64,000 nt of DNA from Calcarisporiella thermophila CBS 279.70 (lineage: Eukaryota > Fungi > Calcarisporiellomycota). The translations under genes and the position numbers were made by a program. Shown here piece after piece: positions 1 to 64,000 of the stretch. The notes below the pieces were generated by a model, which worked only from the letters and a program-made list of their open reading frames with translations, was not told the origin of the DNA and searched no databases. The first letter of the stretch is position 1. Every line of letters begins with the position of its first letter. The stretch covers positions 1,065,443-1,129,442 of the forward strand of contig NW_027192191.1 in NCBI RefSeq assembly GCF_041956535.1, written 5' to 3'.

Positions 1-2447
1 CATGGGACCCGGCCCCCCTCCAATAGGAGGCAGGACACTGGGTAGGGCATTCCCGGACTGATTCCAGCTCCCCAGCGGGGGAAGAACGGGCGCCTGAGTT
101 TCGCTAGCGCTATGGATCGTGGTTATGGGAGGTACCGAGGAATAGGTGGTGTGCGGGTTCGCGGGGGTGTAGCTCGAATGGGCCTCGTGTGGAGGCCGGC
201 CGGTGCCATTGGCATTATAGGGGGGGAGAGAAGGGGGAGGGAGCGGGGCGTGATGATGGTGGTGGTGATGGGTGTTCGCGTGATGGTGGTGGTGTTGTGA
301 AGCTGAAGGGCCGATGTGAGAATGAGGATGAGAATGTGCATGCACATGCGCGGGAGATTGATGATGGTAGTGGTGATGATGCATAGGCGGTTGCTCATAG
401 CTATCATACGGGCCTCCCCCGGTTGCACCACGCGGATGCCCGCCGCCAATGGGTGCAGGGGCAGGAGAGGAATGCGGGGGCAAATTCTGGCTCCTCTCGG
501 TGAAGACGGCCGGGGTGCGTGTTGCTAGCGGGGGAGATCTAAAGATCGCGCTGGGGGGTGGGAGGGTTACCGAGCGAGAGGGCGAGCCTGAGGCTGCGTT
601 GCTCGCGGGCGGATTAGATTGGGCCATTCCCATGCTAGGCGGCGGGGGCGTCTGCTGCTGATACTGGGGCGGGGGGTGTCGTGCGGGGTGGGATGAGTAG
701 TACTCGCCGGGCGGACGCGAATCCATTGGAGCGGCCGGGGCTACTGAGAGGGGAGCCAGAGGCTTTATCTCGTTAAGCGGCGCGCGATGACGGTCGTCGC
801 TCGCAGCGTGGGGGGGCGGAGGTAGATTGGACTCCCGTGCTGAGGCTTGAGGGGGTATTCCGTCACGCGTCGCTAGACCTGGCTCGTTTCGATGCACAGG
901 AGGCTGTTGCGAGGAGAGCGTTAGCAAGTCGGAGACCAGACTTCGATAAAGGGGCAGGGAATAAGTTACCGTGGAGGAATCTTGCATAATTGTGGAGGAT
1001 TGCCTCTTCATCTGGTCCTGGTGGATCAGGTACGAAATATAGGCGTGCGTTGCATTTCTCTTAATCCGTGGATCAAACCGCACATTCTGATATTTGCGCT
1101 GGAACGCGCCCACCTCCTGCCGGCCACCTTTTCCCTCGTCCATAACCGCTCCCCCCACCATCCCTACACCCACGCCTGCCATGCCCCCGTAATAGCCGCT
1201 GTATCCATGCCCATTGGCGTAGCTTTGGGGATGCATGGGAGGCTGCTGTTGCTGCTGCGGATGGGGAGGCGGCTGTGGAGGAGGGATCGAGCTTGGGCCT
1301 AAGCTCGACGGGCGATGACTTGGGGGAGTCCCATGGGGGATATCCGCGGGGCCCTATTGATAAAGCGACGAGTGAGATAGGCTGCGTAGAGAGGGAGAAC
1401 ACAGGAAAAGAGGATAAGTAACCTGCAGGGGCCATCCGCGCTCATTAGCGTGTTGCTCGCCGATACTGAGCCGCTGTACGGCTGCAGCCGAAGAACGCTC
1501 CATCTCAGGGGAGGAGGAGTTGGTCTGGTAGCCATTTTGTACGGGAGGATATCTCGACGCTGCGGAAGAGGGCGGGGGCTGGAGAGGAGGAAGCGAAGGC
1601 CCGCCGATAGGCTTTGCGGCGATATAGTCTGGCGCCGAGTTGGCCTGGAGGTGGGCTGGAGCAGTAGACGGGCCGTGCAGATGATGCCCATGATGGTAAT
1701 GCGGTGATGGGTACTCACCCGGTGTGTACTGCTGGGGATATTCTTGTACATTATTTGCAGAGTAAGAATGTGCGATCTTGGGTTTTGTTGGTTGGTAGGC
1801 TTCAAGCTTGTCAGCCGATTTGCGTTTTGCTGAATTCTGTTTAGAAAAAAAGGTTAAGTTATACTAGATTGTTGAATTGCTAAGCAATAAAGCATTCGGG
1901 CGCTACCGTGATGAAGGAGGGTCGACGCGAGCGCAGATCGTCAGGCGTCTGCTCCCTTGACGACGGGCCGCTTTTTTCTTCGGCCATTAACGACGAGATC
2001 GACATAAATCCGCTTGATTTAGGAGGCTGAAAATCGAACATCTTCCCAATTAATAATGGCTCAGGGTGAGCAGCAATGAATCATGATTACCATATTTTCC
2101 TCTGGCCCTGCTGCGGGCGGGGGCAGATGCGGGCGAGAGAGCGAGGAGATGGCCGCTGCCGCCTCCACAACCGACAACTGCTGGTTCCACTGGTCTGATC
2201 CGCTGGCGGTGGGGGGGGGATTGGCGGGGGAATTCGAGTCTTGAGAAGAGCTCAACCCTTGGTTGGCAAGAAAACCCGCGGCGGCCGCTAATGCCGTCAG
2301 GCCCTGGGGCTCATCAGAGCGGGAGGTGTAGGCGGAGGGATGAGAGCGGTTGGGCTCGGATAAGGGCGGGGGAGGGGTCGGGGTGTGGGGGGGTTGCAGT
2401 TGCTGTGGGGGGGGTGCGTTGCTATCTGTTCTTCGTCGGCGAGGCAT
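1..2447 (-). CDS. Multi-exon low-complexity Pro/His/Ser-rich protein, 3' end runs off the window; possible transcriptional regulator
   Basis: ATG at 2447 (MPRRRRTDS). GT-AG splicing (exons approx. 2447-2091, 2028-1907, 1838-1423, 1354-970, 903-<1) gives a continuous frame with poly-His tracts and an ordered island RFDPRIKRNATHAYISYLIHQDQ. Confidence 0.7.
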
Positions 2448-2877
2448 TTCACGGCGAGGAGGGAGGGGGGCACTGATTGCTGGTGAATTTTGGGAAGGTC
2501 GATCGTGGGTTGGTTTTTAGAGAGGAGCAGAAAATGGTGTCAGGGAAGGAGATAAGAGGGGAGAAGGTGACGAAAAAAAAAAATGGAAGTGGGAGGTGCA
2601 GGGAGGTGCAAACAAAAAAGCCAGAAACTGCAAACACTATATACTGTGTAACCTAATTTTTTATTTTAACTAAGAAAAGAACCTCATTATGAAAAAGAAG
2701 CTCATGCTTCCTATTTTAAAATAATATTCTGTGTACGCCCGTTCGGATTCAGACGTTCTGAAGGGTCATTTATTTTCGTTGTTTATTTGTGACTGCGGTC
2801 GGAATAGCTTTTGGGTTCGGCATCATCGCCCCTCCTTTGCGCTTCCTACTCAATCGCATTCACTCCCCCCCCCCCCA

Positions 2878-3462
2878 ATGGCACAACCCCACCCAAACAA
2901 AGTGGCATTCACAGAGGGCGTCAAGCTACTGTTCCGGACATGGACTGCCCTCCGATTAGCCGTGGAGAACGAGTGGGGCGGGTACGACTCCGCAGAGAAG
3001 AGAGATTGGATGGTGGACGTGGTCGTGGACTACTTCGAGAAGAGTAAGCATAATCGATGCGGAAATTGCAAGCGAACCCATTGATGTAATCCCATGTCTT
3101 CTTCCTATTGTTAGAGGGAAAGAAGGTGGAGCCCGATGAACTGGAGGAGATTCTTTTGCAGATCATGAACGACGAATTCACCGTGGCATTGGAGGACGAT
3201 TCTGCCTATCAGGTAGTTGGGATGTGCTGTTGAATTTTACTTCCTCTCTAATCTGCTCTCCCAACCCTAGATTGGAAAAGATCTCGTAAAGCTCTACAAT
3301 GAATGCATCACTGGCAATCACTCGAGAGTACAACGGCTTAGGGAGCAGACACAAAAAACACCTCTCCCCGCAGCAGCCCCGCAGCAGCAAGCAGACGACT
3401 CAAGCGAGGACGAGGGTGGAAATGAAGATGAAGACGAAGAATCCATGGATACAACGGGCTAA
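2878..3462 (+). CDS. TSR2: Pre-rRNA processing protein TSR2 (WGG domain)
   Basis: Exons 2878-3043, 3115-3212, 3271-3462. Motifs WTALRLAVENEWGG, EKRDWM, MNDEFTVALEDDSAYQI; acidic tail. Confidence 0.93.
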
Positions 3463-3553
3463 ACTGGAGTTTGTCCTTTTTTTTTATATAACTTAATTCC
3501 TGTTGTTCTTCTTGCTCATTCCATTTACATCATTCTTAATAAAACAACGGCAC

Positions 3554-5203
3554 TCAAACCTCGTTCCTCTCTCCGCCATCTCTTTTCTTTAAATACAGCA
3601 ATACGTCCATCTTCGTCACCACATACTTGGCCCGTCGATCCCCCTTCTTCGCAACCACCACGGCCGCAGGGTGCTTCTCGAAAAACGGTACCAGTTCGCT
3701 CAGCGGGGTATCCTCGGTAACATCCATGGCGTGTTGCGATCGATCAATCCGATACTTCACCTTGCCAACTTCTTCCCCGGAGGTCACGTAGTGATTCGAG
3801 ATACGCTCGATCACATTCCCTAGACTCACAAAGCCAACCAATTCCTCCGACGGGCCCGCAACGAGTATTGATCGATCGAGCCCCTTTTGTCGCATCAAAT
3901 CAATGGCGTCTCTGCAAGGCACCCCTTCGTCAATAGAGGGGAGGTCGGGCAACTTCAGATCCTTTACCACCGCTCCCCCATACTGCTTCACCCGCCTGGT
4001 CTCCTCTCTCTCAACATTCTTATCGGTATAACGGTTGCATTTCATCCATTCGTCGTCCATGAACTTGCTAAAATAATTGCGCACCCCATCCGCCAATAAT
4101 GTCACGCACTTCTGCCCCGGGCCAAGCTCTCTAGCAGCTTCAATGGCGGCGACCATGACTGAGCCGGAAGAACCCCCGCACAACAAGCCTTCCTCTCTAA
4201 TGAGACGGCGTGTCATCTGGAAAGCCGCCTCGTCATCCGTCTTGATCCATTTGTCGACGAGCGACCGATCAAGCGCACGCGGAATGAAATCGCGGCCGAT
4301 GCCTTCGACCGTATAGCTCTTCACGCTATCGTTGAGCGAGTCGGGCTGAGCGAGGATGGAGCCGTGAGGGTCTACTCCCACAATCTTGACATTGGGGCAT
4401 TTCTCCTTCAGCTTGCGCGCCACTCCCGTCAGGGTGCCTCCCGTGCCAGCCCCCGCCACAAACATATCCACCTTCCCACCGCAAGCGCGCAGGATCTCCT
4501 CGGCCGTGGTGTCGTAGTGAGCGATGGGATTGTATGGGTTGCTGTACTGGTCGAAAACCACCGAGTCTTTGATTTCCTCGTTTAAGCGTTTGGCAACACT
4601 AATATAGGATTCGGGAGCGTCCCGTGCGGCCTCCGTAGGCGTGCGGACAATCTCGGCCCCCAGCGCCTTTAGAACGACAATCTTGTCCCACGATATATTC
4701 TCGGTCAATGTGAAAATGGTGCGGTATCCCTTGACGGCGGCAGCCATTGCCAGCCCTATGCCAGTGTTTCCAGAGGTAGGCTCAATAATGGTGCCACCGG
4801 GTTTGAGAAGACCAGACCTTTCTGCCTCCTCTATCATGCGCTTGGCGATACGATCCTTGACAGAACCGCCGGCATTGAGGAATTCGCACTTGGCCACTAG
4901 TATTGGGTGAGGGTGAGGCTGTCAGTAAGTACTCCAAGAAAAGCCAATGCTCATAAGCATACGAAGGTCGCATTCCAGTCCCTCCGACTTGGCAATCTTG
5001 TCCACGCGAACCATGGGCGTGTTCCCAACATGCTCAAGAATGCTGTTGAGGATAAGCGGTCGCTGGGTTTCTTCCCTATTTAGAGAATGAGACAATGGAA
5101 CAAGCATTCGCGTTTGGGAATTTAGAAATTACATTTCCATGTGATGGTAGCTGTGCCTTGCAGGATCCCAAGAGGGGTCATCGGCGGTAATTGGGATCTT
5201 CAT
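3554..5203 (-). CDS. Cystathionine beta-synthase paralog 2 (diverged)
   Basis: Exons 5203-5133, 5075-4963, 4896-3554. PLP lysine motif [23 protein letters not shown]; degenerate C-terminal CBS pair; same intron positions as the upstream copy. Confidence 0.92.
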
Positions 5204-5953
5204 GCCAATAGGAATAATTGGTTGACGACGGGAGCTCTCACGGGGAGAAACGAAGGTGTTTAGGGATATCGCTAGTTTATATAGGATGCATTTGACAACT
5301 TTTTAATTCTTTCCTCTTTTGAAGAGGGGCGGAGGGAGGGAATTCTTTCGCATCGTTTCGGCTGTACTTTCAGGCCCCCCTCCCCCATAGAGCCCAATCA
5401 TGGCCCTCCGACCGAGCCCAGGGCTCACGGGAGAGAGGTTGGAACGTTCTTTGTTTTGCACGTTCGACTTCTAAGCGGCACGTCATGTGGCTCTTATCAT
5501 GCTAGGGGAGATAGTTCGCCTCGTGAGGATAAGATTGTACCAGCGAATGCATATTACGTGGGTATTTTCACTCTGAGAGAGTTTGCAAAGTTGAGCCTGC
5601 AAACTGCCAAGCGAGTTATTCATTTAGGAAGATCCGAAGCAAAGCCTGCAGGGAGCTCATGGAAAGGAGCTCGGAAGGAAGACTTTTCCGGGGTGGGGTT
5701 CAACTGACACCATCCTCATCCCTCTCGTCATGGAGGAAACAAGCCTAAAGAGGCTAGAGGAGCCTTGCCCGCTCCTCGGGCTAGAATTTCATCGTGTCAC
5801 AGCGAGATAATCATGCGACGCTTGAATTTTAGGTGCAGGACAGGGGGATAGAAGAGGAAATGAGTTGAGAGTTTATTATATATTTAATACGTAGTCTATA
5901 GGATAGGGTGGCATGTATGATAAATAACAACACAAGCTACTTTCTTTTTTTTT

Positions 5954-7638
5954 TTACATCCGCTTGACCAGGTATTGCAGGATATCCACCTTGGTCACCA
6001 CGTGCTTCACCCGCCATTCACTCTTGCCCTCGGTCACCACGGCCGCTGAGTTCTTCTCGAAGAACTGGGCCAGCTCGCTGAGGGGAGTTTCTTCGGTGAT
6101 TTCAACAAAGCCGTTGGAACGCTCGAACTTGAACATCACCTTGGCAACCTCGTCCTCAGGCACGGCGCGACCGCTTGAGATGCGCGACAACAAGTTGCCG
6201 AGCGTCACCAGGCCGACCAGATTCTGCGATGGGCCCGAAACCACTGGCAGTTGGTCGAATCCGTTCTTCTGAAGAACATCGATGGCATTTCGGCATGACA
6301 CGCTCTTGTCCACAGTGACGGCAACAGGCAATCCAAGATCTTTGACCTTGGCGCCTCCATACTGCTCCACCCGCTTCGTTTCCTCCCGCTCGAACTCCTC
6401 GTCGGTAAACTTGTTGTGCTTCATCCAGCCATCGTTCAAGAATTTAGTCATGTAGTTGCGCACTCCGTCGGCCAACAACACCACGCATTTTTGTCCGGGC
6501 CCAAGTTCCTTGGCAACTTCAATGGCGGCGGCCATGGCGGAGCCGGAAGATCCACCACACAACAAGCCTTCCTCTTTAATGAGGCGGCGTGACATGCGGA
6601 ATGAGGTCTTGTCATCACTCTTGATCCATTTGTCAACGAGCGACCGATCAAGCGCACGTGGAATGAAGTCGTAGCCGATGCCTTCGACCGCATAGCTCTT
6701 CACGCTATCGTTGAGCGAGTCGGGCTGAGCGAGGATGGAGCCGTGAGGATCCACTCCCACAATCTTGACATTGGGGCATTTCTCCTTCAGCTTGCGCGCC
6801 ACTCCCGTCAGGGTGCCTCCCGTGCCAGCCCCCGCCACAAACATATCCACCTTCCCACCGCAAGCGCGCAGGATCTCCTCGGCCGTGGTGTCGTAGTGAG
6901 CGATGGGGTTGTATGGGTTGTTATACTGGTCCAAAATCACAGAGTCTTTGATCTCCTCATTCAGTTTTTTGGCAACACCGATATGAGATTCGGGAGCGTC
7001 CCAGGCGGCCTCCGTAGGCGTGCGGATAATCTCGGCCCCCAGCGCCTTCAAAACATCGACCTTCTCCTGAGACATCTTCTCAGGCAATGTGATAATGGTG
7101 CGGTATCCCTTGACAGCGGCAGCAAGCGCCAATCCAATGCCGGTATTTCCCGAAGTGGGTTCAATGATAGTGCTTCCGGGCTTAAGAATGCCTTGCTTCT
7201 CAGCCTCCTCGATCATGCGCTTACCGATACGATCCTTGACGGAGCCACCTGCATTGAAGAATTCGCACTTGGCAACTATAGGCAATACAAAAGGCAGTTA
7301 GCGCTGTGAGATCCCCGGCCGATCGAGGCATTGTTTACAAACTTACGCAGATCACATTTGAGTCCCTCCGACTTGGCGATTTTGTCCACACGAACAAGAG
7401 GGGTATTTCCAACATGATCAAGAATGGTATTCAGTATAAGCGGCTCTGGTACACTGAATGAAGACAGAAAAGGGGGAGATCCATGAACACTCAAAACATA
7501 CACACAATGCAACATGGCAACAGGAAGGTCAGATCAGAGGACATACCTGTTAACATGATTATAATCATCGCTCACGGTTGGATCCCAGCAAGGGTTATCG
7601 AGGTAAGCAGGATTTGTCTTGTCAATGGAGTTGGTCAT
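5954..7638 (-). CDS. CYS4: Cystathionine beta-synthase (canonical copy)
   Basis: Exons 7638-7547, 7453-7347, 7275-5954. [42 protein letters not shown] and [11 protein letters not shown] domains. Confidence 0.96.
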
Positions 7639-7762
7639 TTTTTGGCTTGGTCTGAAGTTGGATGGGAAACAATAAATCAAGACCCCTTTCTCTTTATTTT
7701 ACTTTGTAATGGTCGGATATAAACGAACGGTCCTCCAATCGTGAGAAATTGGGCGGCCATGA

Positions 7763-7779
7763 ACGTCACATTGTGACGT
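7763..7779. promoter_or_regulatory. Perfect palindrome ACGTCACA-T-TGTGACGT upstream of CBS copy 1 (paired TGACGT bZIP/CRE-like half-sites)
   Basis: 8-bp inverted repeat with 1-nt spacer about 125 bp upstream of the CBS ATG, just beyond a TATA-like element. Confidence 0.45.
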
Positions 7780-7899
7780 GAAAGGTCTTAAAATTATACC
7801 CAGGGGGACCTGGTTCAAAGCAAAATGCACAGTATATTACTTATAGTATTTATTGATTTATGATTACAACAATGAAAGTGGTGGCTGTCCGCTAAAGGA

Positions 7900-8854
<955 letters not shown>

Positions 8855-9273
8855 ATTGGTCACTTTGGGTTGGCAAAGAAAACGAAAAGAAAAAGTAAAC
8901 TTTTGAGAACAATGGAGTTTGAAATGAGATGGGTCGTGGAAGAAGTGCCGTTATGCGTTTTCTTTGCGAGAAAGAAAAAAAGGGGGTGTCGAAACGCGAA
9001 AAAAAAAAAATCATATTAAATTTAACGTCACCCATCCGTGACGAAGTAGTTCAGGAGTTCCAAAACGCGTCTTTTATTTAGTGAGCCTTCATTGTATTTC
9101 GCGTCTGTTCTCTCTACCGAGGGTTGCATATGGATGGTTACCATTCATAGTTTTAAATCCATTGTTCAGTCGCCTGCTCCCTACTCTCTCTCCCTTGCCC
9201 CTATTTTTTTTTCTCGGTCCACGTTATATTTCGATAATTCCCCTTTTCTCCCCATCATTATATCTCTTATCCA

Positions 9274-11063
9274 ATGTCTTATCCATCGCGACCTCCTCCC
9301 GCTTCCTCTTCCTCTTCCCAAAACTTCCGCCCCAATACTTCTGGCCACGGCTTCTTTAGCTCCATTCAACAATACCTCACCCAAGCACACAAATACGCGT
9401 CTGCAGAATACGACAAATTATGCCAGAACCTTGGCTCATTGTTTGGAAAGGCGGCTAAAAAGGGGCGAAGAAGAAGAGGCCAAGGGAGAGAGCGGGTAGA
9501 AAAACGAAGTATTGGTCGATCACCGAGAATGTACTACTCTGTGAAAGAAGCTAAAACAATAGGGGGCGACCCTAGCACTAGCCAGGCTGAGACGATTTCA
9601 CGAGTTGGCAGGCACCAACGAGGTATATACTCACTGGTGAAAAGTAGATTGGAGTAGAATGTGCTGAGATTCTTCCTATGTTTCAGTAGAGGATGAGCAA
9701 TGGGAGGACTACGAAGACACCATTGATAGCTCTTATACCCAATCACACTATCTTAATTCAACTTTTATCAGCGATACTTCGCGGGAAGATCACGACAAAC
9801 AGATTAAAGCACTCTTGTCTCGCATGATCTCCACTGAACGAGAACTCGAGCGCCGTAAGACTTTTGCGCGTAGCTATGGTGCATTTACAAGTCGCCTGTT
9901 TGACACGGTCGCTAGTCCTCCTTCCAAAAAACGTGCGGACGAAGAAGAGGACCGAAGAAGAATCCGGGAGTTAGAGCAGGAGCTCACAAGCATCAAGCAG
10001 CGCCTAGAAAATCAGGTTGCGATATCGCGGAGAGAAGCCGTTGAAGCGGGGGAAGAGTCGAGGGGCACTGCCCGACCGGCGGAACAGAGATCTCTTCCGT
10101 CTCGTCCAATGCCTCCACCATCCTCGCCTCCCAGAAGGATGCTGCACCGCCATGTTGCTTCCTCGTCGAAAATTCATGTAACCTCATTTTGCTTTTCCTC
10201 GAATGGAGACGTGTTGACTTACAATGACCTCTTTCTACCATTCATAGACGCCAGGAGGTAGACAAGGCCCCAAAAGACCCAACGGCTTCTTTCACAGAGT
10301 GATCAAAGATATCGGACATAAAAAGCCAAAAACGTCCACCCTCTACTCGTGAGCACTGCTCTTTGATCTACTTCCATTCCGTTTATTGATACTATCCTCT
10401 GCCATTCCGTAGGACTCCAAACATATCCATTCTTCACAAATCAAATGCTGTTCCCGCACTCGAGTCGCACGAGACGCCAGCCCGGCCCGCACCCACCTCT
10501 GCATACCAAGTCGCCCGCCACACCGATATTCCCGCCTCAAAAATGGGCAGTGGCAGGCTTCCCAGCAGCACTCTTGCCCGTGTTGAGCCGCCGCGTACAG
10601 TGATGGTTTCGAGGCGATTTGAAACCTATCCCGGTGCCACGGCTGGGACTCGGAGGCCTCTGTACAATATTGAGAGAAGAGGGCTAGAGCCTGGCGAAAA
10701 AACGGTGCGCAGAAGCAGGGTGTTGGAGCTGGCTGCCGCTTTGGATGAAGCTCACCGAATCAAGACGGCTGAGGTAGGCTTCGGTTCTATGATTCGATGC
10801 ATTCAAGTATTTACCATGCATGTGTTTTTCCTTGACAGATCCGACCGCTTAACCGGAAAACCCCCTCCGCCGCCCGTGGCATCGCTCGCTTCCATTCAGC
10901 ACACAACCTTGGCGAATATTCGCACGATGAGCCGCGGGGCACCCGCAACTCTTCAGCAAGAAAGCCACTGCAGTCTGATACAGAGAGGCAGGTGAGCACC
11001 CCGCGGATAAGATCAGGCTCTAGCGCTGGAGAAAGGCATATGACTGAACAAAGTAAAATCTAA
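9274..11063 (+). CDS. Hypothetical protein with a coiled coil and Pro/Arg-rich regions
   Basis: Exons approx. 9274-9622, 9687-10177, 10248-10348, 10413-10773, 10839-11063 join in frame; coiled coil RIRELEQELTSIKQRLENQ; ends QSKI*. Confidence 0.65.
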
Positions 11064-11278
11064 ATGTACATTTTTTTTTTCTTCCTTTTACGATTTCATT
11101 TGCTTGGTTGTTTTTTTTTTTTCATTGCTCTAAAGTCCTGTTCACATTTATATTTTTTTTTCTTTGTACTTGTTTTATAATTTATTAATGTTTTAATTTT
11201 ATTTCTATTCTTTGTGCATTACCCTTCAGCCTCCATTTTGTCGCACTTTCTCGTGCAAAGACGCCCTCAAAAACAATT

Positions 11279-13250
11279 TCAGCAGGTCATGCGGACTAAG
11301 CGGTATTCCGCCTTACCCGTCCGCAACACGCATACCATCCCGTCCACCAAATCCTCGCTCGACAGGCGGTGCATAGGATCCTCGACGCGGCGGTTGTTAA
11401 GATAAAACCCATTGGCCCGCACCAGCTTCTGTGCTTCGGCTACCACGGAAGGAAACGAAATTAAGCCCATGAAAGACCAGTTTTTCACTGCAACCGCAAA
11501 CGCAATCACACATAAAACATAACCAAATCCCCCTTGTCTTACTTACATCGTGACCGGCATGCGCCTGCCAACACGGCCACTCGCCCCACCTCCTGCCCGA
11601 TCACCTGATCGGCGGGGAGTGAGATCATTCGTTGGTCGTGCTCGAAGGCGGCCACCAAGTCCGTCCCCCGCACCTTCTCGAGAGATGAGCCGAAGAGGAC
11701 CTCGGTTGCTAGACGCGCCTTTGCAACGCCCTCCTCTACGGACAAGCAATTGGCAAGGAGTTAGCGAAGCGAACCACGTAGACAAAGAATACAAAGCGGG
11801 GGCCTTACTGCCGTGCACGAGTTCGCACGCCTCGTCGGCGAGAAGACGCTGCGCAATCCTGTGCTCCGGGCTCGCCTATTCAAGTCAAACGGGAGGTCAC
11901 TTCTACACGTAAACATCACCCGGGCAAGATGGAGGCTCATACCCTATGCTCTTGCATCACCTCCGCCACCGTCTCCATCGGCAAAAACGTGAAATATCGG
12001 ATGTATTTTTCCACATCCGCGTCCGCCGCCCGCATAAAGAATTGGTAAAAGTCGTAGTACGACGTCATTTTTTCATCCACCCAAATGGCATTGCCGGCGC
12101 TCTTGCCGAATTTCTCTCCGGTGGAAGTGGTGAGGAGCGGGATGGTGAAGCCAAAGGCGGCAGCCTCCGATTCTTCGTCCGGCGCCTCGGGAGATAAGGA
12201 AAGGGCGTCGGCTGGCTTCTTTTTACTGATAAGATCGATGCCTGCGGTGATATTACCCCACTGGTCGCTCCCACCCAGCTAATGGGGGAGTACAGGAGAG
12301 CGAGGTGAAAAAAAAAATGAAGAACCGCCTTGTTAACGAAGGGAAATCCAGGTCAAGTTTCGAGTCTTTTCAGCGATCCTCACCTGGACTTGACACCCCT
12401 TTTCGTGATACAGATGCCAAAAATCATATGCCTGTAGTAGCTGGTATGAAAACTCGGTGAAGCTGATGCCCTGCGTCGACTCCATCCGCGATTTGACGCT
12501 ATAGAGTTCAAAGGGGGGACACGGGTTTACTTCTCTCTGCTAGTCAACTCGATCTCATCCAACTCACAAACCTCTCCTTGGCTAGCATGTTTCCCACTCT
12601 CATAAACCGCCCGATATCCCCCAGAAAATCGAGCACGCCCATGCTACGATACCACTCTGCATTGTTCAGGATCCAGGGCTGCCGAATGACTCCAGGGTTC
12701 CCGCCGCGTGCGCGAAAGTACTCTTCTCCATTCTTAAAGAAACGGTGAAGTTGGGCCTCGATCCGGGCGATGTTATGCTGAAGCGTCTCGGGGGAGAGTG
12801 GCACACGCTCGGTACGGCGGCCTGACGGATCGCCGATGGTGCCCGTGGCGCCGCCGAGCTGCCGATTGTGGAGAGAGTGAGTGTGAGAGAACACGAGACC
12901 AACACCTCCATTCCATGGGAGTCCATGTCGCCCCCTTTTGATTCGTGAATAAACGGACTTACCAGCGCTATAACTTGATGTCCTCGTACATGGAAGTGCA
13001 AGAGTCCTAACAGTGTGACGAGATTTCCAATGTGTAATGACGGCGCTGTCGGGTCCACGCCACAATATACCGTTGTAGGAGATTGGGTGCGCTCGGTGAG
13101 GTGAGGACTCGTAATGGCCTGGATGAGTCCCCGCTCGGTCATAGCAGTTATGACATTCTGGGTGGGTATAGTGGATATGGCACGCGTACCATGGCCAGAG
13201 ATGAATGGCGCCACTCGTCTAAGAAGAGGGAGCATTCTTTGCTGCATCAT
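11279..13250 (-). CDS. MSY1: Mitochondrial tyrosyl-tRNA synthetase
   Basis: [66 protein letters not shown]-terminal S4-like domain; Arg-rich presequence. Confidence 0.95.
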
Positions 13251-14074
13251 CTCCAAACCTGAGAGTAAACCAAACCTTTGCAGTGTTTCCCGGTGAAGTG
13301 AAGTGTGACTGAAATTTGTGACTCTGCTTGTATCCATGGCAATACTTCCACTAGTTTTCCCATTCCGCGCAGAGTTCGCCTACGACAATGCCTACGTCGG
13401 AGAAAGGGCTCTGCTGCGGGCCACCAGGGGCTGCACAGTCAGCAAGCAAGCACATTCGTGTCAACTTACTCATTTTTCTTTTACAATCCACACTCCGGGG
13501 GCGAGTCGTGAAAGTAAAAAAGATTCCTTTATATATATAGCTTAAATATATATATATAAATACTACAAGAAATACGGAAGAAAGATGAACAATGAACAAA
13601 GAACCGGTTGGGTGACACAGTGGAAGCTTGGCTGAGAAGAAAAATCAGAGAAAAAACAACTGAAAAAAAAAAGTAAAAGGCGTCAGACAAAAACTTTGGA
13701 ATCTTTAATACATTTCTGTACATGAAAATAGGGGAGGGGAGAGAATAAAAAGTATATCCGCTAGAAACAAGAGTGAACAACCGAATATAAAAAAATACTC
13801 GCACAATAATAAAATTGCTCTCAGTACCTTACAAGAGTGAAGTCATAAAACGCTATGATTAAAAGAAAAATCTGTGCCGGCCAAACACTAGGAAAAAAAA
13901 AGTATTGCTGTCATTATGGAACATTGCGACGAATGAAGTTAGAAAAAAAAAAAATGCGAAAAAAAGAGAGGGAAGCATGCGAGAAGAGTGGATTGCAGAT
14001 GGGAAGGGGGTTTGTTTTTTTTTCTATCGCAAACACAGTCAAGAAGGGAATAAGAAAACAAAAATCCGGTATTG

Positions 14075-15197
14075 TTATGGGGTCCTGAACTGAGCCAGTG
14101 GATGCTGCTGTGGGTGATGTGCAGGGGTGCCATATGCAAACTGGGGCGGGTATGGAGCGGCAGAAGGAGACACCAAGCCGCTCAGGGGGTGATAGTAGTG
14201 GGAGTAGTATGAGGTCCAGTAGGGGTGATGGTGGCGATAGGAGGGGGGGCACGCGCCGGCGCTCGCTCTGCGGGGATGGAGGGAGGCGGCGGAGGAGGCA
14301 GAGGAGGCGCGGCCGGGGGGGCGGGCGCGGAGTGTCGCGCGCCGCCTCGTTGATTGTCCAGTAGCCGCCCTTGCCGGACTCGGTGGTGGGCCGCGCATCG
14401 CGGACGAAGATGCGCTTTGTGGTGAGGTTGTGGCGGACCGAGTTCTAAGGCAAGACGAGTTAGTCCACCCGGGGCGGGAGCCGCTGGGCAAGGCCTGCGA
14501 GGCTTACCTTCCAGGTGCACTTTGCGGTGCGGAAGTACTTGTAGTGGGTGAGGATCCATTCGTAGATCTCGCTCACCGTCATCCGCTTTTGCGGGCTCGA
14601 CTCGATCGCGCTTGTGATCATGGTAGCGTAGGAGAGGGAGGGCCGGCCGTCGGGGGTCTCGCCGGGGGCGAGCCGTTGGAGGTCGGGGTCGCCGCTTGCA
14701 TCGTCGACCTTGCCGTCGCCTGCCTCCCCCTCCTCGCCGTCGTCCGTGAGCTCCGACCCCATGCTGCGGAGCAGCAGAGGGGCGGGGGCACGGGGGGCGG
14801 CGCCGGCGAGGGGGGCCTCGGCGGGCTCGTCGCTGACGGCCTGGTGCCGGTCGTCCACCAGCACGGGCGGCTCCAGCATGTCGGCGCTCGACTCCAAGTC
14901 CGGGACGTCGGCCTGGATGGGCGAGGAGAGGAGGGCGTGGAAGCCCTCCTCGGGGTAGCCTGCGCCGTAGAAGTCGGCGGGGTAGCTATGGACATAGCTC
15001 CACCCGCCGCCCATCAGCGGGGTGGCGGGCTGCGGGGCGGGGGCGGGCGGCTGGGGGTTGTTGACGACCATCGCCGACAGGCTTTCGAAGCCCGAGGAGA
15101 AGAAGAGGTGCGGATGGGTATAGGCGTAGGGATCGGCGGCGGCGTCATAGTCCATCGACGGGACGGAAGGAGCGTTGCTTAGCTCATAGTCCTTCAT
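14075..15197 (-). CDS. Forkhead (winged-helix) transcription factor; apparent frameshift after the DNA-binding domain
   Basis: Exon 1 15197-14508, exon 2 from 14444. RPSLSYATMITSAIESSPQKRMTVSEIYEWI...WK|NSVRHNLT...GKGGYW. The natural-looking C-terminus ends at 14075 only after a one-base shift at 14315-14321; the unshifted frame ends at 13914. Confidence 0.88.
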
Positions 15198-15270
15198 TTT
15201 GGCTGTTAACGAGTCGGTGTGGGCTTATCCTAAGAGAAGGTCCTGGGGGAAGGGTGCAGTTGAAGGTTGC

Positions 15271-15271
15271 G

Positions 15272-15302
<31 letters not shown>

Positions 15303-15332
15303 GTTGTTGTGTTGTTGTTGTTGTTGCTGTTG
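15271..15332. repeat. Imperfect (TTG)n/(CAA)n microsatellite in the forkhead 5' leader
   Basis: About 20 TTG units with small interruptions, between a minus-strand TATAAA (about 15416-15411) and the ATG at 15197. Confidence 0.9.
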
Positions 15333-17783
15333 TGTAGGGGACGGGCCAGAAAGACAGGGAAGAAAACCAGAAAATCCTGTTGTTCCCGCTCGCGGCCTCT
15401 TGTTTTAGATCTTTATATACGGAGGGGGGGGAGATGGGGCGATGGAGCCGTAGAGTTAAAGTGGGAGCAAAAAAAAACCGGTTGACAGAATGCAGGTCCG
15501 AAGAAGGCACGGCGCAGAAAGGAAAAACGAGCTGGGTGAAAAAAACGGGGAGGCGACGGGAGCCGAATTTAAGAGAGTTGCTCGGCCCTCGCATCAGCAT
15601 CAGGCTCTTCGCTCTTTAACATTATTTTTGGAGTAAGGTTTCTCTGAATGGAGAAGCTTGTTTGTGGCAAACAGTACAGCGATGATTGATTTCTCGGGCG
15701 GGGTAGGAAAAGAGGGTGCAGAGATGGCAAACCGCGCGGTTTCTCAGCCGATAATGCGCACACGCCTCTCCCGCGATTACGATCCATCCTGCGCCCGCCG
15801 TGATGGGGCCGCGCGCGGAGCAATTAATCAGGCTTGCTTGATCAATTTAGCCAAACCGGTTTGGCCCTTGTGCGGATGCTCTTTAGCGTTAGGTTTAATA
15901 GAGCAGCGTTGGGCGGCCCGGGTGTGTGGAGGAGGAGGCGGGCGGCCTATGCAGGGAGAAAAATGACGCGAGAATCTGCGGGCTCGGGCGGTGCTTATTC
16001 GCTGGCTCCCACCCCCCCCCCCCCCTCTGCTCTCCCAATGCCCAGGCGTGGTCGCAAAGCTCCCGCCATGACGCCGGCGTTGAGCGATTTTCCGCCACTT
16101 CTCCCCCAATCCGTGAGAGAGGAGAGGGCGGCCCATTGGCTGGCAGGGGGGATGAGATGCATAAGATGCGGCCCTCCCTTTGTTTGTTTTCTCCTTGTGT
16201 ATTCGTTCGGGCCCGCCAATCGCGCCGCGCGACAGGCTTCGGAATCCAGATCAGCTGCGAACAGATAACGCGGCGGCGCTGATTGGCCGATGCGCCTTGC
16301 CTATCCGGGGGCGACTCGCGAGCGGCCCTCTTGCTGCCTCGGCTGCCGCCTGGATTCGCATTGCCTCGAATGGCAGGCACAGCTCGGCCAGGTTGGCATA
16401 GGGTTTTTCGGTCCGAGAGGCCAGCTCTGAGGAAACCTTGCGCGGCCCACTCCTGATCTTTCATCCGAAAACGGGGGCTCTTTGCGGGGCACAGAAAGCC
16501 TAGCGCAACAAGGTTTGCCCAATCCCCGCGCTGTGCCACCCGTTAGATCTGCCTGGCGGGAATAGCGATTTGTCACTTCATTAGCGACAAAGACAGGTTC
16601 GAGGCGGCCCGCGTCTGATTCGCCGGCACCCTCGCTTGTGCAAGGGCACATGAACGCTACTCTTGGTGCTAGCATCTCTAGTGCGGTTAATGATCGCGCT
16701 CAAGGAGGAACCCCGCGCGGCTGCGGAATTGGCTGAGGGCCGAGTGGAGGGCAGGTTTCGTGGAGCAGCCGCCTCTGCGCTCGCCGACTTTTTCGTTAGG
16801 CCGCTGCATCTCTCGGCCACCGGCGCGCGCGCCGCCATTGGCTACCGCTTCATGAGTAATCGGGCCCTCGCGCAATAAACCAAGAAAACCGGATAAGAGC
16901 TGGGAACTTTTTCGCACCTCCCGCTGCAGATGCAAGAAAACAACCTTAATCTAAATCCAAGCTGTGGATAAGCCGGGCCTGAGGAGTGGGAAAAACCCAT
17001 GGAGGAAGCGTTTCCTTTAAAATCTAGCCTTCCTCTGCCGCTGCCTTTTTTTTTTCCCACTGCAGCTCTGAGAAGAACCATAATCTGGGTAGGCTTTATT
17101 GTCTTAATGGAGGCTCCATGGCGCGCCGTTTGACTTTAGCGTTGAGATTGACAGAGCCTCGTTGACGAGACGACTGACTTGCGTCAAATCCAAAAGCTAA
17201 TCCCCCATGTGGCCGCCCGCCGGCCCGCCGCCGCCACGCACCTGTCTCCCGCCGCAAGGTAGCCGCATGCGGCCACCGTAGGCTGCGGCCCCTTGGCCAA
17301 AGCCACGCGCTGCGTTCTTCTAGAATGCGTCCTGCTCCGCTCACTTAAGCTTACAGACGCATTTCCCTCCCCGTGGCTTTGAACTCCCAATTTTCGATTT
17401 TAAGGTTGAAGAAGCTTACATAATCAGGGTTGTTTTATCGTGGATTCGTCTTGGAAAAAAAAAAGTATCATGGAAAGAGAGGAGTGGGAAAAGAAAATAT
17501 CGAGCCAAAAAACAACAACGTTTTGAAGGGGAAAAAAAAAAAGAGATAATACAGGGATTTGGTCAGATTGCAGTCGTGTCATGTCAAATGTCTAAAAAAG
17601 ACCACAAAAAAAAAAGAAAATAGTAACAAATAATACCATCTAATATCAGTGAATATACAGAAGCAGTCGAAAGAAGAAAAGAGTAAAAGAAAAAACGCAA
17701 ATATAAGGGGATTTTTAACGAAAATTCAGCATACCTTTGCATATAAACAAGGAAGGGAGTATTCCCCTAAAGCTACTTTATAT

Positions 17784-19527
17784 TTACACGGAATGTCGCG
17801 AAGAAAACGGAGACTCTATCCCCCCCTGAGGATCAAAACCGTCCCTGGCCCCCTGCTCACCCTCACCACCGCATTCGTGCGGCGTTTTGGCATCGGGTGC
17901 CTGAATCAAACTGGGTGTGGGAGAGGCGACCGAGTGCCTGCGCTGCCGCTTAGTCAGGGCAGGGGCGTTCATGCGAGAGCAATAGGTGCCTATCGGGGAC
18001 GCAAGAGCTCTTGCGTTAGCCATCGTCTAACAAGGAGAAGGCAAGCTGGAGGAAGAAAAAGGGGAGACTCACAAAGAAGATTGCCATCGACACTCTGGCG
18101 CCAAAAAATGGAATCCTTGCGCCCGCACCGTTCGCATGCCGTGACCTGGCGGGGAGTGGATCGAGCCACCTTGACACTACCATCGTTGGCTTTGTACCAG
18201 GGTCGAGGCCGGCCGTGGATCTTTTGGCTATCAAGGACGGGGAGAGAGGGCGTCAGTCAATTCTTCTAGGGGAGGGAGAGAAAGGGCGTCCGCCCCCCCC
18301 AGCTCACTCACTAGAGGCCGCAGGCATTGCACAGAAGCTGCTTCCCGTCTGGACAACGGCGCCAGCTCGGAGTCTCCGTCGCGAGGCAATTGGCGCATTC
18401 ACGGCGGGTCACCAGCTTCGACAGCGCTCTCTCTTTCTTCTTTTTGGTCACCAGAGAAAAGCTCCTAGCAGTGGCTGCATAAGTAGTAGTGGGGGAAGAG
18501 GAAGAGGCTATTAGAATGGGGCTGAGGATAAATCTTCCGGGTTGAGCAGACGGGCGGACACAGAGGAATAGTAAAACAAAAAAAAAAGGCAGGATAGAGT
18601 AGATGGAAATAGATTACCCATGATCGAGCCTGGGAAGCACTGGGATATCATGTCTTCATTTCCATGCTCCCCCACCCATTGCCTCACCAAGGTCGTCCAC
18701 CGATCCTCCTCCTCCTCCTCCCCTTCCTGTCCCTCCGCATCCTCGCCTCCCGCCCCGGGGTGGAATTCATACGTCTCCATCCCGGTCTGCGCAAAAGGCG
18801 AGGAGGGGGTGACCGGCTCGGATACCGAGTGGAAGAGAGGGCCCGACCAATTGGGCCCCTCCATGGCCGGCGGATGGCCTGGGTTGATCAGGGATGCCGT
18901 AGAGAGGTTCCACGGTAGATGGAGGAGTTCTCCCTGCGGCAGGGTGGAAGATGGCCAGGTAGAGGAGATGTCGGCTGTGGGCGTAGTTTGTGTGGGTGAG
19001 GAGCAAGGGGGGAGCGCGGAGAGATAGGATAAAGGGGTCAACTGCGAGAGTGGCTGTGAGGAGGAAGAGGAAGAGGGGGGGCTCCAAAGAGAGGAGGCGG
19101 GGTTCATATCATCCTGGGAGCGTCCGCCAAAGGAATACATGAGCCCACTATGGATGGAGGAAATGTCCTGCGGAGCTTGCGGGGACGGTAGAGGAACCTG
19201 CACCTGCTCTCGAAGGAAGATCGAGATCTCGTTCAAGGTTTCGCTGGGTTGCCCCCCGAACTGGCTATGGTAAAGCAAGCTCCTCTCCTCCACTGGTAGC
19301 TCCGGTGTCGCCTCAGCCATCCCTTCGTCGTCGTGTTTTTCTCCCCCATTCCCCGCTCTATTCATCGTCAACGGAGTGCTCCTGTTGGGCTGATTCAACA
19401 TAGGGCTCGAATTGGTCCCATCGTCCATCTCTTCACCCCTCTCCAGCATGGACCTCCTCTTTTTCATTTCCCCATATTCTTCTCCTTCTTTGATGCTTCC
19501 AAGATACTCTTCTCCCTCTTCAACCAT
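17784..19527 (-). CDS. GATA zinc-finger transcription factor with two fingers
   Basis: Exons 19527-18618, 18507-18312, 18227-18073, 17989-17784. Finger 1 [29 protein letters not shown]; finger 2 CERCGRKDSIFWRQSVDGNLLCTYC; acidic Ser/Pro-rich N-terminus. Confidence 0.88.
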
Positions 19528-20270
19528 TACGTTGTTTATTTAAACAAAAAGCAAAGCCAAAAAAAAGACTCCCCTGGAAAGGTTCCATCGTACTTCGTCG
19601 TATGTTTATATATATTTTTTATATATACATGGAAATCCGATGTGCGTAGGTAGGTGGGTATAAAGATTAATGGGAGATTAAAAATTCAACCTCTTTATGG
19701 TACAATAAATAAGAGAGCATGTGGTTCTGGACGGAAAATAATGCGCAACATCGTGATATATCACTCAGGGAAAGGTTCCGGGGTTCCATGTCTTTCATCA
19801 CTCTCCATGCGGATTTGACGTTCGATGGCAGCGTTTGGCAAATTTTGAAAATAAGGGGGGCATCTTGCAGCATCATCACCGTGCTTTCAAGGGTGTGACT
19901 CATGCATGTTGTAAAGATTCATGTAAAGGTGGTGGGCAACTCTCCTCCTCTCTTCTTTCTCCTCCCCTAAAAGTGGTTCCCTCCCCCTCCCCCTGGTTGG
20001 ATTTTTTTTTATCTCCACCAGGAATGCACAGAGAGGATTGTGAATTAAAAAGAGAAACGGCGATTTTCATGCTCTATTAAAAAAGGATTACGTATGTAGG
20101 AGTCCTGTGAGTGAAACCAATAAAATAAATAGCAGCTGGGAGGGGAGTAAGAAATAAGGGGAGGGAATGTCGTCACATCCATTGCAAAATAAAAAATGGA
20201 GCATAGCTCAAGTTTCTAATTGCCATCAGCAAGAAAGCGTGGTAGCCATTGTCTTTCCCTACGAAAAGGC

Positions 20271-21359
20271 TCACGAAATAAAGGGGATATAGGTGGGGGT
20301 CCGCGACCGATAGGCACGGTAGTCATGTCCAAAAAAACGCACCAGAGTGTGCTCCTCATACTCTATCCTAGAGGAGAAGAAGTTGTGCAGCACAGGCAGG
20401 AACCCAAGCACACATAGAGGATTGCGCAGCATTATCTGGGTACCAAGCGCCCAGTAGTAGAAGCCAAAATAAGAAGGATGGCGGAGGTATCTGATAGCAA
20501 GGGAAAGATTTAAGAAAACAAGCAGGTGGGGTGAGCGAAACTTCGGCTCTGCAAAGTGTGCATTCGGTGAATAAACTCTTACTTGAAGATTCCGGTCGTC
20601 ACTAGTTGATGATGTGGGGTTTTGAAGTCGACGATCTGGTGCGAGAAGTTGGACTTTGCATGCAACATGGCGAGGGTCCGCGCCACTTGTCCTATGAGCA
20701 GTATGAAAAAGCCTAGGGCGATGTTGAGCCGGAGAGGCAAGTAAACATTAGCCTATCAGAAAGCGGGAGGGGAGACGATCTTTTAGCTGGAGATAGATGT
20801 TACCTGTCCAAGAAATGATGGAGAATCCTCGTTTCCACTGAGGGAAAAGGTACAATTCGACTAAGAACTCAACAATGCCTGCGGTGTGAGCCGCCGTGTA
20901 GGCGATGCTATGATTAATAAGGAATGCTACAGGAGAGGGAAGAAAAAAAGAGAGAGAAGAGTAAGGAAGAGCAAGGTAAACAAGATGCGACGAAGGGCCC
21001 TAGCGATGGGATTCTCACGAGCTAGTTCACTTACAATCTAGAGAGAGTTTGGAAGGATTGTAGAGTGCGGTGGCGAAGTATTCCAACACATGAAACACGG
21101 AAATGGCTGCAATGAAGATCCACAGTTGGGGGATGCTGCTGTACAAAGGAAGGACTACGCTTGCTCCAAACAGTGCGCCAAGGCCGAAGCTGTACAGGGT
21201 GATATTCTGAGGTGTATTCTGGCCATCGAGTAAGGCGGCCGTTTTAGGTGGGATGGGGGAGCGAGGGCGAGGCAATGAGCGCGAGGGCAGGCGTATGGAG
21301 CCATTGGCAGGATCAAAGTGATTCGGGGGCGTCTCTTGCGATTCTAGAGGATCATTCAT
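20271..21359 (-). CDS. STE14: Isoprenylcysteine carboxyl methyltransferase
   Basis: FHVLEYFATA, AFLINHS, RTLAMLHAKSNFSHQI, HQLVTTGIF|RYLRHPSYFGFYYW-type motif, RIEYEEHTLVRFFG, TPTYIPFIS*; multi-exon. Confidence 0.95.
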
Positions 21360-21617
21360 GGTTCTGAAAACGCGACCGGAAGCAGAATCGTCAAGCCTTC
21401 AGGTAGAGTTTGCAAGTCATGAATTCGGAGAGCCAAACCAGTGGCCATTAGGATTTCTTAAACATAGAAATTTGTATTAGAAAGCAAGCAAAATTTAAGG
21501 GGTGAATCTAGAGAGTGTAGTGTCCCATGGGCACATCAGGGGAAAATAAGATCTAACAACCACAAAGAATGCAAATGTTCCTATTTCAAAGCGGTCTGGT
21601 GGCAGGGGGGAGGGAGT

Positions 21618-22781
21618 TCATGCCTTGCCATTCACCCGCTCAAACTCTCTCATATACTCCACCAATTTCTGAACCCCCTCTTCTGGCATCGCGTTATATG
21701 CGGAGACGCGAATTCCACCCACGCTTCTATGCCCCTTGAGCTCGATCATGCCACGTGCGGCAGCGCCTTGGACGAATGCTTTCTCCAGCTCCTCATTGCC
21801 AATCCGGAAACAGACGTTCATCCGCGAGCGTGCTTTGCTATCCACCGGGCATTTGTAGATGCTCGACTTGTCAATGGTCTCATAGAGCAGTCGAGCCTTG
21901 CGCTCGTTCCTCTCTTCCATGGCTTTCACTCCGCCTTGTTCCCGTAGCCACTCAAAGACCAGCCCCGCCATATAAATCGAGAACATGGGCGGGGTGTTGT
22001 AGAGCGAGTTGTTGTCAGCGGCGACCTTGTAGTCCAGCATCAGCGGCGGGACGGGCACTCCCAGCTTGTCTGCCGCAGAGTGCGCCCCAGCCAACAAATC
22101 TCGTCGCACAATCACAATAGTTAATCCGGCAGGCCCAATGTTCTTCTGTGCTCCAGCGTAGATCAAGGCATATTTGGAGACATCAAAGGAACGCGACAAG
22201 ATATTCGAGGACATGTCACACACAAGAGGGGCGGAGACGTCGGGCGCCTCGGCGGGGAACTCGACCCCGTGGATCGTCTCGTTTGCGCAGTAGTAGACAT
22301 AGGCAGCGTCAGGGCCGCTGAGTTTCCATTCGGAGCGCGGGGGAATGGAGGTATAGGAGCCAGTGCTGGCTTTGGTGTTGAACACCACATTCACATTGGC
22401 GCCAAGCCTCTTCGCCTCTTCCATGGCCTTCTGCGACCAGCTTCCCGTCACCATGTAATCTACAGGGGGATTCCATCCTTCCGGCACCTCACTCATTTGC
22501 CGTCGCTTCGCCGAAAGCATGTTGTACACCACCGCCGCAAATTGGGTCGTGCCACCGCCTTGCATGAAAAGAATCTCATGCGTATCCGGGATGCCAAGCA
22601 GTCCGCGGAGCTCTTCTTTGGCGCGGTTGACCACGGCTTCGAATGTCTTGGAACGGTGAGAGAGTTCCATTACGGAGACGCCGGTACCCTGGAAATCGAG
22701 AAACTCGTGTTGGGCGCGTTTGAGTACTGCCTCAGGGATCATGGCTGGGCCAGCGGCGAAATTCCAAGTTTTCCTTTCCAT
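21618..22781 (-). CDS. SER1: Phosphoserine aminotransferase (intronless)
   Basis: NFAAGPA, MELSHRS, QGGGTTQF, CANETIHGVEF, DMSSNILS, AGAQKNIG (PLP Lys), NTPP, KGHRSVGGIR. Confidence 0.97.
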   Translation of the reverse strand: MERKTWNFAAGPAMIPEAVLKRAQHEFLDFQGTGVSVMELSHRSKTFEAVVNRAKEELRGLLGIPDTHEILFMQGGGTTQFAAVVYNMLSAKRRQMSEVPEGWNPPVDYMVTGSWSQKAMEEAKRLGANVNVVFNTKASTGSYTSIPPRSEWKLSGPDAAYVYYCANETIHGVEFPAEAPDVSAPLVCDMSSNILSRSFDVSKYALIYAGAQKNIGPAGLTIVIVRRDLLAGAHSAADKLGVPVPPLMLDYKVAADNNSLYNTPPMFSIYMAGLVFEWLREQGGVKAMEERNERKARLLYETIDKSSIYKCPVDSKARSRMNVCFRIGNEELEKAFVQGAAARGMIELKGHRSVGGIRVSAYNAMPEEGVQKLVEYMREFERVNGKA

Positions 22782-22911
22782 GTCTATAAGTTGGTTGTGA
22801 TGGTTAGTTTGGATCGAGAGGTTCGGGGGGGGGGAGAGGGGGGGAGATGTGAGGAGTTTTCCGAGTGAACGAGAGAAGTGGAGGGAGGTTATCAAAAAAA
22901 TTTACTGATTT

Positions 22912-22918
22912 TGACTCA
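22912..22918. promoter_or_regulatory. Gcn4/CpcA consensus site TGACTCA upstream of SER1
   Basis: Exact TGACTCA about 130 bp upstream of the ATG, with a second half-site (CAGTCA) about 22925; SER1 is a known Gcn4 target in yeast. Confidence 0.55.
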
Positions 22919-23475
22919 GAAAAGCAGTCATTTTGTCCTATAGCATGTATATAACATTGTTTGGTTCATGGAGGCGTATTGTGAATTATTCTCCTCCCGA
23001 CAATACAATCTCAGTTTCCCCCGACTCTGTCAGTTAAATTCATACCAAGAAAGAGACCGATATAAAGCATCCGTATTTGGAGCCGTCTTGGGTAGGCCAT
23101 ATCCACCCCTGCTGAGAGCTCCTAGAGGGACTCCTGTCGCAATAAAATACCACGCCTTGTACTCTAAAAGTGATTTTCATTTTGATATTTAAAATTTGCT
23201 GCGCTACATTTCATATCGACGCGAGAAGTTTATTGCAAAGTGAAGCGGCACGGATCGTTTTAAATCTACTTGCCTCAGCTTCATCCCCTAACATCCTAGG
23301 CATCTTCTCTTCGAGCGTCCAGGAATCTTACAGATTCATTTCGGGTCCATCCAGTGTTATAAGGATTTGGATGGCGAGGTCGACAAAAGCTACCATCATC
23401 TCTAGCAATCCAATCTCTCTCCTCTAGTTTGTCGTGTTAGAGCTGTATCAGCCTCGTCACTACAAACCCACCGAT

Positions 23476-26400
23476 ATGGATGCCAAAAAACAAGGTAATG
23501 AAATGCATTTGGCAAGCCATTTTAGCCAATGGGGCTTCTAATCCATGTATTTTCTTTATAGATTATGCAGCAATACACGGGCATGAGCCGATGGCAGTCA
23601 ATGGCGAAAATTCGGCAAGTAGCTCGAAAAGTACAAGTCAGAATCCTTTTAAGCCACAAACATCCCAAGTGGATACTTCCCCACGTGCTGCGGTCAGTAC
23701 TGGAGCAAAGGGTGCTGCACCGCAGAGAATACCCACTCGTAACTGGAACATTGTGCGAGATTATGTCTTAAGAGGGGAGACAAGCTCACCCGAGGTTGGA
23801 GAGTCGAATCGAAATGTGAAACCGACGGGAAGTATTGGAGATGGGCGGCGACCGGGTGGCTCGCAGGCAGAGGGGACATTTACAGCGATGCGTGGGGTTT
23901 TAAGATTTAAGACGACCGTACAACAGCGTAGCGACATGCACAGAATGGAGAAAGAATTGCAGAGAGTGCTGACTTCACATGGAAGTGTGGGAGCTGGCCA
24001 GACCGGGTTCACCAAGCGCCTCTCTTTTGGAAAGCAAAGCGAGAGCAACGTTGAAGAAGCGGTTCCAGTGCACCCCATCCTTGGCGAGCTGTTTGAAGTG
24101 CTTCGTAGATGGACAAATGCAGTTCAAATGCCGATGATGCAGGAAGTCCTTTCAGAGCTATCCAAACCTTTTCTTTCTTATCCTGTCAACGGTAATTCGT
24201 GATTGCTTACACTAGGGCAAGCCCGTTCGTTTTGATCAAGCTATTTCTCATCATAGTTGACGACTGCATGCTGGCTCTGGATATCTTTGATTTCATTCGC
24301 GAGAACTTTGTACCTGCCTCCGATAATGTGAGTACTTAATTGAAGGCCTCTTTAAGAAAATAGTCATGGTTGACTTTGCGTAACTTTTTCAACGCAGGAA
24401 AATATGACTCAAATCCTTTGGTGCTGCCGACTTTTGGAGACTAAGCATGTTAAAACAAAGGTACGCGTTTCTCAATCGGTTTTTGCTCGCTATTTGATTT
24501 AATGTTTTATTGTATTCTCTCCCCAAATTAGATACGTGTTTTGACAACGGTAAAGCTGTTGCTGGCCCCCACCTCCAAACATCGAACACCCCCTCAAACT
24601 ATTGCCGTAGTGCATTCACTGACGTACACCTTCGTCCACACGCTTGCCTCACTTAACGCCTCCTTAAGCGAAAAGAGCCACAACGAGGAGCTTGCCCACA
24701 TCCAATCCAACCTACATAGCTTCCTTGCTCAGCTTGCGGACGGGTCTCTCATTCACGTGCCACCAGAGTCATACACACAGGTAGAGAGTGGAGCAACCAC
24801 AGAGGAAATCACACAATGCATTTTCTTGGAAGGCTTGGTGAAGTGCCTTTTGGTACGAGATCTCCGAGTCCGTAAATATTTGGTCCAACATTTATTAAAG
24901 ACCTACTGGGTGGAGCCCAAGAGAACGATCCAAGCGGCGTGGGAACATATCGTGTTCATGTTTGCAGATGCTGGTGCGATTCGAGACATTTCCCCCATAA
25001 TTCACTCGATTGCGGTTTTCTGATATAGATATTTATATTTTTAATCAATTTTTATAGCCACGGAAATCCTCTCGGATTCCACATTCTCAACCATAGATCC
25101 CGATAAAATTCTCGAATCACTTCCTTATCACCTCCTTTTTCACATGCACTCTAGCCTAGCACCCAATCGGATACAGGGGATATCGCGGCACATCATCAGC
25201 GCGCTTTGCGCGGTGTGTGTATCTTCGTTGGCCATCAAGAGCGGCACTATAGATGAGAGGCGCAAGTCCATCTCAATTGGACAACGGTGGAGTGGTTTGG
25301 ACACTACAACGACTTCGTTTGGCTTCTTAGGCGCTGGATCCGAGACGGATGGGATTAAGACACCAGATCCATTGATGCAGTTGGCAAAGGATTATTTGAA
25401 GCAGATGTGGGACTACGGATACCACGAGGAAATAATTGATTTAGTGAGTGAAACGGTGAGTAGATAAATGCGTTTCAGTTCCCGATTCTTTGTGTTAAGA
25501 TGTTTTGGCGACTATTTGCCTGCTTGCTATAGATCGAAGGCGATAATTTCGAGAGGTTCATGCTGATATATCATCCCATTGTGTTTGGGATCAGCGATGA
25601 AATCGGAAGTGCCATTGTCAAGGAAACTTTGCCGAAGCTATTTGACGTATGTGATTATATTATTATGTGATGATTTATTAGTATATGTTTGTGCTGATTC
25701 AGTATTCCCCTGATAGCGCTTGTGTGCCGTCAACCCCAAGCCGACTCGCAGTATTTATTCTCTGCTAAAACTACTCATGTCAAAACATCGCCCCCATTTC
25801 TATAAACCGATACTGGCGTGCGTTGCATCGGACGACATGGAGAAAGTAGTTCAAACTGTCAATCTAATTGTGTGCCTCGAGCGATATATCCCCACCATCA
25901 TGCTCTTTATCCAGGATCCTGAACTGATGAGCGTCATTGCATTGAGCGATGTGGGCACAGGGAATAAAAGAAATGACTCGGGTGAATCGGAGTCAGAAAA
26001 CCAACCAAAGTTTGCGTCTACTACGTTGGGGCAATGCATGATCTTGTTTGAGTTCATCTGGGCCATACGACATCTGAGGTGCCGCCAGATAGAGGTAAAT
26101 ATTCTTTGCTCGTTGGAGTAGATTTATTTGAAAAGCTGTGGGGGAGGGGGGAGGGGGGAGTGAAGAGGATGTGGGGAGGAAATGGACGTATATTAACATG
26201 ACCTAATGGATGCTTTTATAGTCGGATAGTTTATCAGAGACCATCGAATTGACGAAAAAGTTTTTGGTTGAATTTGAGCGTCATGTGTCAATTATTCTGG
26301 CAGCAAAGGAGAAAACGAAGCGGTTGGTGCCAATGCCACTTCGAGTGTTGCTCTGCAACCTCTTCTTTGAGATCCGAATGTTTTGTAAGACGATGCACCG

Positions 26401-29400
26401 GTAAAATTGCAATTCAACTCGCTTTCCCTCCAATTTGAGAGCTCGCAGTAACTTTGTTTATATTTTCTGGATTGACAGCCCAGGATGGCTCTCCCGTGCA
26501 CTTGACTGGGCTACTAGGCTCTCCCCCAAGATCATCATCGACCGAAGCTCGACCAAACCCGACATGACTTCCGCCAAATCCGGTCTATACAGTGAGGATT
26601 CTCCGTTCCAGACCGCCTCTTCGCATCAGATCGAAAAGTGGCTAGATGAGGTGACCATCATGTTCCAAAAAGTGCGTATGGTATCCGCCATCGTGGATGA
26701 AAACGAGGTCAAAGTGTCTGAAAAGGCAAGTGGGGGAGTTGAGTTTCCGGAAAATGCTCTCTCCTTTTACTAACTTCTCTTCAACTGAAGGACGACATTG
26801 TTGACCGTCCCGTCTCGATCATGTCTACCAAGTCCTTCAACTCGCACACCCACGACGGCAGAACTCTCCTGCGACCCTCCACCCCATCCACCTCTCGCAA
26901 TGGCTCCTTCCGTCGCCGCTCTGCATTTACATTTCCTGGAGCGTCGGGCGCAGACACCAGCTCGACCGCCCTTTCTCCCATTTCCACCGACCACGCCGCC
27001 CGCCGCCTGTATCGCGTCAATCAGGTGAACCAAGACCCATACGGCTCTGTCCTCTCTCTTCTCGTCTCGGTATACGCAATGCTTACACCGGAAGATCTCT
27101 CACGACTCGCACCTTATCTCTGGGAAAAGCACCTGCAGGGCTGGTGCCCAAAATCGTTCCACCCTGCCACGTTTCTCATCATGCAGTGCGGTGAAAAGAT
27201 CCCGCATCAGATCGTGGCCATGATCTCCCAGGACCTCTACGATTCAAACCCGGTGACGCGTGCCGATTGTGTTCGCAAGCTCTCCGCGATATTCGGCTAC
27301 CGGTTTGACTTACTGACCCAGGTGTATCTGCCCGATCCCTCACGCCGCCGTCCCTTCCGAGGCCATGTACTCAACGTGCCATTTGTGTCGACCGATCTGG
27401 GCTCGACCAAGCTCTCCCTCGACGAGCCGATATGGATGTCCAAGCTTCGACACGCCAGCAACTTCCCCATCGAAATGCGGAAGAAGATCGAAGAGTTGGG
27501 GTGGGAAGAGGAGGATGTGGAGGAGCGGGAGAGGCTGAAACGTCTGCACACCCCCGTGTCGCTCATGCCGACCGCATCCCTGGACGATGAGGAGGAGCCA
27601 TCTGGAGGCAACGGAATGGACCAGTCCTCTTCCGGCGCCGGTCTCGACCAAAGTAGCCGATCGGTGACCTCGACGCGGCAAACGAAGAAGCGCGGGGTGC
27701 TCGTGCCAGCGTTCAGCTTCACCTCGCTCAGCCTAGTCGACCTCCTCAACGAGCCCCACGGAGGCGTGCACAACCAGGTCCACGAGCTCATCCTCTACTT
27801 TTTGCGCGACGACCCGCTCATCTTTCTACGCTCCTTCTTCAGCGAGCTTGGTAAGGCAGGGCCCGATCGTCAGCGTGAGCTCCTGACTCGGCTGAGCTAT
27901 TTACTCTCGATGCAAAATCGATTTCCTCCTGGATTTGTGTTCCACCTCTTCAACCATCTCACCGGGCTGCTCAAGTGGCATTCTCGCGAGAATAAGGAGG
28001 GTGGCCTCGAGTTGATGACCCTGGTGCACCCTCTTCTCGCCGCCCTCATCGCCTCTACGAACGACTTGTCGATCCGTGACCTGCGGAAAAACAAGGTGGA
28101 GGTGTTCCTCGGATGCACGGGCCAATTCTGGTTCAACGAAGGCACTCCGGCCAGCATGTTCCCCCGCGGGCTCACAAGCTCCGCCAAGGGATTCGAGGTG
28201 CTCGATCTACCGCTCCAGCTGTTCCTCGTGACTATGCTCCGCATTAGCCATGTGCACCTCATGACAAACTATCTCATCCGCTATCCACGAGAAGTCTTTT
28301 CCGTTAAAAAGACCTTCCACCCCTACGTGCCCATGTCACTCACTGGCGCCGAGGGGGAACAGGGCGGGATGGAGGATGAGGAGTTTTTCTTCCCGAGCCT
28401 TGATTTCCTTGTGCGCAGCGGCAGCCACCGAACCCCCTCCAAGCGCGAGCACGATGCCAAGATGATCTCGGCCCTCCGTGCGCGAAACTGGATCCGGTTT
28501 GTGCACACCATGCTGCAGCGGCTGAATCGCAACTATAATGACCGTAAAGAGCTCCAAATTATCATCAACGGAGTCAACTACATACTGCAAGAGCACCACC
28601 ACGACTATGGAATTGTCGGCCAGGCGGTGGTGGTCTATATCCACGCCGCAGATCATTTCCGACGCCTCTTCAATAACAACCGGGGCTACTCCATCTTCCT
28701 CCCTTCCCTATTTCGCGTATTTTGCGAGGCAGAACATATCACCGCTATCCGCACGGCCATCATTTTTGCGTGGAGTCGATTTTTCTCTCTTCATGCGGAG
28801 TCGTTCGTCTTTCAGGCCCTGGGGTGTCTCGTCCCTTTGATTCTCAAAGCATACGACAAGTCCGATGACCTGGGCAAGTGGATGACGCAGAGTTTGCATA
28901 CGCTGTTGAAATCGCTGGGGAGCTCTTCCCACATGTTCTCCTCGGCGGATTTGCTTGGGGTGGCCTTGGAAATGGAGATGGATGAGAAGCAGGCTCGGGT
29001 GAATGACACGGAGGACGGCATCCCCAACTTCCCCAACCCAAACAACACGCTGTCCCGCAAATACTCGCAGCTGAGCAACGGAAACTCATCGCTTCCAGTC
29101 ACTCTACCGGTGGATCGAGTCTTCTCCCTCGAGGACTCGTTCAAGCTCTTTTTGACGGTGATCGCGTACGATCCCGGCTCCCTTCGCGCCGAGCAGATGG
29201 TGAGGATGTTGGGCCACATGGTTCAATTTTTAATGGAGGAGTCGCAGGGCATGGTTCAGCTAGTGAGCGAAGGGATTTCCGCCTTATTGGGAGCGTTTGT
29301 CCGGTTTGCAAAGAGCAGCCGCCCGTTCCTAGGGGCTTCTGGGGGATTGGGGGCGGGGACCGAAGAGGAGGCCTCCAATGAAGCCGACGCATTGGGCGGA

Positions 29401-31365
29401 AATCGCCGCGCAGAGCAAGCCCAGAATGCCTATGGGAAACAGTGGCTTCAGAACGATCGGTTGAACATAAAAAAGGAGTTTGTTCAATTGATACGGTTGT
29501 TCTTGAAAGCCGGCGGAGCCCTTTCGGACGCAGACCATGAGCGCGTTGCAAACCTTATCCGCTTTATCATTCGGGATTATGTGAACGCCAAAATCAATTG
29601 CAACACGAAGTGGATCCAGGCCTATATAGCGGATGGGCTTCGCCACATTGGCGACACGGAGCAGATGAAGAGCGCCCTGCTCCACCTGTTGACCGCGCTT
29701 CATCCGCCCTACAAACAGAACATGCGCACCATCGACTTCTCCGATATGGTTGGGGGAATAGCGGCCATCTTACGGCACTCAAACGGCATGCTTGCGGGGC
29801 TCCCGGATATAGCAAGCGTGGTGCGCGAGAAGTTTGTGTCTGCTGGGCTGGCGAATGTCGTGCGCTATACTGATTGGGAGGGTGAAGCGAGCACGCGCCA
29901 GATCCTTTTGTGCGAGAATCTCTCCATCCTGATGGCAACGCTGATGACGTTTTCAAATGAGGATGTTTTGCGGGAGATCGAGAAGCTCGTTCCATCTCCC
30001 TTCCTTCTGGCCCATGTGGTTATCGGGGTTTGTGTCCATTTTCGTCCGGACGAGAGCGTGGTCGCCTCCATCTCGAGTAATGCGCTGACGACTGGGGTTT
30101 CGCAGCGCGTGACAAGCCAATGGATGCGACTGCTCACCTACACAGTACGAGCGTGTACTCGTGAGTCCATTCTCAAAGCTAAGCCGGTTGGATTTTCTCT
30201 CTCCTCCCTTGGCTCAGCCTCTCCCACAGCGGCAAACGAGTCCGATGATCAACGTCCTCTCTCCACCAATCTCTCCAGTAACGCTGCCGCCTCGGCCACG
30301 GCAACCGCAACCCTCATGATAGTGTTCAACGCCTTGAAATTGATTCTTGTGCTTGCGGAGAAGCACCTCCGCTCTGTCCCGGACATCTGGGTTCGCGTTG
30401 CCCTCTTTACTCAGCGACTCCTTGGACAGCCTTCGGGAATGGGGCTCAAGATCTCCTTCAGTGGTCAGCACACTCCGCTCCAGGAGGGAGGCTTCGGGAT
30501 GGAATTCTTTGGAGGCACTTCACCTGCCATCAGCCCACTCGCTAATCCGGGGCTTTCGCCCGGCGCCGCTTCCAACCCCTTCACACTGCGAATCACTCCG
30601 ACTGCCGTTGACTTCGTGCTCTGGTCCTTCCTGGAGCTGGTCACCCTCTACAAGACACCGCTGTTCATCTACATGCGCACCTTTATCCACGAGAAACTTC
30701 ATGAGGTACCCGCAGGGATAACAAGCAGCATGCTGAGCCCCATGGGATCGCCAAGTAGTGCCGCATCCCCTGTCCTGTTGGGCTCCTCTGCTGCACAGCG
30801 GGCTCGGTCGCAAGAAAATTCCAGGCGGTCGCGCTGGAGAAGTTGGGGCGGATCAACTGTGCTGGATCGGTCGCCATCGATATCCGATCGGTCAGGACTC
30901 GACGTCCAACAGGACTCCGGGAATGGTAAACCGTATGGGACATCCCCCACGGTGGTAGGTCTAGGGATTCAGTCTTCTCCCTCGATTCCCCAGGAGGAGA
31001 GCAGTGGGAGCTTCCTGCACCCGCACTCCAACACGTCCGACGTCGAATCGCGGCACAGCAGCCACATCGGTGGTCGCTCTTTCTCTTCCTCGCGCTCTCC
31101 TTATGCTAGCATGCGATTATCGCGGTCGCCTTTGTCAAGTAGGTCGATGCCAGGGACAAATATTCTTGAAGAGATTCTTCGCGCCATGTCGAGTGTCCGC
31201 GCGAGTATGGGATACGATACGCCGTCGCTCTCGAATTCTCGAGTTCAATACTGGTCTCGCTCGCTTGCTGTTCAGCAGCTGATGTATGAGAGGTCACTAA
31301 TCCTTCAGACCTATTTCTCCGAGTTCTATATGCCGGGATTTCGGGATGTGGCGGGAAACACATAA
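23476..31365 (+). CDS. UNC-80-like large helical scaffold protein
   Basis: Many 5' exons plus a 26791-31365 terminal exon. Blocks RRRPF..VPFVSTDLG, LSIRDLRKNK, HFRRLF...GYSIFLPSLFRVF...FFSLHAESFVFQ and FKLFLTVIAYDPGSLRAEQM resemble animal UNC80 as I recall it. Confidence 0.75.
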
Positions 31366-31740
31366 GGTGCCCTCTTGTTGCTTTTTTTTATATCATTTTT
31401 CTTGTTCAATTGTCGTTACTTGATCATTTCGTTTATTTTATGTAACATTTAATTTTTATAATTATTTTCGCCCTCGATAATCATATTGTTCCATTAGACT
31501 TTATTTTGATAATTTATTGAATATTTATCCTCTCCTTGAAGATAGCGTGGCATGTCATTTCAATGCTCAAAAACGGAACAAAAATCTAATTGATTTTTAT
31601 GAGTAAAAGGAGGGAAAGAGGGAGATAAAAAATATGAGAGCAGTGTTGGAGAGGCAGATTTATTCTGCGAGAGTACACCATACAATTTTGATGCAACGAG
31701 AAATAAAAACAATCTAAAATAGAAATATATCCAAACAAGA

Positions 31741-34132
31741 TTACGCGCCCAACCCTCTGCGATCATTTTTTATGACTGCCTCTACCGGATCAGTAATCCC
31801 CCCTGTAATACCAAGAGTCTGACCAGGCGACCAGCTATTCAAGAGGAAAAGAAAGTGAGCATAAAACGCACTTGAAAAATTTTCAGAAGCTCTACTCACC
31901 CCATCTTTGATAACAGCCGATGTCCTACATTGTGCTCCGCGATGGGACCCGCTTCTTCTCCCACTTTCCGAGACTGGCGTGGCTTTGGTGTCTTTGGTGT
32001 TTTTGGTGACTTCAGCTCTTTGAATTTGGACTTCAACGACTTGGGCCGTTTGGATTTAACGGGAGTTGAAGCCTGGGCCTCCCGCAACGTCTCGATTAGC
32101 ACTTCATCGCCAAGTGCCTTCTTGAGTCGACGGACCTCTTTGACATATCGGTCAATCTGGCGCGGATCACTGGGGATTGAGGTACGCTGAGTCTTGACTA
32201 GAAGCAGTATTCTATCGGCCAAAAAATAAATTCATTAGCATTACTCACATAAAACCGAGACCTAAAGAGAGGTTTACGCGTTGCCCTTGCCAGCCTTCTT
32301 TGATTTGAGGCCATATTTCCTTGCAAGAAGTTTTACGATGCGTCGATCTAATTTATCCATTGGTTCCGTCGGTAGTTCTTGGAGGAAATGGTCCTCAAGA
32401 ATGAATTTCCGAATTCTCCTACCAAATTGAGATGACATAGTGATCGGGCTAATTAGTGCCATTGAAAGAGCAACATCAAAACTCCCCACTCCTTCCGATA
32501 TAGCCCATACTTATTCATAATGCTGATATCGAGCAAATCTGCCTTGCGATTTTTTGCCTTCTTTTGGCTCTTTGGTTTTTTGTGTGCACTGCGCTCAAAA
32601 ATCTGTCGTAAAACAAGAATGTCCATGTCCACTGGAATATTCTTTGTAGACTCTCGTTCCCATACTCCTTCCACACCCGAATAAGAGCCTAATGAATGGA
32701 GTTAGTTTAAAATTTGGTTATTAATAAAGTATCACTCTACCTTTCCCTCTTGGAAAATTGATTGGAGAGCCGAAAGAGCCGGTGAGTATCGAGCGGAATT
32801 TGCGTTCTTCAGCCATATAATCGGGGGCTTTCCCTTTCGATTTCCCTGAAGTCCTTGCAGACTTAGATAGTGTCGAGATGCTTTCCAGGTATTCCTCGTC
32901 ATCATAATCGCTATACGCGACACTTGGTAAATCCATCTCTCCTTCATTATCAGACATCGACTCCGCTCCCTGGGTTTCCTCTATCTCTTCGCTCTCCACT
33001 ACTTCTTCACTTTCCTCCCCATACTCACTCTCTTCTCCATCCTCATATCGAGAATCTTGCTCGCTATCGGAATTTATTAGCTGATGATCAAGAGCATTTT
33101 CCACGCTTAGACGATATAAATCCCCTTCAAAGGTGGCATCAGTTGTGTCTAAAATGGATGTTGAAGGAATGATAGTCGATTTCTCTGTTCTCTCTTCTTC
33201 ATCGTCTGAAAATATCTTGTAATTTTTTTCTGAGATCGAGAGGGCAGCCATTGAGAGTGTTGTCAAATCAATTCCTTGGCTCATTAAGTTCTAAAAAAAT
33301 TGAAGAAAAATTCATGAAAAATCCTCATATGTAATACAGAAAGCAAAGAGACCACTTACACTGGAATAATCATCTAGTGCCTCATCATCGCTTACTTCGC
33401 TCTCTTGGCTCGTCCATGTATCAATATCACTCTGCGATAATGCCCTTGACGATTTCTTAGATTTCGAAGTGCTTGGCTGCGGGTCTATATTCAAGGAAAC
33501 CCAGATAGGTTTAGCATAATATGACGTAAAAATTAAAGCATATTGAAATCACCTTTCAAATGTTCTTCGATAGAAATCATGTTGCCATCTCCATGTGAAT
33601 CAACACTTGTATCTCCTGTCTCGCTATTTTCGCGTTTATCTTTTGACTCATCCAAATCAGAGGACTTCACGAAAGTAACGCCTCGAATAGGCGTGCTTCT
33701 ACCGGGATTCTTTCCTTTCTTCCTGGCACTTTCCAGCTTTTTCTTTGTAGAATCCAGCTGCTGAGGCCTTTTTGCGGATTTTGGGGTCGATGATCTACTC
33801 ACATTCTCATTAGTAAGCTCATCCGAATCATTTGGCGTTTTATCGATCTGCGAATAATCGAATGCAAAGAAATTGTTAGCCGGAGGAGGTGCTGCGACAG
33901 GTACATATCCACTGTTCACAAGTGTGTGATTTCTACGTCCTCGTCCTCTACCGCTAACTCCGCTGGGATGGTGGTCCTCTGCAACTCCTAAAGACGATTC
34001 CCGGTCATAACGTGATCGATGGCTACTTTCTCCCATAGAATTAGCTCCACGCCCTCTACCAGATTTACTGCCTCGCCCCTTCTGGGGGCCACCGCCCCTG
34101 CCACCATTAACCTTCGAATGTTTAAGTACCAT
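31741..34132 (-). CDS. R3H plus C-terminal G-patch protein (Sqs1/Pfa1-like, Prp43 cofactor)
   Basis: RGG-rich N-terminus, acidic middle, PMDKLDRRIVKLLARKYGLKSKKAGKG (R3H-like), IAEHNVGHRLLSKMG|WSPGQTLG...GITDPVEAVIKNDRRGLGA* (G-patch). Confidence 0.85.
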
Positions 34133-34340
34133 AGCGATAAGGGGGTCACTGTTGGAGAGAAGGAATTTTATATACTTTGACAGTCACGAGTATTCTCCAC
34201 CAATAGTGTTAGTGCGCTGAAGTTGGAGATCAAATTACAGGAGCAGGTATGAATTTTAACTATTGTGGAGTTAGAAGATACAAGTTTAAAAATTTAGATA
34301 TTAGATATATGACTTTTAGGCTCTGGTTTTCATTTTGTCA

Positions 34341-37218
34341 TCAATTCCCGACTAATGATCTACTCTTGCGAGAATTGGTGGCGCTTCGTTTGCTCGGATT
34401 TTGTGTTAGCGAGCTAAAATTATGCAATATGGAAATCAATAGATATGATTTCGTGCCATGTATAATAAATCCTACTACCTTGGCAGCTTTCGTTTGCGCC
34501 CCACACTAGTTGGCGTTTTGCTCCGTTCAACCTCATGATTGAATGTATCTCCATCAACCTCCTCAACTTCATCTAAAACGTTTGACTCCTTTTCTTCCTC
34601 TTCACTTTCTGGATCAACTTTCCGCTTCTATTGAAATTATTTTGGTTTGCTTCAGTCAGAACGTTATTATTGTGTAAAAAAATACTAAAATTACCCTTCG
34701 AGGGCGAGGAGGTAAGTCTGCATGAGTTTGAGCTATGGCTCTTTTATTTCTCCCTCCTCTATGGTTTCCTCTTCTTGCAGTTTGGAGTGTTGAATACCTT
34801 GGTGTAGCAGGATTCGAGGAGCTTTGATCAGGCGGCATGGGAGAACGAAGTAGTCTATTCTCTTCGCTCTCATGTTCACTCAAATCTGCTTCGTGACTTG
34901 GGTTTGACTAAAATAATGAAGTTAAAAACCATTAATACTTGATTGCTCGTCGTGAACAGTGAAAAAGCGACCTACCGGTATGCCAGGCCCTGGGTTGATT
35001 TTGGCATAGGCATCAACCATTGCCTGTTTCTGGCGCGCAGCCTAGATAATGAGCATTAAAATACTTCAGCACTGACGAAGCTTATCTCAATTAACAAGTT
35101 CGATCCGTACCTGTTCTTTGATTATGTTTTCATTATCATCCTTTGTGTTCGCCTTCACGCGCTCACGAATACGCTCCAATGACTTATTAACAAATCTATT
35201 AATATATAGTCATAGAGCTAAATCTATGAGGAGCATTGATTGAAAGTAGTTCTTTCTTACCCTTTGATAGCGTCCGAATCATCCTTTAGCACAAAAAGTC
35301 GTAGGGCATCTCCTAGTTCATTTTCAGGCAGGACTTCTAAGCTTTGCGCGTTGAGGAACTCGGAAACTAGGTCAGATACTTTGAATTTATCCATTTCCTC
35401 TGGTTCCACGTCATCCAAATTGATGGGGTCGATTACAACCTTTTTCTTTGCTAAAATGAATAAACGATAGTAAACAAAATATAATCAGGTTTAGAGAAGT
35501 TTATTTCGAAAGTGTTAGAATTGGGATGGCTATACCAGTCTCTTTCGTTACTCTCCGCCGATAGAATAGAATAAGATCTTTTGGATTTGCCACCTCTTCC
35601 ACAAATCTTTGGCCGAATCGATGTGGGTTAAAGGTATTGAAGCCTCCGGTATATTCAACCTTGATTTGTGCTTTTAGTCATTGGGATTAGAAAAATAAAT
35701 CCAGCTAGAGCTTAGTTTACCTTGAGTCTGATAAGAGGCTTCGGAGGCTCAAGTTCTTGGGTATCGAAAGAATCACCCTGCATTTCCTTCCACTCACTTA
35801 TTGCTCTCCTAATGAGTAAACGAACCTATAGACATATTGCCTCGTTAATACCCTCATTTACAAGTTGGAGCACAGGATGCTTACTTTATTAACTAGATAC
35901 TCTTCTACGCTTTGATCGTCATTAGGCTCGAGGCCTTCAACCTCACTCAGTACAACCTCTTCCATCACAAAAGGTCGTACCGTCTTTAATCTAATTTTCT
36001 CGAGCTCATAGTTTTTCCCCTGGATCTTCAGAATAGCAACATGCCTAATTAGGTAAATGCAAGATTAGATTTAAAAGTCTTTTAATATGGATCTTGGATA
36101 TAGAGGAGATATTTCTACTTTTCTTTCGCCTCTCCCTCGGCCAAACTTGTTGCTACCGATGACCCAGGTTGAGTAACATGGAATTCCATCCGAGCATTGA
36201 ACTGTGGATCGATCAAGCACTCATGTTCATGTCCCCATATTACCAGATGCAGAAAGTCAGAAAGGAATTCTTCAGGTATGAAATTCGTAGGACCATGTTT
36301 CGCGCTAGGATAAAAGAAAGAAGATGGTATCATATACAATATGCTATGAATATGTCCATCAAGCATTTAAGTACCGATTTTGGTGCAAAACCATTATATT
36401 GAACCAATCGTCTGTTCTTTCGCTTGGTCGTAACATTTTCACTTGTTTTTTTAAATACATTCGATGCAACCGCTCATCGCGTATGTTTCCAAGCCCATAA
36501 ATGGCTAACTTGGTGTTGTTTTTCTGCAAGAGTACAGGACTAACCACCACTTTCTCGAGATCCGTCGATTTGCCGAAGTAGTTGACAAGCCCAGATACAG
36601 CAAGGAGATCTAATGCGCTGTAGCTTCCGTCCTATCGAGTTAAAATGGGGCTCTAATTAAAGATAGATTCTATATCAATGGTCGTGTCTAGAGAGCTCAC
36701 CCCAGTTGGATCGTCATGGTTTCCATGAATAGAGAAAACGGGCATGGATACATTAATATTAGGATCTTCATAATTAACTCTTGAAAAGCTGTATATAATC
36801 AACAGATTAAGCACAAGAAGCAAATAAAAACTCGCATGTGGTTTATAACTCTTGCCTGTCAGGAAAGTTTACAGATTGATCACTTAGGATCTCAAATTCG
36901 ACAGGTTTGTTGCCAAAACAATACTGTCGCAAAAGTTTCATTGTCTGGTAAAGTGTTCGCCGAGTTGGTCGGTTATCATGGAAGAGATCGCCGCCGAGCA
37001 GAATCAGATCCACCTTATAAAATAAAGTGCATTAATAAAAAGTAACGCGAGATAAATTTATCGCTGATTTCTACCTCTCTTTCTTTGCCGATTTGCAGAA
37101 TCTCTTCAAAACTTGTGAAGGAATCCTGACCGCGAATTGGATCCTTTTCTAGATAGCCAACATGATTGTCCGTTGCGACAAGAATTGTAAAGGCATCATC
37201 GTCTTGACTACCGCCCAT
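34341..37218 (-). CDS. MRE11: Double-strand break repair nuclease MRE11
   Basis: [66 protein letters not shown]; many introns. Confidence 0.96.
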
Positions 37219-37332
37219 AATTAGGAGAGATATGCTAGAAATAACCACATAGTTTAATGCACCATTTAAGATTACTATTGAGCTGCGCCTCGGTGGCAAA
37301 TAGTTTATTAACCAGCTTTCAGAATAAAATAA

Positions 37333-39257
37333 TTACAAGTTTAATAAATTGTCTGTTAGAGAGGAGTTTTCGCTAGAAGAGGAAGAAGGGTTTGATGTTC
37401 TAGGTGTAGTTGAAGTTCGAAGTCGCGATGGAGTAGGAGTGGCTAAGGAGGAACGGCTACCCGATTGATCTTGAAGAAAATAGAACACGGTTAGATGAAA
37501 AGCAAAGCCGAAGCAATCTAGAATGCCTACTGTTAACTAATGGTGATCTATAGGATGCTCTTAACTGTCTGTCTGTATGCGCGGTCGGTGATGCCGGACG
37601 GCGTCCGGTCATTTTGAGTAGATTTTGCGCAGCACTTGAGAGGTTGGCCACCCTAAGGGATGGACTAATATAGAATAAATTTGGTTTAGAGAGATAGCAT
37701 TCTTATTAAAGTTGGCGTCGTCGTGTTTACCTAGGAAGTGTTCTTGGTGTGGATGGAATCGGAGCAGGTGTTCGACTTTGGGCTCGTTTTCGAATGCTCT
37801 TAGATGCTCTGTCTGAAAGTTTTGCAGCAATCAAATCTCGGCGGGATTGGGGTGGAAGTTTAAATTGTTGACCTGGAATTTAATACTTAGTATTCCTCAT
37901 ATTAAAAGGAAAAAATTCGAATACAACTCACCTGGTGTTTCTCCTCCTGATATAAGAAGGGGAGAGCCTTCTACAGTTCCCCAAGTCATAAGTGGAGTCA
38001 TCCCTCCAAGATCAGAAGGACTTAATGCAGGCGTTGCGGAAACAAGATTGTAGCCTGCAACATCTGGTGATGGAGCAGCGAGGGGATCTAAAATTAAAAA
38101 AAAAATAATAATAAAATGAGTATGAGTAAGGAAAACGAGTAACGTTAAGTTAGAATAAGTCGGTAGCAATACTCACAAGGAGTGCGAATGCCCTGTGCTG
38201 CATTAACCATTGAGGGTGGTAACATCGAGCTGGTGTTCTATTATTATTTACATAAATGGAAAGTCATATTATATACTCAGTAAAGAATACTCACGGTAAG
38301 ATTGTCATTTGTTTCTAATCTAGTATTACGATATAATATGGCCTTAGGATCTCCACGAATTTCTGAATTTTCAAGGACACTTCCAACACCTTCAGGGTTA
38401 TACATTAGAGAGTTTTTCACCTATATAGAAAATGAGAGGTGCAAGTGTAAAAACGGATTCTACAAAAGATGTTTATCACCTTATATTTCCATGTATCTAT
38501 CTGTGCATTTTTTGGAGCCTCTGTGAGCAAGTGGTCTTCGGACACCTTTGGCTTATCTTCTAATAGTAACTGTCCAGTTTCCTTATCGAACATCCATTTA
38601 TATCTTTCCCTTCGTTTGGCCTCAGCTTTTTCCATTAACTCTGAGAAAGATGCATTATCCTCACTAATGGTGCAAAAGCAAGGTTAGTGAATTCAATTGA
38701 ATGCGTGAAGTTATGTAGATTATAACAAACCTAGTATATTTCGCTTGAAACGCACTCAAAGACATATTGAGATCTAATTTATCTAAATTAGACGTCTCAT
38801 TGCTAACCTCCTCTTCACTCTCTTGAAAACTTGGAGTACAAGGTGTATCAAAGCCCTGTATGGGGGTTTCACTAAGTATTTTAGGAGTGGGAGCTAATAT
38901 TTTGTAGAGAGAGTTAATTAGTGAGAATTGGAATAAAATTTGCCAAAGGCGTTGTAATATACCAGGAGTTTTAAGTCGCGGTGTTTTGCCAGTGCGAGCG
39001 ATTTCGGTTAACTGATGATGTGCGCGGTTTATCCGCTCGGGATCACTTGATTCTATTGCATCGAGATATTCATGCTGAGCCTTTAATTTTGTAAGGTCGG
39101 GAAAGAAATCACGCTCGATAATGTAGCTCAGGGCGTCAGTGTAAGTGTCTTCATCCAGAACTAGTGGCTTGCGCTTTGTAGCTTTGGAAGTCTCAGGCTG
39201 CTCGTCCTGATTTCGTTTTACCACTGTTCTTTCTGATGCTCTCTCAGTAATTTCCAT
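37333..39257 (-). CDS. ESS2: Splicing factor ESS2/DGCR14 (nuclear protein Es2)
   Basis: VLDEDTYTDALSYIIERDFFPDL, LSAFQAKYT|SEDNASF, NSLMY.P, PLMTWGTVEGSP, DRQLRASY, C-terminal SLTDNLLNL*. Confidence 0.92.
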
Positions 39258-39656
39258 AGCAGATATTTGACAGATAAACTAGTCTATCACATTAGGAAAA
39301 ATGATGGTCTTTAAAGTATAAGTCGACGTCATTCGATTTTTTTTTGTGGCAGTTCTGATATTAAGATTTTCACGTCTTTTTTTCTTGGAGCCTCCAGTAA
39401 TTCATCGGCATCTCTCTCCATCGCTTCGCACGATCCTCCGCGTTCTTCATCCATCGCCTGCCACACGTTCACTTAGAGCTCCTTCTTCATCCCAAAGGAA
39501 CGAGATTTGCGCCACAAAGAACGCGTTAACTATCTTCCTGTGGCTCGTTACTGCTGATAGTGAAACGTAGTGTAGATCACCTTTCATCTGCGAATTTCCA
39601 ACAATCCTCAAATAGCTGAGAGAATTTTGACCATTAGAGCTAGAAATTGGTGATCT

Positions 39657-42600
39657 ATGACGACAGACCTGGATGTCTATGATTCCTTGCTTAAAGAAAT
39701 CCTAGACGAAGAAGTCATCTTTTCCGATGAATATTTATTAAAAGAAGGGACACCTGCTCAAGCTGATGACGAAACTGCTCAACTTTCACCCGATCTCCAG
39801 GTCGCTCTTGAAAGTGAAGATTTCGCTGAGAAATACATTGACCAACTGAAGCGATCCCTTAATACACCGAACAAAGCTGTACCAATTTCGCATCCTTTTC
39901 AAAACGGTGGCGGCATTAACGCTCGTAGTTCCAAGCATTACAAATCTAGACGGGATACGAAGTATTAATATTTACGAGCAATGCATTTGATGTATTACTC
40001 AAATCTGTTCCTACACCCTTTTCTTATTGTTATCTCTAGAGTTTCTTCTCATGGCAACGGTGAAAATTTAACAAATAGCAGCGACACCATGAAAAATCGA
40101 GGGCAACATTACTTGGCAAGATTAGGTGGGTATACTTATTCGGTTATTGAGTACTTAGATATATTGTATTAATATTCTTTTATTCATAGTCAATGGCGTT
40201 TCGTCTTTAGTAAATATTGAACAGGAATTCAATACCATTCGAATTCCAGAACTGGACCTCCCAAGTACGCCGGAAACTGCCATTCGCGGTGTTCTCTCCA
40301 AACTCTATGGACTCCAGGAAGATTTACAGATTCATCTCCAGGGTGGACCTCTTACCGATGAATCAACGCTGGTAGTTCACCGGCGAAAAAAGATCCAGGA
40401 ACTACTGGATACAATAGTTTCCGAGATTGCCGTTTATGAAGAATTTGTTAATCGATGTAGGAAGCATTGATCTTGAATTTTTTCTTTTGATCAGGTTTAG
40501 TTACATTTTTCTTCCATGATTAGCAAATACACTGAGCTTGGATAGGATACTCAATGAGCCTGATTATTCTGAAGAAGAACTGCTAGAATCTGAGACGATA
40601 GAGACGGAATCAGATATTTTCAACAACTTGGTACTATTTGATTAAACATTTATTGTTTTCTCAATTATTAATTTTTAATTTTCTTAGGACTCTCGTTCGG
40701 ATATTTCAAAGTTTTCTAGTACCCCAACCTCATCCCCTTCTCCAAAAACGTTCCGTTCTGGATTTCCTGAGTTGGGTAGACTTCGTGCCAGCTCTCCTAC
40801 TACCTCACGCAATTCGCGCACTTCCTCACCTTCGCTCTCGGAATTTGATCGTAGCGATTTCTTAGATCAATCCTCGGCAACACTGCAGCCATGGGAGGCG
40901 TTTCTATGGACACCTCTTATTAAAATATCTAGCCATCTCTATTCAGATTCGACTCGTCAAGAATATGGACTCCCGACAGTACTAGCCGTAAGTTTCATAT
41001 ATTTCTTAAACCAACCTATCTAGATAATTTATTAAGTCTCGATTATTAAATTGAACCATTGAAGGTTCGTGCTATTATTGCAGTTGGAACCACCCGTGGT
41101 ATGATACTCATTTACGACTACTCGCAAAACTTGCAATGTGTTTTGGGAAGCGATGCGATAGGTTAATATTTTTGATCCCACTACTATTACTTTCTCAATT
41201 ATTGACGTAGCGTTGCATTTTTTAGCATTAGAGCATGGAGCGGTCACTGCTTTGTCAATTTCTCCTGATCAAGTGCATGTTGCAGCTGGCCATGCGCGAG
41301 GTTTGATTCAACTTTGGAACATCTCGAAGCCTTCGACTTCAGCAAGAACAATTGAACCCATTGATGCTCCCGGAGTTAGCACAAAGGATGGCCATTTGAA
41401 GGGTACAAGCATTCTTCACTTGTCGTTTGTAGGTGTGAGAAGACAAGAATTAATATCGGCAGATGATCAGGTAATCTAGCTTTTAGTTTTGAAGCGAAGC
41501 AGAGTTTTATCGATTCGATATTAACATTTTCTAATTAATCCTAGGGCATGTCATTCTATCATGTATTTTACAAAATTTTGATGGTGAATGCGGTCGAAAC
41601 AACTCGAATACTGGGGCGTTACCCTTCTTCTACCTCTGTTACTACAAGTCCTGCCAAAAATAAACGACCAACTACAATTTTCGGGCTCGCAGCTCTTCCT
41701 CTTGGTCAGGCTCCTCACGCGACCGACCAGCATCATTTAATGGCAATCCTTACCCCTTACAAATTGGTAGTGGTCGGATTACGTCCCCGTCCACGTACTT
41801 ATTTTCGACAAATCCGCTTGAAATCGAAATTGGGGTCCCATAACGACAGAACACAAGGGGATGCTAATACATCTCCATCGAACGCCCTTTCAGGATGCTT
41901 GTCGTGGTTTCCTCCCACTCGGCGTGTTAAATCGAGCACCAATGCTGACATAGATCCATTGCTAGCTTTCGCTTGGGGATGTGATCTAACCATTTTACGT
42001 GCAAGCATACCCACGGATCATACCAGTAATAAGCGGCTTTCTCTTTTGTCAAACTCTAGTGCATCCAAAGAGGATCGCATTGAATTCGTCAAGGTGGGCG
42101 AATGGCGCTCGCGATTGCCTATCATGGCATTACAATGGATAGATCGGCAGATCCTTCTCATTCTTACAAATGACGAGCATCTCTTAGTTTTCGACCCACG
42201 TACCATGCAGCCGATGGAGCGCTGTGATTTGCATACTCAGCAGCCAATTCACCATGATCGTTTTGGGCACGCGTTGAAAGAGCTTTATGCTACCGGGCTT
42301 TCATCTAACGACACAAGCCCATCAGCTACAGAAGTCGGCAAACCAAAGGACATAGAGAAAGCTGTCATGGCGCCGGATATGGCCTATTTCCATAGTATTA
42401 GAACATATCGTGGCAAAACTTTTATACTTGGATCGCAACAATTAACCGTCGGTATGCTCTTATCTTGGGCGGATAGGATAATAGCGTTAGTACAATCGGG
42501 TGATTTTTTGGAGGCCATTTCGCTTGCCACGCAATTCTACAATGGAAAATCAGCGCATACGGTGGTGGGTCTGCCCGAGGATGACTCTGCGAGACGCGCA

Positions 42601-45600
42601 CTCGTTGGGCCCAAGTTGATAGAGCTGCTACAGGCCTCGCTTAATTATGCATTTTCTAATGAGCACACTTTTGCGATCGAGAATGATCCCTTAAGAGCGG
42701 CCGACACATCTGAAGGAGCTATTTCGTTATTTGCACCTAGCAACTCTGTGCTCCATCAGGATCTTGCAATGGTGTGCATAGAAGCCTGCCTGAGCATGGG
42801 TGAAGAGGATTATTTATTTGGAGAGATCCTTGAGCGTTATACGGACGCCCACATTCAAGGCACTTTTCTTGAAGCCCTGGAGCCTTATTTGATTGCAGAT
42901 CGAATTCGTCAGCCTCCACCGGGCGTGATCAAAGAATTTGTAGCGCATTTCCGGGCCCGTCGTTGGCTGGACCGCATTGAACGTACTATCTGGCACGTTG
43001 ATCCTGCGTATCTTGACATCGATCAAATTGTTCAGCTAAGCCACGAAGAAGGACTCTACGATGCGATGTTCTACGTATGGAACCGTGGGTTGGGTGATTA
43101 TGTGAGTCCAGTGATTGAGCTCCTCAAAGTTATTAAGCGAGCGTTATACTTCCGCCGACAACAGCAACGAATGCTCCATAGCACTCCTGCCTCTGAAGGC
43201 GATTTGACGGATCTGAATGACCAGTCGATCCAGGATCGAGAGGAGTTGGAGATGGAGCGTGCACGTAACGCGGCCAAGCTCTTCGACTACTTTGCGCACA
43301 TCCTTACTGGTCGATCCTATCCGGACAACACGCCAATCCCACAGAAAGAAGCTCTTGCAGCCCGAGCCACAGTGTATGGCTTTCTGTTCTCGGGACGGTG
43401 TGTTGTGTGGCCTCCAGTAGGCGGTAAACTTGTGCTCACCACCGATGATAGCAGTTCTCAGCTGGAGACAGAAGACGCGGATGCTCAAGAGCCTACTTAT
43501 CCGTATCTCCGGCAGATTTTGCGCTTTGATACAGCTTCTTTCCTGCACTCACTCGAAATTGCATTCAATGATCCCTATTTGAATGGAGGCGATATTTTAG
43601 TGAGTGGGACTGTGATGGGAGAAGAGATATTGGGTGGTAAAATGGTAAGCCGGCAGGTTATCATCAATACCCTCCTTGAGGTTATGACTGTGAAAACTGG
43701 TCGACCTGGACGAGGAATACCTCTTGGATCTGCAGCCCCTGCGGTGTCCAGGCGTATGCGATGGGAGGACGAAGAAGAGGAGGAGAGGTTCCGAGAACAA
43801 CTGAGACGTTCTCAGTCCGACTATCTGATGTCTGACAATGAGGATAGTGACAATGAGGGCGACGAGACAGAAGAGGAAGAAGCAGAGCTCTCTACCGCGA
43901 ACGTCACTCAATTATATGCGTTCATAGCTCGCAATCTGCCTAAATACACGACCTTCTTATTGCTTTCCCCGACCATGCTACACCGTATACTCACTGGGCT
44001 GTGTACGGACATGGATCCTGCTACGCGTAATTTGCGTGAAGAGGCCGTGCTTAGCCTGCTAGACGTATACATGCCTGCCGATGGGGACAGGATGAATATA
44101 CTTTATGAGCAAGCTGGCTTCTGGCGTGTCCTCGAAAATGTGTATCGCTCCGAAATGCAATACGGGCAGCTCACAATGACCCTTTTAAAGGATCAAGAGC
44201 GACGTGAGTTAGTGTTTGAGAGTGTACGTCAAATGCTACTTCCCTCATCCTCGAATAATGGGAATGATCCACCTCTAACTGAGCGTCAACGATCGGAGGT
44301 TGTAAACACAGTCATGACAAATTTGGAGAAATTTGTTGAAATAGACGGGGAAAAAACTGCTCGCCTCGTGCATGAGTGCCTAGAAGGAGATCACACAACT
44401 GCTATTGAGATATTGGAGGCGATACCGCGAAGCTTGTTCCATTATCTCCGCGGCTTATTGGAGCCAGAGAGCGGCTCTACTGCTACTAAACCCACCGATG
44501 AAGACCATGCACCCGTTGTGGAGGCCATGCCCGAAAATACACATACGGTAGCTTCATCTTGGCCAGCTACTATTGTAACTCCGCCCATGCACGAGCAATA
44601 TATCGAACTCATGTGTCAATACGACCCAACAGGCGTGTACAACTACCTTCGAACTCACCAGGATAATTCCTACCGATTAGAGCGAGTCCTTCCAATATGT
44701 GAGCAGTATGAGGTACTCGACGCTGTGGTATGGATTCTTGAACGGAGTGGAAACTCCTCACGGGCTTTGGACAAGGTTCTAAATGTGGTACGGGATCGCG
44801 TTGGAGCAATTGCGCAAACACTGGAAAATAGTGAGTACGGTGCAAGCGGTGAGAGGATATGGAGCGCGGAGGAGCGGGCCGAATTGCATGCATCATTAAT
44901 CAAAATGCGCGGTATGCTCAAGGTTGCCACAGAGCTCTGCGTGAATCGAAGTAGACGTGCAGCTATGACAATACAAGCTGTGGCCAACAAATCCCGAGAG
45001 CCGACTGCTGGGAAGTCCGCGGGGCATACTGATGCTCAGAAGGAGGCAGAAGATTTATGGCTCCGACTTTTGGATACATTTGCAGAAGCACGTCGCAAGG
45101 TCATCACTGCAATCGAAAAGGGCTCGAGCCGCTATTCTACTGACGACGAGCTCACAAACCATATAATCTCATCGCTGAAATCGTTTGTGCAGCTGATTAT
45201 GGATGCACTTCTGCTATCTGGCCCCTCTCTACAAGTGTCACTTTCCCGCCTGCTAGCAAGTTTGGTTCAGTCCCAAGCCCATGATAATACGGCCACGATT
45301 GGCGATTTACGTGACATTTTAATGGGCATGCTGGATGCCTACCGCTATGATGGCAACCTGCTCGCAATGACAAACCGCCTGTTTGACAATGATTTGTTTC
45401 TGGGCGTAGAAGGTGTGGTGAAAAGTAGGGGAAGAGGGTGGCGGCCGCGACGATCAGCTTGTGATATTTGCGGTGCAGCCTTTTGGGACACTGCCGCACG
45501 AACTGCTGCAACAACTCCCCAACAACGCGCTTCTGGCTCGAATGCAAATACGGATGAACAATTGCCAGATCAAGGAGCGGAATGCCCTGAAAGCTCTCAA

Positions 45601-45858
45601 GCTAGCACAAGTGCCGGAATTGCGTCCCATGATCACGACGTAATCATCTTTCGTTGTTCTCATAGTTATCATCGCAAGTGCTTAGAGCTGCAGGCTCCGG
45701 GTGTAATTCGCGACTCTGGCGAAAACCCCTACCTCTGCTGGATATGCGACACGCCTCCTAGTACAGTAAGACAGGAATACCAGTCACGTGCTGCTTCCCA
45801 ACAGGAGGCAGAAAGTGTCCCGTCGCTCAACCACAAAGGGAAAGGACGAGCTATCTAG
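39657..45858 (+). CDS. VPS8: CORVET subunit Vps8
   Basis: N-terminal WD40 exons, LLSWADRI...GDFLEAI, LDIDQI...LYDAMFYVWNRGLGDYVSP, YIELMCQYDP, C-terminal RING-like CxxC...CxHxxHxxC...CxxC. Confidence 0.92.
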
Positions 45859-46421
45859 TTGCTCTCTATTTCATTTTCTCATACAGTTTTGATGTGCTAT
45901 AGAGTTCTGAAAATTTTCGCTATTTTTGTTATCTATATCTATTCTTGTTCTCCCTTTGTCTTATTATACTCTATATTGTTATTTTCTCTCCCTCCCCTTC
46001 CCCCTTCAACTCATCTTCCTCCTCCTTTTTTTTATACATATATAAAGAATGATGTTTACTATTTCTTGCTTAATATTTTTTTCTTAGCAATCTTCATACC
46101 CTTCATTTTCCTTTCTCGCCTCCCCTTTATTTTTTTTTTTTTGAGATGTCTTTGAATGTAATGTTGAGGTTGGTGCCCAAGTATGTTCAAACTTCTTTCT
46201 ATTTCTGTTAATTTTTCAATTGCAATGTGTCAAAAAATATAAACTGTGTCAACACGCCTATTGATCCAAACAAATTCAAGCTAACCCAATTATTCTGATA
46301 TTTCGGGCTGAATTGCTAACCCCAATATCTACAAAGTCAAAGAAACAGAAATAATAAACAGGTGAGCTGAATACAAGCACAAATTTTTACAAAATAAATA
46401 ATAGTGTAAATAATAAGCCCA

Positions 46422-47914
46422 TCATTCCATGGAATTATCTTTGATATATGATGGAAATGCTGGAACATCTGTGTCGTGGTCATTATCCAAGTCTTCTGTC
46501 GTCACTTCTAGCTTGGCATCTTTGTCTTGCTTCTCCTCGTTTTCAGCCTCACCCCCAGGCTTGCGGCCATACACGCTATAGAAACACAAATTTGTTTTCT
46601 TCTCTTCCACATCCCTTCTTACATCGTCTAGCAACTCTGCAAACTCTTTCCTATTCATTCCCATGACTGTGGACAACCATGGGCCAAGCGATTCGGCCGC
46701 GCTCATCACAATATCGTTTACAAGTGCGCCAAGCCGTCCCTGCGAAGGATACATTGGAACTGTAAGTCGATGTGTCTTGATCTCAGTAAAACCTGCGTTT
46801 TTAAGCAACTTTGAAAGTTGAAGGGCAATACGAGACTCCATTCCACGCGCCTTTAAAGAAAACCTTACTACATAAACAGGATGCGTAATTGTAGAGGAAG
46901 AGGATGTCAGATACAGTGGCTTCAATACTTACACCCCTCAACCAGGCGTAGATGCGGGGGGCCTATGGGGGAGGCCCATATGTCCAACTCACACAGCTCC
47001 ACCCATCCACCAGGTTTGAGTATCCGATACATCTCCTGCAGCAGGCCCGGCCACTCGCTGTATTGATACGATAAAACCGCAAGGCGCTGGTAGACAAAGT
47101 AGAAATCATTATCGGGGAAAGGAAGTGGTTTCTCTAGCGCATTCTGAATCATTAATTGAAGATTAGACGGCAATTCTAGTTCAAAAGGGAACGTCGCGTC
47201 CGTGATGTCGATGCCTATAAATTTGGAGCGTGGATATTCGCTAGCCATTTCCTACTCGAAGGGGAATCAAGAGATCAGAACCACAGAAAAAGTATGGAAC
47301 ACAAAATTAGGAAACCGTATACCATTGTCCACGAAGATGTGCCACAGCTGCAATAAAAGTTTAAGGTTAGATTTAATTTAATCATCTTTCCCATCTAATT
47401 TTTAGGCATCAAGTATATAAATTACCCAACATCCAAACACCTCTCGCCTCGACATAATCCCCTCTGAACCGGCGCCATATGTTTACTGTTGAAAAGGCAG
47501 AATTACAAACCGATTTCTCTCATTAAGCTGCCAGTCAAAATTAGCAAAGAAAAAAAAATCAACGGATACTAACGATTGAAATGCCCATGTCAACATCATT
47601 TGCTCCTTCTCCAGCCTCTCTACCTCTTTCTCGTCTAGTGGCAATCTATACTGGAGTCCCTTCATATCCATGTACCGTCTCCCCTCGATCCATTTGAAGG
47701 AACCTACGGGGTTCAAAGTGACCCTGCTTTTTGTGGAACTCCTCCCTGAACTGCCTGAAGCAGATTGCTCATTCGAAGAGTCGTCTAGAGTAAAGATTTT
47801 TTCTGGTTGGCATGCCTTTGTCCCACTCTTCTTGTTTGCCAGACTGGACTTTACTCGAGTTGTGGAAGCTGTATTGGGATTTGGGGAAGAGCAACTAGGG
47901 TGGGTGTTTCCCAT
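46422..47914 (-). CDS. Class I SAM-dependent methyltransferase (LaeA/Methyltransf_23-25-like)
   Basis: YRLPLDEKEVERLEKEQ, LDVG|CGT, EMASEYPRSKFIGID, LPFPDNDF, EMYRILKPGGWVELCE; MGN start. Confidence 0.88.
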
Positions 47915-48730
47915 TATGAAGGTTTAAGAGGTTCTGGCAGTAACAGTTGCATTAAACTGCAAACACAAAGAACTTTTGTACAAGGGAGAAGGGGAAAGGG
48001 AAATATACTTAAATATGAAGAAGGGGTGGAAATAACTGCTTTATATCAATCCACCCGGAAAAAAAAATTTAAGTCTCACTTGTAGAACCTGGAAGTCTGC
48101 CTCTGAGTTATCGAAAGGCGGTTGGATTCAATACCTTGTGGCTAATATAAAACAAGAGCATGGCTCAAGCGATTTGGAAATTTGTTTCTTGATACTCACC
48201 AACAGCCAACTATCGAGCATCTTGTTATAATCCAGGAATGCCCACGTTCATTGTTTTGCATATATTACCAAAATATTAATTCGCCTCAATCACTACTTTA
48301 ATTATTGCTCTATTATCAAAAACAATTCTAAACTCTAGTTGCTACAGAAATATCAAATAACATCCTATCGTTAGAGCCTCGATGGCCTTAATGTGTTTTT
48401 AGGAACCTCAACCCATGCCTAGGTACACTCTCGTTTTAATAAATCAATCTTTTTCTATTTCGTTTATATTGGTAATTAGAATCAGTATGAATTGTTCATG
48501 CGCGTTGATTAAAATTCTGCGCACTCTGCATGAGCATGCTAGCCAAAAATAAAAATTGATAACAAGATATGTAATCTCTCATAGAAATGTAGAGATGAGC
48601 TCATCATTAAAGATGCAATATATTAAATAGCGCTATTATAATAAAGATATAAGAAATAAACGGGAGAAAGTAAGCGATCTTATTGAGAGTCCTTGAACAA
48701 TAAATATGAATGACTATAGTCTGATGTGCA

Positions 48731-50543
48731 TTAGATTTGTGCGGGGGACTTTCCGTTGAACAGCACTTCTTTGCCTGCAGCCGTCAGTTCAACCCGTCCG
48801 TCCCGGAACGGCAATTGGAAGAATAGGGGCTGGTGAACTTCATTGCGCTCTTTGAGCTCTGCCGCTTTTTTACGCTGTCGCTCTTCAAGCATAACTTTGG
48901 CTTGAGTGGCCAAATTATATTCACGTGCAAATATGTGAGAAGTAACTTCTTTCCAGACCCTACAAAGGAAAGGAATTCAGAAAATTGGTTGAGGAGTGCT
49001 TTTATATTTTGTTTTCCTTTACCGTCGAGATTCTAGGTGTCCCTGTTCTTCAATTGGACGCACAATCTTTGGAACCGGATAGAGTATGCTCAAATCCACT
49101 AATAACCTACGGTCACCGTCGCAAGTCGTCACCCAAACCTTTTCATGCCAACTGCCGTCTATTGTTGCAACGACGCGATCGTCGGGGACTTGCTTTAATT
49201 TCCGGATGTTCACCTCGGTCTCATTCGAGGGGTCATATCGGAAGACTAATCCTTCAACAAGGAACTTGGGTTTGCCAAATAGCCTCTACAAAGCGGAATA
49301 AGTAAGTGGATTCAGTCGATGGATGGTCAGAACTTACCTCTTCCTTGTACTCCACAATGGCCTTAAGCCCTGTTTTAGCACATGAAATTACAACCGTATC
49401 TCCCATTGTAATGTACAACGAACTCTTGAACCACCCGTGGACATACCCAATCGGATGTGTGCAGTGATATTCCTCCTCGTCTCGCTTCGTCAATCTTATA
49501 AAGAGTCCTTTGTTGTGCTCACCCGCGCCCACGCGCACCGTTCCGGCCGTCACGACAAACTGAGTGGCAATCTGGTCAATCCCATGCACCAGGATGCCCT
49601 TCTCCTCACACCAGTATGCATAGCCGCTCACAGGCGGATGATGTGAAGTTTGTTCTATTATGCATGTGAAGTTGTGTCTAGGAGCGGTTGCTTCCTCCGC
49701 TTCACTATATGATAGGCTTTGATCAGACACATGCGCAAGCTTGATATATTCCCCCGTGGAAGAGTCAAGTTGCGCACTTGGAACTTCCCAAGTGCAGTGA
49801 AATTGCTCTCCAAGAATAGAATTGTACGGTTTGAAAAGTCTCCCTTTCTACAGCATTAGGAGAAAACGGTAAAAATAAAAATCTGAAGCTAATCAAGTCT
49901 ACCGGTAATTACCACAAATTTAAGATCTTTGGAAAAGTTAAATCGTATAGTCGCAAGCATCCGTTCTAGCGGATCATCAGAATCACCGATGCTATTTTAG
50001 AAAAGAAAAGTTTCGGATCAATTTATGTCAAATCTATAGGACTTTAAGGGAAACCTACATAGCCGCAAAATCGGGTCTATCAAGATAGGTCCAATATTCT
50101 AGATTTCTATCATGTAAACAAAGAAATGATCGTTTAGCAATGGGTAATCTTGAGTGGCTGTATGGCTCTGAATATTTAAAAATAAAACAAACTACCCTAT
50201 AGGTTCTAATAGTTGCGAGGGCAAAGACATTCTCCTAAAAATGATAAAAAAAAAATAAAGATAATTTTTTGAGAAATTAGCAAAATTCTAGAGAGAGGGG
50301 AAATATTTACACTGAAGCAAGATCTTTCACTCCAATAAAATTCTTCAGCAGACCAATCGCGATCTTCACTTTGCTCTCCTTCGGTTCTGTCTCGTGGGGA
50401 GAACGAATGGCACGTATAGCATTCTCCTGAATTGCGATATCGAGAGGGGAATATTCACTTGAAAAGTATTTAGAAGAGGAAGGCGGGAAGTCAACACCAG
50501 AGTCAGCATTGGAAGCGGTGGAAGGATTGCGTGGGGGCGACAT
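48731..50543 (-). CDS. Oxysterol-binding protein family (short ORP)
   Basis: GVKDLAS.RMSLPSQLLEP, NLEYW, KPYNSILGEQFHC, EQTSHHPP signature, EQGHLESR, LEERQR. Confidence 0.92.
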
Positions 50544-51343
50544 CGTAATAAGAGAGTAATGGGAGAATTAGCGAAAAAAAATGATGTGCAGGAGAAGGAG
50601 AATGGAGATAAATCGCTCAAATGATAAAACGGAGGAGCGTGTTCTTAATCGCCGGAAGGACGCTTGTTTACTCCTTGGGCAGTAATGATGAAGAACACGG
50701 AATTTCTTGAAGTAGCAAGAAAGGAGGTTGGTGCAGAGGAGAGAAACCGTTTCGAGAAAAAGAATAAGTCCTGTACCTGAAAATAGGAAGGCGGTCACGG
50801 CATGTGAATTTCGATGTCCGAAAATTCCCCCCACTCAGAAGGCAGGGCTCCCTTCACGTTGATGAGGTAAAGGAGAAAGCAATTCTTGAACGCATTCTGT
50901 ATACTTTCTCGTGAGATAGCATGCGCTCACGCGCCACGGTGCCTGCAGAGCTTAAATGAGGATCAGCTGCGGTAAAGGCCTCGCCCGTCTCCAGTGCACC
51001 CGAGGCCCCAAAAATGAGTAGCACCGGAGATGAGAGTAGTCATAGCCCTCCACAGAATTCTGCAAAGCTCTGAAATTAAAACTAAACTAAAATAGGTAGA
51101 GGGCGGCCTGATGTCAGAAATTATCTAGAAGTCTGGGGCGCCAGGCTTAACCGGCTCTGTGTCAATCTATCAAAGATTTGAGGTTGTTTATAGGTTTGGG
51201 ACTATCATCCATGTTTGCATTAGGAGAGGACTGTTCCGTAAAAGAAAAAATAAACAATATATCATCATCTAATAAGAACAAGCAAAAAAAAAAAAAGAAA
51301 TGTCATATTCTATAAAAAGATTGCAGAGCAAAAACGGGCCCCC

Positions 51344-52922
51344 CTAATTCTTTCTAGTCAATACATTCTCAGCAAGCTGAACCAGTGCTGTGCGCGCATC
51401 TGACGGTGGAAGCTGCATCACAGCCTCGATGGCGCGATTGCAGTGCAAGGCCGCGAGCTTTCTTGTCTGCTCAATACCATTGCTTAGCATGACATATTCT
51501 CTTGCCTAAAATAGGTATTGAACAGCGTTAGTATAAGGAGAATCGGGAGTGCTGTTCTTTCATCAATCTTATGTTTATAATACCTTCTCAACATCCCCCT
51601 CTTTCTCGAAGTTTCGTTTGATCATAACCTCCAGCTCAGGGAACTCCTCCCACGCATACAAAACAGGTGCTGTCGCAATGCCGAGCTGCAAATCGGCATT
51701 CACCGGCTTTCCAAACTCATCGGCCGAACTAACAAAATCAAGCACATCATCCACCAACTAAAGAAAAAGAAAAGAGGGTTAGAGATACATCGCACACGAT
51801 CGAAACGGTACGTCGTATTGTCCTGACCTGAAAAGCAATCCCAACGTTTCTGCCATAGGTGTATGCAACCTCGGCGATCTCCTGTGTCGACCCCCCTAGA
51901 ACGGTGGCAGCGTGACAGCTCTTTGCAATCAAACTTGCTGTTTTCATGTAGTTCTTCTTCATATAGTGCTCAAATGTCGAATCTCCGCCCGCTTCACCAT
52001 CAGAACCAGTATTCTTCAACTGCATGAACTCCCCCTCCACCAAGTTTGCTATCACGGTTGCAAGCAACTCTGTCACTTCTGGATGCCGTAGCCGAGCAAG
52101 TGCTAAGGAGGCGCGCGCCAGGAGAAAATCACCCGCAAGAATGGCCATTTTGTTGCCAAACTTCATGTTGGCCGAGGCTATTTTACGCCGTGTCTCCGCA
52201 TTATCGATGACATCGTCATGAAGAAGCGACGCAGTGTGGATCATTTCTGTGATCTCGGCAAGCCGGCGTTGACTTGGGAGAATTGTACAGCCGTCGGGGC
52301 GAACGGACGGGGTGTACGAGTTTGCATCTGTTGAGATAGGCGTGCTCTGGTCGTTCTGTTGAGTTAGGATGGCTGAAATCGGGGTATCGATGATGCGAAA
52401 GTCCTCGGTTGGCGCCACTTGGTAGGCTTTGGGAGCAATGCTCGTAGCCTGTGACATGAGCAGAACAAGAAGAGGCCGGATCCTTTTCCCGTCGGCATTA
52501 AAATAATACTTGCTCAACGTATTAAGGACAGGGTGCCCGCTCCCTAGCAGTTTTATGACATTTGTCTTCAGATCCTCCATATCCTTGCCCACGATCTGTA
52601 GTGGATTCACTCGAGCAACCTCGCCTTCCGGATATAGTATCGATTCCGCATCGCGTACAGCCTGTGCCCACGAACGCGACTGCCCTGTATTTGTAAGGTT
52701 GCGCGTTGGAGGTTGGGTATTGGACTGGGAGAGGGCCGAAATGGGAAGCCAAGATTGTAGCCGCTGAGATGCACGTTCAAGTGCCTGCGTGATAAAGTGG
52801 GAGGACGATGTGGATATATTATGAGATTTCGAATGCTGCCATCGCCTAGTGCCAACAGTCCGTACGGTATTGTAAAGTGCGTGGTATCGTATAGACCTGG
52901 TTGAAGCGGCTAGTGTTGCCAT
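51344..52922 (-). CDS. COQ1: Mitochondrial trans-prenyl diphosphate synthase
   Basis: GKRIRP, EMIHTASLLHDDVID (FARM), KTASLIA, AFQ|LVDDVLDF (SARM), GKP..ADL.LGIATAPVLYA; mitochondrial presequence. Confidence 0.95.
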
Positions 52923-53481
52923 GCGTTACGCAGTGTGCTTTCAAAATGTTTAATAATAGAACGGGCGAAATATGTACAATTACAATGGTGGATACTGGTA
53001 TTTCCCTTGCCAATGCTGTCAAATTAAAGAAGAGAATCCCCTTCTAAAATTCTATTTAATAATTGTTTTACTTCGAGTTTGCCAGGGACATTATCGTCGA
53101 TAAAAAAATAAAAAATCTGCGCCACAAATTCACATTAGATAATCCCGATGGTATTTATCCAGAACTCCTTTCCGACAGAATATAAGGTAGTTTAATGATA
53201 GGAAAAGGTGGAGTAGGAAAAAACAAAGGAAAGAAAATGCTCAAAATACCAGGAGAAAGAAATTGTTTTATATCGCAGAGGAAGCCATTATTCGGGCGTA
53301 AACAAAAGAGAGATATGCGTAAAAGAAACTTGAGAAAGAGAAAAGTATGGGAAATCGAGAAGTTTATACCTATATCTTTTCTAAATAATAGAACACGCGC
53401 AAGAACTGTAATATTGCTACACATCTAGCAGAGTGCCGGCAACTCAAGGGGACATCGCAGCCCGCCACAAAGCCGTCTGCA

Positions 53482-54470
53482 CTATGTCGTACTTCCAATG
53501 TCCTCCTTGGATTCTAGATGAAGCTCGCCCGTCGAAAAATCGCGGATTTTCGGGTACATCACCTTGCGCTCATCCAGCTGAGCCTCACACCAGTGTAACA
53601 TCTTGATCATGTTAGGTAGCTTTGGCTCTTTCTCCTGACTCTGCGCAACAAGTATCGCCGCGTTCAACTCACTGGCTGTGCGTTGGCGGTGCGCAGCACC
53701 AAGGAGATTAGAAACCGGGGAGGATGAGTTATTATCGAAGATCAGCAGAGCCATAGTTCGTTCTAATTCTTCAAGGAACTCAGGCTACAGGGTTGAAAGT
53801 TTTCATCCAATTTAGCAACATTGATAATGGGATATAAACTCAAGAAAAATAACCCACATTCTCTTCCCCTCGTGGAGCAAGTTCTTCTTGCGCAAACTCC
53901 AGAGCCTCTGTAATCTGTCCTTTTCGAATTTTCTCAATCAATAGCTGCTGCTTCAGATGGAAATAGAGCTTTGGATTGGTATCCAGAATCTAAAAGATAA
54001 CAGCAATTAGCATGCGATGATATGCAGCAGACAGACTCTAGCTGGATATCAAACCTCAGGATCTAGATCATTGACCTTCTCGATGGCCTCCTCAATGTTG
54101 CCAGAATATACTGCATTGCGGATTTCTGTACGCTCTTGCACTGATCGGAGATCAATCTGTGGTTCTAGCCCGCTTTCAGCAGAGAATTTCTCGGCTGCAT
54201 CTTTGTATCCTTCTATTAACAGATAGTTCATGACCAGGCGATCGAGGTCCCTGCATCAGAAACAAAGCGATTAATTATGGAGAGTTAAAGGCGAAATCAA
54301 GGCGAGGGATAACGTACTGCTTATTCAATTCGATCTCACCCAATTTTTTCTCCCACTCCTCTAATGAGTAGATCTTCTTTGTTTGATTGGTAGCGGTGGT
54401 CTGCCAGTAGACGCAATAGGCTTCGTCAATCATAATAATTATTTATAATTTTCACCACAAGGCTTACCAT
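53482..54470 (-). CDS. GID8: GID/CTLH complex subunit Gid8/TWA1
   Basis: LisH ([21 protein letters not shown]), CTLH ([20 protein letters not shown]), CRA ([28 protein letters not shown]); first coding exon is ATG only. Confidence 0.93.
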
Positions 54471-54750
54471 TTCTATTGCATCAAGATTAGAATCTTTCCT
54501 AGGGGGGGAAAGGAAGAGGTAGTAGGCCAAAGGTGGGGGGATCACGCGTATGATAAAAAATCAAGAAAAAGCCACATGAACAGTTGTATTTCTGAAATAG
54601 CAAAAGGGAAAAATTCCGCAGTGGAAAGAGCAAGAAAAAAGTGTCCAAATACAAAAATCGATAGAAAAGTTTAAAAACAAGTTCAAAAGATTATATATAT
54701 ATAATTACAAATATTTCAGAGTTTCTGCACGTAAAGTGTATATAAAGGAT

Positions 54751-56918
54751 TTAAATCAGAAGATAGTCCGCGGCCCACTCAATTAGGGTCAACAGCGCGG
54801 CTCTCATCTTCTCGGCTAACATATGGATGATGATTAGTATTATTGCTTCGAATCCACCCCGGCAAATCCTCCCGCTTACCTCTTATCTGACTTCCTGTCC
54901 TTGGCCCTATCGCTAGGTCGATTTCCGCACCCCGGGCCTCAGGGTGCTCTCTAAGGTATTCATTACGCGCCCTCTCGGCCGCCTCGGCAACCAGCTTGCT
55001 CTCGTCCTCTACCTTGTAGAGATCACACTTGGAACACTTGTTGCACTTCTGGCCAGGAATTGGCCGGAAATGGTCGCAGAAATGCCCTATACCATTTTAC
55101 GTGTTATTCAAGGAATGCAATGAAAATAGTGCGATTCGATAGCTACCATAGCCTTCTTGTCGTATGTTCTTCCGACAAATATAGCACATTATATAGCCTA
55201 TATATGAAATACAAGATGAGTGGACCACTGCGACTAAAACACAACCCTGTCTTCTACGGGCACATACCACACCGGCACACCATCTTGTTGCAACCATCTG
55301 ACTTCTGAAATGACACGTGACACTTGGGGCACGTTCGCTTCACTGCATCGGCCATGGCCCGCTCCACATACAACCGCAAACCATCCTGCTCCTTCTCATA
55401 GCATTTGTGTAGGGGCCGGCACTCTGCCCCACACTTTAAGCACGTCAACTTTCCACAATCCGGATTCCGACAAGTAAACACGTAGCCCCGTCGCTTTTGC
55501 CTTACCCGGTTTATTGCCCGGCGAAATTCTTCCCGCCAGTTCCATTCCATGCCAAAAATCGAGACAAACACCAAGAAGAGCACGGTTTGAATGAGCAACA
55601 ATCCGCTCACCATGATGATCCAAAACGCAATAAATCCAGTCACCGCGAGCAGCAGCGCGCGGCCCAGGCGGAGTGACTGCAAGGGATCGAAGTTATCGTC
55701 CGCCTCGCAGTATATGCAAAAGGCGCATTGCACAATCGCTAGCCCAGAGTGCTTCATCTCCTCTTCCACGAGGGAGTTAGTGTAGGCCTTGAACATATCC
55801 GGGAGGAGGACCTTCTCTAGTTCGCTCATAGGAATGCACGCCTCGCACCCATCGCCCTCCACGCACTTCACCGGACGCCCACGCAGGGTGCCCTGCCCAA
55901 AAATGCCCTCCGACACAAGGTTTCGAATGCAACCGACGCAGAAGAGATGCCCCTCCGCGCAGAAGGTCATATCTTCAAACGGAAAGTCCCCGAAACAGCA
56001 TCTACATTCAATGAGCTGTGAGTGTGCCTGATATTCGTCCAGGTTGAGCTGCCGTGCAAACTCGAGGTCCGCAGCGGCTAAACGGGTGCGCTCCTGCTCG
56101 CGAAGAATATCAACCTGCATCAATAGCTCGGGCGTCCACATCTCGCACACTTCCTGGTGCTTGCGCCGCATGAAGTTGAGAAAAGGAGACCACCAATAAT
56201 TATGCGAGAGTTCAGAGAGTTTGGCATGGCTTCTGAGATAATCAAAATTGTTTTCCGCCATGACGGCTCTAATCGTCGATTTCCAAGTCTGAAGTCCATG
56301 AGAGCATAGGAGGAGAAGATCAGTCAGTGTCTATAAATTAAAAAGTAGAATCCGTCTCACATTGGGGAAGTCATTATACAAACGGTGCCGTGCCCCTTTT
56401 TCATATTCTGGGCTTCTGAAATATTCCCATTCCTCAATAACGCCGGTTCTCAACCTTGTGGGAAGTCTTCTTTGCTTTTCTAATAAGATTTCGACGGTTT
56501 GGTGGAGGTGACTATGCGGGAATAGACTCACGAGCTCTCGTAAATAAGTGATGTCACAATCGGGGAATAGCTCTGTTGCAAGGCGTTCTAAGTGTGAATT
56601 AAGCGCCATGGTTGGGGTTGCATTGGCTGGAATGCGTGGGTACTCGCCGTAATTAAGATTACAGATCTTCTCTGCAACTCGCGAGACATGATTATCATTA
56701 TAAAATCCAATACAGTGTTCGAGGTATCTAGGATCTGTATTAATTCGAACAAGGTTAGATGAATTTTAGTATTTCCCAGGTTGTAACCAAACCAGGAATT
56801 TATATGGCTGGAACATGACACATCAAAACTTACCACAATCAGGAAAAAGAGTCAGCAATTCCTTCACTAGATGATTCTGCGATTTGGACATTGATGAATT
56901 CTCTAGTAGCCGCATCAT
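54751..56918 (-). CDS. RBR E3 ubiquitin ligase, RNF216/TRIAD3-like
   Basis: Two N-terminal LFPDCD repeats, RING1 CRCC...C..GHLFC..C, IBR, RING2 CPKC..SFQKSDGCNKMVCRCG..MCYICR, HFCDHF...CDLY. Start and last exon are uncertain. Confidence 0.88.
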
Positions 56919-57095
56919 GTTGCTCGCAATTCAAAGTCCTGTAAAACTAATCAAGTTTAAAACCCCACTTATTCAAATGTCTTAACCCTCCAGGTTAGGT
57001 TACGGCAAGAGAAAATTTGGGCCATTTCATTCAAACATTCTTGACGGAAATAGCATTGAAAGTAGTAGAAGGGGTGTATATTTATATAATCAGAT

Positions 57096-58919
57096 CTACA
57101 GTTCACACAGCGCTAATACATGCCTTATCCCAAGAGCCACATCATGCACGCATACCTCCTTTTCCTCTTGAAACCTCACAAGTCTTGGCACAAAAGCATG
57201 GTCTGTTCCCCCATGTCCTAATCGACCACTCCAGCCGCCCAAACCCCAGGTGAACAGCTGCCCTGCTTCTGTATTATATATTGGATACAATTTGTGAGTG
57301 AACACTGTCACCAGATAATACAACTCGAACAGAATGCTAACCTGTAATAGCTGCAGCGTAATCGGTAGTGGCGTATATTTTCACCACCCTGTCCTCAATA
57401 CCCTTGACCAAGGTTGGCTTCAGCGTTTCTATCACTTCATCGCCCAGCCCCAGTGCTCCATACCCGCATGTGTAAATCCTTCCTTCATCTAATGGATATT
57501 CGCAAACAATTTAGCTTATAATTGAGAAAGTGGTATGTGCCCCAGTAAATATTACCGGTTAAAACCAGTGAGAAAGGACCGCCTGCTGCTACATCCAATA
57601 TATTTTTTTCAAAATGAACTTTAACTGGCTCTAATATCTATGATTTCGCGGGTTAGCCGGTATCTGCTACTACTCTTTAATGCATGGTTATCCTACTCTA
57701 TCTATTTTGCGTCCTAGCATGCATTGCCCATACTCAGAGTTTCCCCATGTCCACAGACTACCATCCTCTATTCAGTAATTATGCGTTTAATCGAAAGTTC
57801 ATTAGAAAAGACAAAAGTGCCTCCACTATCATACCCATTAGACAAAAAGTAAAGTCTGTGGAAGATGTGAGCTTACGTACAGGTCTCCCATTCATGCCAT
57901 ACACCGGAGTCGGTGTATTTTTATCAGAAGTCGAGCCTGGACCCGTTCCTACCTGACCATCAGCGCCCCATCCCATTGCATATACGCAGTGATCATCTAA
58001 TGAGTCAATAAAATATCAATCAACTTGAGTTGACCCCGAAAAATTATAAATCGAATACCGGTCAGTAGAACGGAATGGTCCAACCCACATGCCACGGCAA
58101 CAACTTGCTTCCCACCGTCAACGGTGATAGGTGTACTGCTTTCACTGGCGACAGAGGTATCAGCTCCCTCAGGCAGATCGTACTTACTTCTTGAGCTTCC
58201 CAGTTGACCGTACATTTCACTACCAAAGCCAAACAGCTTCGTTTCTCCTAGTGTAGAGGTTACGCTCCAAACTTGTAATGCAAATGGTAATCAGGCTTAA
58301 GTGTAAACTAACCATTCTCCATCTTCGAGAGCACTAGAGAATGCTCTCTACCACAGGCCATATCCAGCACTCGAGCGTTCATCGGCAGGTTTTTTACAAA
58401 GCCCTCAGTTGGCCCTTGTTTTGATATATCCCCAATTCCTTTTGAGTAAGTAGAACTGATGAGTAATTAGTCTGACCATTCGGACATCGAATCGCATACC
58501 TAGTTGCCCCGAATTATTCAAACCACAACCATACACCACCGACTTTCCTTTGACTGACATGGCAATCAGAGAATGAGCCCAACCTGACGCAATGCGATGG
58601 AGCTTTTATATAAAAATTAACTTGGTAAGTTGCTAGGTATAGGAATCTAGTTTGTCTAGCAAGAATACGAAAAGGACTAGTCGCATAGAGAACATCAATG
58701 TCAAGACTCCCTTACCCGATGCGACCCTTCCTGCTCAAGCCCAGGAACTCTCAATTGTTTGGGTGTCCATATTACACCCTGACGCGCATTATGGCTTTGT
58801 ACGGAGGGCAACCCGGTTATATCGCCCCAACCAAATAATTGCAACCGCTTGTTATACGCACCAGAAGTCGCAGAGCTGAAATGGCGGCAACTCAATAACC
58901 GGTATTGCATAGCTCTCAT
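57096..58919 (-). CDS. RCC1-repeat protein, probably mitochondrial (RCC1L/WBSCR16-like)
   Basis: Repeated ASGWAHSL, ACGREHSL, ACGLDHSV, GWGADGQVG, WGLGG.SGRLG; Arg-rich presequence-like N-terminus. Confidence 0.85.
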
Positions 58920-59090
58920 TCTTTGCCAAGGTAGCTCTAAAACCGTATTTATTGATTTAAGCAACCGGAGTTTCCATTCTATCGGTGGCAGTCACTCTAC
59001 ACGCCACCCCGCGTTTTTCGACTCTTAACCGTCAGAGCAGTGTCACTCTTAAGAGCCAGCCCATTTTCTTGTGAAACTTATCACCTCATA

Positions 59091-61327
59091 ATGGCTCCCA
59101 GTTCCAGAGACAACGAGGGCACACCAACTAATCGTGATATGCAAGAACAAGCCGATGATCAAAACATCCAAGTAGAAAGCGAGTTCACAGAGGACGAATC
59201 TGATCCCGACTATATTGTATGTTTGTCATTAACAGAGCAGCTAGACCCCCTTTAGCAGCTATTGACTCTGTGAACCAACAATTAGGATGATGAACAGCAG
59301 AGTGAATCGGATGAAATGGACGAGGACGAGGATGAAGAAGCCGAGGAAGAAGCAAGTGACGAAGACGAAGGAAGTGCGTATCCTTAATTGATCCCTTTGC
59401 TGACTAATGTTTCCCATTTTAATTTTTGTTCCACCCGTTTAAAGACAGATATGGCCATCTTTCCGCCGCCATGGCCTATTTGCTAAATCACCTCGTGAAC
59501 TACTCGCGCCCTGAGGTCCAGGAAGCCATTCTTAGTGAAATAGACAATAGCGATAGCAGGTTTTCCTCTCATGGCAGTGGCAATAGAAGTGAATCTTCAC
59601 CCCAGGATTCAACAGCCAAGGGACGTGAGCTTATGAATTCAGGAGAATTTGGGATGCACAAATCGCATTCATTTCACGAAATTGGGAGTAAGCGGAATCA
59701 TGTGGTGGGGAAACTGGCCATGAGAGAGCTGACGCATAGGAAATTCATGGCTAACTCCGTGGCACAGGTTCGTCTTATCTTCGCAATGCATTGGCCGCAT
59801 CACAAGAAACCAGAAATCTTTACACATGTACCTTGATAGAGTTATGTGCCAAACTCGGATGGTAAAATCGTGGTACAATACCCCGCAAGAGTGTATTCCG
59901 GGCAGTTTTCGGAGGATGGGTAACTGCTCATCATAATTTTTTTTTTCGCAGTGGGACCCTTTCATATACTGACCCCATCCTACATCTCCAAGGACATTAT
60001 ACCACACGTGCTGCCAGGATCTTAAAGTTCATATCTATGATGCACATAACCCGTGGGATATGAAGAAAATCAAAACAATACCTGCCGGTATAGGGCGATG
60101 GACCATCACTGGTATGTTTGTTGTTTCTTTTCGGTTCTGTGCCGGCATTAATGTTCACGCATCACGGACCTTAGATTCCGCGTTATCGCCAAGTAATCGC
60201 TGGATGGCCTATTCATCCCTCATGCCCATCGTTCACTTAGTGACCACCGACCCGAACGACGACACCCACTATCGGCTCGATTTTTCCGACATCGACTTTA
60301 GCAATTTCAGCGTGTGGAGCCTCCGCTTTTCAAGTGACGGGCGAGAAATCATTGCTGGGACGAGTGTCAGCGAGGACGACAACCCGTGCACATTCAGTGA
60401 GTCACCCAAGTGGTTTAACGATAATGAGTGAGTAAAACAACTCAATTTTTCGTTGCCTTCCTCTAGTTTACGACCTTGAAGCACAGAAGGTTGTGCTGCG
60501 AGCAAACGGCCACGAGGATGATGTGAACGCGGTGTGCTTCGCGGATCCCTCCTCGAATGTGTTGTTGAGTGGGAGCGACGACACGATCATTCGAGTGTGG
60601 GATCGTCGGTCAATGGCGAACGGTGCCTCAGGATATCTGGTGGGCCACACGGAGGGGATCACCTATGTTTCATCGAAAGGAGATGGGCGGTACTGCTTGT
60701 CGAACGGTAAAGATCAATCCATGAAACTGTGGGATTTGAGGTAAGCTATCCATTTACTCTGCCACCCAAACGCAACCCTCATGCATATCTCGTTTTCCGT
60801 ACCAAAGAATGCTGCTCTCTTCTAACCAGTTCCGCGAGCTCCCTCGTGTCGACTATCGAATCGATTTCGATTACCGCATACATGATTACCCTGCTCGCCG
60901 CGCCATGCGCCATAGCCACGATGTTTCGGTCATGACCTATCGCGGGCATAGTGTCCTCGAAACGCTCATCCGTTGCCATTTCTCCCCCGTTCACACAACC
61001 GGACAGCGCTACCTCTACACCGGGTCGGCAGACGGGTGCGTCAACATTTTCCACATCGATGGCCGCCTCATCCGCGTCCTAGATGTTCAAAAGGCGCTTG
61101 AGCGGCAATTGCCCCATGATGCGCAAAGAAGAAGGCATTACTATCATAGCTACGCATACAACTCGCATCTTCCCACCGTGAGGGATGCCAGCTGGCACCC
61201 GTATCTGCCCGTGCTGATGTCAGCGGCCTGGTCCAGTGTTGGTCCGAATGAGGGGCTTGTGTTACGACATGAGCATATGTTGGATGAGGAGGAGGAGGAG
61301 GAGGAGGAAGAGCAGCAGCAAGCATAG
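59091..61327 (+). CDS. DCAF11: DCAF11/WDR23 WD40 substrate receptor (CUL4-DDB1)
   Basis: Acidic N-terminus, YSGQFS.DG, GRWTIT, HEDDVNAVCF, VWDRRS (WDxR), GHTEGITYV..KGDGRY..SNGKDQ, TYRGHSVLETLIRCHFSP, VRDASWHP. Confidence 0.92.
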
Positions 61328-62384
61328 ACCTCGGCTCTGTAATATTTTTGGTACTTAAAATCGCTCCTTCTTGGCACTGCTGCTTGTATTCTAGCATTTG
61401 GTGTTTGTTTGTAGTTTAACTCTGTCCCTAATGCCGAGTCGGCTTGAAATGTGAGGTATACACGACTCGGCATCTGGGTCTGGTCCATGCTTCTATATCT
61501 GTGTTTGAAATGGCCAGCCAAAATGTTCCCATGACGTTAGACCTGAGATCGAACGAGATATGAAAAAACGACCCCTTGTAACCTTCAGATGTCTGAAACT
61601 CGACAGAGAAGAGAAATATTGATATCTCCATCCAGCTCAAAAATTAAAAACAAGAGAACCCCATGAAAACCCGCCTTATCTTACCTTATATTTTTGCTGG
61701 GCTTGCAGCTCTATTCCGTCCGCCTGCAGAAAAGGCCCGGTGCGTGGATATTTTACCAGCCAATATTAAAAAGAAAAGACGCAGCTCCCATCGAATCCGT
61801 AGTCACTGGCCCATAGCGCCTGTGAAAGCGGGCCTATCCGGTCCCCAGCCGGGAGGCAGCATGAGAGATTGCAGCACGCGCAATAGAAACTCGGGGGGTG
61901 ACGAATTTTGCGTGGCCACTTCATCGCAAAAAAATGGCCGGATATCGGTGTCGGATCAGGTTAAATTGCCAGGTGGAATAGCCGAGGCCTCTAAGCATTG
62001 ACTTTAATGGAAGATCGAGCGGCTTAAAGAGGTATTGAACTGGTTTCATAGGCGAGACTCGGCCGAGGGCGTTTGAAAAACGGAGGAGAAAACTCCCATC
62101 GTCTTGCGCGTGCAAACGATTGCGGTGAAGATGCCTGTTATCAGGCCTCGGCCACACGCAGTGGAGGGGAGAAGGGATGATCCCGTCAAAACTATAACAA
62201 ACAGCCAACCCCCGAAAAAGAGGATCTTCCTAGTTTCTTGCAAAGTGCTTCTTTTTTGATAGGAGAGGGTCGAAGGCTCGAGGGCCCGAGCAATTATTTG
62301 TCTGAGTTTCAATCGATGAGTTCATTAATAGAACCCTGGCAGGGCTAGCTTTCAACCTCCCTCTTCCCCACCATAGCCTGTTCC

Positions 62385-63280
62385 ATGCTCTCCATCATGA
62401 ATCAGGGTGCTCTTCAACCGCGACCAATGGCTGCCGCTTTGAGTCGCTGCGGCTACGACTGCTCCTACACAGACTCCTCCAGTTGCACGTCAAGAGCCTC
62501 TACGCCCGTACCGGGTGAGGAGGAGCCGCCCGCGAACCACAGGGGGGGTAGGCGGTTAAAGGCGGCAAGGAAGCAAGTCGCATACGTGGTGAATGGGGTC
62601 AACATTCTGAACAGGTACTTTCCCCCTTTTTACTGCATATTGTATTTGGAGATGACCAAAATGGGATTAACTGTGCGAGTAGAAATGAAATCGACTCCAA
62701 GACCACCATGGAGCGCATCATACGGCGACGCGAATGCCATAATAATGTCGAACGGCGGAGAAGAGACAACATCAATCAGCTTATCACCGAGATTGGCGAG
62801 CTGATTCCCGCGCCGAACCAAGATAAGCGCAACAAGGGGGCAATACTTGGGCTGGCTGTCGAGTATATTCGCGTAAGCCAACGAGTCCTTTTATCGCATG
62901 GGCCGCTGGCAAGACCACGGTGTTCTAACCAAGCACTTTACCCTTCACACTCACAATAGGAACTGCAGCAGATAAACCAGGCCCTCCTTACCACCTACAA
63001 ACAACAGCAGCGCCAGCGCAAGCAATCGCTGGCCCCTTATACTGCCCCACGAACTTCCGCCACCCTCTCGCCCGCGCTCGTTTTCGAACAGTCCAAACTC
63101 GCCCCCATCCCCGAACTCGGCCCACCCCATTCTATACATCAAGATATCAGGAGAGAGCATTACTCCATGTGTGGCCCCGCCCACAGCCAGATAGCCTCTG
63201 CCCTCCATCCCCTTACCGCAGAGTCAGGGTCGCTTTTTCCTCAATCCCTTGCCAAGGATACACCGCCTGAGCTACTCTGA
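62385..63280 (+). CDS. bHLH transcription factor (E-box binding type)
   Basis: Exons 62385-62614, about 62683-62872, 62960-63280. RRRECHNNVERRRRDNIN..I..IGELIP...NKGAILGLAVEYIRELQ. Confidence 0.9.
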
Positions 63281-63732
63281 ATAGACAGTCCTATAGAAAC
63301 CTTATCCACTCCCGAAATCACCTGGCCCCAAAAGCGTGTATATACATGCATATATATATGTATACATCAAAAATGACATCTCCGGCCAATTCATCCTCAC
63401 CGCATGCTAGACATTTTCTCGCCCTCCTTGATTTCTCCCCTCACCATCCAAAAAAAAAGGCATTTTCTTTTCCCTATCCCTTTTTTTTTAAAAAAAAAAT
63501 ACGTAGCATTGCATTATAAGTAAAGGTGGTTTATATAATAAAAAAAACACTAAAGAAAAAAAAAAAAGAAAAACAACAAAGAATTAGATTTACTTTTACA
63601 AGTTGAATGAATAGTATTTTTTAATAAAAAAGAAGAGCCCAAAAAAATGGCATAGTAAATTCTACAAGAAAAATAAACAAGCAAGGGGGTCGTAGGAAAT
63701 AAACAATCAGGATTGGGTAGGGGCATGTCGAG

Positions 63733-64000
63733 CTATATATCCATGGACAGGATCTTCTTTGCCGGTCTGGATGGGTCGTCGGTTGCCTTTCGCCTTTCGC
63801 CCTTGGTGGGGGATATCGGGGATACGAGGGCTGGCACGTTTGCAATCGTTGGTACTGCCGTCGTGGATGGCAGAGGCTGCGCATAGAGTCCCGTCAAAGT
63901 CGCCAATGAATCGCCTCCGTCGGAAATAGGTCTCGGAACGATCAGAGCTCTCCCGCCCGCATCACCCATGGCGTACATTCGAAGTTGCGACGAGGGGGGA
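63733..64000 (-). CDS. 3' end of an unknown gene entering from beyond the window
   Basis: GC-rich frame open from the window edge to TAG at 63733 (…SPISPTKGERRKATDDPSRPAKKILSMDI*), followed by an AT-rich 3' UTR. Confidence 0.6.
   Translation of the reverse strand, partial: PPSSQLRMYAMGDAGGRALIVPRPISDGGDSLATLTGLYAQPLPSTTAVPTIANVPALVSPISPTKGERRKATDDPSRPAKKILSMDI

Follow-up and report, generated by a model that had tools for sequence, protein, structure and literature searches.

Human cystathionine beta-synthase (CBS; PDB 1JBQ, 4COO and 4L0D), of the heme- and PLP-dependent class E, binds its heme through Cys52 and His65, and the paper on structure 1JBQ reportedly describes salt bridges from Arg51 and Arg224 to the heme propionates. 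Arg266 of the human enzyme contacts the Cys thiolate (PMC6040266). Yeast Cys4 (PDB 6C2H) and other Dikarya CBS belong to the heme-independent class C. The insect and mammalian enzymes have been classed as heme-binding, and those of yeast, apicomplexans and bacteria as heme-free (PMC8225704); a review states that unicellular eukaryotes lack the heme domain (PMC6040266). In the full-text literature that we searched, the coverage of which leaves out most subscription journals, we found no account of a heme motif in CBS from fungi or protists.

Here we describe a CBS gene from the fungus Calcarisporiella thermophila, within a window (the whole stretch of DNA analysed) of 64,000 nucleotides. Its product carries an N-terminal arm of about 35 residues, which we are inclined to read as a partly decayed relic of an animal-type heme arm, without canonical heme. 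The wider pattern of such arms across species is of more interest than the Calcarisporiella locus itself.

Gene structure and identity of the enzyme

The gene comprises three exons on the minus strand and encodes 506 amino acids, identical to the NCBI model VTP21DRAFT_450 (P0001). Exons were searched singly, and the whole-protein steps (alignment, model and tree) were run on P0001 as given in the database. Exon 3 proved 100% identical to P0001 in a word search, the first 67 residues of P0001 are those of spliced exons 1 and 2, and the total lengths are also equal. The features are as follows.

7547–7638, minus strand: exon 1; ATG at 7638, 30 codons plus 2 bases (phase 2), arm residues 1–30, equal to the start of P0001
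7585–7590, minus strand: Cys17 (TGC, 7590–7588) and Trp18 (TGG, 7587–7585); heme-ligand Cys column and Trp of the C-x-W column, with the middle residue deleted
7555–7563, minus strand: Tyr26 (7563–7561), Asn27 and His28 (7557–7555); HMMER and MAFFT align Tyr26 with human His65 and His28 with human His67
7454–7546, minus strand: intron 1; 93 nt, GTATGT...CAG
7347–7453, minus strand: exon 2; remaining arm residues (S-V-P-E-P-L), then the first part of the PLP catalytic core
7276–7346, minus strand: intron 2; 71 nt, GTAAGT...CTAAC branch site...TAG
5954–7275, minus strand: exon 3; PALP domain, Bateman (CBS pair) module and stop at 5956–5954
7237–7235, minus strand: PLP lysine Lys80, in exon 3; aligned with human Lys119
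6796–6794, minus strand: Arg227, in exon 3; human Arg266 equivalent
3557–5623, minus strand: tandem paralog VTP21DRAFT_449 (P0029), 587 aa, just downstream of copy 450

A reading of the letters without database searches (the sequence-only reading) had proposed a small first exon encoding the arm, and this was borne out: the 30 codons from the ATG reproduce the proposed peptide exactly, and P0001 is identical. That peptide had been placed just before the core segment; the peptide itself is right, but six residues (S-V-P-E-P-L) had been skipped before ILNTIL. Codon 30 is followed by AG and then by the GTATGT donor; the two bases join the T of exon 2 in a codon (AG|T) for Ser31, which falls on the Ser conserved in the K-S-V-P-E-P motif of Umbelopsis and Lichtheimia. 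Because Ser31 rebuilds the S-V-P-E-P motif of these fungi, the intron 1 splice is backed by comparison, while unspliced read-through of exon 1 meets a stop four codons on.

We regard exon 1 as genuine. That it is an annotation artefact, the true protein start lying elsewhere, is very improbable given the canonical fungal splice signals in both introns, the restoration by splicing of a motif conserved among orthologs, the identical independent NCBI model and the matching W-D-P arm carried by the paralog; moreover, exon 2 holds no Met, and the next Met is residue 86, within the conserved core.

Upstream of the start codon, by 125–141 nt, lies a 17-bp palindrome (ACGTCAC-ATT-GTGACGT, 7763–7779) that resembles paired bZIP (CRE-like) half-sites. 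The upstream neighbour (8083–8358, minus strand, extending to ~8860) encodes, in several exons, a ubiquitin-conjugating enzyme (E2; Pfam UQ_con, 1.3e-17) that has a Ser/Thr-rich N-terminal extension.

From its domains and alignment scores, we identify VTP21DRAFT_450 as a genuine CBS, one of the fold-type II PLP enzymes that carry a Bateman module. Exon 3 alone matches Pfam PALP (PF00291) with an E value of 7.7e-69 over profile positions 26–295 of 295 and has, towards the C-terminus, two CBS motifs (two stretches of PF00571, E 1.1e-12); Lys80, within an S-V-K-D-R motif, aligns with the human Schiff-base Lys119. Human CBS structures matched exon 3 (E 5.3e-157, 526 bits) better than did bee, Toxoplasma, fly or yeast CBS, with the best cysteine synthases far below at ~234 bits; for the catalytic core, yeast CBS scored 367 bits against ~453 bits for human CBS. 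P0001 is ~55–65% identical to human CBS and has in common with it the PLP lysine, the helix-8 segment A-R-K-L-K-E-K-C-P, the Bateman module and a Cys in the Cys52 column, but lacks its 40-residue disordered N-terminal extension. Yeast Cys4 and other Dikarya CBS are like P0001 in their catalytic core and Bateman module. The enzyme is most likely an ordinary PLP-dependent CBS whose arm packs against the helix-8 side of the core.

An arm homologous to the animal heme arm

Two alignments identify the exon 1 arm as homologous to the heme arm of animal CBS (human residues ~45–75). HMMER gave an ungapped alignment of the query with human CBS that begins at Pro20, with Tyr26, Asn27 and His28 falling on His65, His66 and His67. 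In a MAFFT alignment of 23 arms, Cys17 stood in the human Cys52 column and Trp18 in the Trp54 column, with a one-residue gap for Thr53; the match of Cys17 to the arm pattern is more than chance, since MAFFT lines up Cys17 and Trp18 with the Cys and Trp of 17 arms of the canonical C-x-W type. The same alignment put Tyr26 in the P-H (His65) column and His28 in the second-His column, in agreement with HMMER.

The sequence-only reading had recognized an animal-like Cys/His arm with a Cys–His spacing of 11, taking His28 as the counterpart of His65. The arm is indeed homologous, Cys17 does occupy the ligand column and the spacing from Cys17 to His28 is 11. The motif, however, is C-W in place of the human C-T-W, a form shown by none of the 45 different C-x-W arms in our collection of 206 different arms, and the equation of His28 with His65 failed, as His28 belongs to the His67 column. 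Where an axial His would be expected, as [SD]-P-H some 12–13 residues past the Cys, the column holds Tyr26 and the P-H signature is gone. Between the two ligand columns, the loop has four residues fewer than that of human CBS, and the equivalents of Arg51 and Arg224 are Pro16 and Asn185. As Arg is found at the Arg224 column in none of the fungi tallied, canonical fungal arms included, the Arg51/Arg224 feature may not be a defining one outside vertebrates.

In its C-terminal half (Y-N-H-V-x-S-V-P-E-P), the arm carries the Mucorales motif [FY]-x-H-[VI]-x-S-V-P-x-P. Mucorales arms have no Cys, and because they keep the same His, conservation of His28 is explicable without heme.

Tyr26 in the His65 column and Asn at the Arg224 equivalent count in favour of a relic. 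The Cys ligand and the Trp that follows it would then survive as C-W, with Cys17–Trp18 as the remnant, and the arm would still pack on the core, as Cys-less Mucorales arms appear to, without a six-coordinate Cys/His heme. We infer that heme binding has been lost or weakened in this enzyme. Other observations count against a relic. The Cys-to-next-His spacing in C-x-W arms is mostly 12–13 but ranges from ~10 to 17, so that a spacing of 11 is not disqualifying; in P0061, an arm with the canonical C-T-W, the His65 column likewise holds Tyr, with H-H next to it, so the ligand may shift; and the host here is a thermophile, heme having been reported to make CBS more stable to heat (PMC4133348).

A second explanation, which we consider possible though rather doubtful, is that the protein is a true hemoprotein in which the Cys17 thiolate would pair with a shifted His28 or, unusually, with Tyr26 across the shortened loop, giving a redox/gas-sensing or stabilising heme as in human and fly CBS. 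The presence of Cys17 and Trp18 in the ligand columns, the variation in loop length among canonical arms and the Tyr of P0061 would all suit such an enzyme. The Tyr in the His65 column with loss of the P-H signature would not, and His28 is just as well conserved in the Cys-less Mucorales.

Arms in other fungi, protists and animals

Arm positions were numbered backwards from the conserved G-x-T-P motif that opens the core. The canonical arm, C-[TS]-W followed after ~8–9 residues by H-x-H, is present in the Glomeromycotina genera Rhizophagus, Ambispora, Geosiphon and Racocetra, and a canonical C-x-W...H-x-H arm is present in Jimgerdemannia, a member of the Endogonales. Insects, a crustacean and Trichuris also have the canonical arm. 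A canonical arm, with the full C-[KT]-W...P-H signature, likewise occurs in the unicellular holozoan Syssomonas multiformis (P0147) and the ciliate Stentor coeruleus (P0161), contrary to the published absence of the heme domain from unicellular eukaryotes. The patterns in the remaining fungi are listed below.

Mortierellomycotina: C-x-[FY]-x-G-C...H-R-H
Umbelopsis: C-x3-C-F...H-x-H, with one Cys as far from the core as Cys17
Calcarisporiella: C-W...Y-N-H
Mucorales: arm without Cys
Spizellomyces and three ascomycetes: no arm

All 39 Mortierellomycotina sequences (P0031–P0098) and all five from Umbelopsis (P0081, P0083, P0084, P0093 and P0105) share a pattern of two Cys and two His, C-x3-4-C-x4-5-H-x-H, suggestive of a small knuckle that binds metal, or of a variant heme site. 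These rebuilt arms show that new Cys-based arrangements can be gained, and Cys17 could by analogy have been kept on a re-used arm for a role other than heme binding, as a redox-sensitive thiol or a ligand of another metal. We think this improbable: the Calcarisporiella arm has a single Cys, without the two-Cys, two-His pattern, and nothing positive was found for any alternative ligand.

A maximum-likelihood tree was built from the core only, with arms removed. It recovered Glomeromycotina, Mortierellomycotina, and a group of Endogonales with a pair formed by Umbelopsidales and Mucorales, and so follows fungal phylogeny, which argues that the arm was inherited vertically and decayed several times. 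Two distinct lineages of Mucoromycota have canonical arms, as does each of the three major eukaryotic groupings of this tree, and unordered parsimony requires six changes. Within Mucoromycota, the core tree shows that the arm descended vertically. We rejected the idea that fungi acquired it from animals by horizontal transfer, because the tree of the cores agrees with fungal phylogeny. Together with the canonical arms of Glomeromycotina and Endogonales, the tree indicates that the ancestor had the full motif and that the Calcarisporiella lineage departed from it. The simplest reading of these sequences would be one origin of the arm before the divergence of the sampled eukaryotes, followed by repeated decay, which suggests that heme-CBS is much older than animals. 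An old heme arm that was lost in yeasts, as the sequence-only reading had it, fits both the vertical core tree and the arms of Glomeromycotina, Endogonales, Syssomonas and Stentor. The comparison of N-termini across early-diverging fungi that it had recommended showed canonical arms in Glomeromycotina and Endogonales and no Cys in Mucorales.

The CBS of Glomeromycotina and Endogonales (Rhizophagus P0057, Geosiphon P0076, Racocetra P0108 and Jimgerdemannia P0115) are ~70–73% identical to P0001, with which they share the domain layout, the fungal clade of the core tree and a P-E-P-x-I-L anchor after the arm. Unlike P0001, they keep the full animal-like signature C-[TS]-W...H-x-H, and on this signature they are better candidates for a fungal heme-CBS than the Calcarisporiella enzyme. 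We found none of them characterised in the literature searched. The CBS of Mucorales (for example Lichtheimia P0075 and Mucor P0094) are ~70% identical to P0001 and share the downstream arm motif [FY]-x-H-[VI]-x-S-V-P-x-P-K-I-L, but their arm is shorter and has no Cys, and the Arg266 equivalent is replaced in 21 of 21.

One fungal phylum thus presents a graded decay, from the full motif (Glomeromycotina and Endogonales) through C-x-[FY] (Mortierellomycotina) and C-W with Tyr (Calcarisporiella) to arms without Cys (Mucorales). With the ligand motif present in Glomeromycotina, Endogonales, Syssomonas and Stentor, both the origin and the dispensability of CBS heme become testable with a few recombinant proteins. 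If the fungal enzymes bind heme, simple fungi would become models for the disputed role of heme in CBS, as a sensor or as a folding aid.

In nematode tandem CBS, the catalytically dead N-terminal module often keeps E-C-x-W...G-L-H-K-F, with the His 14 residues on; nematode CBS with C-x-W...H include P0004, P0011, P0013, P0017, P0020 and P0025. C. elegans CBS-1 is experimentally heme-free (PMC3316156), so the motif alone is no proof of heme.

The Arg266 equivalent and the structure model

The sequence-only reading had likened a core segment to the human one containing Arg266. Residues 226–234 (A-R-K-L-K-E-K-C-P) do match human residues 265–273 letter for letter, and Arg227 is the Arg266 equivalent, but the residue is not diagnostic. 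Arg occupies this position in both Calcarisporiella copies, in 39/39 Mortierellomycotina, in 5/5 Umbelopsis and in four of the six canonical Glomeromycotina and Endogonales arms; in Mucorales it is found in 0/21, with Lys, Gln or Ala instead, which looks like relaxation after loss of the Cys. That lineages with an arm Cys have Arg here, bar two of the six Glomeromycotina and Endogonales, while no Mucorales does, counts against a relic, and retention of Arg227 would suit a hemoprotein. The residue is, however, non-specific: we rejected it as a heme marker because it is also present in the Ser-bearing paralog and in 3/3 ascomycete CBS that have no arm.

A scan of core columns for differences between canonical-arm and Cys-less proteins placed the helix-8 positions 266, 267 and 270 near the top, with Calcarisporiella of the canonical type. 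The scan was rejected as evidence for heme, being confounded by phylogeny; within Mucoromycota, the 24 columns that split Glomeromycotina from Mucorales showed no clustering at the heme site.

The human redox motif C-P-G-C retains just its first Cys here (C-P-N-V, residues 233–236, 6767–6778, minus strand). Val, as in P0001, or Ile stands at the second Cys position in most fungi, and Cys in 6/21 Mucorales.

The AlphaFold model of P0001 has a mean pLDDT of 93.7. Aligned with truncated human 5mms_D, it superposes over 349 residues at 1.5 Å, with arm residues 10–35 on human residues 45–74; the arm (residues ~10–35) follows the path of the human heme arm at a pLDDT of 75–89. In VIA structural alignments, model residue 10 pairs with human residue 45 (offset 35), which puts Cys17 at human residue 52, and with residue 5 of honeybee 5ohx (offset −5), which puts Cys17 at residue 12, the position of the C-T-W Cys in the related bee sequence P0130. 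The alignment with Drosophila 3pc3 begins with model residue 9 against chain residue 14, an offset that presumably fits the heme-ligand Cys of the fly. The model aligns with full-length human, fly and bee CBS through residue 506, and with the heme-free Toxoplasma, yeast and Legionella structures only from residue 32–35; yeast Cys4 superposes from model residue 35 on and has no counterpart of arm residues 1–34.

The course of the arm along the human path counts against a relic, and the offsets that bring Cys17 to human residue 52 and bee residue 12 are what a hemoprotein would give. As a control, we considered the Cys-less CBS of Lichtheimia, the arm of which was modelled with a pLDDT of 73–93 and aligned with human CBS from residue 48. 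Evidently, AlphaFold will place any homologous arm along the path already known, at least in these models, and docking of the arm was rejected as evidence for a heme site because the Cys-less control was equally confident.

Tandem copies differing at the cysteine

The Calcarisporiella locus further provides two tandem paralogs as a natural pair, one with the arm Cys and one without. P0029 is 74% identical to copy 450 and has Ser at the Cys17 position (S-W-D-P, against C-W-D-P), yet keeps W-D-P and the Arg266 equivalent, which counts in favour of a relic. This loss of the Cys with retention of the arm speaks against a hemoprotein. MAFFT places His in the His65 column of P0029, where copy 450 has Tyr, although this alignment is less certain owing to an insertion in P0029; each copy therefore lacks one canonical ligand.

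In the core tree, the two copies are sisters with 100% support, on branches of 0.037 (copy 450) and 0.46 (copy 449), and judged by branch length copy 449 is the fast-evolving one. A Cys is usually lost fast if unconstrained, yet it is kept here in the slowly evolving copy, which counts against a relic and for a hemoprotein. We nevertheless prefer to see the arm of copy 450 as a relic. A more ambitious proposal, joining a heme arm of pre-opisthokont age (ciliate, unicellular holozoan and Mucoromycota) to a Calcarisporiella enzyme that would be a thermophile's heme-CBS with non-canonical ligation, beside a natural Cys-to-Ser paralog that would act as an internal control, seems to us unlikely as a whole.

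P0029 also has an N-terminal extension of ~80 residues, and Pfam finds in it one stretch of CBS motif, compared with two in copy 450.
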